From: an uncultured cyanobacterium
GTDB lineage: Bacteria; Cyanobacteriota; Cyanobacteriia; Cyanobacteriales; Cyanobacteriaceae
Assembly: GCA_963749915.1 (NCBI GenBank)
Contig: CAVVOP010000009.1
Location: forward strand, 27,347 to 91,346
DNA: 64,000 nt
Direction: 5' to 3'
Shown here one piece after another: positions 1 through 64,000 of this stretch. The notes beneath the pieces are model-generated. The model was not told the origin of the DNA and searched no databases. It worked only from the letters and a program-made list of their open reading frames with translations. Each line of letters starts with the position of its first letter. Positions within the stretch are counted from its first letter, which is position 1. A program made the position numbers and the translations under genes.

Positions 1-25
1 AGCTATCTCACACCCAGAAATCATC

Positions 26-376
26 ATGATGACCATTCCCGAACCACTAAAATCTAAGTCTCGCATCTACGACCTAAAGAAACGCCTTGACTGGGGCGAA
101 CCGACTCTGACCATTATTGACGTTCGTTCACGAGACGTTTTCAAAACCAGCCACATCACGGGAGCCATTTCTTTTCCTCTGGGCCAACTGGCCGAACAAT
201 CGCTCATGAACCTCGAATTAGTTCGGGATATCTACGTTTACGGCTCTAGCGATGAAGAAACGGCTGCCGCTGCTGCCTTGCTCAAGGAAGCCGGCTATCA
301 AAATGTCGCCGAATTAGCGGGTGGTGCGGCTGCTTGGAAGGCTGCTGGTTTCCCTATCGAAGGAAATTCCCTGTAG
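26..376 (+). CDS. Rhodanese-like domain protein
   Basis: IIDVR...SHITGAISFP...GYQNVAELAGGAAAWKAAGFP rhodanese signature; no catalytic Cys evident. Confidence 0.85.
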   Translation: MMTIPEPLKSKSRIYDLKKRLDWGEPTLTIIDVRSRDVFKTSHITGAISFPLGQLAEQSLMNLELVRDIYVYGSSDEETAAAAALLKEAGYQNVAELAGGAAAWKAAGFPIEGNSL

Positions 377-436
377 TCTAATTTAGTGCCGCTCGTCCCA
401 CAGCCATCTCTCAGGTAAAAGCTGAAGCCAAGCAGC

Positions 437-531
437 AGACAATTGTTGAGATTGCTGCTTCAGCGAGTTCCTTCAACACCCTCACCGCCGCCTTGAAAGC
501 CGCCGGTTTAGTAGAAGTGCTAGCAGGAAAT
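437..531 (+). pseudogene. Fasciclin (FAS1) domain N-terminal fragment
   Basis: Translates as TIVEIAASASSFNTLTAALKAAGLVEVLAG, then breaks off. Confidence 0.65.
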
Positions 532-541
532 CGATGACGAA

Positions 542-697
542 TTATTGACTAACTTGGGAGCGGCGGCGACGACAGCGTTCTGAACAGTATTTCACCTCGT
601 CCCAGCAATCAGCCCATTTTTTGCGCCAGTGGAAAGGAAGTCCGCAGACAGGGCAAATTTTTGTCGGCAGGTTTGATTTAGATCTCTGGCGTGCCAT
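542..697 (-). CDS. DUF2256-type small Cys-rich protein (51 aa, not in ORF track)
   Basis: [51 protein letters not shown]; directly downstream of the photolyase, a usual neighbour. Confidence 0.85.
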
Positions 698-702
698 GAG
701 AA

Positions 703-2251
703 TTAGTTCAAAATGAGATCGGGTTTACTCCTATTATGCCTCCAACTTTGAGCCAAAGCACGGATTTTTTTGAGTTCTTCTGCGTCCATGCGCTTGAGAT
801 TTCCTAGCACTAAATTCATGCGCCCAAGGGATTTGAGCTTCTCTTGGTGTCGGTCAAGGAAGTCCCAGTAGAAAAAGTTAAAGGGGCAGGCTTTTTCTCC
901 GGTGCGATCGCCATGATTATAACAGCAATCACCGCAGTAATCACTCATTTTATTGATATAGTTGGCTGAGGAAGCATAAGGTTTAGACGCTAAGATTCCT
1001 CCATCAGCAAACTGCCCCATTCCCATCACATTCGTCTGCATCACCCAGTCGTAGGCATCTACGAAAGCAGCGTGAAACCAAGCCTCAATTGCTTGGGGGG
1101 AAACACCAGAAATTAAAGCAAAATTACTCAAGACCATCAGCCTCTGAATGTGGTGTGCGTAGCCCGTGTTTTCTACCTGATTGAGAACTTGATAGAGACA
1201 GTTCATCTCTGTCTGAGAACTTTCCCAATAAAAATCGGGTAGCGACTCAGTGTGATTGAACCAGTTACTCTGGGAATAATCATGATCAAGATAGTGATAG
1301 AGTCCGTTCATGTATTCGCGCCACCCCAACACTTGGCGGATAAATCCCTCGACACTGTTCAATTCTATGCCACCATCCAAGTAAGCTTTTTCGGCAGCTT
1401 CAATGACTTCCCTTGGATGCAGCAATCCCAAATTCAGGTAAGGAGAAATCAGGCCGTGCCACATCGTTTCTTCTCCCGTTACCATGGCATCCTGATAAGG
1501 GTCCAAATGACGGCAAGCTTTGAGTGATAAAATGCTCCAAAACGGACAAAGCATCGGAGCGCGTCACGCCCCAACGGAAAGATTCTATTTCTCCGTAGCC
1601 AGGAAAGCCTTGCACTTTGATTTCATCGATGACTGATTGGGTGATTTTATCAGGTTCAAACCACAAAGCTTCCGGCGTTCTGAGGTCACTTTTAGGGGGT
1701 CGGCGATTTTGCTTGTCAAAGTTCCATTGCCCGCCAACTGGCTTATTTCCCTCCATCAAAATCTCGAAACGTTTGCGCCCTTCTCGGTAAAAATCTTCCA
1801 GTAATAGGCGCTTGCGCGAGCAAGCCCAGTGCTGAAAATCTTCTCGACTCCACAAAAAATGATTGTTAGGTACAAAAGTAATAGGACAGCCAAGTTCTAG
1901 TTTTTTGATTAACTGGAAAAAGGGGCGGTCATTAGGATTCATGAGCCGCACTTCCGTAATTTTGTGCTGATTGATCCAGTTCTTGAGAGGCGTTTGAAAG
2001 TCATCAGCAATTTCGTAAGTTACCGGCCATCCAGCTGAGCGTAATTCTTCAGCAAAATGGCGCATGGCTGACCAAATTAAGACCAGTTTTTGGCGGTGGT
2101 AGGGCCGCTGTCGGGCATAATTCCGTGACTCAATTAAGATGACTGGTGTCTGTTTTTTGGCTGTTTCACAGCTAGAGAGTGCTGAGTGTCCAGTCCAGAG
2201 TTGATCGCCTAATATCCAAATGCCAGTTGCCATCTCAAATTTTATAGTCAT
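703..2251 (-). pseudogene. Cryptochrome/photolyase family protein (FeS-BCP/PhrB-like), +1 frameshift near 1498
   Basis: LGDQL, HRQKLVLIWSAMRHF, GGQWNFD in ORF 1400..2251; YQDAM, GYAHHIQRLM, KPYASSANYINKMSDYC in ORF 703..1554; GGACCCTTATCAG carries one extra base at GP/YQ. Confidence 0.85.
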
Positions 2252-2388
2252 TAAGTACCGTATAACTCTTTCACCGCAACACTTCTGGGGCTTTGTCCAG
2301 AATCAAACCCCACTTGACGTTGGGCGAGGGGGAGAAACTCCATTGAAAAATGTTACATAATATAAAGATATCATTCGAGAGAGGAATC

Positions 2389-2490
2389 ATGCAAACCGTT
2401 AGACTTGGCGACCGTGGACCTAGGGTTAGTGCTTTAGGGATGGGGACTTGGGCTTGGGGAGATCGGCTTTTTTGGGCTTATGGCAAATAA
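2389..2490 (+). pseudogene. Aldo/keto reductase N-terminal fragment
   Basis: MQTVRLGDRGPRVSALGMGTWAWGDRLFWAYGK* after a GAGG RBS. Confidence 0.7.
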
Positions 2491-2612
2491 GTTGCATATC
2501 CTGATTTGTTACTTATAAATAAACCAATCTCCCCTCTCACCTTCATCATTCTACTTAGATGCGTTTCAGCTTATGAGTTGTCCTCTATCATTTCTTTAAA
2601 AGTGAGTCTAAT

Positions 2613-4016
2613 ATGCTAACAACAAAAGTCAACCCCTATCTTGATGGCAATTTTGCCCCAGTGCGTGAAGAAATCACCGCTGAGACACTGCCAGTAATTG
2701 GTGAATTACCCCCAGATTTATCAGGGATGTTCCTGCGCAATGGTCCTAACCCCCAATGGTCACCTATCGGTCAGTATCATTGGTTTGATGGGGATGGAAT
2801 GATACACGGTGTCCAGATTCACAATGGTCAAGCCAGTTATCGTAACCGCTATGTACGCACGCGAGGATGGCAAATCGAACATGAGGCAGGGAAGGCAATC
2901 TGGAGTGGTTTACTAGAACCCCCACAAATGGATAATCCTGATGGTCCTGGTAAAAATACTGCTAACACGGCTTTAATTTGGCACGCTGGACAAATGTTGG
3001 CACTGTGGGAAGGGGGTGAGCCTCACGCCATCCAGGTTCCTACATTGGAGACCATAGGCGAATATACCTACAATGGTAGATTACTGTCTCCTTTTACCGC
3101 CCATCCCAAGGTAGATCCGGTAACGGGTGAAATGATGTTTTTTGGTTACTCTTTCGCGCCTCCGTACCTACAATATAGTGTGGTTTCTTCTATAGGTGAA
3201 CTATTGCGAACGGTACCCATTGATATACCAATGGCAGTGATGATGCATGATTTTGCCATCACCGAAAATCATACTATTTTTATGGATTTACCCCTGACTT
3301 TTAGCCAGGCAAGGATGCAACGGGGAGAACCGGGGTTAATGTTTGAACATGATAAACCCAGTCGCTTTGGTATTGTTCCTCGTCACGGTGACAACAGTAA
3401 TATTCGTTGGTTTGAAAGTCCGGCTTGCTATGTCTTCCACACCCTCAATGCTTACGAAGAGGGAGACGAAGTAGTGCTGATAGCTTGTCGAATGAGTTCT
3501 ACTACTGTTTTAATGCCTGAAGATACAGCATCCAATCCCGAAGGAAATATCCCAAAACTGCATCGCTGGCGTTTTAACCTCAACACTGGAACTGTACGGG
3601 AGGAAATGCTAGACGATGTGCCTTCCGAATTTCCCCGTGTAAACGAAAATTTGTTAGGAAGAAAAACCAGATATGGTTACACTGGCAGAATGGCACAGGG
3701 TTCTATGCCTTTATTTGATGGTGTGATCAAGTATGACTTGAATACTGGCAAGTCCCAAACCCATGAATTTGGACAGGGATGTTATGGTGGTGAATCCGTG
3801 TTTGCACCACATCTGGGTGGGAAAGATGAGGATGAGGGCTGGTTAATTACTTTTGTTTACGATAGTAGGTCAGAAACCTCAGAACTGTTAGTAATTAATG
3901 CCCAAGATGTCACGTCTGAACCAGTAGCGCGGGTGTTAATTCCCCAACCTGTCCCCTACGGTTTCCACGGGGCTTGGATTTCCGAAGCACAGCTAAACGC
4001 TTCTCGTGGGAATTAA
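2613..4016 (+). CDS. Carotenoid cleavage oxygenase (RPE65 family)
   Basis: RNGPNP, HWFDGDGM, FTAHPKVD, MHDFAIT, FHTLNAYE, PYGFHG: four iron-binding His present. Confidence 0.93.
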   Translation: MLTTKVNPYLDGNFAPVREEITAETLPVIGELPPDLSGMFLRNGPNPQWSPIGQYHWFDGDGMIHGVQIHNGQASYRNRYVRTRGWQIEHEAGKAIWSGLLEPPQMDNPDGPGKNTANTALIWHAGQMLALWEGGEPHAIQVPTLETIGEYTYNGRLLSPFTAHPKVDPVTGEMMFFGYSFAPPYLQYSVVSSIGELLRTVPIDIPMAVMMHDFAITENHTIFMDLPLTFSQARMQRGEPGLMFEHDKPSRFGIVPRHGDNSNIRWFESPACYVFHTLNAYEEGDEVVLIACRMSSTTVLMPEDTASNPEGNIPKLHRWRFNLNTGTVREEMLDDVPSEFPRVNENLLGRKTRYGYTGRMAQGSMPLFDGVIKYDLNTGKSQTHEFGQGCYGGESVFAPHLGGKDEDEGWLITFVYDSRSETSELLVINAQDVTSEPVARVLIPQPVPYGFHGAWISEAQLNASRGN

Positions 4017-4028
4017 GTATTACATTAA

Positions 4029-4110
4029 CTTTATAATTTTCCCCAAAATCAGAAAGTCCTGCGGGTGTGGTCAAGATCAATGATTGGAACAATTCAGGAT
4101 GGGCGATCGC
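4029..4110 (-). pseudogene. Alpha/beta hydrolase internal fragment (paralog of 6484-7259)
   Basis: AIAHPELFQSLILTTPAGLSDFGENY matches the 6700-6770 translation; begins at a HIP1 site. Confidence 0.6.
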
Positions 4111-4264
4111 TCTGGCGACATTTCTCTGGTACCGCCGTTCTCCTGACTGGAAAGCTGAGGCGAAGTTAAACCAATCTTTAGATCAACTGGAAGCTGATTC
4201 AACGGAGACATCTCCCGAGCCTCAACTTTCTCAAACCTCTTAACCAATAGACCTCATAGTTCTT

Positions 4265-5164
4265 ATGTCAATCTCAGAGCAACAACGACATTTTTCCCTC
4301 GGCTGGTGGCTCTACCAAGGCATGTTAAAAATTTTCATCTATCCCAGCCTCTGGGTTTCCTTGGCCGTAGCTTCTCTAGCTTACTTCAGTCAAGAAACTC
4401 TGGGTCTTGACCATGACTGGCGGCCGCTAGTCCTCATCTTCGCCGCTGCTCTGTTACCCTATAATCTTGATCGTATTTTCGACTCCTACGTTCAAACAAT
4501 TCCTGATCCTCAAGCTCAGTCTTACTTTCGCCATCGAGAAATCTTGCTTCTGCCCCTAGCGGCGGCAGTGGCAGTGGCAATTTTATTGTATTATGCTCCT
4601 CCGGCAGTACGGCTGGTCAGTTGTGGTGGGGTAGCTCCCCTGATCTACGGTCTCCCGTTACTACCCCTGGGGACAGGAAAAAATCGGCGATGGTACCGAC
4701 TTAAGGATGTACCTGGTACTAAGGCTGGGATTGTCGCGGGAATCATTACCTACGCCGTAGTCGCTGTGCCTCTAGCCTATGCGGGGGTGGCACCGGACCA
4801 AGCCACTCTCCTCACAGCCATATTTTTACTGGTTTTGACGGGGACGAATTCTCACCTGTTTGACCTGAGGGATCTCAATTCGGATCGTCAGAAGGGAGTA
4901 TTGACAATGCCTCTGATCTTAGGAATCCTGGGAACCAGACTGATCTGGACCGGCTTGAATGTGAGTTTATTAATCTTCCTGAGTAGGTTCTGGGTTGTGG
5001 GACCAGCAACTCCCTCGCCTCAAGTAGTTATCCCAGTGACTTTGCTCAATCTTGCCTTAATCTGGTGGCTGAATCCGGATACCCCTAGAAATGTTTATAA
5101 CATTGGCTTGGACGGCTGCCTTTTTTTGCCGGCACTGTTGACTAGCCGATGGTATGAATTATGA
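4265..5164 (+). CDS. UbiA-family prenyltransferase-like membrane protein
   Basis: Multiple TM segments; YNLDRIFD and FDLRDLNSDRQKG Asp-rich motifs. Confidence 0.75.
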   Translation: MSISEQQRHFSLGWWLYQGMLKIFIYPSLWVSLAVASLAYFSQETLGLDHDWRPLVLIFAAALLPYNLDRIFDSYVQTIPDPQAQSYFRHREILLLPLAAAVAVAILLYYAPPAVRLVSCGGVAPLIYGLPLLPLGTGKNRRWYRLKDVPGTKAGIVAGIITYAVVAVPLAYAGVAPDQATLLTAIFLLVLTGTNSHLFDLRDLNSDRQKGVLTMPLILGILGTRLIWTGLNVSLLIFLSRFWVVGPATPSPQVVIPVTLLNLALIWWLNPDTPRNVYNIGLDGCLFLPALLTSRWYEL

Positions 5165-5206
5165 ATTATGAATTATTACCGAGTGCCTAAAGTCTTTTGA
5201 CACCCC

Positions 5207-5447
5207 TCACATCACTGGGGCAGTTTCTTTGCCTTTGAGTCAATTAGTTAACGGGGCGTTGAATAATTTTGAACTAGATCGCGATATCTACGTTTATGGT
5301 CAAACCGATGAAGAAACTGCGGTCGCTGCCAGCACTTATGCTCTGCAAGGTTGGCAGCATTGGTTAACTGAGCAAAAGGAAGTTTTAGTCGGCATCGCTA
5401 TTTTGCTACTGATTACCTACGCTTGGTTGTTAGTCAAAGGCTTATAG
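5207..5447 (+). pseudogene. Chimeric remnant: rhodanese fragment fused to a membrane-protein C-terminus
   Basis: SHITGAVSLPLSQL...RDIYVYGQTDEETAVAA parallels 26..376, then switches to an unrelated TM segment. Confidence 0.55.
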
Positions 5448-5641
5448 ATTTAAGATTTACTTTTTTAAGCATGATACTCTTCTTGGTTTAATCACCAATC
5501 ATCAAGCTGAAATCTTTGGTCAACTAAGTTTAACTCAATCTGATCAAGTCATCCCGACCTATTCGTATAATCACTACTATCTCGATTCTATTAATAAATG
5601 TAAAATATAATTAAGTTTTGTAAACTTTATGAGAAAAAATT

Positions 5642-6301
5642 ATGGAACTAACTCAGATTAAAGACTATCTTGATAGTCCCAATCCTCAAAATCGGATGAA
5701 AGCGATCGTTGAGCTCAGAAATCACGAGCCTTCTGTAGTTGTTCCCTTGCTTAAGCAAAGGATGTATGACAAAGAATTTGTGATTCGTTCTTTTGTAGCA
5801 AAAGGCCTAGGCTATAAACGTACCGATGAGGGTTTTCAAAGTTTACTCGATTTAATCGAGAACGATGGGGATCCTAATGTCAAAGCCGAAGCCGCTAATT
5901 CTTTGGCTAACTATGGCGAAAAAGCCATTCTCCACCTAGTCGAACTTTTTCGTCAGGAATCTCATTGGTTGATCAGGCAAAGCATCTTTGCCGTAATCAA
6001 CGAAATCGATTCTCCAGATATTCTCTTTCAGCTTTGTTGTTGGGGATTGGCAGGAGAAGATCTAGTGGTCAAATTGGTATCTATTGCCGGTTTAGGCAAA
6101 TTAAAGGGAACCGCTTACGAGCAAGAAGCCATAGATCTACTGTTTGAACTATCTACGGCTCAAACAGTGCAAATTAGAGTGGAGGTTGCTAGAGCCTTAG
6201 TCTCTTTCGACGATCCCAAAGCGAAAGCAGCATTAGCTGATTTACGACACGATCCCGACCATCGAGTTGTCGGTGCCACTTTAGAGGGCATGATCCCATA
6301 A
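5642..6301 (+). CDS. HEAT-repeat / PBS-lyase-like protein (NblB-like)
   Basis: Repeated HEAT motifs (DPNVKAEAANSL, HWLIRQS, DPDHRVVGATLE); 219 aa. Confidence 0.75.
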   Translation: MELTQIKDYLDSPNPQNRMKAIVELRNHEPSVVVPLLKQRMYDKEFVIRSFVAKGLGYKRTDEGFQSLLDLIENDGDPNVKAEAANSLANYGEKAILHLVELFRQESHWLIRQSIFAVINEIDSPDILFQLCCWGLAGEDLVVKLVSIAGLGKLKGTAYEQEAIDLLFELSTAQTVQIRVEVARALVSFDDPKAKAALADLRHDPDHRVVGATLEGMIP

Positions 6302-6483
6302 CTATCTAGATCTTCAACTAATTTTTTGGTCTTAATCATAGGAGAGTCACTAATGTTAAAAAGATTCCTGGCACCATTTCTAGTATTATCCCTAGTTTTC
6401 ACAGTAATAACGATCATTAAAGGTTAGAAGATGAATTAAACTTATGACTTGAGAAAGTATAACTAAGAATTTTTTGAAATATT

Positions 6484-7259
6484 ATGTTACAGCCTCCCGG
6501 TTTTGGTTCAAATTCCCTGAACACTAGCCTAGGTGAGATGGTCTATTACACTGCCAAGGAAGATCATCCCATCCAGAGCGAAGTTATCAGATTGACGACT
6601 ACCTTACTACTATTACTGAATTTTTAGAGGCTACCTGTGATGAACCGACAACGGTAATTGCTTCTTCTCTGACGGCAGCTTTTGTCATCCGCTTAGCGAT
6701 CGCCCGTCCTGAATTATTCCAGAGCTTGATTCTCACTACACCGGCTGGGCTTTCAGATTTTGGTGCCAACTATACCCGCAGTTTCTTTGCCCAACTAGTC
6801 AGCACCCCCATTTTAGACCGCTTCATTTACGGAGTAGGTGTAGCCAACGAACTTGGAATTCGGAGCTTTTTGGAACAGCGCCAGTTTGCTCGTCCAGAAA
6901 GAGTTAACGCGGAGATGGTCAAAGCTTACTTAGCCGGCTCCCAACAGCCAAATGCAGAATACAGTGCCCTTTCGTTTGTTCGAGGTGATTTGTGTTTTGA
7001 CCTTGCCGATTACATCCCCCAACTGAAAGTTCCTACGGCCATCATCTGGGGTCAAAAATCTCAGTTTACTGGCCCCGACATTGGGCAGCGCTTGGCGGAG
7101 CTGAATCGATCAGCAATTAGGATTTTTCAAGTTATCGACGAGGCTGGTCTCACACCACAGCTCGAACTGCCAGCCGTTACTATTGGCTTAATTCGCCGAT
7201 GTTTACGGTTACTTTCCAGTGAAATTGAACCAGCCACCCCTGAACCCGAATCAATTTAA
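6484..7259 (+). pseudogene. Alpha/beta hydrolase with internal deletion
   Basis: MLQPPGFGSNSLNTSLGEMVYYT start, then a jump to VIASSLTAAF...PTAIIWG...PQLELP; middle portion missing. Confidence 0.7.
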
Positions 7260-7396
7260 TTTTGAGCCAGGGGCTCAAAATCAGTTACCAGTTACCAGTA
7301 GCCAGTTACCAAGTGACCAAATAGAAAGTCCTGTTACTGATCACTGTTCACTGCTCCTTGATCACTGTAAAGAGGTAGTAACAGAAGAACTGACAG

Positions 7397-7999
7397 ATGA
7401 GGAGGAAAGCGATCGCCATTAATTTACCTTATTCACCCACCACAAAACCTAATCGTGATGGTAGCCTCAAGACAGATAAAGAAGGCAATGTTATACAGCC
7501 TAAAGTCTCCGTATCTCCTATAATTCTTGACTTGATAAGTTTAGGATTAAAAGCGATAAATCAAGGCACGGCTGAATCCGATAAATTGGGAGATAAAACC
7601 AGACACATAGAATATCAGGTTAAAAGAATTAGGACAAATAACAGATATTGAATCTGATTTAATACCAGATACCGATAACTTTACCGAGGCAATAAAAGAA
7701 GTGTTTAGTATAGAAGACTTTGAGCCTATAGATACCAGTAACGAGGAGTTAAATAATATTAAAGTAGCTAAGGGCAATAAAGCATTAGAATTAGTGGATA
7801 ACTGCGAGGTTAAATCTTTTGATGAAGCTGTAATCGAGATTAACCGATTGAAGAAAGAAGGTTTAGGAAATACTGCGATGCCAAAGGCACAGCGAAGCTG
7901 TCCGCTAAGAAATTATCAGGGAAATATCATACTAAGCAAGGTTTAATTAACTGGAGTGATACTCAAGTCAGAAGAATATTAATCAGCCGTGTAGAGTAA
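7397..7999 (+). pseudogene. Fragmented plasmid gene(s) ending in a recombinase-type HTH
   Basis: Removing the 23-nt insert at 7875-7905 restores NTAIAKKLSGKYHTKQGLINWSDTQVRRILISRVE*. Confidence 0.5.
7875..7905. repeat. Small dispersed repeat (double mini-hairpin) inserted in a HIP1 site
   Basis: GCGAT-GCCAAAGGCACAGCGAAGCTGTC-CGC; relatives at 51740-51770 and 55966-55996. Confidence 0.7.
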
Positions 8000-8069
8000 A
8001 ATTTAGGTTAGGAGTAACGGCTAATTACTCCTAATCAAATACTTTCAATATCTTAATGAGGATTTTAAC

Positions 8070-8405
8070 ATGAGTACAGTAACAGATAACGACTTAAAAG
8101 AGTTAAAGGATTTAATTAACTCCAAATTTGAGCAAGTAGATCGCAAAATTGAGCAAGTCAATGAAAAAATAGACTCTCGTTTTGAGCAAGTAAATTCTCA
8201 ATTTATCCAAGTAAACGAGAAGCTAAATGATATGAGAGTTGAGATAGCTACCTTAAAAGAAGGTCAAAGCGGTATTAATAAAAGGTTAGACAGTGTAGAT
8301 AATCGTTTAAATACTGTCACGCTAGGGGTTTTTGGCACAATCGGAGTTTTAGCAACAGGGCTTTTAACTTTTGTGGGTAAAGTTGTATTTTTTCCCAATC
8401 CTTAA
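8070..8405 (+). CDS. Cyanobacterial coiled-coil protein with C-terminal TM helix
   Basis: TVTDNDLKELKDLI, heptad repeats, hydrophobic C-terminus ending FFPNP. Confidence 0.75.
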   Translation: MSTVTDNDLKELKDLINSKFEQVDRKIEQVNEKIDSRFEQVNSQFIQVNEKLNDMRVEIATLKEGQSGINKRLDSVDNRLNTVTLGVFGTIGVLATGLLTFVGKVVFFPNP

Positions 8406-8439
8406 ATCGATTTTTAACAGCCAAAGGTAACTTGAAATA

Positions 8440-8629
8440 ACCTGAGTTCGACATAAAATTACTGGTTAGGGTAGGGAGTAGGGAGCAGGGAGCAGGGAGT
8501 AGTGTTTATAATTGACGTAAAATGTATCAAAATTGATTTTAAGCAATTATTTACTAAACTTAATCCTTTTTAGGAGAGAAAATTTGGTTAGTTATCACTC
8601 TTAAACCCTTATTTTAAGAGGTTTATCAG
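8440..8629. mobile_element. One end of an IS/MITE remnant, truncated by the adjacent MITE
   Basis: ACCTGAGTTCG terminus resembles the IS982 end at 24375; contains TAGGGAG heptamers; no partner end seen. Confidence 0.4.
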
Positions 8630-8807
8630 GGGTTGGGGCAAGATTAATGAAATATCAGATCACATACGGTTGAAACCATTGAATTCTCGTTGAGTTTTGG
8701 GAAGTTTTTGTCCTAAAATCGGAAAAGAATAGTGAGGCTGAAAGTCTTATTGGATAAGGCTTGTCAGTGAGATGTGATCGGATTTTACAAGGATTTTGCC
8801 CCAACCC
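8630..8807. mobile_element. ~178-bp MITE
   Basis: Imperfect 36-bp TIR: GGGTTGGGGCAAGATTAATGAAATATCAGATCACAT vs GGGTTGGGGCAAAATCCTTGTAAAATCCGATCACAT. Confidence 0.75.
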
Positions 8808-9099
8808 GTAATTCAGTCAGAATCGTGCCGTAGTTGGTTCTCTTTGCTATTAAATTATTGGTATTGGTTAAGGTGTACAGAGCAACTTTTGAACCATCTT
8901 CAATCCGACCGAATTCAGTCTTCGTTACACTCTTATTTTCTTTTGAGAAATAGTTATTTTCTTTGGCGTAGGAGCGATCGGGGTTAAATCCACTGTAGAA
9001 ATCTACATTCACTACAAATAAACTCATTCCCATTACGGTTAAAACGGTGAGGAATTTTCTTAACATCAAGCAAGCGGAAATATTTTCTTTTTTGATCAT
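8808..9099 (-). pseudogene. Aldose 1-epimerase (GalM-like) N-terminal fragment with signal peptide
   Basis: FGRIEDGSKVALYTLTNTNNLIAKRTNYGTILTELR, then cut by the MITE. Confidence 0.7.
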
Positions 9100-9205
9100 A
9101 GTTTGTTCTTAACCAAATTAAAGGCGTTTTGCATTTATTAAAAACCCTTTGTTTTTTCTAGCCAAAGAAAGAGCTGCTCACCCCTAAAGAGCGATCGCAA
9201 AAGCG

Positions 9206-10795
9206 TCAGAGTAAAGCTATGAGAGCCTCCTCCCCATGCTTATTAACATACTGCTGTAACAGATTCAGAGTAGTAATAGATAGATTTAAAGCCTTAAAAG
9301 TAGGTGTAGTATCTTCTAAATCAAGCAATTTAGTAGGATTATCAGGATGAGTTTTTAAGATCCCCTTTTCTACCAAGAATCGGGAAAAAGCACCATTGAG
9401 AGTAGGAGTACTCAATCTCTTCTGATATATTTGTAATCCTTTATATACTTCTTCCTCAACCTCAACATACCATTTACAACCTTGTCCGGCTTTATAATTA
9501 AGCCCTTCTTTAATCAGAATTTCTTTCTTCTGAGGTTTTTGTGGTTTAGATAATGATGGTAAATCTAAATCTTGGAGTCGGATTAACTCTCGTTGGTCAT
9601 TATCAAAAGCAACCACAAGAGAATTAACAGAGCTAATCTGGGTAACAACTCCTTCATTCCCACCAAAATAATGATTATCTTTTACTTTGACGCGATCTCC
9701 AATGGATAAGGGATTAGTTATTTTCTGTTTTCCTTTAGTGGGTTTGATATTAGCAGAATCTATTAATTCAGCATCAGTAACGGTAGAGGGAACGGGCAAC
9801 GGGGAACTGGGAACGGTGTTTTCTTCTTCCTTTACCTCATCTTCCTTAAGTTGTTCAGAAATTATCTGATTATCTTCTATTGGTGTTAATGATTCTGATG
9901 ATTTATCTTTACCGATATTGGTGGTGTCCTGAATATAGGTTTTTCCTCCTCGTTTTACTTTCCTCTGATTGTTAAGATTTGTATCTGCGGAATTTCCGCA
10001 GATAGATTCTCGTAAATTCCGCACAGTTTTTTCGTTAACACCACAGCGACGGGCTATTTCTCGATTGCTCCACTGACTCCATTCAGAATCTTCAAGTAGA
10101 GTCATTACCGCTTTTCGTTTATCAGCATTACTACGGCGAAGTCCATGAGTAGCATTAACCGTCAGAGAAAATAATAAAGCTTCTCGGTAAGTACCAGATT
10201 TTTCGATAAAGGGTAATTCAGTTATTCCTGCTTGTTTTGCCGCTTCTACACGGTGGAATCCATCTACCAAATAATAACGGGGAGTGGGCAACGGGCAATG
10301 GGCAGTGGTGGTTAATTCAGAATTATGAGAATCAAATAATTGATTATTGTCACTACTCCCTACTCCCTGTTCTCCACTCCCTTCTTCTCTCCAGACAGTA
10401 ATGGGAGGAAGTTCTGTACCTTCAGAATAAGCATTAGCATAATCATCCACCACAGAATTATTAATCTCTACCCTCTGCTGTAGATTGACATCAATGGTAA
10501 GTAAAGTTAGCTTAATCCTTCCTGATACTTCCTGAATACTATCTGAGATCGCCATAGGTTTATTAACCTTCTGAAGACTGTTAGCCAGTTCGGGGCTTGG
10601 AACATTAGAACTATCCCAATTAACCCAAAACTGCAACATCTTCCCGTTATTAACATGAATATCAGTTACTTTGCCGACATTCCCCCTGGCAAATACCCAA
10701 TCGCCGATTCCAATATTATTAGGATTGAGAGAAAAGTCAGGATAATTTTTAGATTTAAGCATAGTGACCTCCTCCCATAATTTGTCTGAAAGCAT
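9206..10795 (-). CDS. ParB/Srx-domain protein with HTH and KOW-like domain (copy 1)
   Basis: LVDGFHRVEAA ParB motif; NATHGLRRSNADKRKAV; HTH SNREIARRCGVNEKTVRNLR; probable start 10762 after GGAGGAGG. Confidence 0.85.
   Translation of the reverse strand: MLSDKLWEEVTMLKSKNYPDFSLNPNNIGIGDWVFARGNVGKVTDIHVNNGKMLQFWVNWDSSNVPSPELANSLQKVNKPMAISDSIQEVSGRIKLTLLTIDVNLQQRVEINNSVVDDYANAYSEGTELPPITVWREEGSGEQGVGSSDNNQLFDSHNSELTTTAHCPLPTPRYYLVDGFHRVEAAKQAGITELPFIEKSGTYREALLFSLTVNATHGLRRSNADKRKAVMTLLEDSEWSQWSNREIARRCGVNEKTVRNLRESICGNSADTNLNNQRKVKRGGKTYIQDTTNIGKDKSSESLTPIEDNQIISEQLKEDEVKEEENTVPSSPLPVPSTVTDAELIDSANIKPTKGKQKITNPLSIGDRVKVKDNHYFGGNEGVVTQISSVNSLVVAFDNDQRELIRLQDLDLPSLSKPQKPQKKEILIKEGLNYKAGQGCKWYVEVEEEVYKGLQIYQKRLSTPTLNGAFSRFLVEKGILKTHPDNPTKLLDLEDTTPTFKALNLSITTLNLLQQYVNKHGEEALIALL
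9982..10004. promoter_or_regulatory. Intragenic palindrome, candidate parS-like/operator site (allele 1)
   Basis: TATCTGCGGAA-T-TTCCGCAGATA, perfect 11-bp arms immediately after the HTH codons. Confidence 0.55.
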
Positions 10796-11994
10796 TTATC
10801 AAACCTAGTGCTTGAGGATTTTCTGGTATTGTTGTTTCTGATTGTTTAACATAATACTGTTCGTACCATCGATAAAATACTGTCCTTAAATTTCTGGTAT
10901 AACCTAAGCTATTATCATCAGTAAAGATGTAATCAACACGGCAATTTTTAGCCCTGGTCAACCATAAATCAAAACAAGGTAGTTTATCCTTCCAGGAGAT
11001 TTTCTCCCATGCTATTTGTTCTAGGCTTCGGCTTTTAACTCGGTATTCGTCAATGAGGTTATCAAAATATTCTGACCCCGTGGAGTTGGGGTTATTCTTT
11101 CCTGTTTTCCATTGCTGATACTCTAACCATAATCTTTCGAGGATGCGATTGCCCGTTGTTTTATCATTAGTGAGGAGGTATCGCTTAATATCTCTCGCTT
11201 TTGGCAATTTGCCCTGACAATATTTGATAAACTCCTCATTTTCTAATCTCTCATCTTCTTCTGAGGGAGTAGGTAGTAGGGAGTAGGGAGTAGTATTTTC
11301 TCTCAACACCCCGTTCCCAGTTCCCCGTTCCCAGTTCCCCGTTCTCCGTTCTCCGTTCCCCGTTCCCTGTTCCCCATTCCCCGTTGCCTTGAATTGTTAT
11401 TCTCTCTTCTTGTATATCTTGTATATCTTCCATCTTTCTATTATCTTTCAATCTTTCTGATTGATCTGATAAGTCTGAATTAGTCTGAATAGTCTGAGAG
11501 AGATTAGAATCAAGTTCTGGCAATGGTTCTGGCGATCGATTTTGCCGGATCTGAGAATTTTTTGCCGGATCTGATAATTTATTCTCGGATCTGAGAATTT
11601 TTTGCCGGATCTGATAATTTATTCTCGGATCTGATAATTCAGTTTCAGGACTATTAATGGGGGCTGGTTCTGATAATGTTTGCCCAGATTTGGAGATCCA
11701 TTCAATTAGCAGTTTGCCTGATTTAATCAAAATCAACCCTAATTTCTTGAGTTGAGCGACTGCTTTATAAATACTGCTCTCTGGTATATTCCAAGAAAGG
11801 GCGAATTCTTTGGGATTAACTTCTACTGGGCGGTCACAAAATGGATTTTCATACCGCAGTGCTAGGTGGACAAAAGCAGTATTGTTGATGAGCTTGGCTT
11901 TTCGTAGAGCAATTAACTCATCTTTTTGTAAAGGATAAAATTCTCCTTGTAGTTTGTTATTGCTTCTTTGAGGGGTGGGAATATTAAATGTCAT
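10755..11994 (-). pseudogene. Putative replication initiator (N-terminal HTH), frameshifted near 11310 (copy 1)
   Basis: HTH FALSWNIPESSIYKAVAQLKKLG; internal 20-bp repeats; copy 2 reads through the junction, copy 1 has GAACGGGGTG vs GAAGGGGTG. Confidence 0.65.
11539..11638. repeat. Five 20-bp tandem iteron-like repeats in rep copy 1
   Basis: Units ATT(A/C)TCAGATCCG(AGAAT/GCAAA)AA on the minus strand, each containing GATC. Confidence 0.8.
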
Positions 11995-11996
11995 AA

Positions 11997-12107
11997 TTAC
12001 ACCTCCTCTTCTGCGGTAATAAGAGCCAAGGCGATGCAATTTTGTTGATTGGCAATGTTAACCTTTTCCCATAAATCTTCGGTTAACATGAAAAATCTTT
12101 CATTCAT
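11997..12107 (-). CDS. 36-aa leader ORF ending 2 nt before the rep ATG
   Basis: MNERFFMLTEDLWEKVNIANQQNCIALALITAEEEV*; contains the rep GGAGG RBS. Confidence 0.45.
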   Translation of the reverse strand: MNERFFMLTEDLWEKVNIANQQNCIALALITAEEEV

Positions 12108-12255
12108 GATATAATAGACTCCTTGAAAGGAGTTAATAAATTTTAAGTAGGTTTAATGAATTCCTTGATAAAGCCCTTCATGTGCTAAACATGAAAAACT
12201 CGACTTTGTAACTAAGTATCGTCAAAACATTAGTTACTTAAGTTAATAACAAGAA

Positions 12256-12290
12256 ATCGAAAGACTCCTTCGGGGGTCTTTTTGATATTT
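12256..12290 (+). terminator. Hairpin with TTCG loop and T-tract
   Basis: AAAGACTCC-TTCG-GGGGTCTTTTT. Confidence 0.6.
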
Positions 12291-12442
12291 AACTTTTTTT
12301 CAGACAAGGATTTTTGCCAGTTTTTACTATTTAGTTAATTTTACCTCGTATCATTATGATTTTATATCATATCATTATAGTTTAATTTGTTTATTTTTCC
12401 AAGTAGAAGAAATAAAATCATTGAGTTAGTATAAGTTACTCA

Positions 12443-12784
12443 ATGGATAAAAGAGAAAGAAATTTATCAAATCTTTTACTTAGATTGAAAGATAATGAGA
12501 GTGAGAGAAAATTAGCTCAGAATATTGGAGTAAGCCAATATGCTATTAATTGTTGGTTAAATAATAAGCATTTTCCTGATACTAAGAATCTGAAAAAAAT
12601 AGCTGATTACATGGATATATCCATCGATCAATTATTATCTCAATTAAATGAAGAAGAAGCCTATAAATTAGAAGAGATAAAGACTGCACAAGGAATATTC
12701 AATTCTATTATTCTAAATCTGTCTCTTAAAGAAAAGCTCATCTTAATTAAACTTATAGCTAATAACGTTGAAGAAAATCTGTAA
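12443..12784 (+). CDS. XRE-family HTH regulator, divergent from rep
   Basis: SERKLAQNIGVSQYAINCWLNNKHFP...LKKIADYMDISIDQL. Confidence 0.85.
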   Translation: MDKRERNLSNLLLRLKDNESERKLAQNIGVSQYAINCWLNNKHFPDTKNLKKIADYMDISIDQLLSQLNEEEAYKLEEIKTAQGIFNSIILNLSLKEKLILIKLIANNVEENL

Positions 12785-13278
12785 TTTTTTACACTTTTCC
12801 GGCTCATTATACAGGAAAAAGTAACTTGAATTGATAATTGATGCACTTAAATTAATTATCTTTGTAATTCTAGGAGAGTTCTAATATGATTAGTCTCAAT
12901 CTTTGACCCTTAGTACATCAAGTATGTCACTTAATAATACACTAACAGTTTTTACAATGTTTAGGAGTTGAGCCGAGATATTAACGATAAAGTATAATTA
13001 GGATATTTATAACTTTTTATAATGCTCATTTACTACTTTATATAAAGTCTTAAAATATTCTAAATTTTGCTCTATTTCAAAAGCATTATTATCCTTTTTC
13101 TCATTACTGCAACCCCAACAAATTGCTTCTAAGTTATTAAACTCAAATAATAATTCTGGAAACCTTGCTTTATTCATCTTATGATCTAAAGTAATATAGT
13201 TAGGATGATAGTAAGTATTCTCAATTCTATTAATAGTTAATTGTCCTTTACTATTTTTATATTCATATCCTCTTTCTA

Positions 13279-14801
13279 CTCTAGTTTCCGCTAAAATGAG
13301 AGCAAGAAGTTAGCAAAAGTGCGATGACTAGATTCGGGGTAAGATTCTAGTTCATAATATTAGATAGCCAAACAAATTCCCAGAGAGGAGTGTATGCCAA
13401 TTGCTATCGAACAAACTCTACAAGCTTTACAATTTATTGTACAAACTGTACCAGTGGGAACGAATCTGGCTCTGATACATCTGATGTGGAGTATCCTGAA
13501 TGGCTCATTTCTGGGTAGTCGAGGAGCAATCTTTCCTGCTCTACAAGAGAATGGCTTCTCCCCGGAGGAGATTAGACGCAGTTGGCAAGCAATGCGTTAT
13601 GGGGCTTGGAATATCGATAATTTGTTACATTCATGGCGTGACTATGTCAAGCAACAAGGGCAATGGCAAGTCCATGAGTATGAAGGATATAGACCCCTGG
13701 CAGTGGATTTAACTGCCTTTTGGCGTTTGCGTTTAAAAGGATGGATGGGCAAATATTTCAACGGCATAGCGAATAAAATGCTCAAAGGGATTGGTTTTGC
13801 CTTGGTGGTGGAAGTCGGACAGTTGGCAGGTGAGCGCCTGCCCATACTGCGAAAAATTCTGCGAGCTGATGCCACTGAGCGTAGCCAGAAACAACTAAAG
13901 CTCAAAGCTTTGAGCTGGGTGGGGGAGAATCTGGCCGAAAATGAAGTCCTCATATTCGACGCGGGAGCACATATCAGTGAGTTAAAGTCAGCCTCGATCA
14001 AACGCTATGTAATTCGTCTAGCAAGCAATTGTACTACTCGTCGTAATCAGCTACCGGACTATTCAGGTCAAGGGCGGCGACCTGAGTACGGCCAACTAGT
14101 GAGACCGCTGCCGCGCCAACGAAAAGGTCAAACGATTGAGGCAACGGAGCCAGACTTGGAGACTTCCTTTGAATTAGACGGTCGCACGATTCGTGCCCAA
14201 AGCTGGCATAATTTGGTCCTTTCAAACTTGAAAGTTGACCCATCTCATCAGACTTTTTCCATCTGGGTCTTTTTTGACCCCCTCTACAACGATCCCCTGG
14301 TTTTGGCAACTGATCTGTGTTTACAACCTTTGAGTCTGTTCCACTTCTATCAAGATCGTTGGCCGGTGGAGCAGGTGCCTTTGGTAGCCAAGCAAATGTT
14401 GGGATTACACTGCCAATTCGTTTTTGCTCCAGAAAGTTGCCAACGTCTGCCGGAGCTGGCAATGTTAGTCGGCAATATTCTCAGTTACCTGGCACTGGTG
14501 TTGCCTCCCATCCCCACAGGCTTCTGGGACCGCCGCCCACAAAAAACGACCGGACGTTTGCGTCGGGTCTTAGCTCGGTCTGAGTTTCCCAAAGTTGCCC
14601 TAAACAATGGGCAAATCCGAAAAAAGAATTCTGTGACGGCTCATTTGCCCAAAGGCATCGCTGCTCATCGACGGCAAAAACGACCACAAATGGAGACCTC
14701 GATCGCTGCTTGAATCAAGTAAAATAGTAAATAAAAGGTGTTTGTGCTTCAGACAATAGTCTGGGCTGATTTTCTCATTCCAGATTTAGCGGAAAGTAAA
14801 G
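13279..14801 (+). mobile_element. Complete insertion sequence (DDE, IS701/IS4-like)
   Basis: TIR CTCTAGTTTCCGCTAAA / CTTTACTTTCCGCTAAA (15/17); 5-bp TSD TTCTA at 13274-13278 and 14802-14806. Confidence 0.9.
13394..14713 (+). CDS. DDE transposase
   Basis: LAVDLT, IFDAG, YQDRWPVEQ...KQMLG motifs. Confidence 0.88.
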   Translation: MPIAIEQTLQALQFIVQTVPVGTNLALIHLMWSILNGSFLGSRGAIFPALQENGFSPEEIRRSWQAMRYGAWNIDNLLHSWRDYVKQQGQWQVHEYEGYRPLAVDLTAFWRLRLKGWMGKYFNGIANKMLKGIGFALVVEVGQLAGERLPILRKILRADATERSQKQLKLKALSWVGENLAENEVLIFDAGAHISELKSASIKRYVIRLASNCTTRRNQLPDYSGQGRRPEYGQLVRPLPRQRKGQTIEATEPDLETSFELDGRTIRAQSWHNLVLSNLKVDPSHQTFSIWVFFDPLYNDPLVLATDLCLQPLSLFHFYQDRWPVEQVPLVAKQMLGLHCQFVFAPESCQRLPELAMLVGNILSYLALVLPPIPTGFWDRRPQKTTGRLRRVLARSEFPKVALNNGQIRKKNSVTAHLPKGIAAHRRQKRPQMETSIAA

Positions 14802-15046
14802 TTCTAAGGCTTCTTGTTTATTAGTAGTTGAATAATTATATCTTCCTTGAACCATTCTTCTACCACAATAAGGGCATGGTTTATCTCTATATAATGAACG
14901 ATAATCATTAGGACTTATCCAGCCATACTGAGGATGATTAATTAAAGGTTTATTTTGATGGCGATTCCAAATATCACTAATTTCCTTAGAGTCATATAAA
15001 CTAGCTAACCTCAAATTTTTTAATATTTCTTCACTCATATTTTTAG

Positions 15047-15400
15047 TTATAAAGGCTGATATTTATTTAAAGCATCTTCAGCTAATTTATTTAATTCTTG
15101 CTGGTTTTTATCTAAAGTTACGATCGCTTCAGAAGCAATTTCACTAGTTTTATCAGAGTTCATAATAGCTACATTTATAGCACCTACTAAATCACCTTTA
15201 GCTAATTTATGGTCAAAAATACTAACAATATTAGGCTTAAATTCTTGCAAAATTAACCATGATTTTTGTACATTATTCCAACCGATATTACGATAACCTT
15301 TTTCTTTAACTTCTTTTTGCTCTGATTTACTGAGCTTTTTAAAGACTGAGCTATTTCTTTTTTGCCACTGTCTATAGTTAAGATTTTGAACTATTTTCAT
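15047..15400 (-). CDS. Hypothetical protein, co-oriented upstream of the HNH gene
   Basis: 117-aa ORF, 8 bp from the HNH start. Confidence 0.6.
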   Translation of the reverse strand: MKIVQNLNYRQWQKRNSSVFKKLSKSEQKEVKEKGYRNIGWNNVQKSWLILQEFKPNIVSIFDHKLAKGDLVGAINVAIMNSDKTSEIASEAIVTLDKNQQELNKLAEDALNKYQPL

Positions 15401-15838
15401 TAGATTATAGACTACTAAGTAATAAACTTATTCTCCAAAATATTTTCGGATTTCATTCCATTCATTTAAACCAAAATTATTAGTTATATACTCTTTAATT
15501 TTTTCTAACTGATTTCTTAAATCATCATTTCTTTCCTCTAAGGATTTTATTTTTTCTTGAGATAATTTTGTTTGTTTTTCTAATCCATCTCTCTGTTCTT
15601 TAATTACTTGTTTTAAATCTTCTAAAGTCTCGTTATCACGTTCTATTTAATCACTTTTCTTCTTTGCTGAAAAATATCTTCATCTCTTACCTGATCTGAC
15701 TCTAATGGGATCTTAAAGTTTAACGACAAAAAAAGAAGGCAGGGGCAACAACCCCCACCAGAGCAACTAGGGAAGAGAAGCCCAAGCACCCCACCCACGA
15801 ACGGGGGAGGACGCAGGAACAACAACGGGGCGTTAGTA

Positions 15839-16019
15839 TAGGGTTTGTGCAACCAGGTGCAACTTGAGGTTAAAACGCTTTATTTATAAGTGTTTCAGCC
15901 TTTGACTTTTTTCTCTTGTATTAAATTTGTGTTTTATAAGATTTTAACGAAATAATAATGGTTTCAGCCCTTTTTATCTAGCTTTTTATGGCTTACTGCA
16001 CCTCGTTACAAGAACCCTA
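15839..16019. mobile_element. ~180-bp MITE (family shared with 60893-61072)
   Basis: TIR TAGGGTTTGTGCAACCAGGTGCA / TAGGGTTCTTGTAACGAGGTGCA; internal GTTTCAG motifs. Confidence 0.75.
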
Positions 16020-16942
16020 TGTTCGGGCCCATTAATAGTCCTGAAACTGAATTATCAGATCCGAGAATAAATTATCAGATCCGGCAAAAAATTCTCAGAT
16101 CCGAGAATAAATTATCAGATCCGGCAAAAAATTCTCAGATCCGGCAAAATCGATCGCCAGAACCATTGCCAGAACTTGATTCTAATCTCTCTCAGACTAT
16201 CCAGACTAATTCAGACTTATCAGATCAATCAGAAAGATTGAAAGATGATAGAAAGATGGAAGACTTACAAGATATACAAGATATACAAGAAGAGAGAATA
16301 ACAATTCAAGGCAACGGGGAATGGGGAACAGGGAACGGGGAACGGAGAACGGAGAACGGGGAACAGGGAACGGGGAACAGTGAAGGGGTGTTGAGAGAAA
16401 ATACTACTCCCTACTCCCTACTACCTACTCCCTCAGAAGAAGATGAAAGATTAGAAAATGAGGAGTTTATCAAATATTGTCAGGGCAAATTGCCAAAAGC
16501 GAGAGATATTAAGCGATACCTCCTCACTAATGATAAAACAACGGGCAATCGTATCCTCGAAAGATTATGGTTAGAGTATCAGCAATGGAAAACAGGAAAG
16601 AATAACCCCAACTCCACGGGGTCAGAATATTTTGATAACCTCATTGACGAATACCGACTTAAAAGCCGAAGCCTAGAACAAATAGCATGGGAGAAAATCT
16701 CCTGGAAGGATAAACTACCTTGTTTTGATTTATGGTTGACCAGGGCTAAAAATTGCCGTGTTGATTACATCTTTACTGATGATAATAGCTTAGGTTACAC
16801 CAGAAATTTAAGGACAGTATTTTATCGATGGTACGAACAGTATTATGTTAAACAATCAGAAACAACAATACCAGAAAATCCTCAAGCACTAGGTTTGATA
16901 AATGCTTTCCGGCAAATTATGGGAGGAGGTCACTATGCTTAA
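16019..16942 (+). pseudogene. 5'-truncated rep copy 2 (in frame, no HTH; ATG supplied by the MITE end)
   Basis: Near-identical inverted copy of 10755-11660 starting at PINSPETELS. Confidence 0.75.
16051..16150. repeat. Five 20-bp iteron-like repeats in rep copy 2
   Basis: ATTATCAGATCCGAGAATAA / ATTATCAGATCCGGCAAAAA units. Confidence 0.8.
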
Positions 16943-18542
16943 ATCTAAAAATTATCCTGACTTTTCTCTCAATCCTAATAATATTGGAATCGGCGATTGG
17001 GTATTTGCCAGGGGGAATGTCGGCAAAGTAACTGATATTCATGTTAATAACGGCAAGATGTTGCAGTTTTGGGTTAATTGGGATAGTTCTAATGTTCCTA
17101 GTCCTGAACTGGCTAACAATCTTCAGAAGGTTAATAAACCTATGGCGATCTCAGATAGCATTCAGGAAGTATCAGGAAGGATTAAGCTGACTTTACTTAC
17201 CATTGATGTCAACCTACAGCAGAGGGTAGAGATTAATAATTCTGTGGTGGATGATTATGCTAATGCTTATTCTGAAGGTACAGAACTTCCTCCTATAACT
17301 GTCTGGAGAGAAGAAGGGAAAAGGGAAGAGGGAATAGGGAGTAGTGACAATAATCAATTATTTGATTCTCATCATTCTGAATTAACCACCACTACCCACT
17401 GCCCACTGCCCACTCCTCGTTATTATTTGGTTGATGGTTTTCACCGAGTAGAAGCGGCGAAACAAGCAGGAATAACTGAATTACCCTTTATCGAAAAATC
17501 TGGTACTTATCGAGAAGCTTTATTGTTTTCTCTGACGGTTAATGCTACTCATGGACTTCGCCGTAGTAATGCTGATAAACGAAAAGCTGTCATGACTCTA
17601 CTTGAAGATTCTGAATGGAGTCAGTGGAGCGATCGGGAAATTGCTCGCCAATGTGGAGTTAGTCATCAGTTTGTCAACAATCTTCGTAAATCTATCTGTC
17701 AACCGTTGACAGATACAAATCTTAACAATTCGGATGAGTCTATCTGTCATTCGTTGACAGATACAAATCTTAACAATCAGAGAAAAGTCACACGAGGGGG
17801 AAAAACATATATTCAGGATACTACCAATATTGGTAAACCTAAGTCATCAGAATCATTAACACCAGTAGAAGATAATCAGATAATTTCTGAACAACTATCA
17901 GAAGATATAGAGGTCACAGATTTTCAGGAAAATAACCTTATCTATAATGCCCCGGTAGAAATAGATAATGGTAATACTACTGCTGAATTAATAGATTCTG
18001 CTAATATCAAACCCACTAAAGGAAAACAGAAAATAACTAATCCCTTATCTATAGGCGATCGAGTTAAGGTAAAAGATAATCATTATTTTGGTGGGCGTGA
18101 AGGAGTCGTTACCCAGATTAGTTCTCCTAGTTCTCTTGTGGTTGCTTTTGATAATGACCAACGAGAGTTAATCCGACTCCAAGATTTAGATTTACCATCA
18201 TTATCTAAACCACAAAAACCTCAAAAGAAAGAAATTCTGATTAAAGAAGGGCTTAATTATAAAGCCGGACAAGGTTGTAAATGGTATGTTGAGGTTGAGG
18301 AAGAAGATTATCGTCTCTTTCAAGAATATCAAAGACAAGTTAATGCTCCCACTATTCGCTCCTGTTTAGTCAGAGCTGTAGAGGGGCAAAAACAGGAAAA
18401 ATCACCGATTAAAACTGATGATTTACTGATTAATTTAAGTAGTAAAATTAGTTATCTGAATCAAGAACAAAGATTGTTGTTAGCTAAACAATTAATTGAA
18501 TCAGACCCAGATATTTTCAACAAAATCATCAAGGAAAAATAA
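16902..18542 (+). CDS. ParB/Srx-domain protein with HTH and KOW-like domain (copy 2)
   Basis: Paralog of 9206..10795; HTH SDREIARQCGVSHQFVNNLR; different C-terminus after WYVEVEEE. Confidence 0.85.
   Translation: MLSGKLWEEVTMLKSKNYPDFSLNPNNIGIGDWVFARGNVGKVTDIHVNNGKMLQFWVNWDSSNVPSPELANNLQKVNKPMAISDSIQEVSGRIKLTLLTIDVNLQQRVEINNSVVDDYANAYSEGTELPPITVWREEGKREEGIGSSDNNQLFDSHHSELTTTTHCPLPTPRYYLVDGFHRVEAAKQAGITELPFIEKSGTYREALLFSLTVNATHGLRRSNADKRKAVMTLLEDSEWSQWSDREIARQCGVSHQFVNNLRKSICQPLTDTNLNNSDESICHSLTDTNLNNQRKVTRGGKTYIQDTTNIGKPKSSESLTPVEDNQIISEQLSEDIEVTDFQENNLIYNAPVEIDNGNTTAELIDSANIKPTKGKQKITNPLSIGDRVKVKDNHYFGGREGVVTQISSPSSLVVAFDNDQRELIRLQDLDLPSLSKPQKPQKKEILIKEGLNYKAGQGCKWYVEVEEEDYRLFQEYQRQVNAPTIRSCLVRAVEGQKQEKSPIKTDDLLINLSSKISYLNQEQRLLLAKQLIESDPDIFNKIIKEK
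17693..17763. promoter_or_regulatory. Two intragenic palindromes, candidate parS-like/operator sites (allele 2)
   Basis: TATCTGTCAAC-C-GTTGACAGATA (17693-17715) and TATCTGTCATTCGTTGACAGATA (17741-17763). Confidence 0.55.
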
Positions 18543-18545
18543 AAT

Positions 18546-18722
18546 ATGGAAGATAACGAAACAGTTTTTGTTACCCAAAAGTTTGATGGTAAACAAATCA
18601 AAAATGTTTACCATGTACCAGTCAGTCCAGAAATCTACTTTCAACTAGAACTACTGAGAAGACAATTAAACTTCAAAACTCATAGTGAAGTTATTCGATA
18701 TTTATTAGAAAAAAATCAATAA
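18546..18722 (+). CDS. Small ribbon-helix-helix-like protein (58 aa, not in ORF track)
   Basis: MEDNETVFVTQKFDGKQIKNVYHVPVSPEIYFQLELLRRQLNFKTHSEVIRYLLEKNQ; 3 bp after the parB stop. Confidence 0.55.
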   Translation: MEDNETVFVTQKFDGKQIKNVYHVPVSPEIYFQLELLRRQLNFKTHSEVIRYLLEKNQ

Positions 18723-18758
18723 CTTAAAATTAAAAACAGTCTTGACTGAGCTATTCTT

Positions 18759-19781
18759 ATGTCCCCTAACCCAGATGTTCTGTTTCAACCAGCTGCGTAT
18801 CCACATCAATTTTCAGCAATGGGATACTTGCGGGGAACTTTTCAGCCAAATTCAACTGAAGAAATCAAACCTTTTATCCGGGGAAAATTTTTGAGCTCAG
18901 AAGGAATAGAACTGATTGCATCCATTAAGAAAAGAGCTTGGGAGAAACTAAGAGGGCGGGAAGATTTCTCCTCAGACGCGCTTTTTTTTTGGCGGGTATA
19001 TTTTCGCACGACCAAAGAGGGAACCCTCACGTCTATTGAGCTGATTAAATATCTAATTAATCCTCCTTTGCTAGTTTCCCCCGATAGGGAAACAAAAGAT
19101 GAGCTCACCGATTTATTTAGAGTAAGAGGGCGAATTGAAAGAATTTTTCCCGACAACTTTTCCGTGCGAGTAGAGCGGAATGATTCGCCCCCAAGAGGCA
19201 AAGAAAATAGTTTGCAATGGAAACCTTTTTATCTGACGATAATGGGTTCCTTACCCGATGAAGCGGTGAGGGAACAATTCTGGGAATTATTCTGTACCAG
19301 AGAACTCGAATTTCTCAGACTAAAAAAAGCCACCTTGATCGAAGACTATATGGTACAAGGGTGGGAAAAAAATAAGTCCAGATCACGAACCCAATCAAAG
19401 AGAAACCAAGAAACTTCAAAATCAGTAAGACCATTAGAGGAGAGTGAAATTATTATGATTAATGGAAGACAGCCTGAAATGACGGTGAAGTTCAGTCAAC
19501 GTCCCGATGTTCCGACACAAGGCAAGAAAGTCATCCTACAAGTTACCGGGGAAAATGGCATCGTCGTTAAAGCCGAGTTAAATCGGAAGACCTTGAAAAA
19601 GCAGGTAGCGAAGATGGATAGCTTTGCTGATTGGGTTGGCGCACTGTCAGGGAAGATTGCGAGGACTTCTCCTGATGGCGTCATTGAATTAGAGAGTGCT
19701 GGTGTGAATGTGTTTGAGAAAAAACCCAAAGCCGCTGAATCCACAACAGCCCAAGTAGAGGGCGAAACAGCGAGGAATTAA
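18759..19781 (+). CDS. Hypothetical cyanobacterial plasmid protein
   Basis: 340-aa open ORF in operon-like arrangement. Confidence 0.7.
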   Translation: MSPNPDVLFQPAAYPHQFSAMGYLRGTFQPNSTEEIKPFIRGKFLSSEGIELIASIKKRAWEKLRGREDFSSDALFFWRVYFRTTKEGTLTSIELIKYLINPPLLVSPDRETKDELTDLFRVRGRIERIFPDNFSVRVERNDSPPRGKENSLQWKPFYLTIMGSLPDEAVREQFWELFCTRELEFLRLKKATLIEDYMVQGWEKNKSRSRTQSKRNQETSKSVRPLEESEIIMINGRQPEMTVKFSQRPDVPTQGKKVILQVTGENGIVVKAELNRKTLKKQVAKMDSFADWVGALSGKIARTSPDGVIELESAGVNVFEKKPKAAESTTAQVEGETARN

Positions 19782-19784
19782 GCT

Positions 19785-20141
19785 ATGAAAGAATGTTGTT
19801 ATTGTGAGTCGAGCCGTGGTCGTTTAATCGTCATTCAAAATCACTATTGGCATAAGCAATGCTTAATGTCTCGCTCTCGATATTTTGATTATCTTCAGGG
19901 AAATCTTAATTTACAAAGACCAGAAAAGAAAATTAGTAGTAGAAAACGACAAGAACAAATTTACCAATATATTAAGGGGTTTATCAATCAACATGGTCAA
20001 TCTCCGACGATTGATAATCTGATCAGAAATTTGGGATACGAAAGACATACCATTAAAAAGACAATTAATGCTCTAGTTGAAAAAGGTTATCTTGAGCGAG
20101 AAAAAAGAAGTATCACACTTGGTGTTTTGTCTGTAGAGTAA
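19785..20141 (+). CDS. Cys/His motif plus LexA-like winged-HTH protein
   Basis: CCYC...HKQC; RQEQIYQYIKGFINQHGQSPTIDNL...INALVEKGYL. Confidence 0.65.
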   Translation: MKECCYCESSRGRLIVIQNHYWHKQCLMSRSRYFDYLQGNLNLQRPEKKISSRKRQEQIYQYIKGFINQHGQSPTIDNLIRNLGYERHTIKKTINALVEKGYLEREKRSITLGVLSVE

Positions 20142-20373
20142 TTCTTAAATATTTCGACCACTAAACTTAATATATTATACTACAGCGATATGTTGGTAGG
20201 CATGGGGAGGAGGCTCTACTCGCTTTGCTCTGACGATCGCAAGAGCGTCAGCTTATGGAAGCACCAAATCAATTAACTATAAGTAAAGAGATTGTTTTTA
20301 GGGAAATAATTACTCGAATCAGACCCAGATATTTTCAAGAAAATCATGAAGGAAAAATAAAATATGGAACATT

Positions 20374-20745
20374 ATGATATTATTTGTTCGCAACTTTCTT
20401 TTTAAAACAACAATGACAACATCAAATCTATTTGTTGGAAAATGGCATATTAATGAGATGGAAATGTGGGACGAAGATTACTTTAATATGGAAACCCAAG
20501 CCTACGTAGAAATTAAACCAAATAATAAAGGGGAATTTCAATTTGGCTTAGTAACTGGATATTTCAATGGTTATTTAGAACAAATAGGTAATATCGAACG
20601 CTTTGCTTTTACATGGGAAGGTAACGACGAAATGGACGATGCTAGTGGTAGTGGTTGGATGCAAATAATAAATGAAAATGAAGTAGAAGGATTGATCAAT
20701 CTTGATGATGGAGACGAATCTCTTTTCAAAGCCAAAAGACAATAA
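20374..20745 (+). CDS. Hypothetical beta-rich protein
   Basis: FVGKWHINEMEMWD...GEFQFG...FTWEGNDEMDDASGSGW. Confidence 0.7.
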   Translation: MILFVRNFLFKTTMTTSNLFVGKWHINEMEMWDEDYFNMETQAYVEIKPNNKGEFQFGLVTGYFNGYLEQIGNIERFAFTWEGNDEMDDASGSGWMQIINENEVEGLINLDDGDESLFKAKRQ

Positions 20746-20824
20746 TTTGCCTTTGACTATTTCCTATTATTCCTCGAACACACTATAATTACTTGATAAA
20801 TTTTAACAATTTCTGTGTGAGGAA

Positions 20825-21046
20825 ATGTCAAACTTAATATTCATCGAAGCTCGTGGTGGCTTAACTACGGGTGAAAGATTGTTACAGGTAATTAATCAAT
20901 ATCCTGATGGTTGTACTATAAAACATCTCAGTAATAGTATTAACCGCCCTGTATCAATGATTAACTTATCTCTGAAAGCATTGATTAGTAATAAACAGAT
21001 TAAGGTGAAGCTAATGGGAATGCAGAGGTTAGTTTATCCCCATTAG
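20825..21046 (+). CDS. Small winged-HTH protein
   Basis: RLLQVINQYPDGCTIKHLSNSINRPVSMINLSLKAL; truncated duplicate at 60720. Confidence 0.65.
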   Translation: MSNLIFIEARGGLTTGERLLQVINQYPDGCTIKHLSNSINRPVSMINLSLKALISNKQIKVKLMGMQRLVYPH

Positions 21047-21167
21047 CTTCACCTATACCATTACAAAATACACAGGTTTCTTCCCTCTGGATTTCTCCTG
21101 TGCAATCCCTGATTTCTACATATCCTTTACCGTCACAGTGTTTACACTTTTCTTTCTGGTTACTCAT
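21000..21167 (-). CDS. Small DnaJ-type zinc-finger protein (55 aa, not in ORF track)
   Basis: CKHCDGKG...CVFCNGIG (two CxxCxGxG motifs). Confidence 0.6.
   Translation of the reverse strand: MSNQKEKCKHCDGKGYVEIRDCTGEIQREETCVFCNGIGEANGDKLTSAFPLASP
21003..21054. repeat. Perfect 16-bp inverted repeat at convergent gene ends
   Basis: AGGTGAAGCTAATGGG ... CCCATTAGCTTCACCT. Confidence 0.75.
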
Positions 21168-21314
21168 TTTTTCCCTCAACTATCTTAATTTCCTCTAATA
21201 GCAGTTGCTTTTTTAACCTCTCTGGGGCGGAAGAATGGCCTCGTCCTTAATCAGTTGTTTGAGGATGGATTCGAGGGTGTGAGTGGAGTTGTCGATGTAG
21301 TCGGGGATGGGCAT

Positions 21315-21815
21315 TTACTGATTGTTTTGAAGAAATCTAGGATCATTAATCATCAACTGAATAAGTTCTTTCTTTATGTTGTATAAAGCTTGAGGTTGAA
21401 TCAAAAAATTGAGTCTAATTGTATTGAATTTATGTGTATCATTCTCTTTCTTTAATTCAATTATTTCCTTTAATGCTTGTATCTCTTTTTGCCTGTGGTT
21501 TGGATGATTATAGACGATCCAATGCAAATAAGGAATTATTTCTGAATATAGACTGAATATTTCCTTACTTTCTTCTATCTTTAAGACATAATTTACTCCG
21601 TGTTCTGCGTTTAAATCTGTCCACAAAGCCTCTATTAAGTTCAAATTAGAAATACATTTTTGATAACCATTCCATAACTTTTCTTTTTCCCAATTTTGAG
21701 CATCTTTCCTTAATTGATAACGATTATTTAAGAAAGTAATGAATATTGCAATGCCTCCACCAACTAACGAGCTAATAACATATTTCCAACCGTCAGGAAT
21801 ATCCAAAAAAGTCAT
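21315..21815 (-). CDS. Hypothetical protein with N-terminal TM helix
   Basis: YVISSLVGGGIAIFITFL; directly downstream of the R-M gene. Confidence 0.65.
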   Translation of the reverse strand: MTFLDIPDGWKYVISSLVGGGIAIFITFLNNRYQLRKDAQNWEKEKLWNGYQKCISNLNLIEALWTDLNAEHGVNYVLKIEESKEIFSLYSEIIPYLHWIVYNHPNHRQKEIQALKEIIELKKENDTHKFNTIRLNFLIQPQALYNIKKELIQLMINDPRFLQNNQ

Positions 21816-21820
21816 TAATG

Positions 21821-24374
21821 TTACTCTCCCCTAATAATTTTCATTTCCTCAGCAGTCAGCCCATACAAATGAGCAACCCTATCATCAATCTCCGCTTCCC
21901 ACTGCTCACAGTTAATTCCTTTTGCATCAAGGCATTTTTGGACTAAGGAGGCGATCGCTTCTTTCTCTGCTTCTGTGGCTTTGGGGATGGGTATTTGTGA
22001 GATATATTGACGCTTTAATCTTAGTCTTCCCCCCTTATTGGGATCTCCTAATACTGAACAAATAGATGTTAAGTAAAACCAAACAATAGAAGTATTTAAA
22101 ATACCCAGTAAATATAAGTTATTAGTTGGAATAAAAAAAGCTGTTGCTTCCACATAAATGGATTCTATATCTAAGCAAAATCTAGGTTCTTTCGCTATAT
22201 CAGGAAAAATAATTTTAGTATTTTCTAAATATTTTACATAATTTAATTGAGGTTGCTGTAGTTCATACCATGCTTGTTTTGTTGCTCTTTTTTCTAGCCT
22301 TTCTTTATAGCGTTCTAAATGATTAATAACAGAAGAATAATTGTTTATATTTATTCCATGCGGTAAATAGATTAAATATTTTTGCTGATAATTTATTCTC
22401 CATTTTCTAACATCATTACCAACAATAAGTTTTTTAATAACTGGTTCACTAGCAGGATACTCATTAATTAATTTATCTCTTGTTTCTTGATCAATAATAA
22501 AGGCTTCATTTAATCCTGTTTTGATTCCCCAATAAATTTGTCCATTAACATAATCATTAAGAGTAATTAATTGAGACTCTAATTTAGTTATAAAACTAGC
22601 AACTTTGTTATCTGTTAATGTCCAATTATCTCCTTTAATAGCAGTCTCAGGTAAGTTTTGACCTTGTTTTTTGACAAGAGCATAAATATCTGGATAAGGG
22701 GGATCTAAAGATTTAACTTGTGTAAAAACAAATGATTGTTTATCGGTGCGTTGTTTTTGAGTAATAAAAATCATTGGAAAAGTCGCCGCCACAAATACAG
22801 GTAATTCTCCAAAATCAATAATTCTATGGATTTGGGATTTTATCGCTAAATATTTGCGTAAATTTTCCCCATAATTAGTCGTTAACCATTTATTTGAGGT
22901 AATATAGGTTAAATAACCATTTTCTCTGAGTAATTTTAAACCTTGTTCATAAAAATAAACATATAAATCAGCTCTTCCTGTATAAGATTCATACTGTAAT
23001 TGTAATGTTGGTTTTATCTCTTTTATTTTTTCCATTCTTACATAAGGGGGATTACCAATAACAATATCAAAGCCTTTTACCCCGAACATCCACTCACGAT
23101 CAAACCCGAACATCCACTCACGATCAAAGAAGTCAGAGCTAACATTCTGGTCATAGGGATTCCATCTAGCTAAAGTATCTGCGATCGCACCTTGAAGACC
23201 AGTATTTTTAAGGAGGGTAGTAATCTCTGTTCTAAGTTGTTGGTCTAATTCCTTACAGCGTTGCTTATCTTGGGGATTATTAGCAGAGAAGTAGTTATGA
23301 CGGACTTGTTTAAGTTCAGCTTCTTTCTGGTAAACTTCGGGGGAACGGAGGGTATTTTGGGTGTCAATACCGATGAGGGTATTAGCAGAGACAAACTTAG
23401 TTTCGAGGTTAGGGAGAGGGAGAATGCCACGATTAGGGCGATTATCATTAACCTTCTGCTCAACTATGAGGGAGATAAAGAACCGTAGTTTAGAGATTTG
23501 AACTGCAATAGGTTGAATGTCAACACCATAAACACAGTTCTCAATGAGGAATAATTTACGGGGATAATCCTGTTCATTATGGTTAAACTCATCTTCTATC
23601 TGCTGTAACCTAGTTTGTAACTGTGCTATAGCCTTATCCCTTGCTTCCTCGTAGCTAATTTTCTGTGCCTGTGTAATATCAGCTAGTAAGGGTGCGATCG
23701 CTCTTTCTTTTTGTTGATTACGCCATTGTTCATTATGGGGGTCAAGTTTAGAGAGGATATGAACCAGTTTTTGGAGGATACCCATAGGAAAAGCACCGCT
23801 ACCACAGGCAGGGTCAAGGATTTTGAGGTTATCAATAGCAGTAATGATTTTTGTCTGAGTATCAGGAGTAAAAGGATTAACCTCTGAGAAAGATAGTAAA
23901 TCCCTCAGCTTAGACTCCAACTCGTCTTCTTTACCGATAAATGGGTTATTATCTACCTTCCCTTGTATAGTTAACTGTCCTTGAGTATATTTATTACCAA
24001 TAAAATTAATCTGGTTACTACCGACTTCCACAAAACCATTATTATCCTCTAATAACTGATTTTTTAGGTAAGCAATAATACTCTCATCAACCATATAGTT
24101 AACAATTTCTCTGGGGGTATAAAACGACCCAGTTTGTTTTCGTGCGGTGCTTTCTGTTTCAGGGTTATATTCGGCTAACAGATTCTCGAATACTTTACCG
24201 AGTAACTCAGGGTCAAGGGCAATCTCCTCATCTATCGGTGTATTTTCATCAATGGTGAACTTGTAATCATTGAAAATATTGATGATACCTCTTACCTTCT
24301 CTTTGTTTCTACTCTTTTGTCCATAAATCTGACTCAGGTCTATTGTGTCCTCACCACCGAAGAATAGTTTATTA
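21821..24374 (-). pseudogene. Type IIG/Eco57I-like restriction-modification enzyme, N-terminus removed at IS982
   Basis: LGKVFE, GSFYTPREIV, LDPACGSGAF, IGNPPY and TaqI-C-like region; ORF 5' end runs into the IS end. Confidence 0.85.
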
Positions 24375-25338
24375 ACCTCAGTTTTGGATAAGAAAACAGG
24401 CAGATAGTAAGCTGAATATAGCACACATCAAACTAACTACTGTCTTATGTTTAATTTAGATTATTTATTTTGTCATGTCGATGATTTCTGCCAACAATTT
24501 GAGCCTCAATGGCAAAACAAGCTCTTATTTCATGGAGCGGTCAGCCGTATTCGAGGGAAAAGTTTGTGTTTAAGTGAAATTATGACTATCCTGATTGCTT
24601 TTCACCAAAATCATTATCGTAATTTCAAACATTTTTACCTGAATCATGTTCAACAATATTGGTCGAATGCTTTTCCTAAACTTCCCAGTTATCAGCGATT
24701 TATTCAATGGGTTCCATCAACGATCATTCCTTTGTGTGTTTATCTTAAACATTGCTTTGGTAATTGTACTGGGATTAGTTTTATCGATTCGACTAAAATT
24801 CAAGTCTGTCATCATCGACGTATTTCACGCCATAAGGTCTTTCAGGATTTAGCCCAAAGAGGGAAAACCTCTGTGGACTGGTTTTTTGGATTTAAACTTC
24901 ATCTGGTTGTCAATGAACTGGGGGAAATTATCAATATGAGTTTAACTCCAGGTAATGTTGATGACCGTAAACCCGTCGTTGACCTTTTAAAAGAGCTTTG
25001 GGGAAAAGTCTTTGGCCATAGAGGTTATGTGTCACAAAAATTAGCGACCAAGCTACTGGAAGATTTTGGAATCGAGTTTTTTGCCAAACCTAAACGTAAC
25101 ATGAAGAACAAATTAATGAGACTTCATGACAAATTATTATCTCGCAAGGGATCGATTATAGAAACAATTAATGACCAATTAAAGAATATCTCACAAATAG
25201 AACATTCTCGTCATCGTTCACCAATAAATTTTTGTGTTAATCTATTATGTGGATTAATCGCATATTGTCACCAACCAAAGAAGCCAAGCCTTCGTCTGGA
25301 ATGGTTTTTACCTCAATCTGCTTAACCAAAACTGAGGT
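24375..25338 (+). mobile_element. IS982-family element
   Basis: TIR ACCTCAGTTTTGGATAAG / ACCTCAGTTTTGGTTAAG; no TSD evident. Confidence 0.9.
24447..25325 (+). CDS. IS982 transposase (GHRGY where GDRGY is expected)
   Basis: [32 protein letters not shown]. Confidence 0.9.
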
Positions 25339-25450
25339 TAATTTTAAGGTGTAATTGGTTTTGGCAAGACGATCTCCAGAATCTCTTCAAATTTTTCTCC
25401 AGATTTTCTTTTGTGTAAATTGTCTGAGGGATTTATTTTCGTCATTTTCG

Positions 25451-27154
25451 TTAAAAATGAAAAGTTGCTGAAAGAAATGGCCCATTAAAACTTTCTTTAA
25501 AACCAAAAGCATTATTACCACTGCCCCAAGAATAATTGATTTCATAGAAACGGTAGCCCAATTGTAAAGCAGTGTTATAACCTACCCACAAATCCGTACC
25601 AAATAATATATTCCAACTCATATCCGTTTCCCCTGCCAATCCGAATCCTGACGCATCCCCCCTTAACCATAGTCCAATGCGATCGTTCATTTGTACCCCC
25701 AACTTAGCACCTATCATAGGTTCAAACCATGTTCTGGTCTGACCGTAGTTATTTTGAAAGCTACCATTAAAATTAACCAAGGTACTGGTAGCCACAACAT
25801 TAGTACTTTGCTCTATATTAATACTAATGCTGTTAAGTCTCATTCCGGCAATGGGTTGAAACCAGAAAATGGGGTAATTACGTCCTGACGGTTTTTCTGG
25901 CAGTCTGTAATTGGGAATTTCGCCAAAATGATAACTCACGGCAAAGTCATAAATCCCCTGTTGAAAACTTAAATTCGTCTGACTATCGATGTCTAAATTT
26001 TGGGGAGAGCGATTTTCGATGAAATCCTCAGTTTTCTGAATTTTCGCCAATTCTTGATCTACTAAAGATTTAGCTTGTTCTAATTCTGTTTGTAATTTTT
26101 GTAACTCCTCAGTATCTTCAATTTTTCGTTGTTCAATCACCCTTTGTAGTCCATCTTCTAAAATATCACTGGTGTTGGTTAATTCTTCCTTAATTTCAGG
26201 GATAGAAGATAAAACCCCCGTCTCCTTAATTTGCTTATTTAACTCTTGTAAATCCTGAATTTTAGGAAAATCTCTCACATTCAAAGCAAGTAATTCTTTA
26301 AAACCTTCGGGAGTTAATTTAAAATTCTCTAAATCTTGAAAATTAAGATCGCCAATGCGAGAATCAGAGAATTTAGCTAAATTAGCCCTAATTTCCGCAA
26401 CTTTAGCGTCAACAGTTTCGATTCTTATCTTATCTTGACTAATAGCAATCTGTAAGTCTTCGATTTGTTGATTTAATTGTTGGACAATTTCTGTTTCTTT
26501 TAACTGTTCATTTTGTTTCGCCGTTTCAATTTTTTGATCAAGATTATTAACTAATTCTGTTACCCTTGTATTTGTGCCTTTACTCATTAAATAATTCAAA
26601 GAATTTAAAGTCGAAGGAGTACGAGTTAATTGGGCTTGTAAATTAGCAACAGCTCCCAAATTCACGTAATATCCATCAAAAATCAGTCCAAATCTACCCT
26701 TCCATGCTTCCACCCTTGCACTAGCGGTAAAATTTAAAGAGTCTAATAGTTCTCCCAAATTCAAATTATAATTAACAGTTCTTCCTCTAGCGGTAGCAGT
26801 GCCATAAGTACTTACCGGTACAGTTACATAGGGTTGAAATTGAAAACGCCACTTATTGGAATCTGTGGCAATACTTACGGGTTCAGTATCTTGGACTTGA
26901 ATTTGGGTAAATAAACTATTAGTATTTTGATTAAATTTGTCAATTTCAAAAGTACCTGAAATATCTTTTTTAAACTCAGATTTTTGCCAATAATTACCTT
27001 CATCTAGTTTCAAATCTTCCGCACAATTACAGCCATTAGAAGTAAATATTTCGTCTTTTTCTGGGAATTTTATAGGATCAGCGATCGCTTTGAAAGAAAA
27101 ACAAGTCCCGCCCATAGCCAATATAAATATTAGAGATTTTTTTAATAAAAACAT
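25451..27154 (-). CDS. Putative outer-membrane beta-barrel protein with large coiled-coil insertion
   Basis: Signal peptide, WRFQFQPY beta strands, ~270-aa Q/E/L/K-rich insert, C-terminal GPFLSATFHF. Confidence 0.7.
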   Translation of the reverse strand: MFLLKKSLIFILAMGGTCFSFKAIADPIKFPEKDEIFTSNGCNCAEDLKLDEGNYWQKSEFKKDISGTFEIDKFNQNTNSLFTQIQVQDTEPVSIATDSNKWRFQFQPYVTVPVSTYGTATARGRTVNYNLNLGELLDSLNFTASARVEAWKGRFGLIFDGYYVNLGAVANLQAQLTRTPSTLNSLNYLMSKGTNTRVTELVNNLDQKIETAKQNEQLKETEIVQQLNQQIEDLQIAISQDKIRIETVDAKVAEIRANLAKFSDSRIGDLNFQDLENFKLTPEGFKELLALNVRDFPKIQDLQELNKQIKETGVLSSIPEIKEELTNTSDILEDGLQRVIEQRKIEDTEELQKLQTELEQAKSLVDQELAKIQKTEDFIENRSPQNLDIDSQTNLSFQQGIYDFAVSYHFGEIPNYRLPEKPSGRNYPIFWFQPIAGMRLNSISINIEQSTNVVATSTLVNFNGSFQNNYGQTRTWFEPMIGAKLGVQMNDRIGLWLRGDASGFGLAGETDMSWNILFGTDLWVGYNTALQLGYRFYEINYSWGSGNNAFGFKESFNGPFLSATFHF

Positions 27155-27282
27155 AACTTTTAAATAACCAATAAATTTTTGATTAAATTCAGGAAAAAAC
27201 CAAGCTATAAAAATTGATAAATTGATGATTAATAGACAATAATTGATTATTAATTTACTTGTGTGGAAACAATAATTAAAAT

Positions 27283-28899
27283 TTAATTAGTTGGTTTGAT
27301 GGCTTCATTTATTTGCTCTTGGGTTAAGGATCTGATTAAGTAGATGGGTAGGGGATCTTTACCCATTTTTTGTATAGCAGTATTGGTCAAATAAGGCTCG
27401 AATTGTTTTTGTTGATTCAAGTAAAGATTAAAGAATGCTAAACTAATAATTTTCAAATAATCATAGGCTAAATCTTGCCCATCTCCGACAATAAAATTAG
27501 GTAATTTATCTGTGCCTTGGGAAAAAGATAAGTGAGTCGCATTTTTGACTAAAAGCAAATATTTATCCTTTTTATCCACATCAGAAAAAGGAACAATTTG
27601 TTCTGGTAAAGCAGGGGCAAAAATATCCGCACTTCCAGCAATAAACATAATCGGCACAGAAATTTGATTAATACCTTCATTACCAAAAGCGGGGTTAGTA
27701 ACAGGATTTATGGCAATTACTGCTTTTATTCTTGAATCTTGAAGATTTTCCACAGGAGGTGCATCTGTAACACCTTTACATTGCCAAAGCAAAGCTGGAT
27801 TTAAGTTAATTTGATTGGGATTATTCAATTTGGCACACTCTTTTAATAAATAATCCCATTGAACATTTGCACCTCCCGTTGCCGTGGAGGTATATCCTCC
27901 TAGAGAATGACCTAAAATGCCTACATTATTGATGTCTAATTTCCCTCGCCAATTACTATCAGACTCAGTTTTTTGTGTGAGGGTATCTAAAACTAAACTA
28001 ATATCTTTCGGTTGATTCATCCAAGCATTAGGAGTGGGAAAGGTGTCTAACCCTTGCAAAGCATCAATCATTCTTTCGTTGTCACTTTCAGGAAAGTCAA
28101 TACCTACCGTCGCAAAGCCATGAGAGGCTAAGTGTTCAGCAACATAACGTAAGGCTTGAAAATCCGAGTTTAACCCTGGTGCAATAACGACTATTGGTGC
28201 AGGTTTAGTTAATTTTTCAGGCAGATAAACAAAGACAGTTAAAGGTTCACCATTAGGACGGGAGATTGTCAAGGTTTCCGATGTCCAAGTAACTTTTCCT
28301 GCTTGGGATAATTCAGATAAAGCTATAGAAGGATTATTGAAAGTTTCCGTGTCGCTTTGACCATCTAACCAGGCAAAAATGCGATCGGTTGTTTGATATA
28401 ACTGATCTGCCTCATGAATAGTATTGCGTAAAGTTTCCAAATTCAGAGCTAAGCTTGGACTATCATAATTATTAAGAACATCAATAATTTTAAAGCCATT
28501 AGGACTCTCCGCCGCCGAAATAATCGCACCCTTCAGTAAGGGTTGACTTTGTGCTGGTGGACTCTTAATGGCCATACTCAGTTGTTTAACAATTTCTTTG
28601 CCAAACTGGGTATTAAAAAATTCAAAGGCTTCGGTGCTATTTAATGGAAAGGATTTGTTTAATAACCCTCTTAATTCTGCTAATTCTTCAGCATTAAAAT
28701 GTTTGGTATAAAAAGCAAAATCAGGGGTAATTGTACCGTCTTTGGCAAAAATGTCCAAACTCTTAACCGAAACATCAAATTCTCCCAAAGGCTGGATAAA
28801 AAAGGTAATTTTTTCGGCGGCAGAAACGGAAAAAGACGGCAATATCGAAAGTAAGCCTAATCCCAAAGTTAGCCCTAATTTTTGTCTTAAATTAATCAT
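27283..28899 (-). CDS. DUF1400 plus alpha/beta hydrolase
   Basis: AAEKITF N-domain; HLASHGF, GHSLGG nucleophile elbow, ATHLSF. Confidence 0.85.
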   Translation of the reverse strand: MINLRQKLGLTLGLGLLSILPSFSVSAAEKITFFIQPLGEFDVSVKSLDIFAKDGTITPDFAFYTKHFNAEELAELRGLLNKSFPLNSTEAFEFFNTQFGKEIVKQLSMAIKSPPAQSQPLLKGAIISAAESPNGFKIIDVLNNYDSPSLALNLETLRNTIHEADQLYQTTDRIFAWLDGQSDTETFNNPSIALSELSQAGKVTWTSETLTISRPNGEPLTVFVYLPEKLTKPAPIVVIAPGLNSDFQALRYVAEHLASHGFATVGIDFPESDNERMIDALQGLDTFPTPNAWMNQPKDISLVLDTLTQKTESDSNWRGKLDINNVGILGHSLGGYTSTATGGANVQWDYLLKECAKLNNPNQINLNPALLWQCKGVTDAPPVENLQDSRIKAVIAINPVTNPAFGNEGINQISVPIMFIAGSADIFAPALPEQIVPFSDVDKKDKYLLLVKNATHLSFSQGTDKLPNFIVGDGQDLAYDYLKIISLAFFNLYLNQQKQFEPYLTNTAIQKMGKDPLPIYLIRSLTQEQINEAIKPTN

Positions 28900-29104
28900 A
28901 TAATCACTCCATAATAATGTTTTAATAACTTTTTTAAACTTCCAAAAAACATCTTAATTACTTTACATTCACCTATTGTCCTCAATACCGAAAATAGTCA
29001 GAATGAAAAGTAAATAAACTTTGACCTATCTAAGTTATTTTTTTTGTTTTAAAAGGCGATCGCCCTTTTTAGTTAGCAATCGCTACAGTTTTCCCTAAGT
29101 CTTT

Positions 29105-29737
29105 TTAATAAAGAACTGGACGGGGTGCGACATAAACAGGAGCAACTGGTACTACGGGTACAACAGGAGCAACTACGGGAGGATGATAGTAATATGCACC
29201 AGCACCAGCCGCCGCCGCACCAGCCGCGACACCTGCCCCATACATTCGCCAACGTCCTAAAATGTCGATAAAGAGAGATGATTCTTGAAAATTAGAGGGT
29301 AATTCTCCTTGTAAAACTTTAACTTGGTAGGAAAGATTGTTATTTTCTAACTTGGGATTAGTTAATTCTATTACTACGCTATTAACACCTTTTTCTCCAA
29401 AAATTGACAATGTAGCATTAGGGGGATTAGACGCAAAATTATCTGAGCCTTCATCCCAATGACCGATAAATTCAGCGTTTTGTACATGACCCGAAATACG
29501 TTCTGGGCGATCGCTAAAAAAGATAGTTGAACCGACTCCATTAAGATTCAATCTTTTACCGTCATAACTACCTGTGACAGAATTTTGCACAAACAGCAGT
29601 TGTACAGGATCAGAAATTTCTTTAGTTTCAGGGGCTGGTTTTGCCTCAACAGATTTATTAGTAATTAAATTACCCACAGAAACAGTCAAGGTAAGCATAC
29701 TAACGGTAAATAAAGCACAAAGAGATTTTTTGTTCAT
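29105..29737 (-). CDS. Secreted hypothetical protein (paralog of 34067 and 40041)
   Basis: Signal peptide; LFVQ, FFSDRPERISGH, PPNATLS, SLFID; Gly/Ala then Pro/Val tail. Confidence 0.75.
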   Translation of the reverse strand: MNKKSLCALFTVSMLTLTVSVGNLITNKSVEAKPAPETKEISDPVQLLFVQNSVTGSYDGKRLNLNGVGSTIFFSDRPERISGHVQNAEFIGHWDEGSDNFASNPPNATLSIFGEKGVNSVVIELTNPKLENNNLSYQVKVLQGELPSNFQESSLFIDILGRWRMYGAGVAAGAAAAGAGAYYYHPPVVAPVVPVVPVAPVYVAPRPVLY

Positions 29738-29885
29738 GATTTTAAAATTATTAATTGAGTAGCGTGGGCATTGCCCACATTAAATTCATCGGTGATTGCA
29801 ATTGCCCCCTTAATCCCCCAAGTTTGGGGGAAAGACGAATTGAATTCCCCCATATTTGGGGGCAGGGGGCAGTAAAAAAACTAAA

Positions 29886-32444
29886 CTATTCAGAAACTTT
29901 ATTGTTTCTCTGGGCTTGTTTTAGTTTCTCTATATCTTGAGGGCTTAATTGAGGACGATCGATCGTCAAAGTCAACTTATCGAGCTTACCGTTAAATTGA
30001 AAAGGCACTTGATAATCAGCATCATCAACAGGTGTACCCGTATCTGCACCCACATCAAAGTTTTCATCCCACTGCAAAATAAGGGGGACTGTCTGCTCCA
30101 TCGTTTGAGTGGCAACGTTTTGACCATCGACCTTAAGGATTCCTGTGCCACTTCGACCAATCCCGCTCATGCTATTAAAAGCGAGTGTTTCTGCGCCCAG
30201 TCCATCATACTTAAAATCAAATTCAAGGGTATGTTTACCTGGAGAGAGAGCTTCTGTCCCTTCCCAGCGAGGACGCTTAAGATCGACTAAGTTCCAGAGA
30301 AATACAGGTTTTCCTTTGAGTAAATAGAAGCCATAACCGCCAAAACGACCACCTTGGGTGACAATCATGCCATCGCCGCCACCCGTTGGAACTTCTACCT
30401 CGGCTTTGAAATTGTAGGAACTGTTGAGAATACTGGGTGCATCCCCATTGGGTGTTCCCGTAATCTCACCCGAATAGGTAAAGACATTACGACCAGCACT
30501 GAGGCTAGGTCGTGGAGCAACGAGACGGGTTGCGACAGTATTATCTAAGGGAAGCACTTGATATTTTTCGGCTTCTTTCCAAAAAAGTGCCTGTAATTCC
30601 TTCAGTTTTTCGGGATTTTTGTCGGCAACATCCTCAAATTGTGTCCAGTCGTTCGTTAAATCATAGAGTTCCCAAGGATAATCAGAGGGTTGTTTATCGA
30701 CTATTTTCACAATTTCCCAAGGTGGACGCATGACTTTAGTACTCGCAATCCAGCCCTCATGATAGAGTGCGTGATCCCCCATCATCTCGAAATATTGCGT
30801 TTTATGAGGTGAAGGTGCATTGGCATTTTTTGGATCAAAAGTATAGGCTAAACTGACCCCTTCAATCGGTTTTTGAGGAATACCATCTACGATTTCTGGT
30901 GCAGGGATACCTGTTACGTCAAGAATTGTCGGCACGATGTCAATAACATGGTGGAACTGATTGCGAATGCCACCTTTATCTTTGATCATCTCTGGCCAAG
31001 AAATAGCCATGCCCTGTCGCACACCACCAAAATGGGAAGCCACCTGTTTTGTCCAAGAGAAGGGAGTATCAAACGCCCAAGACCAATCGACGGACATATG
31101 GGGATAAGTTTGATCTGACCCCCAAACATCGTAAAAGTTCTTGAGTTGGTCTTCAACAGGCACATTGACACCGTTAAAGGAAGCTACTTCATTGGGTGTT
31201 CCAATTAGGGTTCCTTCGGCACTCGTTCCATTGTCTCCGTTGATATAGATGATGAGCGTATTATCCAACTTACCCATATCTTCAACGGTCTGAATCACCC
31301 GTCCAATTTCGTGGTCGGTATAAGCGACATAAGCAGCGAAAACTTCCGCTTGATGGATAAACATTTTCTTGTCGTCTGCTGATAAGGTATCCCATTGTTT
31401 AAGCAGATCATCTGGCCAAGGGGTTAACTTTGCATTTTGGGGAATGACACCAAGTTTTTTCTGATTTTCAAAGATGGTTTGCCGTAATTCGTTCCATCCT
31501 TTGTCAAACAGGTGCATGTTGTGGATTTTCTCAATCCATTCGGGGGTCGGATGATGGGGAGCATGGGTACCGCCAGGGACGTAATAAACGAAGAATGGTT
31601 GATCGGGGGCGACGGCGTTAACCCGATTCATGTATTGAATCGCATCATCCGCTTGGGCAGTCGTTAGATTCCACTTGGATTTACCTACATAGGGATAGAT
31701 CGGGCTAGTATTGCGAAAGAGATTCGGTTGCCATTGGCTGGTATCCCCTCCAACAAAGCCATAAAAGTAATCAAATCCCATACCCGTTGGCCACTGATCG
31801 AAGGGGCCAGCTTGACTAGCTTGAAAGTCTGGGGTGTTGTGATCTTTGCCAAACCAAGAAGTCGAGTAACCGTTATCTTTAAGAATTTTGCCAATGGTGG
31901 CTTTTTCACGGGGAATAATCGAGTTATAGCCAGGATAGCCCGTTGATTGTTCAGAAATTACTCCAAATCCGACAGAGTGATGATTACGTCCTGTAATCAG
32001 TGCGGCCCGTGTTGGGGAACACAAAGCCGTTGAGTTAAAGTTGGTGTAACGTAAACCGTTTTGGGCAATGCGATCGAGAGCAGGAGTGGGAATGACCCCC
32101 CCAAAGGTATTGGGAACACCAAAACCGGAATCATCGGTCATGATCAGCAAGACATTCGGTGAGCCCTTGGGGGGAACAACACGAGACGGCCAGAAAGGTT
32201 TGGAGTCTTTAACGTTGCGATTGATGACTCCCCCAAATTTAGTTGAGGGCGGGGGCAATTGTTCCCCACTAATGGTCATGGTTGAGCTGGGAGAACCTGG
32301 TACGCCGTTGATTTGTTGGGCGATCACCGGAGCAAAAAATATTCCTGAACCTATTACCATGAGGAAAACCAGTATTCCTGCGGATATAAGCTTAAAATTC
32401 CCCGATAATAAGCGGTTAAGCAAAGATTTGAAACGTGTAAGCAT
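29886..32444 (-). CDS. Arylsulfatase (Cys-type) with C-terminal extension
   Basis: PNVLLIMTDD, CSPTRAALITGR, FGKDH, GDNG. Confidence 0.92.
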   Translation of the reverse strand: MLTRFKSLLNRLLSGNFKLISAGILVFLMVIGSGIFFAPVIAQQINGVPGSPSSTMTISGEQLPPPSTKFGGVINRNVKDSKPFWPSRVVPPKGSPNVLLIMTDDSGFGVPNTFGGVIPTPALDRIAQNGLRYTNFNSTALCSPTRAALITGRNHHSVGFGVISEQSTGYPGYNSIIPREKATIGKILKDNGYSTSWFGKDHNTPDFQASQAGPFDQWPTGMGFDYFYGFVGGDTSQWQPNLFRNTSPIYPYVGKSKWNLTTAQADDAIQYMNRVNAVAPDQPFFVYYVPGGTHAPHHPTPEWIEKIHNMHLFDKGWNELRQTIFENQKKLGVIPQNAKLTPWPDDLLKQWDTLSADDKKMFIHQAEVFAAYVAYTDHEIGRVIQTVEDMGKLDNTLIIYINGDNGTSAEGTLIGTPNEVASFNGVNVPVEDQLKNFYDVWGSDQTYPHMSVDWSWAFDTPFSWTKQVASHFGGVRQGMAISWPEMIKDKGGIRNQFHHVIDIVPTILDVTGIPAPEIVDGIPQKPIEGVSLAYTFDPKNANAPSPHKTQYFEMMGDHALYHEGWIASTKVMRPPWEIVKIVDKQPSDYPWELYDLTNDWTQFEDVADKNPEKLKELQALFWKEAEKYQVLPLDNTVATRLVAPRPSLSAGRNVFTYSGEITGTPNGDAPSILNSSYNFKAEVEVPTGGGDGMIVTQGGRFGGYGFYLLKGKPVFLWNLVDLKRPRWEGTEALSPGKHTLEFDFKYDGLGAETLAFNSMSGIGRSGTGILKVDGQNVATQTMEQTVPLILQWDENFDVGADTGTPVDDADYQVPFQFNGKLDKLTLTIDRPQLSPQDIEKLKQAQRNNKVSE

Positions 32445-32460
32445 TATTTTGATAAGTTGT

Positions 32461-32931
32461 TTAATTCCAAAATGGGTTAGTTCGATCGACAGTACAAGCC
32501 ATACTTTGATTTTCAAAGGTATTAATCCAATTTTTCATTAGTGATTTACCTTCATTGCCTTTTATCCAAGTAACAGTAATCAGGTTAATGGTATTTTCAT
32601 CGGATTCACAGGAAAACTGGACGGCGTTGTCAGGAATATTGACTAATTGTTCTTGACATTGCCATTGATTAGTCTCCATCTCCATGATTTCTTGCCAATT
32701 TGTCACCATTTTTACTTCTACTAAAATCTGTTGATTTTCTTGGTTACAAGACCAAGTTTTCATTTGATCTGTATTATTGGGTAAATCATCCACATCTGCT
32801 GGAATTATGGTGGGAATCTGTGAGGGTGTTTGAGCTTTCAGGGGATTTAAGATTAAATCACCCCATACAACGCCTAATAACATAGCAATTCCTAAATGAC
32901 GCTTAGAGATCGTAAATACTTTTAAATTCAT
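32461..32931 (-). CDS. Secreted hypothetical protein with four Cys
   Basis: Signal-like N-terminus; 156 aa. Confidence 0.65.
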   Translation of the reverse strand: MNLKVFTISKRHLGIAMLLGVVWGDLILNPLKAQTPSQIPTIIPADVDDLPNNTDQMKTWSCNQENQQILVEVKMVTNWQEIMEMETNQWQCQEQLVNIPDNAVQFSCESDENTINLITVTWIKGNEGKSLMKNWINTFENQSMACTVDRTNPFWN

Positions 32932-32950
32932 GATGTAAATATTTTTTGAA

Positions 32951-33514
32951 CTAAAACAATCTATAAAAGCTAAATCTTCCTACTCCCATAGGTAAACCAG
33001 TGGCATTATTTCCCGCAGGAAAAGTGGTTACGCTATACAGATAAGTGTCATCATCTGGGGGATTTCGGAAGGCTTCAAGACGAATACTGAAAGTTGTTCC
33101 GGGAGGTACTGGGGGATCAAAAACCACCGTGACTGCCTGAGTTTGGGGATCTTGAGTAGTTTGGATAGTAAGGGGTTTACCTACATTTCCTTGAGTACCG
33201 ATAAAAGCATAAGTACTCGATACATTGATCGGAATGACATTAACGTTTTGTTGTTGTTGAATAGTTATTTTTCCTAAAGATTCGATCGAATTATTAGGTA
33301 GGTGAAAGGTGAAATAATAATGAGCATTAGGCCAGTTGATGATAGAGTCAGGAGTTTGCGCACCTACAAAAATGGGAGGTTGCCCAGTGAAAAAATTAGG
33401 ATTATCAATCTGTTGGGCATAAGTAGATGGATTTAACAAAATACCACTTGTACTTAATAAAAAAGGTGAAATCAGTTTAACTATTTTCATAGATTTGATC
33501 TTTTTAATCATCAA
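32951..33514 (-). CDS. DUF2808-like secreted protein
   Basis: YYFTFHLP...LGKITI...VFDPPVPPG...YLYSVTTFPAG...GVGRFSFY. Confidence 0.8.
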   Translation of the reverse strand: MMIKKIKSMKIVKLISPFLLSTSGILLNPSTYAQQIDNPNFFTGQPPIFVGAQTPDSIINWPNAHYYFTFHLPNNSIESLGKITIQQQQNVNVIPINVSSTYAFIGTQGNVGKPLTIQTTQDPQTQAVTVVFDPPVPPGTTFSIRLEAFRNPPDDDTYLYSVTTFPAGNNATGLPMGVGRFSFYRLF

Positions 33515-33519
33515 TGACC

Positions 33520-34029
33520 TTATGTTAGTTCAGAATTTTTTTTAGCGAAAAATAATTTACTCAAGTTTCCTTTACCTAAATAATTATCAATTTCTTTGAA
33601 AATATTGTGAATCAAAAAAATCACGGAAACACATAAAGTTACTGCTAAAAAATGAGAAAAATGACGGGTTTCTAAAAATAGCTCGATCGCCCCGACCATG
33701 GCTTTAGTTTCCTTATAAGCATGGAAAAGATTTTCAATCATCGAAATAACTAAAACAGCAAAAGTATAAAGAAAAGTCTTATATAAAACTTCGATATAAC
33801 GGGGTGATTGAGCATAACGATTTAAGAGCGGAGTCATGTCCATAATTGCCACTGCTTTAGCCGCCACTAATGAACTAATGATCGCCTTAGAAAAAACATA
33901 AGTATTAATCTCATATTGATCTAATAAAAGTTTCATCAGTAGCAAAATAAAACCAAATCCTATTAAAAAAAATAAGGATAGTGAGCCAATTTTTTTGAGT
34001 TCTTCTTTAAGTTTTTCCATTATTAGCAA
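33520..34029 (-). CDS. Four-TM membrane protein (paralog of 37451)
   Basis: AAKAVAIMD, YKTFLYT, ENLFH shared motifs. Confidence 0.75.
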   Translation of the reverse strand: MLIMEKLKEELKKIGSLSLFFLIGFGFILLLMKLLLDQYEINTYVFSKAIISSLVAAKAVAIMDMTPLLNRYAQSPRYIEVLYKTFLYTFAVLVISMIENLFHAYKETKAMVGAIELFLETRHFSHFLAVTLCVSVIFLIHNIFKEIDNYLGKGNLSKLFFAKKNSELT

Positions 34030-34066
34030 TAGTTCTTTTTGTATTTATCAGTAATCTCATATATTC

Positions 34067-34687
34067 CTATCTTAATGGGCCACCATAACCTCCGTAAACA
34101 CCAACTCCACGAGTCCCAACTCCTACCCCATGAAAACCGGGACCAACTCCTCCACCCGCACCAATCCAGTCAATAAATAAGGCACTTTGACCACCAGATG
34201 TTGGCATTTTACCTTCGATGACTTTGTAATTGTAAACTAAATCTTTACCATCGATAACAGGATTACTAATTTCGATCACCACCAGACTATTTTGAGGTTG
34301 CCCTTTTTCATAAACCGAAAGAGTAGCATTGGGCGGATCACTCTTGAAATTGTCTGAACCAGCACTAGCAGTCCATTCTTTCATATATTCAGGAGTAGTA
34401 ACATGACCTGCTAAACGAACAGGTCGATCGGCAAAATAGAGAGTTTGGGGATTGACGTTAACTAGGCGAATAGTTTTGTTATCGGTTTTTATGTCATCGG
34501 CTGTTTGAACAAACATTAACTGTACTTTCTGATCTTCTGTTTTTTGTTCTTGAGCTTTGACGGTGTAAAATGTAGCCGTGACGGAAATAACAGATACGGC
34601 TAAAGCTGAAATAGCGAAAAATTTGCGTATTTTTATCATGGAATTACTCTTAAATTTATTGATAAAGTTTTTTAAACTAAGTTGCAT
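34067..34687 (-). CDS. Secreted hypothetical protein with Gly-rich tail
   Basis: LMFVQTA, YFADRPVRLAGH, PPNATLS, ALFID. Confidence 0.75.
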   Translation of the reverse strand: MQLSLKNFINKFKSNSMIKIRKFFAISALAVSVISVTATFYTVKAQEQKTEDQKVQLMFVQTADDIKTDNKTIRLVNVNPQTLYFADRPVRLAGHVTTPEYMKEWTASAGSDNFKSDPPNATLSVYEKGQPQNSLVVIEISNPVIDGKDLVYNYKVIEGKMPTSGGQSALFIDWIGAGGGVGPGFHGVGVGTRGVGVYGGYGGPLR

Positions 34688-34950
34688 ATATTTTTGCTAA
34701 AAATTAACTCACTTTAGTAGAGTTGAGCTGTTAGCAATGAAATTTATTTCATTGTGGGATATGGGTTGTGATTCATAAATCGCTTTGCCATAAATTGACA
34801 AAGCGTCGGGCAAAAGTCTGCTAAAGGTACGGGCATAATATATTATGCCCCTACAAAAATGCAATTTTAGTTGTACTTTGAAACAGTCCTGCCCTTATGC
34901 GCCCTCTTCTTATCCTCCCTCATTTACAATCTCAATGGGTTTCAGCTTAT

Positions 34951-35916
34951 CTATGATGCCGATGTGACTAAACGAAATCCGATATGAGATGTACCCGTAT
35001 CAGCAGATTCTGCTTCCCTAGCCGAAGGGCGAAAACGACTGCAATAGTTACGAGCGCATAGATAAGAACCGCCTTTAATAACGTGTTTAATGACATTAGG
35101 ATCACGAGGATCAAAACTTTCTTTTTCGTCACTGACAATAGGATTTAGTTGCTGAGATTTACTGTCATGACCATAATGATAATAGTCTTGAGTCCATTCC
35201 CACACATTCCCCGTCATATCATATAAACCATAACCATTGGGCGGAAAAGAGCCTACTGGTGCAGTACCAAAATAACCATCGACTTGGGTATTTTTCACAG
35301 GAAATTCTCCCTGCCATGTGTTCGCTTTTTTGGGATTATAAGTATTACCCCACGCAAAAATTTTGTCCTTTAAGCCTCCCCTTGCGGCAAATTCCCATTG
35401 GGCTTCTGTTGGTAAAGATTTTCCTGCCCATTGAGCATAGGCGATCGCATCATCATAGGCAACATGGACAACGGGATGATTTTCTTTCCCTTCAATAGTG
35501 CTATTTTTTCCTTGAGGATGTCGCCAATTTGCCCCTTGTACCCAATGCCACCAACTTAATTCACTGAAAGATTGTCCTTCAGGAATAGGTTGAAATACCA
35601 CAGAACCAGGCGATCGATCTTCTTCTGTTAATTCAGGGAATTGTGCCACAGATAAAGGGCGTTCGGCGATAGTAATATAACCTGTATCCTCGACAAACTT
35701 GGCAAATTGTTGATTAGTCACTTCGTGAGTATCTATACAAAAATCTTTCACGGTAACGGATTGAGCTGGTTTTTCTTCGGGAAATTCGTTATTTGCACCA
35801 ATGGTAAAACTACCGCCCTTAATTTCTGTCATACCAGTTGAACAAGCCAAAACTGAGGGAATAAAGACGAAAAAAAGAACAGAGACTATTGCTAATATAA
35901 AAAGCACATTTTTCAT
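34951..35916 (-). CDS. Formylglycine-generating enzyme (SUMF1 family) with signal peptide
   Basis: LPTEAQWEFAARG, GLYDMTGNVWEW, KGGSYLCARNYCSRFRPSAR, IGFR. Confidence 0.9.
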   Translation of the reverse strand: MKNVLFILAIVSVLFFVFIPSVLACSTGMTEIKGGSFTIGANNEFPEEKPAQSVTVKDFCIDTHEVTNQQFAKFVEDTGYITIAERPLSVAQFPELTEEDRSPGSVVFQPIPEGQSFSELSWWHWVQGANWRHPQGKNSTIEGKENHPVVHVAYDDAIAYAQWAGKSLPTEAQWEFAARGGLKDKIFAWGNTYNPKKANTWQGEFPVKNTQVDGYFGTAPVGSFPPNGYGLYDMTGNVWEWTQDYYHYGHDSKSQQLNPIVSDEKESFDPRDPNVIKHVIKGGSYLCARNYCSRFRPSAREAESADTGTSHIGFRLVTSAS

Positions 35917-36103
35917 CTTCAGAAGATAAGCCCGATCATCGATTTTGATTAAAGAAATTAAAGTAGCACTCCGCTATCAGCAATCAGTGAGCTTTTCAAG
36001 GTGTGTAATGGGGGATTTAAACCCTCGAATTTTTAGCTGACAGCTAAATGCTGAAAGCTGATAGCTAGTTAACTTTCATTCATATTTATTTAGGAATGAG
36101 AAA

Positions 36104-36148
36104 AGTATAAATATTTGTAGAAAACTTTTTCTTGCCATTTCGTGCCAA
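36104..36148 (-). promoter_or_regulatory. Operator plus -10 box (site 1)
   Basis: TTGGCACGAAATGGCAAG-N21-TATACT on the minus strand. Confidence 0.7.
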
Positions 36149-36231
36149 TCTATAATTAAAAGATCCGTAAATACTCTGAAATTGTTTTCTGCTTTAACTT
36201 GCCAATGATTGTTAATTTTTGTTAATTATTT

Positions 36232-37287
36232 ATGACTAATTATGTTCCTCTTTTACGAGTTTCCGCTTTAATTCCTTTTGTCGATTTTTTGCAAGAATTA
36301 GGCACTCCCACAGAAAAACTATTAAGACAATATAAATTACCTATTTTTGCTCTCGATGAACCAAATTTCTTAATCTCTCGCCATCAAGTCTTTGATTTTT
36401 TGAAGAAAACAGCATATCAAGAAGGAATAGAAAACTTAGGGATTTTAGTAGGAGAAAAAACTCCAGTGGAATCTTTGGGCATCTTAGGTAAATTAGCTTG
36501 TCAATCTCTCACTTTATATGATGCCATTTTTAAAGCTATTCATTTGGGAAATTTGTTTAATTCAGGAGAACATTTCTGGTTATTGGAACAGGGTGAAACC
36601 GCTTATTTTTGTCAAGAATTTACTAACTTAGAAAGTTTTGATTCTCATCATCCCAGTCATTTTTCTTTACTGTTAATGATGGATTTAATTCGTAAAGTAG
36701 CTGGAAAAACATGGTATCCAAAACAAATTACTCTACAAACTCCATTCAGTAACTTTACAGATCATTATTTGCAAGAAGTTTTTATCAATAAAGATGTGAC
36801 GATAACTTCCATCGCTTTTCCTCGATCATTTTTAGCCTTACCTTTTCCTTCGGAGTTTAATTTATGTGAAGATCAAAAACATAAAGAGTATGAAAAACTA
36901 CATCAATCTGTCCCTTCTACTGAATTTATTAACTCTTTAACACAGGCAATCAAATCTCAATTAAGAGAAGGTTGTCCATCTATTAATTTAGCCTCAGAAA
37001 TTACAAAAATGTCTATTCGTAGTTTACAAAGAAGATTAGGGGAGGATGGCTTAACTTATTCTCAATTAATCACTCGTATTCGTTATGAAAAAGCGGTTTA
37101 TTTACTGCAAAATTCTCCTTTAAAAATGATTGACATTGCCTATGAATTAGGTTACAAAGATCCATCTCATTTTACCCGTGCTTTTAAACGTTGGACGGGA
37201 ATAAGTCCTTATGATTTTCGTTGCCATAAACTTAACAAAATATTAGTTAACACATTTTATTTACAACCTAACACTGAAGCAGTGTAA
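36232..37287 (+). CDS. AraC-family regulator (OruR/VirS-like)
   Basis: MSIRSLQRRL...IDIAYELGYKDPSHFTRAFKRWTGISP. Confidence 0.92.
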   Translation: MTNYVPLLRVSALIPFVDFLQELGTPTEKLLRQYKLPIFALDEPNFLISRHQVFDFLKKTAYQEGIENLGILVGEKTPVESLGILGKLACQSLTLYDAIFKAIHLGNLFNSGEHFWLLEQGETAYFCQEFTNLESFDSHHPSHFSLLLMMDLIRKVAGKTWYPKQITLQTPFSNFTDHYLQEVFINKDVTITSIAFPRSFLALPFPSEFNLCEDQKHKEYEKLHQSVPSTEFINSLTQAIKSQLREGCPSINLASEITKMSIRSLQRRLGEDGLTYSQLITRIRYEKAVYLLQNSPLKMIDIAYELGYKDPSHFTRAFKRWTGISPYDFRCHKLNKILVNTFYLQPNTEAV

Positions 37288-37451
37288 GTTTTGCCGATGG
37301 ATTCTAAACCGTCAACAAATAAATTCACTTGATAAGGTTCATCTTCAGGGCGTGGCTCTGCTACTATTTTTAAAGCTTTATCTGGTTGAAATTCTACTTT
37401 TTGATTATTAAAAAATTCTCCTGCGGTTTGGTCACTATATTTAAGATACAT
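37257..37451 (-). pseudogene. Probable C-terminal fragment of a hypothetical protein
   Basis: 64-aa ORF overlapping the AraC 3' end. Confidence 0.4.
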
Positions 37452-37972
37452 TAATTTACAGATTTATCAAGCGGTGTAATTTCGGGCTTGAAAAATAATT
37501 TACTTAAGTTTCCTTTTCCTAAATAACTATCAATTTCTTGGAAAATACTGTGAATCAAAAAAACAATTGAGATACATAAAGTTATGGCTAAAAAGCGATA
37601 AAAATTATGCTCTTCCAAAAATAACTTAATTGCTTCTGAAATAACTTTAGTTTTCTTATAAGCATGAAACAAATTTTCTATAAGAACAATAACGAAAACT
37701 GCAAAAGTATAAAGAAATGTTTTGTATAAAACTTGGATATAACGAGCCGATCGTGCATAACGATTAAAGAAAGGAGTCACATCCATAATTGCTACTGCTT
37801 TAGCCGCAACTAAAGCACTAATAACCGCTTTAGAAAAGACATAAATATCAATATCATACTCCTCTAAAAGCAACTTGATTATTATAAGAATATAACCGAA
37901 TCCAATCAGAAAAAATAGAGCCAGAGAAGCAAGTTTTTTGATTTCATTTTTTAGTTTTTCTATCATTAGCAA
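37451..37972 (-). CDS. Four-TM membrane protein (paralog of 33520)
   Basis: Clearly alignable with 33520..34029. Confidence 0.75.
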   Translation of the reverse strand: MLMIEKLKNEIKKLASLALFFLIGFGYILIIIKLLLEEYDIDIYVFSKAVISALVAAKAVAIMDVTPFFNRYARSARYIQVLYKTFLYTFAVFVIVLIENLFHAYKKTKVISEAIKLFLEEHNFYRFLAITLCISIVFLIHSIFQEIDSYLGKGNLSKLFFKPEITPLDKSVN

Positions 37973-38243
37973 TAATTCTTTTTTGTATTCATCATGGTTT
38001 AGTTTTTGTGTTAGAACACTATGGTAAATTTAGTTTATATAATTTGTTTCTCAAATATTGAAAATCTCACTATTCTTAATATTTTGATAAAATCTACATA
38101 ATCAAATTATCCGAAATTTGCAACTTTTAACCCTTGACAAAATTTAGAAAATATGTGTGACATCCTCTCGGCACACTATTTTTTATTGTATTCCCCCCCT
38201 TATTAAGAGGAATCACAAATGTTTTAATAAAAGGAGAATTTTT

Positions 38244-38681
38244 CTAAAATTTCAAGGATTTAATTAACACCCCAATAAAACTAAGTAAGCCAATGATAAG
38301 TAAAGCCACTGCTACAATTTCCGCACTCTCAGAGTTTTCGTAAGTATAGCGATCGCTTTCAATTTGTTTAAGAATTTTACGATGTTCTTTCAATCCTAAC
38401 ACCATGCCAAACATTCCTGTACCGATAAAACAAAGTCCGACAATGACAGAAAATCTGATCGGGTTTAAATGACCAGCAGTATCAATTTTCTCTATCGCCG
38501 TAGTAATGGTAGGAATACCGAAGCCAAAACCGATTAAAGATAAAGAAGTCCGTATCCAAGCCATCAAAGTACGATCGGCGGCGGCACGACTACGATATTT
38601 TGCTAATTCTGTACGATCAGATGCTAAGTCATTATTAGAAAGTTGTTTAGGGGTTTCTGAGTCTTGGGGAGGTTGATTCAT
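38244..38681 (-). CDS. DUF202/YidH-family membrane protein
   Basis: AADRTLMAWIRTSLSLIGFGF. Confidence 0.85.
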   Translation of the reverse strand: MNQPPQDSETPKQLSNNDLASDRTELAKYRSRAAADRTLMAWIRTSLSLIGFGFGIPTITTAIEKIDTAGHLNPIRFSVIVGLCFIGTGMFGMVLGLKEHRKILKQIESDRYTYENSESAEIVAVALLIIGLLSFIGVLIKSLKF

Positions 38682-38713
38682 AATTACTTAGACTAGACAA
38701 AATTAATTGTGAT

Positions 38714-40060
38714 CTAATGTACTTGTTTCATGGCAGGAGGATTCCAAATCCCATTAAGAGCTGATGATTTAGGTGCATATAAACGCATTGTTACCCCCAG
38801 TACACCCTCAGCAGGAGAAGGCAACCAATTAGATTCTTTATCCTCTTCGGGGGAATCCTTTTGAATGTAGATATCAAGTGAACCATCTAAGTTATATTTT
38901 AGAGCATCTCTATCCCCAATCGCAAAACGATCGAGCTTATTAGCTACTTGAAAACCCTCAGCATCATACATTGTAATGGACCAAAAAGCCTCCACGGGAG
39001 GAAGTTCATTTTTATCAAAATGTAAAACATATTTATTTTGACCTTCCATAGGCTTACCGTTAGCATCAAAAACATTCAGGGGATAAATGGCATCTTCGGG
39101 TTGATTTGCCCCTAATCCCACCATAGCCACGATTGCCCGTTTTAGATAGTAATTGCCGTAAACTCCCATAGTATCGGTGTTCATTTGCCAACCATTTTCG
39201 ATTCGTGCTAAAGTTGGTAATTTCTCCATCATGATTTTCAGTCCATCTACCACTGCTTTTTCTAAACCAGCTTGTATGGCAACAGGTGCATTATTAAAGT
39301 CAAAACTCTTACCCTGCTCAATACCTATACGTTGCAGACGAGCAATACTTGACCAATCAGTAACTTGAGGGTGATTAATTTTTATCAATTCTGCACCGTA
39401 AGTGAAGTATTGACCTGCGGACATACTATTAATCTGTTTTAGGGGATCTGTTTTCATATCAACAGTAGGATCAATAACGGCTTCGACAGGTTCAACGGTT
39501 TTGCCCCACTGAGAAAAAGGAACAATTTTAAAACCATCTTGAATTTCATTTACCGCAGGATAATCTGCCACTCCGTTAGTTTGAATACGCCCCAAAATCC
39601 AAATATGAGGAGTAGGAGATTCGATCTTTTCGATCGCTTCTGGTAATTCTCCTGTCCATCCTTGAGGTACGATCATATATTGTTGAGCTTCTGTGCCAGT
39701 GGTACGTTTACCCGGTACGGCAAAAACATTTGACCACATATCCAACATCGGTAATAGATAGTAACGCCCATTAGTATTAGGAGTTAACACAATCATAGGC
39801 TCTTTAGTTATATCAACCCAGGCAACGGTATAAAGAGTGTCAAAGTTAGGACGCACTACTGCTCGAAAATCAGCTGGGGGAAATTGTCGCAGATGATGAA
39901 ATGTGTTGACTGGACCGAATCCGGGTTTTTCTCCAGATTTATAATTAGTACATACCCGTCTAGTCAAGTCCATACTAATCAAGGGATAAAAGTAATGATA
40001 AGCCTCTATACCAATTTCGTAGGCTTCTTGTTCTGTAATATTATCGAGTGATAGATTCAT
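38714..40060 (-). CDS. DUF1254/DUF1214 protein
   Basis: VVRPNFDTLY, RYYLLPMLDMW, PPVEAFWSITMY, NWLP, MRLYAP; probable ATG at 40060. Confidence 0.88.
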   Translation of the reverse strand: MNLSLDNITEQEAYEIGIEAYHYFYPLISMDLTRRVCTNYKSGEKPGFGPVNTFHHLRQFPPADFRAVVRPNFDTLYTVAWVDITKEPMIVLTPNTNGRYYLLPMLDMWSNVFAVPGKRTTGTEAQQYMIVPQGWTGELPEAIEKIESPTPHIWILGRIQTNGVADYPAVNEIQDGFKIVPFSQWGKTVEPVEAVIDPTVDMKTDPLKQINSMSAGQYFTYGAELIKINHPQVTDWSSIARLQRIGIEQGKSFDFNNAPVAIQAGLEKAVVDGLKIMMEKLPTLARIENGWQMNTDTMGVYGNYYLKRAIVAMVGLGANQPEDAIYPLNVFDANGKPMEGQNKYVLHFDKNELPPVEAFWSITMYDAEGFQVANKLDRFAIGDRDALKYNLDGSLDIYIQKDSPEEDKESNWLPSPAEGVLGVTMRLYAPKSSALNGIWNPPAMKQVH

Positions 40061-40409
40061 AATTTTCTCCAAAAATTGACAATGTAGCGTTAGGGGGATT
40101 AGAAGCGAAATTATCTGAGCCTTCATCCCAATGACTGATAAATTCGGCGTTTTGTACATGACCCGAAATACGTTCTGGGCGATCGCTAAAAAAGATGGTT
40201 GAACCGACTCCATTAAGATTCAATCTTTTACCGTCATAACTACCTGTGACAGAATTTTGCACAAACAGTAGTTGTACAGGATCAGAAACTTCTTTGGTTT
40301 CAGGGGCTGGTTTTGCCTCGACAGATTTATTCATGATTAAATTACCTGTGGAAACAGTCAAGGTAAGCATACTAGCGGTAAATAAAGCACAGAGGGATTT
40401 TCTGTTCAT
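40041..40409 (-). pseudogene. 3'-truncated duplicate of 29105..29737
   Basis: Near-identical up to TLSIFGE, then joined directly to the DUF1254 start. Confidence 0.75.
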
Positions 40410-40452
40410 GATTTTTCCAATTTTAATTAAATAGGTTTTCGCTACGGTTATT

Positions 40453-41124
40453 TTATCCTTTGAGTTTAGGCATAATGTCATTAACAATAATATCAATTAA
40501 ACCTGTGACGATGAATTGAACGCCGATGGCGGCGACAAAAAGTCCCATCACCCGTTGAGTAATACTCAATCCAACGTTTCCCATAAGTTTTTGTAACCAT
40601 TTACCAGAGGCAAGGACCGCAAACACTAAAAAACTGACGACAATTGTCATCACCATCAATTCCAGACCTAAACTGCCCTTTTTAGAAAATGTTTCATTAG
40701 CATAGAGAATGACGTTAGCAATTACCCCCGGTCCTACTAATAAAGGCATCGCCATAGGAATCACGATCTGACGGTAAACGGACTTAGCTTGAGTCAAATC
40801 GTTTTCATTTTCTTCTACCGGTAAAGTTTTTCCTCCGCTACTATCTTTTCCATTAACAATGTTAATACCAATGATTAAGAGTAAAAGACCTCCTGCAAGG
40901 CGAAAGGAATTAATCGTAACCCCAAAAAATTTGAGCATGGGTGATCCGATCACCATAAAAATTAATAATAAACTCATTACCGTAAGGGAAACAAATAAAG
41001 CCACGATACGTTGCACTTTGGTTCGTTCACGGGCAGTATAGGAAATAAAAATCGGTAACATTCCCAGAGGATTTAAGAGGGCAAATAAAGTAATTGCAAA
41101 ATTGCGTAAAAACGACCATTCCAT
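40453..41124 (-). CDS. marC: MarC-family membrane protein
   Basis: LFALLNPLG, FRLAGGLLL, PMAMPLLVGPG, RVMGLFVAAIGVQFI. Confidence 0.88.
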   Translation of the reverse strand: MEWSFLRNFAITLFALLNPLGMLPIFISYTARERTKVQRIVALFVSLTVMSLLLIFMVIGSPMLKFFGVTINSFRLAGGLLLLIIGINIVNGKDSSGGKTLPVEENENDLTQAKSVYRQIVIPMAMPLLVGPGVIANVILYANETFSKKGSLGLELMVMTIVVSFLVFAVLASGKWLQKLMGNVGLSITQRVMGLFVAAIGVQFIVTGLIDIIVNDIMPKLKG

Positions 41125-41218
41125 TTTGTTAATTAATCCTTAAATTCCTCGTCGTAGGCGATCGCAATTAAATCACTCATGTTCGTTAAATTAATTACTC
41201 TTTTAAATTAGTTTGGCA

Positions 41219-41263
41219 ATCATAGCTCATTCCCTCGATTTTTTTCTTGCCATTTCGTGCCAA
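41219..41263 (-). promoter_or_regulatory. Operator plus -10 box (site 2)
   Basis: TTGGCACGAAATGGCAAG-N21-TATGAT. Confidence 0.7.
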
Positions 41264-41400
41264 ATTTAAATCAATTTTTGGAGATGTCTATTGCTCGAAC
41301 GAGGGCTGGAGGGCTCACAGGTGTAGGTTTTTTACAAAAACATTCTGATGAGGGTGAAGACTTGCGGGGACAAGGGTGGAAAGTGGACAAGGAAGAGGGG

Positions 41401-41981
41401 CAATACTGCGAGGGATTTGCCCGAAAATCTTACTGTGAAGATGAAGTAATGAGTAATGAGTAATGAGTAATGAGTAATGAATAAAAATTTAACTAGATTG
41501 TTTTTCTTTTAATTTATTGATTGAACTCATTAATATTTTAATAATTCTTTCATTCTCTTCTATCATTTTTTGAAATTTAGATTGTGATACTAGCTCTGAT
41601 TTAATCATTATTTTTATCCAATAAAGGGTCTCATTTGCTGCTTTTAAAGCTATAGAATATTTGTTAATAAATCCTTCTTCGACTGTGCATATTTTGCTTC
41701 TGAACAATTAGCCCCAATTGATGTCCCACTTCTTAAAAATTGTTTTGATAAAACTTTAGCTGCATCATCAAAGTTCCTTTTGTTCAGTTCGGAATAAGCT
41801 TTAATAATTCTGATAGCAAAATCTTCTGTTCTTTCTTGAATACTAATATTTATGTTATTATTAATCATTATAAACAATAAATATTTACTTATTACTCATT
41901 ACTTATTACTCATTACTCATTACTTATTACTCATTACTTTAACCTCACCGTAACGTTTTTACCACTAACCGAGCAGTATTG
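41401..41981. mobile_element. Inner non-autonomous element carrying a four-helix-bundle gene
   Basis: TIR CAATACTGC at both ends; 10-bp TSD GGAAGAGGGG at 41391 and 41982. Confidence 0.85.
41489..41868 (-). pseudogene. Four-helix-bundle protein (23S rRNA IVS / TIGR02436-like), 1-nt frameshift near 41670
   Basis: FAIRII...LSKQFLRSGTSIGANCSEAKYAQSKKD/FINKYSIALKAANETLYW. Confidence 0.85.
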
Positions 41982-42222
41982 GGAAGAGGGGAATCGTTTA
42001 AGAAACATTTTGTTACGAATAATACAGAAATGGCTGAAAAGACCATTTTTCGTTTGTACTATCTCCCTTGTCTGCTGTCCTTCGTTCCTTCCTTGTCTTG
42101 TCTCAACCCAAATGTAAAAAACCTACCCTTGTCAGGGGCTGGAGGGTGAATAATACCGCCAAAAGTAGAAGGCGAGACTATTTTAAATTTATAAATTAAT
42201 TCATAAGATAAATATTCCTTAG

Positions 42223-42762
42223 CTAAAACAGTCGATAAAAACTAAGTCTTCCGACTCCCATGGGTAAACCAGTGGGATTATTTCCGGCGGGGAAAGTAGT
42301 TACACTATAGAGATAAGTGCCCTCGTTGGGAGGATTTCGTTGAGCCTCAAGACGGATGGTAAAAGTAGTTCCCGGAGGGACTGGAGGATTAAATACAACT
42401 GTAACAGCTTGAGTTTGAGGATCTTGAGTTGTTTGAATAGCTAAAGGTTTGCTTACATTTCCCTGAGTACCAATAAAAGCATAAGTACTAGCTGAATCAA
42501 GAGGAATGATACTAACGTTTTCCTGTTGTTGAATAGTTACTTTTCCCAAAGATTCCACAGAATTATTAGGAAGATGAAAGGTAAAATAGTAATGAGCATT
42601 GGGCCAGTTGACAGTAGAATCAGGAGTTTGCGCTCCGACAAAAAGTGGCGGTTGTCCCGTAAAAAAAGTAGAATCATTTAGCTGTTGAGCATAAGCCGAA
42701 AATGATAAGCTAAGACTACTAGCACTTAAAATTATGGGAGAAATAAGTCTCATTATTTTCAT
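42223..42762 (-). CDS. DUF2808-like secreted protein (paralog of 32951)
   Basis: Clearly alignable with 32951..33514. Confidence 0.8.
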   Translation of the reverse strand: MKIMRLISPIILSASSLSLSFSAYAQQLNDSTFFTGQPPLFVGAQTPDSTVNWPNAHYYFTFHLPNNSVESLGKVTIQQQENVSIIPLDSASTYAFIGTQGNVSKPLAIQTTQDPQTQAVTVVFNPPVPPGTTFTIRLEAQRNPPNEGTYLYSVTTFPAGNNPTGLPMGVGRLSFYRLF

Positions 42763-42823
42763 TAATTTACTCCTTGAAAATTTGATTTATTTAATTAATA
42801 TTAATGATTAATTTAGAGATTGA

Positions 42824-42926
42824 TCAAGCGGTGTAATTTCGGGCTTGAAAAATAATTTACTTAAGTTTCCTTATAAGTATGAAACAAATTTTCCATAAGA
42901 GCAATAACAAAAACTGCAAAAGTATA
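42824..42926 (-). pseudogene. Internally deleted remnant of a 37451-type gene
   Basis: Matches 37467-37512 joined to ~37655-37711. Confidence 0.6.
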
Positions 42927-42988
42927 ATTTAAAAGACAAAATCTTTACATTTCTTAACACCGTGTCCTATTTTGCGCGTATCTTTTCC

Positions 42989-44602
42989 CTACCCCTCATA
43001 GAGTCCAGATAAACTGGATTGGGATTGACGTAATTGGCGACGCACCACAAATTCCATTAAGGTAAAAACCCTTAAAGCAATCGTTAATAAAAACATCAAC
43101 CCTTTAATCTTATCTTCATCTCTAAAATAAATGGGTAAAGCAGATAAGCGACCTTTTTTAAAGCGATGAAATCCTCTTTCTGGTTGCCATTGTTCTTTAT
43201 AATCTGACACTGCTTCTGTCAAAGATAACCGTTCTAAGGAGGCATTAGTGACATATAACCGCCAACCTGCTATGGTTTTAAAAGACTCAATTTCGGAATT
43301 TAAACGACTGTAGTTAATAATTAATTGAGTTTCACGAACCCGACGATAAGAAGATGGCTCACTGCGACTGCCACGACCTTTATATACTTTATTGTAGCTT
43401 TGCTTTTTCTCAATTGAGTAAGTGATATACTTCGTTAATCCCTGTGTTTTCAGAGCTTCTCGTACCTTTTCCTCTAAGAGCTTCTCGTCTTTACCCGGTC
43501 TTTTTTGCAGAGATAATAATTTCTCTTCCCCTTTATTTAAACGATTTTCTAATCCTTTTATCTGACGAGAGGCCAAGGCATTTGATTTAACGACTAACCA
43601 TCTTTCATTCCACTGATAACGTTTTTTATTCTCTGGGTCAATCCAGATACTTCCTAAAGGAACTTCAAATCCTAATCCCATTTCTTTATCTTCTAATTCT
43701 TCTTCTTTTTCCACGATTTTAACGACTTCACTTGGGGGATTACTTACCCAATCAGCTAATAGTTTAGGGCGAGGTTGATTCATGGCCAAGGGAAAACAGT
43801 AAATTCCTCCTTCTGCTTGGATTTTTGCCCGATTCTCATAACTTGAGGCTTTTGAGTCTGCTAAATATAGGAAATCTTTTTTTCCGAGTATTTCTGTCAT
43901 TTTTCGCCATGTGGGTACATAATCCTTCTCATCCGTCTCATTTCCTGCCAAGGTCATTCCTAGTAAGGGCAGTCCTACTGGGTCTAATGTGGCCAACATT
44001 TGACGATATTGCCTTAAATCGGGTCGTTTATCTTTACTATATCCAAATTTTAACAGGGATGATTCTTCTTGAGCTTCTGAGATTTGATGATGTACTGAGA
44101 AACTTGTTGTATCACTTCGGCATTTTTCCGTGGGTAATTGATAAGCTTTGACCAGATATTGACATAATGATGTCTCTATCTGGCGTAAACTGTCTGATAA
44201 ACCTAATGTTCTTAATAAGTCTCCACAACGGTCATCGGTTGCCTCTTTATCTCTTATTTTCCATCCTGTTGTTCCTTCTAGACTTCTTTGATGTTCATTT
44301 ACCCATGTTTCTAAACAACACATTCTATGATCTCCTTCGCTCACGATATAGGTCAGCAATAATACGGCTAGTTCCCCATAGCTCAATCCTGTGCGATTTC
44401 CATGAGGCTTTTCCAGATTCTCATCTATCATTGATGCCACTTTCATTTGTTGCAACCAATGAATAATCACGGGGAGATCATCTATTCGCTCTGACTGTAT
44501 CTGTGTGGTAATTATTTTGACTCCTTAAACTTAAACCTTTACTACACAAGGATTTTAACCTTTTTTGTCCTCGATCACTTTTTCATTTAAGCGAACGGTG
44601 AG
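42989..44602 (-). mobile_element. IS1634-like element with 3'-truncated transposase
   Basis: ERIDDLP, RSDTT, FGYSKDKRPDLRQ, ADSK, YKEQWQPERGFHRFK; end CTCACCGTTCGC near 44602; ORF stops at LYEG. Confidence 0.8.
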
Positions 44603-45025
44603 TCAGTTAAACTATTCGTAATTATTTTTTGAAGATTCATGGGGATTATTCAAGGTTTGATAAGGGGGTTATCCCTCTAGCTTAACCCAATTAAGCAGCG
44701 AGAGTCCCCATTTTCTGATTTTTATTGAGTTAATCCCCTTTCTGCGTCTTCTCTAAGTCTTCTCTCTGTTTTTTCTTCGTCTTTTTGCCTCCAAGCCCCC
44801 CCAACTTTTTCCTGTTTGTAGCGATCTCCTTATTTCGTGGTGTTCTCATCACAACGGAGCCGGACTGATCTCACAGCCCGCATGAGCTTTTCCCAAAACC
44901 CCCATCCCCAGTCCCTTTCACCGACTTCAGGTCGATGCGACCTTTTTGCGTCGCTCCCGTTAAGACTTGACTTTTAGAACAAATACATTAGCTTGCTCCT
45001 CAAGAGTTAGGAACGTACGATCGAT

Positions 45026-45622
45026 TTAGGTTTCAGCGACCCGATTAACTTCTTCTTCCCCAGTAGCGAGAGATTGTTTAGCTGCCCGGAAAAACAGTAG
45101 CAGACTAACCCCCGTTGTTATCAGGTTGATCCCGACCAACAGACCGAGAAGCGTCAAGGAGTCGAAAGGCCAGTTACTCCAGATCAAAATACCTAAAATA
45201 ATGCCGATAATGCCACTGGCCAACAGCAAAACTCGGTTTTGGTTCGGGCGCAGTTCAAAGGCATTGATCACTTGCATTGCCCCTTCGATAAAGAAGAGAA
45301 TTCCAATTACGAGGGTCAGGTCAAGGATTGAAAAAATCGGATGCCTCAAGATCCAAAAACCGACGACGAGGTAAAAAATGCCGATCAGGAGGTTGAGAAT
45401 AAAATGTCCTACCGGGTTATTGCGAGTCTGAAAAGCGTAGGCTAGTTGCAAGATGCCGAACAGCAACAGCACAAAGCCAAGGACATTAAACGTGAAGACT
45501 GTCGCAAACAAAGGATATAGAATCGCAAGCCCCCCCAGAACAATCATGAGGATGCCGAGTGCGATCGCGGCCTTATAGTTCTGTTGGAATTCCCGGCGAG
45601 TTTCGGGATTGAGGTTAAACAT
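45026..45622 (-). CDS. HdeD/DUF308-family membrane protein
   Basis: Six-TM pattern; LGILMIVLG...WPFDSLTLLGLLVGINLITTG. Confidence 0.85.
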   Translation of the reverse strand: MFNLNPETRREFQQNYKAAIALGILMIVLGGLAILYPLFATVFTFNVLGFVLLLFGILQLAYAFQTRNNPVGHFILNLLIGIFYLVVGFWILRHPIFSILDLTLVIGILFFIEGAMQVINAFELRPNQNRVLLLASGIIGIILGILIWSNWPFDSLTLLGLLVGINLITTGVSLLLFFRAAKQSLATGEEEVNRVAET

Positions 45623-45725
45623 GATGATGGCTTCTCCATAGAATGGGTGACTAAATATTTCTAAAAAACAAGCGGGAACCCAGATCCGGGCTCCCGCTCC
45701 GGTCAATGACAGGCGGTTCGTGCGG

Positions 45726-47552
45726 TTATTCGCTCGGGTGATGCGCGTTGGCTTTCTTGACCTGTGCGAGAATACTACTCAGGTTGTAGGATTCTGGTGC
45801 TTGCAACGGTGGGAACTTCTCGTAAGACTCCAGTTCCTTGAGCCATAACTGCTGGCCAATCGGCAACATATTCCAGTCATATATATAGCCGGTCACGGGG
45901 CCGCCCAGGGCACCGCCCAAGCCAAACGCCGTCTTCACGTTGGTGCCAACCGCTTGCTCGAAGGGGTCGCGCTTGATGTTCTGAACTAAGGTGAAGTTGA
46001 AATCGGTGAGTGGGAGGAGCCAGCCATCCGCTCCAGGTTGAGCCATGCTGTAGTACATCTTCCAGTTCTTGTAGCGCACCGCCGACGGCGTTGCCCCGGA
46101 GTAATAGAAGAAGTAATCTCGCGCCGACTTGTCAGACTTGCCTTCGAGATAGGCCCGCTGATTGACCCCATCCAGCGTCGTCTTGACGATACCAGGGTAA
46201 TTGCCAGCCTCGATCTGTTTCTTCAACTCGTCTCCCTTGGCTCCACCGGCGATGTCCACCAGCGTCGGCACCCAATCCAGTGCCGCGAACAACTGATTAT
46301 ATACTGTTCCTGGCTGGACGTGTCCGGGCCAACGAATGACTGTTGGTGAGCGGTAGCCACCCTCCCAAGCTTCGCCCTTTTGTCCCTTAAACGGCGTGAT
46401 GCCGCCGTCGGGGAAGGAGATCATCTCGGCCCCGTTGTCGGTGGTGAAGACGATCAGGGTATTGTCGAGCTGGCCCATGTCCTCCAGTTTCTTCAGCACA
46501 TAGCCGATGTTATCGTCCATCTGCTTCATCCCAGCTTCGTTGACCCCCCAATCCTTGCCGCCCTTGGTTCCCACCATATTCATATACTTGTCGGATAGTA
46601 CTGTGGTAACGTGCATCCGCGCCGGGTTATACCAGACGAAGAAGGGCTTGTTGGTCTTTTTGGGATCGTTGCGGTCGAGGAAGTCGATAACCTTAGCCGA
46701 TATCTCCTCGTCCACCGTCTTCGATCGCTCTAGGGTCAGCGGGCCTTCGTCCTTACAGGACTGGTTCTTTTCTGTGCCGTCGGAAGACTTACACCAGAGG
46801 ACTGGGCGGGGCGGGGTGAGGCAGATCGTGGTTGCGGCATCCACAGCACCGGGAACTGGGGCGAGACCGGGAACGGGAGTGTTTTTACAGGGGGGAGCGA
46901 CGGCTTGCTCGGTCGGGCTTTTGTTAATGTCGGGGAAGCTCACCTGCTGCATGGCATCGAGGTGATAGAGATATCCCCAGTACTCCTCGAAGCCGTGGGC
47001 CGTCGGCAGAGACGCGGTGTGATCCCCCAGGTGATTCTTGCCGAATTCGCCAGTAGTGTAGCCCCGATCGCGCAGGAACTTGGCCAGCGCGGGAGTCCCA
47101 GGCCTGAGGTAGGAGGGGCTGCCGGGCAACTGGGGCGGGATCATGCCCGTGCGGAGGGGGTACATCCCCGTGAAGAAAGCATTGCGCCCTGAGGTGCAAC
47201 TCTGCATGGCCACGTAGTCCATGAAGATGCCGCCCTCCTTGCCGATGCGATCGACGTTGGGGGTTTCCCCCACCATCAGTCCCCGGTGGTAGATGCTCGG
47301 CTGCATCCAGCCGATGTCATCGCCCATGATGAACAAGATGTTAGGCTTATTCGCAAATTTCTCAGTCGGTTGCCCAATTGATGGCGAACCGCTCGTAGTC
47401 GTCGTAGTCGTCGTAGTCGTCGTATTACCCGTCGGGGAAGGCGAGACCGCCGTTGTTTCGGGGGATTGCCCTCCGCAAGCAACTAGGGATATGCTTAGGA
47501 AGAGAACCAGCAACAGGCTCAACAATCGTTTAATTAAGGGTGGATTGAGCAT
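45726..47552 (-). CDS. Lipoprotein arylsulfatase (Cys-type)
   Basis: LVAC lipobox, poly-Thr linker, PNILFIMGDD, SCTSGR, FGKNH, TDNG, WEGG. Confidence 0.92.
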   Translation of the reverse strand: MLNPPLIKRLLSLLLVLFLSISLVACGGQSPETTAVSPSPTGNTTTTTTTTTTSGSPSIGQPTEKFANKPNILFIMGDDIGWMQPSIYHRGLMVGETPNVDRIGKEGGIFMDYVAMQSCTSGRNAFFTGMYPLRTGMIPPQLPGSPSYLRPGTPALAKFLRDRGYTTGEFGKNHLGDHTASLPTAHGFEEYWGYLYHLDAMQQVSFPDINKSPTEQAVAPPCKNTPVPGLAPVPGAVDAATTICLTPPRPVLWCKSSDGTEKNQSCKDEGPLTLERSKTVDEEISAKVIDFLDRNDPKKTNKPFFVWYNPARMHVTTVLSDKYMNMVGTKGGKDWGVNEAGMKQMDDNIGYVLKKLEDMGQLDNTLIVFTTDNGAEMISFPDGGITPFKGQKGEAWEGGYRSPTVIRWPGHVQPGTVYNQLFAALDWVPTLVDIAGGAKGDELKKQIEAGNYPGIVKTTLDGVNQRAYLEGKSDKSARDYFFYYSGATPSAVRYKNWKMYYSMAQPGADGWLLPLTDFNFTLVQNIKRDPFEQAVGTNVKTAFGLGGALGGPVTGYIYDWNMLPIGQQLWLKELESYEKFPPLQAPESYNLSSILAQVKKANAHHPSE

Positions 47553-47615
47553 CTATAAAATTAACTCCAGTAAAATTATCGGGTCAGAACAGGAAAATTC
47601 GCCTTTGTGATTGAC

Positions 47616-48653
47616 TTAGTCCAATGTTTTCGTGTCAGTTGGATTGGTCACGAGACGGAAACCGAGATGGGCCATGCCCGTATCCGGTTCTAGAGCCTCC
47701 CTTGCCGCCGGACGGTAACGGGTGCAATAGTTGCGGGAGCATAAATAGGAACCTCCTTTAATAACGTGTTTAGCCACACCCAGTTCGCGGGGGTCGAAGC
47801 TTTGTTCAGCTTGAGCAACGACGGGATTGACTTGGTGAGCCATGCCGGGGTGTCCCGGACGATACCAATCCAGCGTCCATTCCCAAACATTTCCCGTCGT
47901 GTCATACAACCCATAACCATTGGGGGGAAACGAGCCCACGGGGGCTGGGCCGAGATAGCCGTCCGCCTGGGTATTTTTAACCGGAAACTCGCCCTGCCAG
48001 GTGTTAGCTTTCTTGGGAGAATAGGTGTTGCCCCAGCCAAAAACCTTATTTTTGAGCTTGCCCCTGGCCGCAAATTCCCATTGCGCTTCGGTGGGGAGGG
48101 ATTTCCACGCCCATTGAGCATAGGCTTCCGCGTCTTTATAGGCGATATGGACGACGGGATAGTTTTCTTTCCCTGCCAGATTGCTGTTCGGCCCTGTGGG
48201 ATGTTGCCAGCTTGCCCCCGGTGTCCAGTGCCACCAGCTCAGATAGGCGACTTGCTCAACTTGGGTTCCCTCTGGTGGTGGTTCAAAAACCAGGGAACCA
48301 GGCGATCGCTGTTCATCCGTCAAATCGGGATATTGATCCTTGGGGATAGGAAGTTCGGCGATCGTCACATAGCCCGTCTCCTTCACAAACTGAGCAAACT
48401 GGGCATTGGTGATTTCATACTTGTCCATGCAAAAGCTATCCACTGTGACTGCTTCGGCAGATAGCTCATCAGGATAGTGGTCGTTGGCACCGATGCGAAA
48501 CGTGCCGCCCGGAATCAACACCATCCCAACCGGGCAGTGGGTACTTGCCAGTGCCAGAGCAGGGGGCGGATTGAACCCGCTAAAGAGCATTAGGAGAGCA
48601 ACCAACAGGCTGGGCATTAACCAGGGCAAAATCGGGTAAATCGTCTTAGACAT
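47616..48653 (-). CDS. Formylglycine-generating enzyme with signal peptide
   Basis: LPTEAQWEFAARG, GNVWEW, KGGSYLCSRNYCTRYRPAAR, LGFR. Confidence 0.9.
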   Translation of the reverse strand: MSKTIYPILPWLMPSLLVALLMLFSGFNPPPALALASTHCPVGMVLIPGGTFRIGANDHYPDELSAEAVTVDSFCMDKYEITNAQFAQFVKETGYVTIAELPIPKDQYPDLTDEQRSPGSLVFEPPPEGTQVEQVAYLSWWHWTPGASWQHPTGPNSNLAGKENYPVVHIAYKDAEAYAQWAWKSLPTEAQWEFAARGKLKNKVFGWGNTYSPKKANTWQGEFPVKNTQADGYLGPAPVGSFPPNGYGLYDTTGNVWEWTLDWYRPGHPGMAHQVNPVVAQAEQSFDPRELGVAKHVIKGGSYLCSRNYCTRYRPAAREALEPDTGMAHLGFRLVTNPTDTKTLD

Positions 48654-48911
48654 CCGCTTTTAACGTGTCATTCGTTTGATAAGTAGCAAGGCCCAATCAT
48701 TTATAACTCACATTTATAAAACAACTGAACGACCTGAGATTACCTTACCAAAAATGGCAAACTTCTGGCAAGGCAAGTAAACAATTCTTGACAGAGCATC
48801 GGTGATAATTGATGGTTTTTGCCATTGCTAGAATAAGATAACGTTATGGTTTAACCACTCCAGCCGCCAATAATGCAAAAGCTTATCCATCAAGCGTTTC
48901 AATCTGAGTTC

Positions 48912-49328
48912 TTAGTCCGACTCTGTTTCAGCAGCATCCATCCGAGCTACTAAAGCTTCTAAGATGGCTACTTCTGCTTCTTCAACAGCTGCTGACGCAA
49001 AGACGATCGCCGCAACTGCATACTCTTCAGCACGGTTGGCACGAGCTAAGAGCTTTTTTTGTTCTCGCTTGGCTTTCCATTCCGCAACTTGAGACTCTAA
49101 CTCTGTTTTCTTGGTCTCAACACGTTCTTCCAACTTGGCTTTTGCCTTGGCCATTTCTTGCTTTTTCGCTTCTACTTTGGCTTTCGCCGCCTCCAGTTTA
49201 GAGTGAATTGCGGTCTCGGCTTCTTTAGAAGCATCTTCTACGTGTGTCTTAACTGTATTTAAGTGACTAGTAATCGCATTCAATTTGTTCTGAAGGTTAC
49301 TACGAAGATTATCAATTGTCTGACTCAT
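48912..49328 (-). CDS. Ala/Glu/Lys-rich coiled-coil protein
   Basis: RANRAEEYAVAAIVFASAAVEEAEVAILEALVARMDA. Confidence 0.75.
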   Translation of the reverse strand: MSQTIDNLRSNLQNKLNAITSHLNTVKTHVEDASKEAETAIHSKLEAAKAKVEAKKQEMAKAKAKLEERVETKKTELESQVAEWKAKREQKKLLARANRAEEYAVAAIVFASAAVEEAEVAILEALVARMDAAETESD

Positions 49329-49480
49329 TATGTTTCTCCTTGAAATAGTTAAATTTATTGTTAACTTCCGTAAGAAGCTATTGATACTGTTGGGGTTTCC
49401 CCATGGGTTTATACGGCTCGGGCAGCGCTTCGCTCTCGCACCGCTGCATTCTTAATTCTGCATTGGTTTACCACATAGTT

Positions 49481-49972
49481 CTATTCTTCGCTAAAATGCC
49501 CTTGTAATTTTGCCTCCTGCTCTTTGGTGAGGTTGGAACGAATTAATGTTGCTTTTTCTCCTTTGAGAGCATCTTCAACTTTATCGAGAGTTACATCACC
49601 GGTTAAGAGGAATAATGCGGAAGTTCCTTTAGTTACTTTATCTCTCACTTCTTTAATGAAATCATCATCAATACCGTAATCTTGAAAATGTCCCGATAAG
49701 GCTCCTGTTAATGCTCCCACTGCCGCTCCGAAAAGTGGGACAAAAAAGATTAAACCAAAAAGCATTCCCCAAAAAGCTCCATCTAATGCTCCCAGACCTA
49801 CCAGGGGAACAGCTTGTTCTGTTTTCGGTTTCTTTTTCTTTTCTGGCCAAGTGACCATCGCTGCATCTTGAATTTCAATCAAGTGCTGTTTTTGCAGTTC
49901 TTGCAGTTTTGCTAACACGTTTTTCGCTCCATCAGGGGTGTGAAACTGCCAGACTGTTAATGATGATGACAC
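49481..49972 (-). CDS. DUF1269-family protein
   Basis: GAFWGMLFGLIFFVP, DYGIDDDFIKEV, GTSALF. Confidence 0.88.
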   Translation of the reverse strand: MSSSLTVWQFHTPDGAKNVLAKLQELQKQHLIEIQDAAMVTWPEKKKKPKTEQAVPLVGLGALDGAFWGMLFGLIFFVPLFGAAVGALTGALSGHFQDYGIDDDFIKEVRDKVTKGTSALFLLTGDVTLDKVEDALKGEKATLIRSNLTKEQEAKLQGHFSEE

Positions 49973-50071
49973 AATAATTTATTCTCCTTATTTAGATATT
50001 TTGGATTTTTGTATTTATTTGTTCAAACTCAAAAAATACCTTGCCTTGGCATTTTTGCGACTGACCGCTAC

Positions 50072-50116
50072 AGTGTAACTATTCTTGGCAATATTTGTCT
50101 TGCCATTTTGTGCCAA
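50072..50116 (-). promoter_or_regulatory. Operator plus -10 box (site 3)
   Basis: TTGGCACAAAATGGCAAG-N21-TACACT. Confidence 0.7.
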
Positions 50117-50149
50117 TTTATGATTTAAAAATCAGTTTTCTTTAATGTT

Positions 50150-50593
50150 ATGGCTATAACCTCCATCGCTTTTCCTCGTTATTTTTCAGCCTTACCTTTT
50201 CCTTCAGGATTGAATTTACGTGAAGATCAACAACACCAAGAATCCGAACAATTGCAAAACTCTGCACCTTCTTCTCAATTTTCTCATTCTTTGGCACAGG
50301 CGATCGCCGCTCGATTACGGGAAGGTTATCCATCTCTTCATATAGCTTCAGAAATTGCACAAATGTCTATTCGCTCTTTACAAAGAAGATTAGCAGAGGA
50401 ATGCTTAACCTATTCTCAACTGATAACTCGTATTCGTTATGAAAAAGCTGTTTATTTACTGCAAAATTCCAACTTAAAAATTATTGAAATTGGTTACGAT
50501 TTGGGATACCGAGATCCGGCCCATTTTACAAGGGCTTTCAAAAGTTGGACAGGACGATCTCCTCAACAGTTTCGTCATTCGCAAATTATATAA
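50150..50593 (+). pseudogene. AraC paralog reduced to its DNA-binding domain
   Basis: Aligns to the C-terminal part of 36232..37287 from ITSIAFPR; sensor domain absent. Confidence 0.75.
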
Positions 50594-50652
50594 GGGTAAC
50601 TTATAGCGATAAGTTTACTCAGTAAGTTCCTCATCGTCATTTTACTTGCTTG

Positions 50653-51255
50653 TTAGAGGATCTTACTAGATAACTCCCCAGCCGGGATGTTCATCCGTTG
50701 TGGTATGCCAATCTGAATATTATGGAGATCGAACGCCAGTTTTAAACGGCGACGGAACTCTCGCTCCACGCCCCACTGCTGGCCTGGTTCAGTTTTGATC
50801 CGAAGCATACACTGAATGACCGTATGGGCAATCTGATTCACGCCTATGTTATCAAGCGGATTTAAGATTTGCCCCTTCCACTGTGGATCTTGATACATTT
50901 CCTCAGCCACTTCTTTGAGCACTTGCAGAGCCAGTCCCACATCTGTGTCATACCCCACCTCGACGCTGAAATTGACCCGTGACCAATCCTTTGACATATT
51001 CTCAACTACATTAACCGCTGCATGAGGAATAGTGACCAGAATCCCCTCAGCAGTACGCAATTGAGTAATGCGTAGATTCATTTTCTCTACCAGTCCGGCC
51101 ACTCCAGCAACTCGAATAAAATCACCCATGGCATACTGATCTTCGAGCAAAATTAAAGTGCCATTGATCACATCTTTGATCAGGTTTTGTGAGGCAAAAG
51201 AAATACCCAAACTGATGATCCCTGCACCAGCTAGCACTGGACCTACAGGAATTTT
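50653..51255 (-). pseudogene. MscS mechanosensitive channel, 5'-truncated
   Basis: GISFASQNLIKDVING, GDFI, GLVEKMNLRITQLR. Confidence 0.8.
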
Positions 51256-51273
51256 TCAAATCCTTCGCAGTAT

Positions 51274-51345
<72 letters not shown>

Positions 51346-51390
51346 ATTGAATTGTTTAAAGGCTTTCGGATCAAATACTATATTTTTCAC
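51346..51390 (-). pseudogene. YoeB/Txe-like toxin N-terminal stub
   Basis: GTG-KNIVFDPKAFKQFN overlapping the antitoxin end, then truncated. Confidence 0.55.
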
Positions 51391-51625
51391 GCCATTCTTT
51401 TGCTGTAATCGTCACCAAGTTTTCTTTATTTTCTATTCTCTCAATGGCTTCGGATAATGCACGCTGATTGGCTTCTGTTGAAAGAAGATATTCGGTTGTG
51501 TCGGGTTCAGTATCAGATACCAAAATAATAATATCCACATCTGTTCCTTCTTCTAGTTCCGTAGAATGAATCTCTATTTTTCCTTCTCTTCCAACAATTC
51601 CTTTCTGTTTAATAGCTCTAATCAC
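51371..51625 (-). CDS. Type II antitoxin-like protein (YefM-like C-terminus)
   Basis: DTTEYLLSTEANQRALSEAI. Confidence 0.7.
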   Translation of the reverse strand: MIRAIKQKGIVGREGKIEIHSTELEEGTDVDIIILVSDTEPDTTEYLLSTEANQRALSEAIERIENKENLVTITAKEWREKYSI

Positions 51626-51787
51626 GATTTTTCTTCTAAGATGTCAAGCGATTACGGCTATTATATCAAAACCATCATGAGTTAGAACTGATGAGAATAA
51701 AAACGATCGCGGTTTTAAAGTTTAATCAACAAAATGACGGCGTTGCCGAAGGCACTGCGAAGCAGACCGCACTGGGTATTTTGCTAT

Positions 51788-52639
51788 CTAACCCGTTGAA
51801 GCTAATTTGCGCTTATGGTAGATTGAGTAGAGAACCCCAAAAACAGCCCCCACCATCAAATAAACCACTATTGTCGGCATTACCTGCTTTTCTAGACCAT
51901 TTAAAATGGCAATAAACAAAGCTAAACCAACATTACGAGCAATACAGGAAATCGCTAGGATAGACCTTTGAGCTTCATTGGGGCCCCCTAAAACGTGTCC
52001 AATACCCAGAGATACAACCACCATAATAGTGATCGCAACTAATGGTAATCCCCAAAGTTTAAACAACAAAGGAAATCCAATAATACAGGCTAAAATAATT
52101 AGTACCAAAAACAGAAAATTAGCGATAAAAGTTAAAGGTTTTTCAACCTTTACTGCATAGTTAGCCCCAAATTTTTGCAGTAAAAGGCCTAGACTAACGG
52201 GTAAAAGTTGCACTATAGTCACTTGTTTAGCGACATCTAATATGGTTAGTTTTTCCGGAATACTTTGAAATAGGACAGTAAAAATAGCTAAGGTCAGAGG
52301 GGTAATAATAACCGCAAGTAAAGCCAGAGTTAGCTGAAGACTAGCAGACTGACTAGATTTAGCTCCCGCCATTTTGGTTCTTTTTGTGGTCAGAGGCGCA
52401 CCGGGAGAGGCTGCTAAAAAGACTAATCCCATCGCTACTCCCAAAGGTAAGTTAAACAGTTTCAGAAGTGCCACTACCACTAGGGGAACCAGCACAACAA
52501 CTGCTAAAAGCGCACGAAATAGTAAAGCAGGTTTGCGCCAAAAAGAAAACATTGTTTCCAAAGAAAATTCGATCCCCATGGCTAACATCAGGGAAAAAAT
52601 TGTAACTTTAACGATTATGAGCAATAAAGGATTGTTCAT
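51788..52639 (-). CDS. Bile acid:sodium symporter (BASS) family transporter
   Basis: MLAMG, ASPGAP, RNVGLA motifs; ~9 TM. Confidence 0.85.
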   Translation of the reverse strand: MNNPLLLIIVKVTIFSLMLAMGIEFSLETMFSFWRKPALLFRALLAVVVLVPLVVVALLKLFNLPLGVAMGLVFLAASPGAPLTTKRTKMAGAKSSQSASLQLTLALLAVIITPLTLAIFTVLFQSIPEKLTILDVAKQVTIVQLLPVSLGLLLQKFGANYAVKVEKPLTFIANFLFLVLIILACIIGFPLLFKLWGLPLVAITIMVVVSLGIGHVLGGPNEAQRSILAISCIARNVGLALFIAILNGLEKQVMPTIVVYLMVGAVFGVLYSIYHKRKLASTG

Positions 52640-53691
52640 GACTTAAATGCGAAGATTTGCCTCCAATTATTTTTCATGCTGACTACGAACCAACCTTGCT
52701 TTTTCGCTTCGTCATACAGTGCCTGAGTGAAAGTTCCGACCTTGGTGTCGGGCAGTCCCTGGGCTGGTCCGTAGGCGTACTCGCGTTTCGCGTCGTCGTG
52801 CAGCACGAGCATTGCTATCCTTGCCCCATCTCCTGCCTTGGTGTACTCCAGCATCTGGCGATCGCCAGTCGAGTTACCAAAGGCGGCATAAGGTCGGCGT
52901 CCGATCATCAGGTGGATGCCTTCGGGTTTACCGGCATTGTTGTCGTTAAGGAGCAGTTTCGGTTCTTTAGTGAGCATTGGCTGACCGTTTTCGTCATAGC
53001 CATACTTGGTGCTACCCGCACTGCCGACTACCTGCTCAGGGGGAATACCGTAGGTCTGCTCTGAGTAAACCCTTACGAAGTCTTGTCCCCCCCCCGTAAC
53101 GATATAAGTCTTGTAATCGTTAGCACGCAGGTATTTCAGCAACTCCTGCATGGGCAGATAAGTGAGTTCGGTGTAAGGTCGATTCCATCGGGGATTTTTA
53201 GCCGTTTCTAGCCATTTTTTAGCTTCAGTTTTGAACTCATCCACTGTCATGCCTGTAAGGGTGGCGGCAAGAATCTTTTCAAGATCCGGCAGGGAGAGCT
53301 TGGCGATCGCCTCTTGGTTGCCCGAAAGCACGGTTTTAAATGGCTCAACATTGGTAAGCTCTGGTTTGTCCTTAACTACCGCCGGGACGCGATCAAGGAC
53401 ATAGTCTATCTGCGTATAGATAGGATGTTCGACCCATAAAGTTCCGTCTTGATCGAAAGTAGCAATCCGCTCTGGCAAAGGGACGAAATTCGGGTTCGAT
53501 GGGTCGGTTGTTGTTTGCACAAACTCAATAATTGCGCTTTTTGTCGCTCCCCTATTCCAAGAGGGCAAAGGATCGGTGGATTGGGCAACTACCTTCCCGA
53601 AGTTGGCAGGGTTCCCCAGCCATGTCACTACTAGAACGCCCAATAGGGCAATCAGTAAGGTCTTGAGCGAGAATTTTTTTATCTTTTTCAT
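52636..53691 (-). CDS. Secreted HAD-family hydrolase/phosphatase
   Basis: LPSWN, FDQDGTLW, IVTGG, GK, FGNSTGD. Confidence 0.88.
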   Translation of the reverse strand: MKKIKKFSLKTLLIALLGVLVVTWLGNPANFGKVVAQSTDPLPSWNRGATKSAIIEFVQTTTDPSNPNFVPLPERIATFDQDGTLWVEHPIYTQIDYVLDRVPAVVKDKPELTNVEPFKTVLSGNQEAIAKLSLPDLEKILAATLTGMTVDEFKTEAKKWLETAKNPRWNRPYTELTYLPMQELLKYLRANDYKTYIVTGGGQDFVRVYSEQTYGIPPEQVVGSAGSTKYGYDENGQPMLTKEPKLLLNDNNAGKPEGIHLMIGRRPYAAFGNSTGDRQMLEYTKAGDGARIAMLVLHDDAKREYAYGPAQGLPDTKVGTFTQALYDEAKKQGWFVVSMKNNWRQIFAFKS

Positions 53692-53791
53692 CCTGCGATT
53701 TTTGGCTCAGTATTGTGGAATTGAGAGGAAAAGGTTTCTATCCTTAGCGAACAGTTCCCTTTTCCTTTCTTCTCTCTAGAACAGGCAATTT

Positions 53792-55282
53792 TTAACGGCT
53801 TCCCGCACCAGCTTGCAGTTTCTCTAATACTTGGTCAATAGTGAAACTCGCTGCTTTTTGACGAGGGGGAAATTCAACAAATGTCTGCAAGAAATCTCCC
53901 ACGACTTTCTGGGCAGGGAAAAACAAATAAATATGATCGAGTACCCAATCCCAATAAGTATTAGAAGTTATATCTGCTCGTTCGTAGGGGTCAGTGCGGA
54001 GGTTAAACAATTTGGGAAAACGCAGAGTAACTAAGGGTTCTTGCCAGATGCGGAGGGTTCCTTGTACTCGTTGCTCCATAAAGATCAATTTCCAGTTATC
54101 ATAGCGCAGTGCCATGAGGTCGCCATCATCAGAAAAGTAGAAAAATTCGACACGGGGACTCTTTTCCACTTCTCCCTTAAAGTAGGGTAAAAGGTTATAA
54201 CCATCGAGATGAACTTTAAAGTTTTTTTCTCCGGCTTGATATCCCTTGAGCAGTTTTTCTTTGATGTCTGGTTCTCCTGCTGCTGCCAATAAGGTCGGCA
54301 ACCAGTCCAAATTACTAACAATTTCATTAGATACCGTACCTGGTTTAATTACCCCAGGCCAGCGCACAAAACAGGGAACCCTGAATGCACCTTCCCAGTT
54401 AGAATCTTTTTCATTACGAAAGGGAGTCATACCACCATCAGGCCAAGAATTCATGTGAGGGCCATTGTCAGTACCATAAATAACGATTGTATTGTCTGCA
54501 ATGCCCATATCATCCAGCTTTTGGAGCAAAGCCCCGACAAGTTTATCATGGTCGATCATGACATCATGATATTCTGATTGCCAACGTCCCGACTGCCCTA
54601 AACTTTCCGGTTTGGCATGGGTGCGGAAGTGCATATGAGAAGTATTAAACCATAAGAAAAAGGGATTATCTTCTGCTGCTTTGCGGTCTAGCCATTCTGA
54701 GGTTGCCTCAAAAACCTCATCATCAATGGTTTCCATGCGCTTTTTGGTGAGAGGTCCCGTATCTTCAATACGACCATCGGCATAGGAGTGCAAAACACCA
54801 CGAGGGGCAAAGTGTTCGCGGAAATTGGGAAAATCTTTTTCGGGAGGATAATCCCGTAATTCCGGTTCTTCACAAGCGTTCAGGTGATACAAAAAGCCGA
54901 AAAATTCATCAAAACCATGTTGGGTAGGCAGAAACTTGTCCTTATCCCCAAAGTGATTTTTGCCAAATTGACCCGTAGCATAACCCAAGGGTTTTAATAG
55001 TTCTGCTATGGTAGGATCTCCTGCTTGCAGTCCGATATCAGCCCCTGGCATTCCCACCTTGCTCAAGCCAGTACGAAAGACCGATTGCCCCGTCATAAAA
55101 GCAGATCGCCCGGCGGTGCAACTTTGCTCGGCGTAGTAGTCAGTAAATAGCATTCCTTCTTCGGCAATGCGATCAATATTCGGCGTGCGGTAGCCCATCA
55201 TCCCCTTAGTAAAAATACTCAGGTTGGCAGTACCAATATCATCGCCCCAAATTACTACAATGTTTGGTTTTTTCGTGGTCAT
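53792..55282 (-). CDS. Arylsulfatase (Cys-type, no signal peptide)
   Basis: PNIVVIWGDD, SCTAGR, FGKNH, TDNG, WEGA. Confidence 0.92.
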   Translation of the reverse strand: MTTKKPNIVVIWGDDIGTANLSIFTKGMMGYRTPNIDRIAEEGMLFTDYYAEQSCTAGRSAFMTGQSVFRTGLSKVGMPGADIGLQAGDPTIAELLKPLGYATGQFGKNHFGDKDKFLPTQHGFDEFFGFLYHLNACEEPELRDYPPEKDFPNFREHFAPRGVLHSYADGRIEDTGPLTKKRMETIDDEVFEATSEWLDRKAAEDNPFFLWFNTSHMHFRTHAKPESLGQSGRWQSEYHDVMIDHDKLVGALLQKLDDMGIADNTIVIYGTDNGPHMNSWPDGGMTPFRNEKDSNWEGAFRVPCFVRWPGVIKPGTVSNEIVSNLDWLPTLLAAAGEPDIKEKLLKGYQAGEKNFKVHLDGYNLLPYFKGEVEKSPRVEFFYFSDDGDLMALRYDNWKLIFMEQRVQGTLRIWQEPLVTLRFPKLFNLRTDPYERADITSNTYWDWVLDHIYLFFPAQKVVGDFLQTFVEFPPRQKAASFTIDQVLEKLQAGAGSR

Positions 55283-55369
55283 TTTTGAGTTTTCCTTATT
55301 TGAGCTATTGCATATCTAGTATATACACGACTTGGCAAGTTATCGAAATTTAGATATTAAGTTTTATGG

Positions 55370-55876
55370 GCGATCGCTTGCGAGATAATAATTTGTCATG
55401 AAGTCTCATTAATTTGTTCTTCATGTTACGTTTAGGTTTGGCAAAAAACTCGATTCCAAAATCTTCCAGTAGCTTGGTCGCTAATTTTTGTGACACATAA
55501 CCTCTATGGCCAAAGACTTTTCCCCAAAGCTCTTTTAAAAGGTCAACGACGGGTTTACGGTCATCAACATTACCTGGAGTTAAACTCATATTGATAATTT
55601 CCCCCAGTTCATTGACAACCAGATGAAGTTTAAATCCAAAAAACCAGTCCACAGAGGTTTTCCCTCTTTGGGCTAAATCCTGAAAGACCTTATGGCGTGA
55701 AATACGTCGATGATGACAGACTTGAATTTTAGTCGAATCGATAAAACTAATCCCAGTACAATTACCAAAGCAATGTTTAAGATAAACACACAAAGGAATG
55801 ATCGTTGATGGAACCCATTGAATAAATCGCTGATAACTGGGAAGTTTAGGAAAAGCATTCGACCAATATTGTTGAA
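55370..55876 (-). mobile_element. Internal fragment of IS982
   Basis: Inverted, near-identical to ~24649-25154; one end at HIP1. Confidence 0.85.
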
Positions 55877-55999
55877 GAAGAATGAAGAATTAGTTTTGAG
55901 CCTTACTATACTATGGTGACGGTAATACGAGATTGCGGTTTTAAAGTTCAATCAACAAGATGACAGCGTTGCCGAAGGCACTGCGAAGCAGACCGCACT

Positions 56000-56230
56000 T
56001 TAAAGTTCATTCCATTCATCAATTGTTATTTCACGAGACATAATATTTTCAACTTCCTTGATCATCATTTTCAATTGAGGCACGGAATATTCAGAATTAG
56101 AGGGTATCGTAAGACGATATTGTTGATAAATCATAAATTGATGTTTTGTACCTGATCTTGGTTGTTCAAAACCTAATTTTCTTAATTTTTTGATAAAATC
56201 TCTTCTTTTACATGGATTTAAACGACTCAC
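56000..56230 (-). CDS. hicA: HicA-family toxin
   Basis: FIKKLRKLGF...SGTKHQFM...LTIP...QLKMMIK. Confidence 0.8.
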   Translation of the reverse strand: MSRLNPCKRRDFIKKLRKLGFEQPRSGTKHQFMIYQQYRLTIPSNSEYSVPQLKMMIKEVENIMSREITIDEWNEL

Positions 56231-56233
56231 ACT

Positions 56234-56482
56234 TTAGCACTCCTGATTAAGATCAATTCCAGCAATTACAGGTAAAATATGACCTAGTTTTAATCCTACT
56301 AAAATCCAATCTTCTAAAGTTGAGCGTAACTGTGTTTGGCATTCCGATAAGGTGTCACCAAAAGCAATCACTCCTTGACAGTTGGGAATTTTACCCACAT
56401 AAGTGCCATCTTCTAGTTGTTCAATTTCTGATATAGCGATCGCTTCATGGATGTAATCACTTAAAGCATAACGAACTAACAT
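56234..56482 (-). CDS. hicB: HicB-family antitoxin
   Basis: YVGKIPNCQGVIAFGDTLSECQTQLRSTLEDW. Confidence 0.82.
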   Translation of the reverse strand: MLVRYALSDYIHEAIAISEIEQLEDGTYVGKIPNCQGVIAFGDTLSECQTQLRSTLEDWILVGLKLGHILPVIAGIDLNQEC

Positions 56483-56532
56483 CTTATTATTGCTCCTTAT
56501 AGAATCTATCTAACGGTTATTGTAAACAATTT

Positions 56533-56562
56533 GTTGGGTTTCGTCACCTCAACCCAACCTAC
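56533..56562. repeat. Cyanobacterial REP-like palindrome
   Basis: GTTGGGTTTCGTCACCTCAACCCAACCTAC. Confidence 0.6.
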
Positions 56563-56591
56563 AAGAACTCGTACTTGTGCTGCTACTAATA

Positions 56592-57065
56592 CTACAAGAG
56601 CGGCGATCGCCCGTGCAAAATTGTTAATAGTCTAAACTCCAGATCTCTAAATTTCTTTTTATATTGATTTATTGCACCTCTGGAGACATTAAATCTTTTA
56701 GCTAATTCTGTTGTATTTAATTCTATTCGCTCAAGGTTATCTGATAAGCGATCGCTTTCTAATTCTATATTTTCAGATGATTTTTTCTGTTTCTTTTCAG
56801 GTATGCTACTTGATAGTTTACTAAGTGTATTAACTAATTCTTTTAATTCTTGTACTTCTTTTTTAAGCTGTTCAAATTCAACTAAAGTAACACCACCAAT
56901 CCAAGTTTTTTTAATAAGTAAAGTTTCTTCAAGCCCAAAATATTCAGCAATAATCACGTTTAATGCTCTTGAGCAATTAAGATTATTTTCCTGACAAAAT
57001 TGGTCAAAGCGATCGTAAAGTTCGGGAATTATATATCCTGCTACCCTTTCATTTTCAGTAGTCAT
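56592..57065 (-). CDS. Plasmid hypothetical protein (RHH-like N-terminus, C-terminal HTH), possibly truncated
   Basis: RVAGYIIPELYDRFDQFC...; LNTTELAKRFNVSRGAI. Confidence 0.55.
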   Translation of the reverse strand: MTTENERVAGYIIPELYDRFDQFCQENNLNCSRALNVIIAEYFGLEETLLIKKTWIGGVTLVEFEQLKKEVQELKELVNTLSKLSSSIPEKKQKKSSENIELESDRLSDNLERIELNTTELAKRFNVSRGAINQYKKKFRDLEFRLLTILHGRSPLL

Positions 57066-57144
57066 AATCAGTAATATACTTGGTATGCTAAAAATATATC
57101 AAAATCACTGAAAAAGAAAAGATAATAATTCCTTGTAAATTAAA

Positions 57145-57696
57145 TTATTGATTATTTCTTCTATAATCCCAAGGCTTTTATAGATTCTTGCTGTAAATAT
57201 TGAGCCGATTATTTTTGGCGATCGCCTCTGCTTGTTTTATCTCATTCCAAATCGGGCAATCAGACTTATATTGAGGATAAGGATAAACCCAACCATTCTT
57301 AACCTGCTTAACTTGAACAGCTTCGCCATTAAGAAGATATAAAACAGCTACACTTCTACCATATCTATCAGTATTAGTAATATCGAGATTAACTTTATTT
57401 CCATTTGATTGTAAAAGCGATCTTAAATAATCACTAGATTCAATGCCATATTCTTGGTCTTTTTCTGGACTATCGATACAGGCAAATCTTATTTTTAATT
57501 CTTCATTATCACTAGATATTACACGAAGTGTGTCACCATCATAAATGCTTCCTTCTTTTATTTGATATACTTGTTGTTGTACTTGGTAATTTACTTTATT
57601 GTTATTTTCACTAATTGCTTGATTATTATTATTTTGAAAGTAAACCCAGAGAAGGAATAAGCCTATAATTAAAGGTAATTTATTGAGTATTTTCAT
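57145..57696 (-). pseudogene. Thermonuclease (SNase) with premature stop 10 codons early
   Basis: YDGDT, IRFACIDSPE, DRYGR; ...KNL*KPWDYRRNNQ* stays in frame. Confidence 0.8.
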
Positions 57697-57751
57697 AATT
57701 CGTAATTCGTAATTCGTAATTCGTAATTGAATTCGTAATTCGTAATTTATC

Positions 57752-58810
57752 ATGATGGCGATAACCCATGCTGTAATTAGTAGTTCAGTAACATCATTAG
57801 TTTTGGGAAAAACAGATACATTAACATTAGGATTATCGATTATAGGTAGTCAATTACCTGACCTTGATTCTAGTAAATCAATTATTGGTCAAATATTTTT
57901 TCCTATTTCCCGTTACTTAGAGAATAACTTTCCCCATCGCTCAATTACTCATTCATTAATAGCTACAGCTTCCCTTACTACGATTGCCCTCCTCATGGGA
58001 TATTATTACTTTAATGATATTTATAAGTTAATTGCGTTACCAGTAGGTCACTTAGTGAGCTGTTTTTCTGATACCTTTACCAAACAAGGGGTACAGTTAT
58101 TTTATCCTAATCCAGCATGGGCAATATCAGTAAGTAACCCACATCGTAGGTTACGAACTGGCTCACCTTCTGAATATTATGTTTTAGTTATCTTCTCAAT
58201 ATTGCTATTCCTGAACTTTTCTCTCATTAATAATACTGGGGGAATAACTAATGCTATTTCTATCAATTTAGGTTTAAGAGATGAGATAGTTAAAATGTAT
58301 AATCAATCTGCCAATACTCATTTATTTAAAGCGTCTATTAAAGGTTATTACCAGAGCGATAGAACTCCTATTAATGATGAGTTTATGGTAATCAATAATA
58401 TAGATAAAGAGTTTATTGTTACTGATGGTGAAAGGATATATAAGACTGGTGAAAATATAATAGTAGAAAATATAGAGTTAATTAAAGATAAAAAGATTAT
58501 CAATAAAATTGAATCAATTACTCTTGATGATGAAGATATTAATAGTAAATTAAATCAGTATGCTACTAAGTCTGATACTAAGTCTAATACTAAGTCTGAT
58601 ACTAGGTATGATACTATATATATCACTGGGAGCATAGTGGTGGACTACCCAGAAGATATTGAGTTACCAAGTTTTATTAATGAGTATGAATATATCAAAA
58701 TGACTGGTGCTACGATTAATTTAGATTATTGTCCGTTGGAGAAGGCGATCGCCATCTTAGATAATCAATTCGGAACTGGAAAGGTAAGAATTATGAGTTA
58801 TGAATTATGA
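57752..58810 (+). CDS. YdjM/DUF457-like membrane metal-dependent hydrolase with C-terminal extension
   Basis: TH, GSQLPDLD, HRSITHS, GHLVSCFSDTFTKQGV. Confidence 0.8.
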   Translation: MMAITHAVISSSVTSLVLGKTDTLTLGLSIIGSQLPDLDSSKSIIGQIFFPISRYLENNFPHRSITHSLIATASLTTIALLMGYYYFNDIYKLIALPVGHLVSCFSDTFTKQGVQLFYPNPAWAISVSNPHRRLRTGSPSEYYVLVIFSILLFLNFSLINNTGGITNAISINLGLRDEIVKMYNQSANTHLFKASIKGYYQSDRTPINDEFMVINNIDKEFIVTDGERIYKTGENIIVENIELIKDKKIINKIESITLDDEDINSKLNQYATKSDTKSNTKSDTRYDTIYITGSIVVDYPEDIELPSFINEYEYIKMTGATINLDYCPLEKAIAILDNQFGTGKVRIMSYEL

Positions 58811-58945
58811 ATTATGAATTATGAGTTATGAATTGTGAATAACGACCTTTCCTTGGCTTAAATTCAATTACGAACTACGAACTACGAATTATTCCCTATT
58901 CCCTATTCCCTATTCCCTACTCCCTACTCCCTACTCCCTACTCCC
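58790..58945. repeat. Heptamer tandem repeats (ATGAATT, ACGAACT, CCCTATT/CCCTACT)
   Basis: Direct reading; STRR-like. Confidence 0.8.
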
Positions 58946-58952
58946 TTGAATT

Positions 58953-59882
58953 ATGAATATAAGAAATAATATAATAAGTTCATTTTTAATAACTTTAGGA
59001 ATCATATTATTAATCCAGCCATTAACAGAAACTAAGGCTGATAATGATAATGATAATAAGAATAATATAATTGTTAATCAAGAAGAAGTAATTAAACCAA
59101 ATAGACTAAATATTAATCTGGCGATCGATTCTCCTGAAGATCTCAAAGTCAATGAAGGTGACGAGATTAAAAAGGGACAAATTATAGCAACTAGAGAGAG
59201 AAAAAAAAGAGAATTAGATAATAATTTATCCCGCTTAAAATTATCCTTAGAAAAAATCAAAACTCTACAACCTTTACCTCCTACTGCTCCTTTAGAAGTT
59301 CCGCCATTAAGTATTCTTCCTCCTATTAGTTATCTTGAATATGAAGCAGATATAGAAAAGAAAAAGATAGATATTGATTTCATTAATGATGAGATTAAAG
59401 TTAAACAAGAAGAGATAGATTATTTATCACAATTACCAGAATTAGATGAAAAAGTTATTAATCATGAGAAGGCTAAATTAAATAAATTAAGACAGAAATT
59501 GACAATCGCTTCTAAAGAATATCAATTAGCAAAAGGTAAATATGAGAGTGCTAAAAGTGAAAGAAAATACCAAGAATATCAAAGTCAAATTGATAAGGTA
59601 AAAAGAATAGAAAATATTAATCAACAAAGGCAAAATTACGAACGAGAATTAGCTTTATATCAGCAGAGAAAATCAGAACATGAAATCAAACTCAATGAGC
59701 TTAATAATCAAATTAGTTTAGCCCATGAAAAATTACAAAGCCTCAGCAATTCCACTAGCCCTTATTCTGGCATCGTCCGTCGGATTAAATTACTCAGCCA
59801 AAGCCCAGACGGAACAATCAACGCCGAACTCTCCCTCATGGTTAGAAACCACAATTCAGAACTCGGAACTCGGAACCAATGA
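58953..59882 (+). CDS. HlyD/membrane-fusion-like protein
   Basis: Signal/TM, LKVNEGDEIKKGQIIA lipoyl half, long coiled coil, SPYSGIV second half. Confidence 0.7.
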   Translation: MNIRNNIISSFLITLGIILLIQPLTETKADNDNDNKNNIIVNQEEVIKPNRLNINLAIDSPEDLKVNEGDEIKKGQIIATRERKKRELDNNLSRLKLSLEKIKTLQPLPPTAPLEVPPLSILPPISYLEYEADIEKKKIDIDFINDEIKVKQEEIDYLSQLPELDEKVINHEKAKLNKLRQKLTIASKEYQLAKGKYESAKSERKYQEYQSQIDKVKRIENINQQRQNYERELALYQQRKSEHEIKLNELNNQISLAHEKLQSLSNSTSPYSGIVRRIKLLSQSPDGTINAELSLMVRNHNSELGTRNQ

Positions 59883-60558
59883 GAATTCACAAAATGATTC
59901 CTCATTCATAACTCATAATTCATCATTCATAATTCCCCCCTCATTCATAATTCCCCCATCATTCATAATTCCCCCATCATTAATCTGTCCTTCCCCCGTC
60001 CTCAACTGCCATGATTATTTGACCCAGAGGGCGATCGCTTCTAGTGTTTTAATTGCTAATCTTGAGGATAAAATTACTAATACAGGAGAACAGATAAACT
60101 ACTTAGAGGAGAAGATTCGATATTATAAATCACGGAACTGGACTAATTTTATTACTTTAGAACCAGTGAAGTTAATTCAGAATCTTTTTGGTGGTGGTGA
60201 TGTGCAAAGAAATCAACTTACTATTACTGATATTGAGGTCAAAATAAACAGTTTAAAAGCCAATAAAAATAGTTTGGAAAATCAATTAATTGTTGAGAAA
60301 GATAAGCTAAAAAATGAGATTGCGATCGCTCTCTTAAACATTGAAGAAAGTAGGGAAAGGATTAAATTAATTAATCAGAAAATAGCTAAAGTAAAATTAC
60401 AGTCTCAAGTATTTCTCATCAAATATAGTAATGGAGAAGGAACGACAAATCAGTATTTAAACTATCAGGAAAATATTGATAAACTTGATTTTGATTTACT
60501 TCAAGCTACTAATGATTATCGGCAAAATATCTCTAAATTGATGTTGTTAGTTGAGTAA
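59725..60558 (+). CDS. Secreted coiled-coil protein (TolC-like helical features)
   Basis: Signal peptide AKA-Q; helical hairpins; IKYSNGEGTTNQYL. Confidence 0.55.
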   Translation: MKNYKASAIPLALILASSVGLNYSAKAQTEQSTPNSPSWLETTIQNSELGTNENSQNDSSFITHNSSFIIPPSFIIPPSFIIPPSLICPSPVLNCHDYLTQRAIASSVLIANLEDKITNTGEQINYLEEKIRYYKSRNWTNFITLEPVKLIQNLFGGGDVQRNQLTITDIEVKINSLKANKNSLENQLIVEKDKLKNEIAIALLNIEESRERIKLINQKIAKVKLQSQVFLIKYSNGEGTTNQYLNYQENIDKLDFDLLQATNDYRQNISKLMLLVE

Positions 60559-60719
60559 GCGATCGCATAATTCTTGAACATTCATTGTGTTGTCTCCACT
60601 GCACAGTGTGTTGTCTCTACTATACACCTATCTCAATAACGTTTCTGATCATTCTCAATCTAATTTCTCTAAAAACACTATAATTACTTAATAAATTTTA
60701 ACAATTTCTGTGTGAGGAA

Positions 60720-60883
60720 ATGTCAAACTTAATATTCATCAAAGCTCGTGGTGGCTTAACTACGGGTGAAAGATTGTTACAGGTAATTAATCAATATCCT
60801 GATGGCTGTACTATAAAACATCTCAGTAATAGTATTAACCGCCCTGTATCAATGATTAACTTATCGCTGAAAGCCTTGATTAG
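60720..60883 (+). pseudogene. Truncated duplicate of the 20825 wHTH gene
   Basis: ~60675-60883 matches ~20778-20988; cut by the MITE. Confidence 0.75.
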
Positions 60884-60892
60884 GCCTAAACA

Positions 60893-61072
60893 TAGGGTTC
60901 TTGTCATGAGGGGCAGTGAGCAATAAAAAGTCAAGAAAATGTATCTGAAACCCTTATTATTCCGTTCTATTATTATACAATACAAACTTAGTACATAAGA
61001 AAAAACTGATAGCTGAAACCCTTTCTAAATAAGGCGTTTGGCACTACGCTGCCCCTGGTTGCACGAACCCTA
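60893..61072. mobile_element. ~180-bp MITE (family shared with 15839-16019)
   Basis: AAACATAGGGTTC ... GAACCCTATGTTT ends; its reverse complement aligns to 15839-16019. Confidence 0.75.
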
Positions 61073-61682
61073 TGTTTCCGCCTTCTCGGTGGGGTACATT
61101 ACTAGTAACGTAGCAGTATTAGTAAAAGCTCCCAAGGTACATAAACGCATTGCATCCATGCGAATAAACCATGAGGATATACGGAAAATGGTTGATGGGG
61201 CTAGAAGTGAGCGCGATCGATTAATCATTAAGATGATGTACTTTTTAGGACTGAGGGTTAGTGAGGTACTGCGGTTGACTTGGGATGATTTCTACCTTGA
61301 TAGTGGTGAGATGAAAGTATTTATCAGTGGGAAAGGGAATAAGGAAAGAACTTTGATTGTACCCCATGATTTATATCAAGAGTTATTGCCGCTTCAATCC
61401 GAGTACAATAAAACCTTTGTCTTTACAGCTTATCAAAGGGACGAAATGTTGAAAAGACAAGCGGTTAATATGATGTTGAACCGACTGAAGAAAAGATTAG
61501 GCATTAGTGCCAATATTCATCCTCACAAGTTTAGACATGAACACTCAATGACTAGTCTTGACAATGGTTGTGATATTCACTTGTTAAGTCGTAGTCTTGG
61601 CCATAGTTCAGTATCAATTACTGAAAGTTATTATCTCAATGGTAGGGAGAAGCAATCATCATCCACTTATATTAGTCTTTAA
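61073..61682 (+). pseudogene. Tyrosine recombinase, 5'-truncated by MITE
   Basis: GLRVSE, GKGNKER, HPHKFRH, LGHSS...TESYY; N-terminal domain missing. Confidence 0.8.
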
Positions 61683-61750
61683 CTGTAAAAAAAACACTGC
61701 TCAAGTAGCAGTGTTTTGTACAATTAAATTTCAGAGTCTGGAGTAAATAA

Positions 61751-62500
61751 TTATTGAGCTTTAGATGATAGTTTCTTCTTCTTGAATAATGTTCCGAAGC
61801 CCAATGCCGTTGCTGTGCCTAAGATGGTTAGGGGTTCTGGTATAGCTTGTGCTGTCCAAGTCCCCTGGACAGTAACTGCTTCAGGGGGTAGAAATCCATC
61901 AAAGTCCCCATTACTGTTTAGAAAAATTCGGTATTGTGAAAATGGTGCGAACAAGACATCTGTTAAGAACCAGCCTTGGCCAACAAATAACCCTTGGATT
62001 CTTGGATCCCCTACGCTAATATTAAGTAGTTCACCAGGGCCTGGTGGGAAAAACTCTGTTTCGGGGGGTTGAAATAGTAAAACATTAATAAATGGAGCGC
62101 CGGGATCTAGTATACTATCAAACTGTATAGTATCAAGATCTACTCCTGATATCTGAGCTTCTATATTCGTTACTAGACGAAAATCATCGCTCGTTGCAAT
62201 AGAAAAACTATCTTCCAGTACAAATTCTAGAGGGAGTTGGCTAGGATCTGTAATAAAAAAAGACTGAAAACTAGAACTAGATGACCTACCCGTAATGAAA
62301 GTCCCTTCAACAGAATCGGGTGTATATTCAAATGAACCATTACCTATTTGAATACCTTGACTGTCGCGAAATTCTAAACGTCCTGAGGTTACATCTTTAA
62401 ATGTGACTGCTAGTGTAGTACCAGCTTCTAGGATACTCCCAAGAATAAAAGTGCTAACTAGAGGAGCTATAAACTTAGTCGGTGTCTTTAGATTAGACAT
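61751..62500 (-). CDS. PEP-CTERM sorting-domain protein
   Basis: Signal peptide; IPEPLTILGTATALGFGTLFKKKK tail. Confidence 0.88.
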   Translation of the reverse strand: MSNLKTPTKFIAPLVSTFILGSILEAGTTLAVTFKDVTSGRLEFRDSQGIQIGNGSFEYTPDSVEGTFITGRSSSSSFQSFFITDPSQLPLEFVLEDSFSIATSDDFRLVTNIEAQISGVDLDTIQFDSILDPGAPFINVLLFQPPETEFFPPGPGELLNISVGDPRIQGLFVGQGWFLTDVLFAPFSQYRIFLNSNGDFDGFLPPEAVTVQGTWTAQAIPEPLTILGTATALGFGTLFKKKKLSSKAQ

Positions 62501-62693
62501 ATTTTCACTATAGTAAAAATAAATGTTATACGATGTGCAACTAAAAATGTAAGTAAAAGCAAATTCGCTGTGTTAGTTGTCAGACAATAAGAATATAACC
62601 ATCATTTATTACTATAAAACTATTGTTTCATAAATATTTACAATTATTATTTATAATGTGCTTTCTATTACAAAATATATAAACAAGCTGATA

Positions 62694-62976
62694 ATGGGTG
62701 TTTTTGCCTTAACCCTCGAAAAAGGGGATTAGGATTGTTGGAGTACGGTATAATCTGCCTTTCATGTCCTTAGACCATTGTCAAATTCACCGGAAACGAT
62801 AGCAACGGTTCTTGACAAATAGCTTACTGAAAAGTTAGATTCCTAAGATTTCGTTACTTTTATCCAGATCAATACGCTAGTTCAGTAATTGGCTAAAATC
62901 CAGATATATCAAGGAAAAACGCACTCTGCCATACCCCTTAATCCCCTCTTTCGAGGGTTAGGGCAAAGAAACCCAT
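62694..62976. mobile_element. ~283-bp MITE
   Basis: TIR ATGGGTGTTTTTGCCTTAACCCTCGAAAAAGGGGATTA / ATGGGTTTCTTTGCCCTAACCCTCGAAAGAGGGGATTA. Confidence 0.8.
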
Positions 62977-63523
62977 CTATCTCGACAGAATCGCTAAGTT
63001 GAAGCCAGGGACAAAATACGAAGACTTCATTAATCGCTCTATTCATCTTTCTGCAATTTCCTTGAACGCAAAGAAGTTATTGATCTTTACCAATTGCCCA
63101 CCAACAAAATGATCGATAAATATTGTTACAAGTCAAATCGTCATGGACGAGTAGATAACCATTCTCTTCCATGCCGCCTCACCTTCACCCATGCTCCACA
63201 CAGAGTATAAGCCAAACTTATATAGCAGGTATTCATACTCAGCCAATCACGGGTTTAACCATAAGATTTGCTTATTCCCCCTCTGGATGGCAACGAGAAA
63301 ACAGGCATTTAAGCGGTAGGATTGATCAAACTTCCATTAATTAATTTTATCTGAATCTTTCAGTAATGTTACCAATTCCTCTAATTGTTCATGTACCTTA
63401 TCAGGTAGTGTAATATATACTCTCTGTAAAAACTTATTTATCTAATTATGTAGGCACAGGTACAATTATGATTAGAAAAGTAGGAATTGGGCAATATCTC
63501 CCAAATATTACTCCTTATCCACC

Positions 63524-63585
63524 CGTCCGGCTAACGCCCGACTGACCCTCGAAAAAATACTTGTCGTCCGGCTAACGCCCTACTG
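63524..63585. repeat. GC-rich 16-bp direct repeat pair
   Basis: CGTCCGGCTAACGCCC at 63524 and 63565, each followed by (G/T)ACTG. Confidence 0.75.
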
Positions 63586-64000
63586 GTTCACTGGTTGGGT
63601 TGCTCTTCTTTACCATAAAATCTAAATGAAAATATTAGGTTGCGACATCGCACGGCGGTTTCGTTCTGGGGTTTGCCCCCTTTTTTTATCTTTCTAATAA
63701 GTGTATTAAACTTTACATTACTGGTAAAATACTTTAATTTTGGTATTAGTAACTTACTGAGTAAATCATTTTAAAAATACTAATTAATGTACTTAGTAAA
63801 ACACTAATATTTGAATAATAACAAATCCTGATTCTAAAAGGCATAAAGCCTCATATCTTCTCTTAAAGTACATAGTTACTGAATCAATTAAAAGGCTAGA
63901 TTAAATTGCTTATAAAAAACTTAATAATTCATTTTTACTTTCGTAGTTTTCATGGATAAAATGAAAAAATACGAAAATGGACAGGATTATAATATGAGTA

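Follow-up and report, generated by a model that had tools for sequence, protein, structure and literature searches.

Two paralogous ParB-like genes in the window

The window, by which we mean the whole stretch of 64,000 nucleotides analysed here, carries two related genes of a cyanobacterial mobile element, copy A and copy B, which lie as inverted paralogs within an inverted duplication of 96% identity. Both encode orphan ParB-HTH proteins; in that of copy A, a ParB/Srx fold (approximately aa 94-222) is followed by the helix-turn-helix (HTH), a linker whose codons bear a palindromic site, a small beta domain and a C-terminal region predicted to dimerize. The features of the two copies and of the genes that accompany them are as follows:

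9206-10795, minus strand: copy A gene, an ORF of 529 aa
10010-10069, minus strand: HTH of copy A (S243-R262)
10016-10036, minus strand: recognition helix of copy A, NEKTVRN
10061-10063 and 10025-10036: codons of the specificity positions of copy A, R245 and N254, E255, K256, T257, respectively
9982-10004: site A, a perfect 23-bp palindrome with core half-sites CTGCGGA and a 3-bp spacer (9985-10001)
9356-9478, minus strand: strand-helix-helix region at the C-terminal side of copy A (aa 440-480), through which a homodimer is predicted to form
10755-12039, minus strand: O/DnaD-like initiator gene upstream of copy A, in two frames (11251-12039 and 10755-11309)
11540-11639: five 20-bp direct repeats, iteron-like, within the initiator gene of copy A; the same repeats lie at 16050-16149 for copy B
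12443-12784, plus strand: divergent gene for a cI/RstR-like HTH repressor
16019-16942, plus strand: initiator gene before copy B, 5'-truncated and lacking the winged-helix part
16902-18542, plus strand: copy B gene, 546 aa
17628-17687, plus strand: HTH of copy B, with the recognition helix SHQFVNN at 17661-17681
17693-17715: site B1, a perfect 23-bp palindrome with half-sites CTGTCAA and a 3-bp spacer
17741-17763: site B2, a variant second site (CTGTCAT / CTGTCAA)
17691 and 17739: starts of a 48-bp in-frame tandem duplication in copy B, which contains site B2

The two recognition helices are as an earlier, first-pass annotation of this DNA had described them. Its statement that the paralogs are near-identical on either side of the helix agrees with the ParB core, where A and B show no amino-acid difference in 69 codons and nine synonymous differences in 66, as opposed to eight amino-acid differences in the 21 HTH codons and eight synonymous differences in 13; it does not extend to the C-terminal tails, which differ from approximately 9455 on. 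It had also assigned one palindrome to each paralog beside the helix, which is correct for sites A and B1, but had overlooked the second site of copy B.

Domain structure of the encoded proteins

Both proteins match PHROG 1033, 'ParB-like partition protein' (E 4e-23). The Pfam search with the window proteins returned no ParB_N match and only weak HTH matches, NCBIfam gave a name to neither of the two ParB-like proteins, and sulfiredoxin (E 0.003) was the only match in a sequence search of the PDB. A structure model of residues 80-299 of copy A (pLDDT 85.5) resembles the structures of ParB, Noc and KorB: Foldseek matched it to the B. subtilis-type ParB 6sdk with E 8e-7, the comparison with Noc 7ng0 gave a Z of 12.8 and an rmsd of 1.9 over 97 residues, and the top fold match was KorB, with a Z of 13.0 and an rmsd of 7.3 over 159 residues. 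According to this model, the N-terminal fold of copies A and B is of the ParB/Srx type.

A DG.HR-type motif, corresponding to the GxxR of Box II, has been retained by 117 of 120 homologs. In place of the ENxxR of Box III, NxxHG is found in all 120, and an EN..R string occurs anywhere within the first 300 aa in only seven of them. A survey of orphan ParBs that tested 50 proteins (PMC12704722) describes Box III as frequently divergent among them and nucleotide specificity as not predictable from sequence; of the 28 ParB-fold proteins purified there, only 11 are reported to bind. Neither copies A and B nor the paralog C1 (see below) contain the ParA-binding motif, and it is likewise missing in the N-terminal 100 aa of all 120 homologs. 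The C-terminal strand-helix-helix region is ribbon-helix-helix-like by inspection, and two copies of the C-terminal 171 residues gave a predicted dimer score of 0.42, against 0.00 for the best control, with pLDDT of 60-66; this score just reaches a mark that was met by 20 of 30 solved pairs and by one of 23 single chains, and at least 60% of the contacts were common to the prediction runs.

Palindromes in this genome

The pattern TATCTG-N11-CAGATA, with at most one mismatch, matches the window four times against 0.22 expected, and none of 100 shuffles reached four matches. The genome comprises 4.69 Mb in 34 contigs and contains only 63 perfect palindromes with arms of at least 10 bp and a loop of 0-1, five of which fall in the linkers of four genes of the copy A/B family. 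The search for further copies of the sites, which the first-pass annotation had recommended, found site A exactly once in the 4.69 Mb with up to one mismatch, and the site of C1 likewise once; no extra copies of either were found at promoters or across the replicon, and copies in the flanks were at chance level.

Further paralogs and their element context

Additional copies of the family are located on contigs C1, C10 (two, C10a and C10b), C11, C13, C15, C31 and C34, several of them broken. In C1 the helix SNRF is paired with the half-site CTGTGAA, in C10a the helix SQPF with two CTGATAA sites, and in C10b the helix SHTF with CTGGAAA/CTGGCAA, next to which an imperfect B-type site is also retained; no clear site was found in the broken C15 and C31 copies. 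A second site of different specificity occurs in some linkers of the family (L081, which is C10b, L324 and L311), perhaps left over from a previous cassette or serving as a docking point for the protein of a sibling.

Most copies are preceded by an O/DnaD-like gene that contains five repeats of 20 bp, and a divergent gene for a cI-like repressor is often present as well. The initiator, which in the C10 paralog is encoded by one ORF of 430 aa, exhibits a weak match to PHROG 186 (E 4e-4), and the Atlas look-alikes of the C10 copy are Phage_rep_O and HTH_36, at 0.94. The same initiator repeats are common to five paralogs (A, B, C1, C10b and C15), yet the helix-site pairs of A, B, C1 and C10b are different. 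The initiators of C10a and C13 have different N-terminal domains together with different repeat units in the linker, and it may be that the initiator and its linker repeats constitute a second unit of reader plus site, adjoining the first.

Both elements in the window look damaged, their initiators being split or truncated. Heptamer tandem repeats are found in frame in the initiator and in the ParB domain (window positions 11251-11394, 10279-10390 and 16310-16434), and the frame change in the initiator of copy A, which falls within such repeats, could be due to slippage or to an assembly error. The initiators of C1 and C10a are immediately preceded by a gene for a protein of 160 aa (L482:2839-3330 and L483:11091-11576); the gene product resembles by eye the annealing proteins of the Rad52/Sak type, matches no Pfam family, and could promote the exchange of cassettes.

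Probable exchange of helix and site

Comparison of copy A with C1 reveals neither synonymous (0 of 66) nor amino-acid (0 of 69) differences in the core, as against five of 11 and 10 of 21, respectively, in the HTH. The identity of A to B, C1, C10b and C15 drops abruptly at about 10066-10067, from ~99% to ~55%, which sets the 5' edge of the swapped tract at ~10066; identity is regained after ~80 bp between A and B and after ~290 bp between A and C1. This switch, in paralogs behind the same O-like initiator, points to recombination of a cassette. The identities of the encoded regions are mosaic in the same manner: compared with A, the relative P0023 has an identity of 65% in the core and 84% in the 50-residue cassette, whereas B and C1 reach 100% in the core and, in the cassette, 46% and 34%, respectively. 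In addition, contigs from the sediment runs, possibly of other organisms, join both flanks across other sequence and carry further alleles of the site. All four runs show a low summed contig depth over 9956-10063, from which nothing follows about expression, as contig depth cannot rank parts of one gene.

Recombination is the simplest reading of this mosaic, and helix and site have most probably been exchanged together as a block. Exchange as a unit, as postulated in the first-pass annotation, is strongly supported; the size of less than 100 bp that it gave for the unit applies to A and B, but not to A and C1. Since helix and site lie less than 100 bp apart, one recombination event changes both of them. 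New sites may furthermore arise with the help of copying from one arm to the other. The C-terminal tails (~9455 and below in A; 18300-18542 in B) are of two types, one in A, C1 and C10a and the other in B, C10b and C15, and the tail type is exchanged independently of the HTH cassette.

Distribution of the site in the family

A total of 481 loci were gathered, in which a profile gave 491 matches, 483 of them with an ungapped helix; 401 of these were unique, 393 had enough flanking sequence and 306 remained below 90% identity. In 147 of the 306 non-redundant relatives, the 180 nt that follow the HTH contain a palindrome with a score of at least 8. No such palindrome occurs in a 180-nt stretch of the ParB core of any of the 306, and after synonymous recoding, in ten rounds, 4.0 relatives on average and 8 at most had one. 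The remaining 159 relatives have no strong palindrome in the linker. The centres of the palindromes are mostly located 12-30 nt beyond the helix.

For the analysis of specificity we used the 139 of the 147 sites that have a 7-bp arm, T at position 2 (required by definition) and a spacer of 2-4 bp; eight were dropped. Seventy of the 139 come from viral contigs, 34 from genomes of at least eight phyla, 30 from metagenomes and five from cyanobacterial genomes or plasmids. They comprise 52 different 4-base cores and are read in all three frames. A single palindrome is present in 135 of the genes and more than one site in four, and in 100 loci one distant copy of the site was found, against 0.9 expected. 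Of the spacers, 105 measure 3 bp, 33 measure 2 bp and one measures 4 bp; spacer length covaries weakly (0.23 bits) with the residue in the turn, at the position of G252. Some relatives are annotated as streptomycin biosynthesis regulators, and relatives occur also on plasmids.

Correspondence between helix residues and site bases

The first-pass annotation had proposed that homologues be collected and the mutual information between helix and palindrome measured. In the 139 genes, the residues of the helix do covary with the palindrome of their own gene, and mutual information peaks at HTH residues only. Numbered on copy A, the peaks link R245 with base 3, E255 with base 4, K256 with bases 5 and 7, and N254, K256 and T257 with base 6. 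The individual rules are given below as the number of sites with the base among those with the residue, and among all others:

Arg245 and G3: 102/103; otherwise 5/36
Asp/Glu255 and C4: 38/40; otherwise 3/99
His255 and G4: 45/54; otherwise 8/85
Gln255 and A4: 9/15; otherwise 2/124
Lys/Arg256 and G5: 33/35; otherwise 22/104
Asp/Glu256 and C5: 17/19; otherwise 24/120
Phe/Tyr257 and A6: 48/58; otherwise 19/81

The usual contacts of direct readout are those of basic residues to G, of acidic ones to C and of Gln to A. The rules R245-G3, D/E255-C4, H255-G4, K/R256-G5 and D/E256-C5 are seen in 9-66 different residue backgrounds, and only one of the within-cluster contrasts runs opposite to the rules. 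By its spacing from the glycine of the turn, i.e. by motif rather than by superposition, position 255 aligns with R173 of ParB and Q158 of Noc, the residue whose switch changes G to A (PMC7383237).

Common descent was controlled for. When relatives with at least 70% core identity were left out, the nearest helix predicted 2.97 of the 4 core bases, while the nearest ParB core predicted 1.29 of 4 and a random choice 1.37 of 4. Independent pairs were taken from a FastTree phylogeny of 137 of the 139 cores, a poorly resolved tree with only 20 of 134 branches starred; they favoured the rules D/E-C (7.7 vs 0.0 of 9, p 0.008), H-G (10.3 vs 0.1 of 13, p 0.002) and K/R-G (6.3 vs 0.0 of 9, p 0.03), with too few pairs for F/Y-A (p 0.25). 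As helix and site travel together, a control on the cassette itself was added: for pairs of cassettes with less than 60% identity over the remaining HTH codons, the number of bases in common is 3.37 of 4 given the same residue triplet (n=143) and 1.06 of 4 given no shared residue (n=4293). Finally, the arms of 195 sites contain 48 A-C mismatches and 24 G-U mismatches, and in many cases base pairing continues across the spacer through the centre; the preponderance of A-C over G-U argues for a DNA site rather than an RNA stem.

The correspondence was also used to predict sites from helices. In held-out predictions with a naive code, the true site came top in its own locus in 92 of 123 cases, compared with 59 of 615 for a wrong helix. 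Among 145 loci outside the training set, the best predicted site fell in the linker in 57 (5.9 expected) and elsewhere in the other 88. A code trained on 137 sites, without the close paralogs in this genome, ranked the own site first in the whole 4.69-Mb genome for A, C1, C10a and C10b, i.e. for four of the five site-bearing paralogs, and 13th for B. For B the code predicts CTGGCAA, so its protein may cross-read the site of C10b. All these figures are somewhat optimistic, the code columns having been chosen on the same full set of 139 sites. In a few relatives without an intragenic palindrome, predicted sites were found upstream of the first start codon, at 307, 59, 54 and 541 bp in L357, L071, L073 and L028, respectively; the one at 307 bp lies on an Acaryochloris plasmid, and those at ~55 bp in two genomes of the same genus.

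The evidence that the HTH reads a palindromic site thus consists of covariation and held-out prediction. Judged from these comparisons of sequences, it is very likely that the linker palindrome serves as the binding site of the protein encoded there, with a dimer of the neighbouring HTH as its reader, and we have little doubt that each protein would bind its own palindrome directly.

Possible function of the site

In 57 long loci, the neighbours of the family gene are phage early or replication genes: a helicase family is represented in 29 loci, directly downstream in 17, a primase family in 10 and repressors in nine. We propose that a dimer of the HTH would read the palindrome in the linker codons of its own gene and that recombination would swap helix and site together, which would provide each co-resident element with a private ParB-type loading site, probably for the control of its own early replication operon. 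Taken as a whole, we regard this explanation as a fairly probable one. The protein is predicted to load at the site as a nucleotide-dependent clamp and to slide, and the loaded dimer or clamp may feed back on the repressor-initiator-parB operon or on the origin, 1.5-2.5 kb upstream; loading and sliding with such feedback, as opposed to other functions, is put forward tentatively. Autoregulation or element-specific loading is plausible, and because the predicted sites upstream of genes in relatives fit a self-regulatory role, a private loading site with feedback is favoured, which would act at a distance in the manner of KorB and BisD.

The site could alternatively be part of the replication origin, if the protein loaded at its own gene, much as lambda O binds iterons within the O gene, and recruited or licensed the neighbouring helicase-primase or initiator. 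This idea agrees with the helicase and primase genes in the vicinity, with the position of the family gene behind an O-like initiator in this genome, and with the precedent of an origin located within an initiator gene (PMC7466680). However, there is one site instead of an iteron array, with few genes (4/139) having more than one, and the elements in the window already possess an initiator with its own repeats, which stay constant while the cassette changes; we consider an origin function unlikely.

A partition or incompatibility unit, with parS inside parB and ParA supplied from elsewhere, is quite improbable. The ParB fold, the HTH and the predicted C-terminal dimer are all in keeping with it, as are the plasmid-borne relatives and the location of parS-359 in the parB gene of B. 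subtilis (PMC4442127), and the broken C15 paralog has a ParA-like gene ~3 kb upstream. Nevertheless, the ParA-binding motif was found in 0/120 homologs, most contexts are phage early regions, and neither site arrays nor several copies of a parS were found. A ParA-like gene is near only one of 66 site-bearing loci of at least 8 kb, with flanks of ~5 kb scanned by a small three-sequence profile, and none was found on the contig of the window; the profile replaced a Walker-A regular expression (0 ParA in 57 loci), which had missed the real ParA on contig C15. With the site essentially single-copy and ParA rare nearby, the new partition specificity suggested in the first-pass annotation is poorly supported.

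Still less probable is the marking of self DNA, by which the clamp, loaded at its own gene, would carry a methylase or another effector in cis along the element. With a unique intragenic site, the activity would indeed be confined to the encoding element, and fusions to a Dam, MT-A70 or N6_N4 methylase domain are present in seven of the 30 full-length relatives scanned; on the other hand, the other 23 show none and the proteins in the window are without a methylase domain. As for the palindrome being a mere mutational by-product or an RNA hairpin, matched to the helix by linkage of a few inherited blocks, helix and site do lie close together and move together, and template switching at quasi-palindromes can symmetrise arms, but the rules hold between dissimilar cassettes and across offsets and frames, which rules out pure linkage, and the mismatch types, opposite to those expected from selection for an RNA stem, together with pairing through the centre rule out the hairpin, so that the absence of binding is hardly credible.

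Relation to known systems

The proposed private loading site has counterparts among several characterized systems. It resembles ParB-parS and Noc-NBS in the combination of a ParB fold and an HTH acting on a short palindrome, and the main switch residue lines up by motif (PMC7383237), but it is unlike them in that the sites described there are conserved and present in several copies, with ParA as the partner of ParB, whereas here the site is essentially single, has a fixed place after the HTH and changes between paralogs of identical core. B. subtilis parS-359 (PMC4442127) is likewise a site inside the gene of its own binder. KorB-OB of RK2 (PMC11790492) and BisD-bisS of ICEclc (PMC12409273) are likewise ParB clamps of the orphan type, which are loaded at palindromes and control genes at a distance; bisS sites also lie inside coding genes, although other ones (inrR and ssb) than bisD, and the available text on BisD-bisS describes no swappable unit of helix and site. 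No KorA- or BisC-like partner was identified for the proteins of the window.

Lambdoid O (PMC7466680) shares with the present family a reader and its site in one gene, a linker that follows the DNA-binding domain and a phage replication module; unlike it, O binds several direct-repeat iterons at the origin, whereas here a ParB-fold protein is accompanied by one palindrome and no iteron array lies in its own gene, the O-like gene with repeats being a separate neighbouring unit. Another point of comparison is StrR, which may also have a site within strR. Some relatives are annotated as regulators of this type, and StrR binds an inverted repeat (PMC8306873), but the spacer of its consensus is 11 bp, compared with 2-3 bp here.

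The first-pass annotation did not recognize a described system, and we have found no paper describing a variable helix-plus-site cassette; a site inside the gene of its binder does have precedents (parS-359 and the lambda origin in O). The available text of PMC7022226, PMC13370423 and PMC8306873 contains nothing on such a cassette, and neither 'palindrom' nor 'inverted repeat' occurs in the main text of the orphan ParB survey (PMC12704722).

A broader statement has about even chances of being true: a widespread family of ParB clamps from phages and mobile elements would address its own DNA by a self-encoded barcode, i.e. a freely recombining cassette of ~80-300 bp with the helix and its single target, in more than 50 specificities and with a readable residue-to-base code. 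If so, co-resident elements with identical replication genes could tell their own DNA from that of a sibling, and the family would amount to a natural library of orthogonal ParB-parS pairs, of possible use in the labelling of DNA loci. By what path the specificities of a DNA-binding protein and of its target can shift in step, with no dead intermediate, is a long-standing question. For ParB and Noc, one specificity switch has been mapped by crystal structures and a mutant library (PMC7383237); here, at least 52 site cores are paired with helices in one family, and a simple route of switching is offered. The code yields exact and cheap predictions for binding tests, and PHROG 1033, an uncharacterised phage family, gains its first likely target.

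Other genes in the window

Transposase-like genes are found at 13394-14713, 24447-25325 and 42989-44470, with 24615-25163 corresponding to 55362-55910, and one such gene separates the repressor from the truncated initiator that belongs to copy B. At 703-2251 lies a gene related to photolyases (judged by eye from the translation) in two overlapping frames, with a possible frameshift or assembly error. The region 29100-55300 contains repeated genes for sulfatases and formylglycine-enzyme-like proteins, duplicated ORFs of 190 aa and an AraC regulator.
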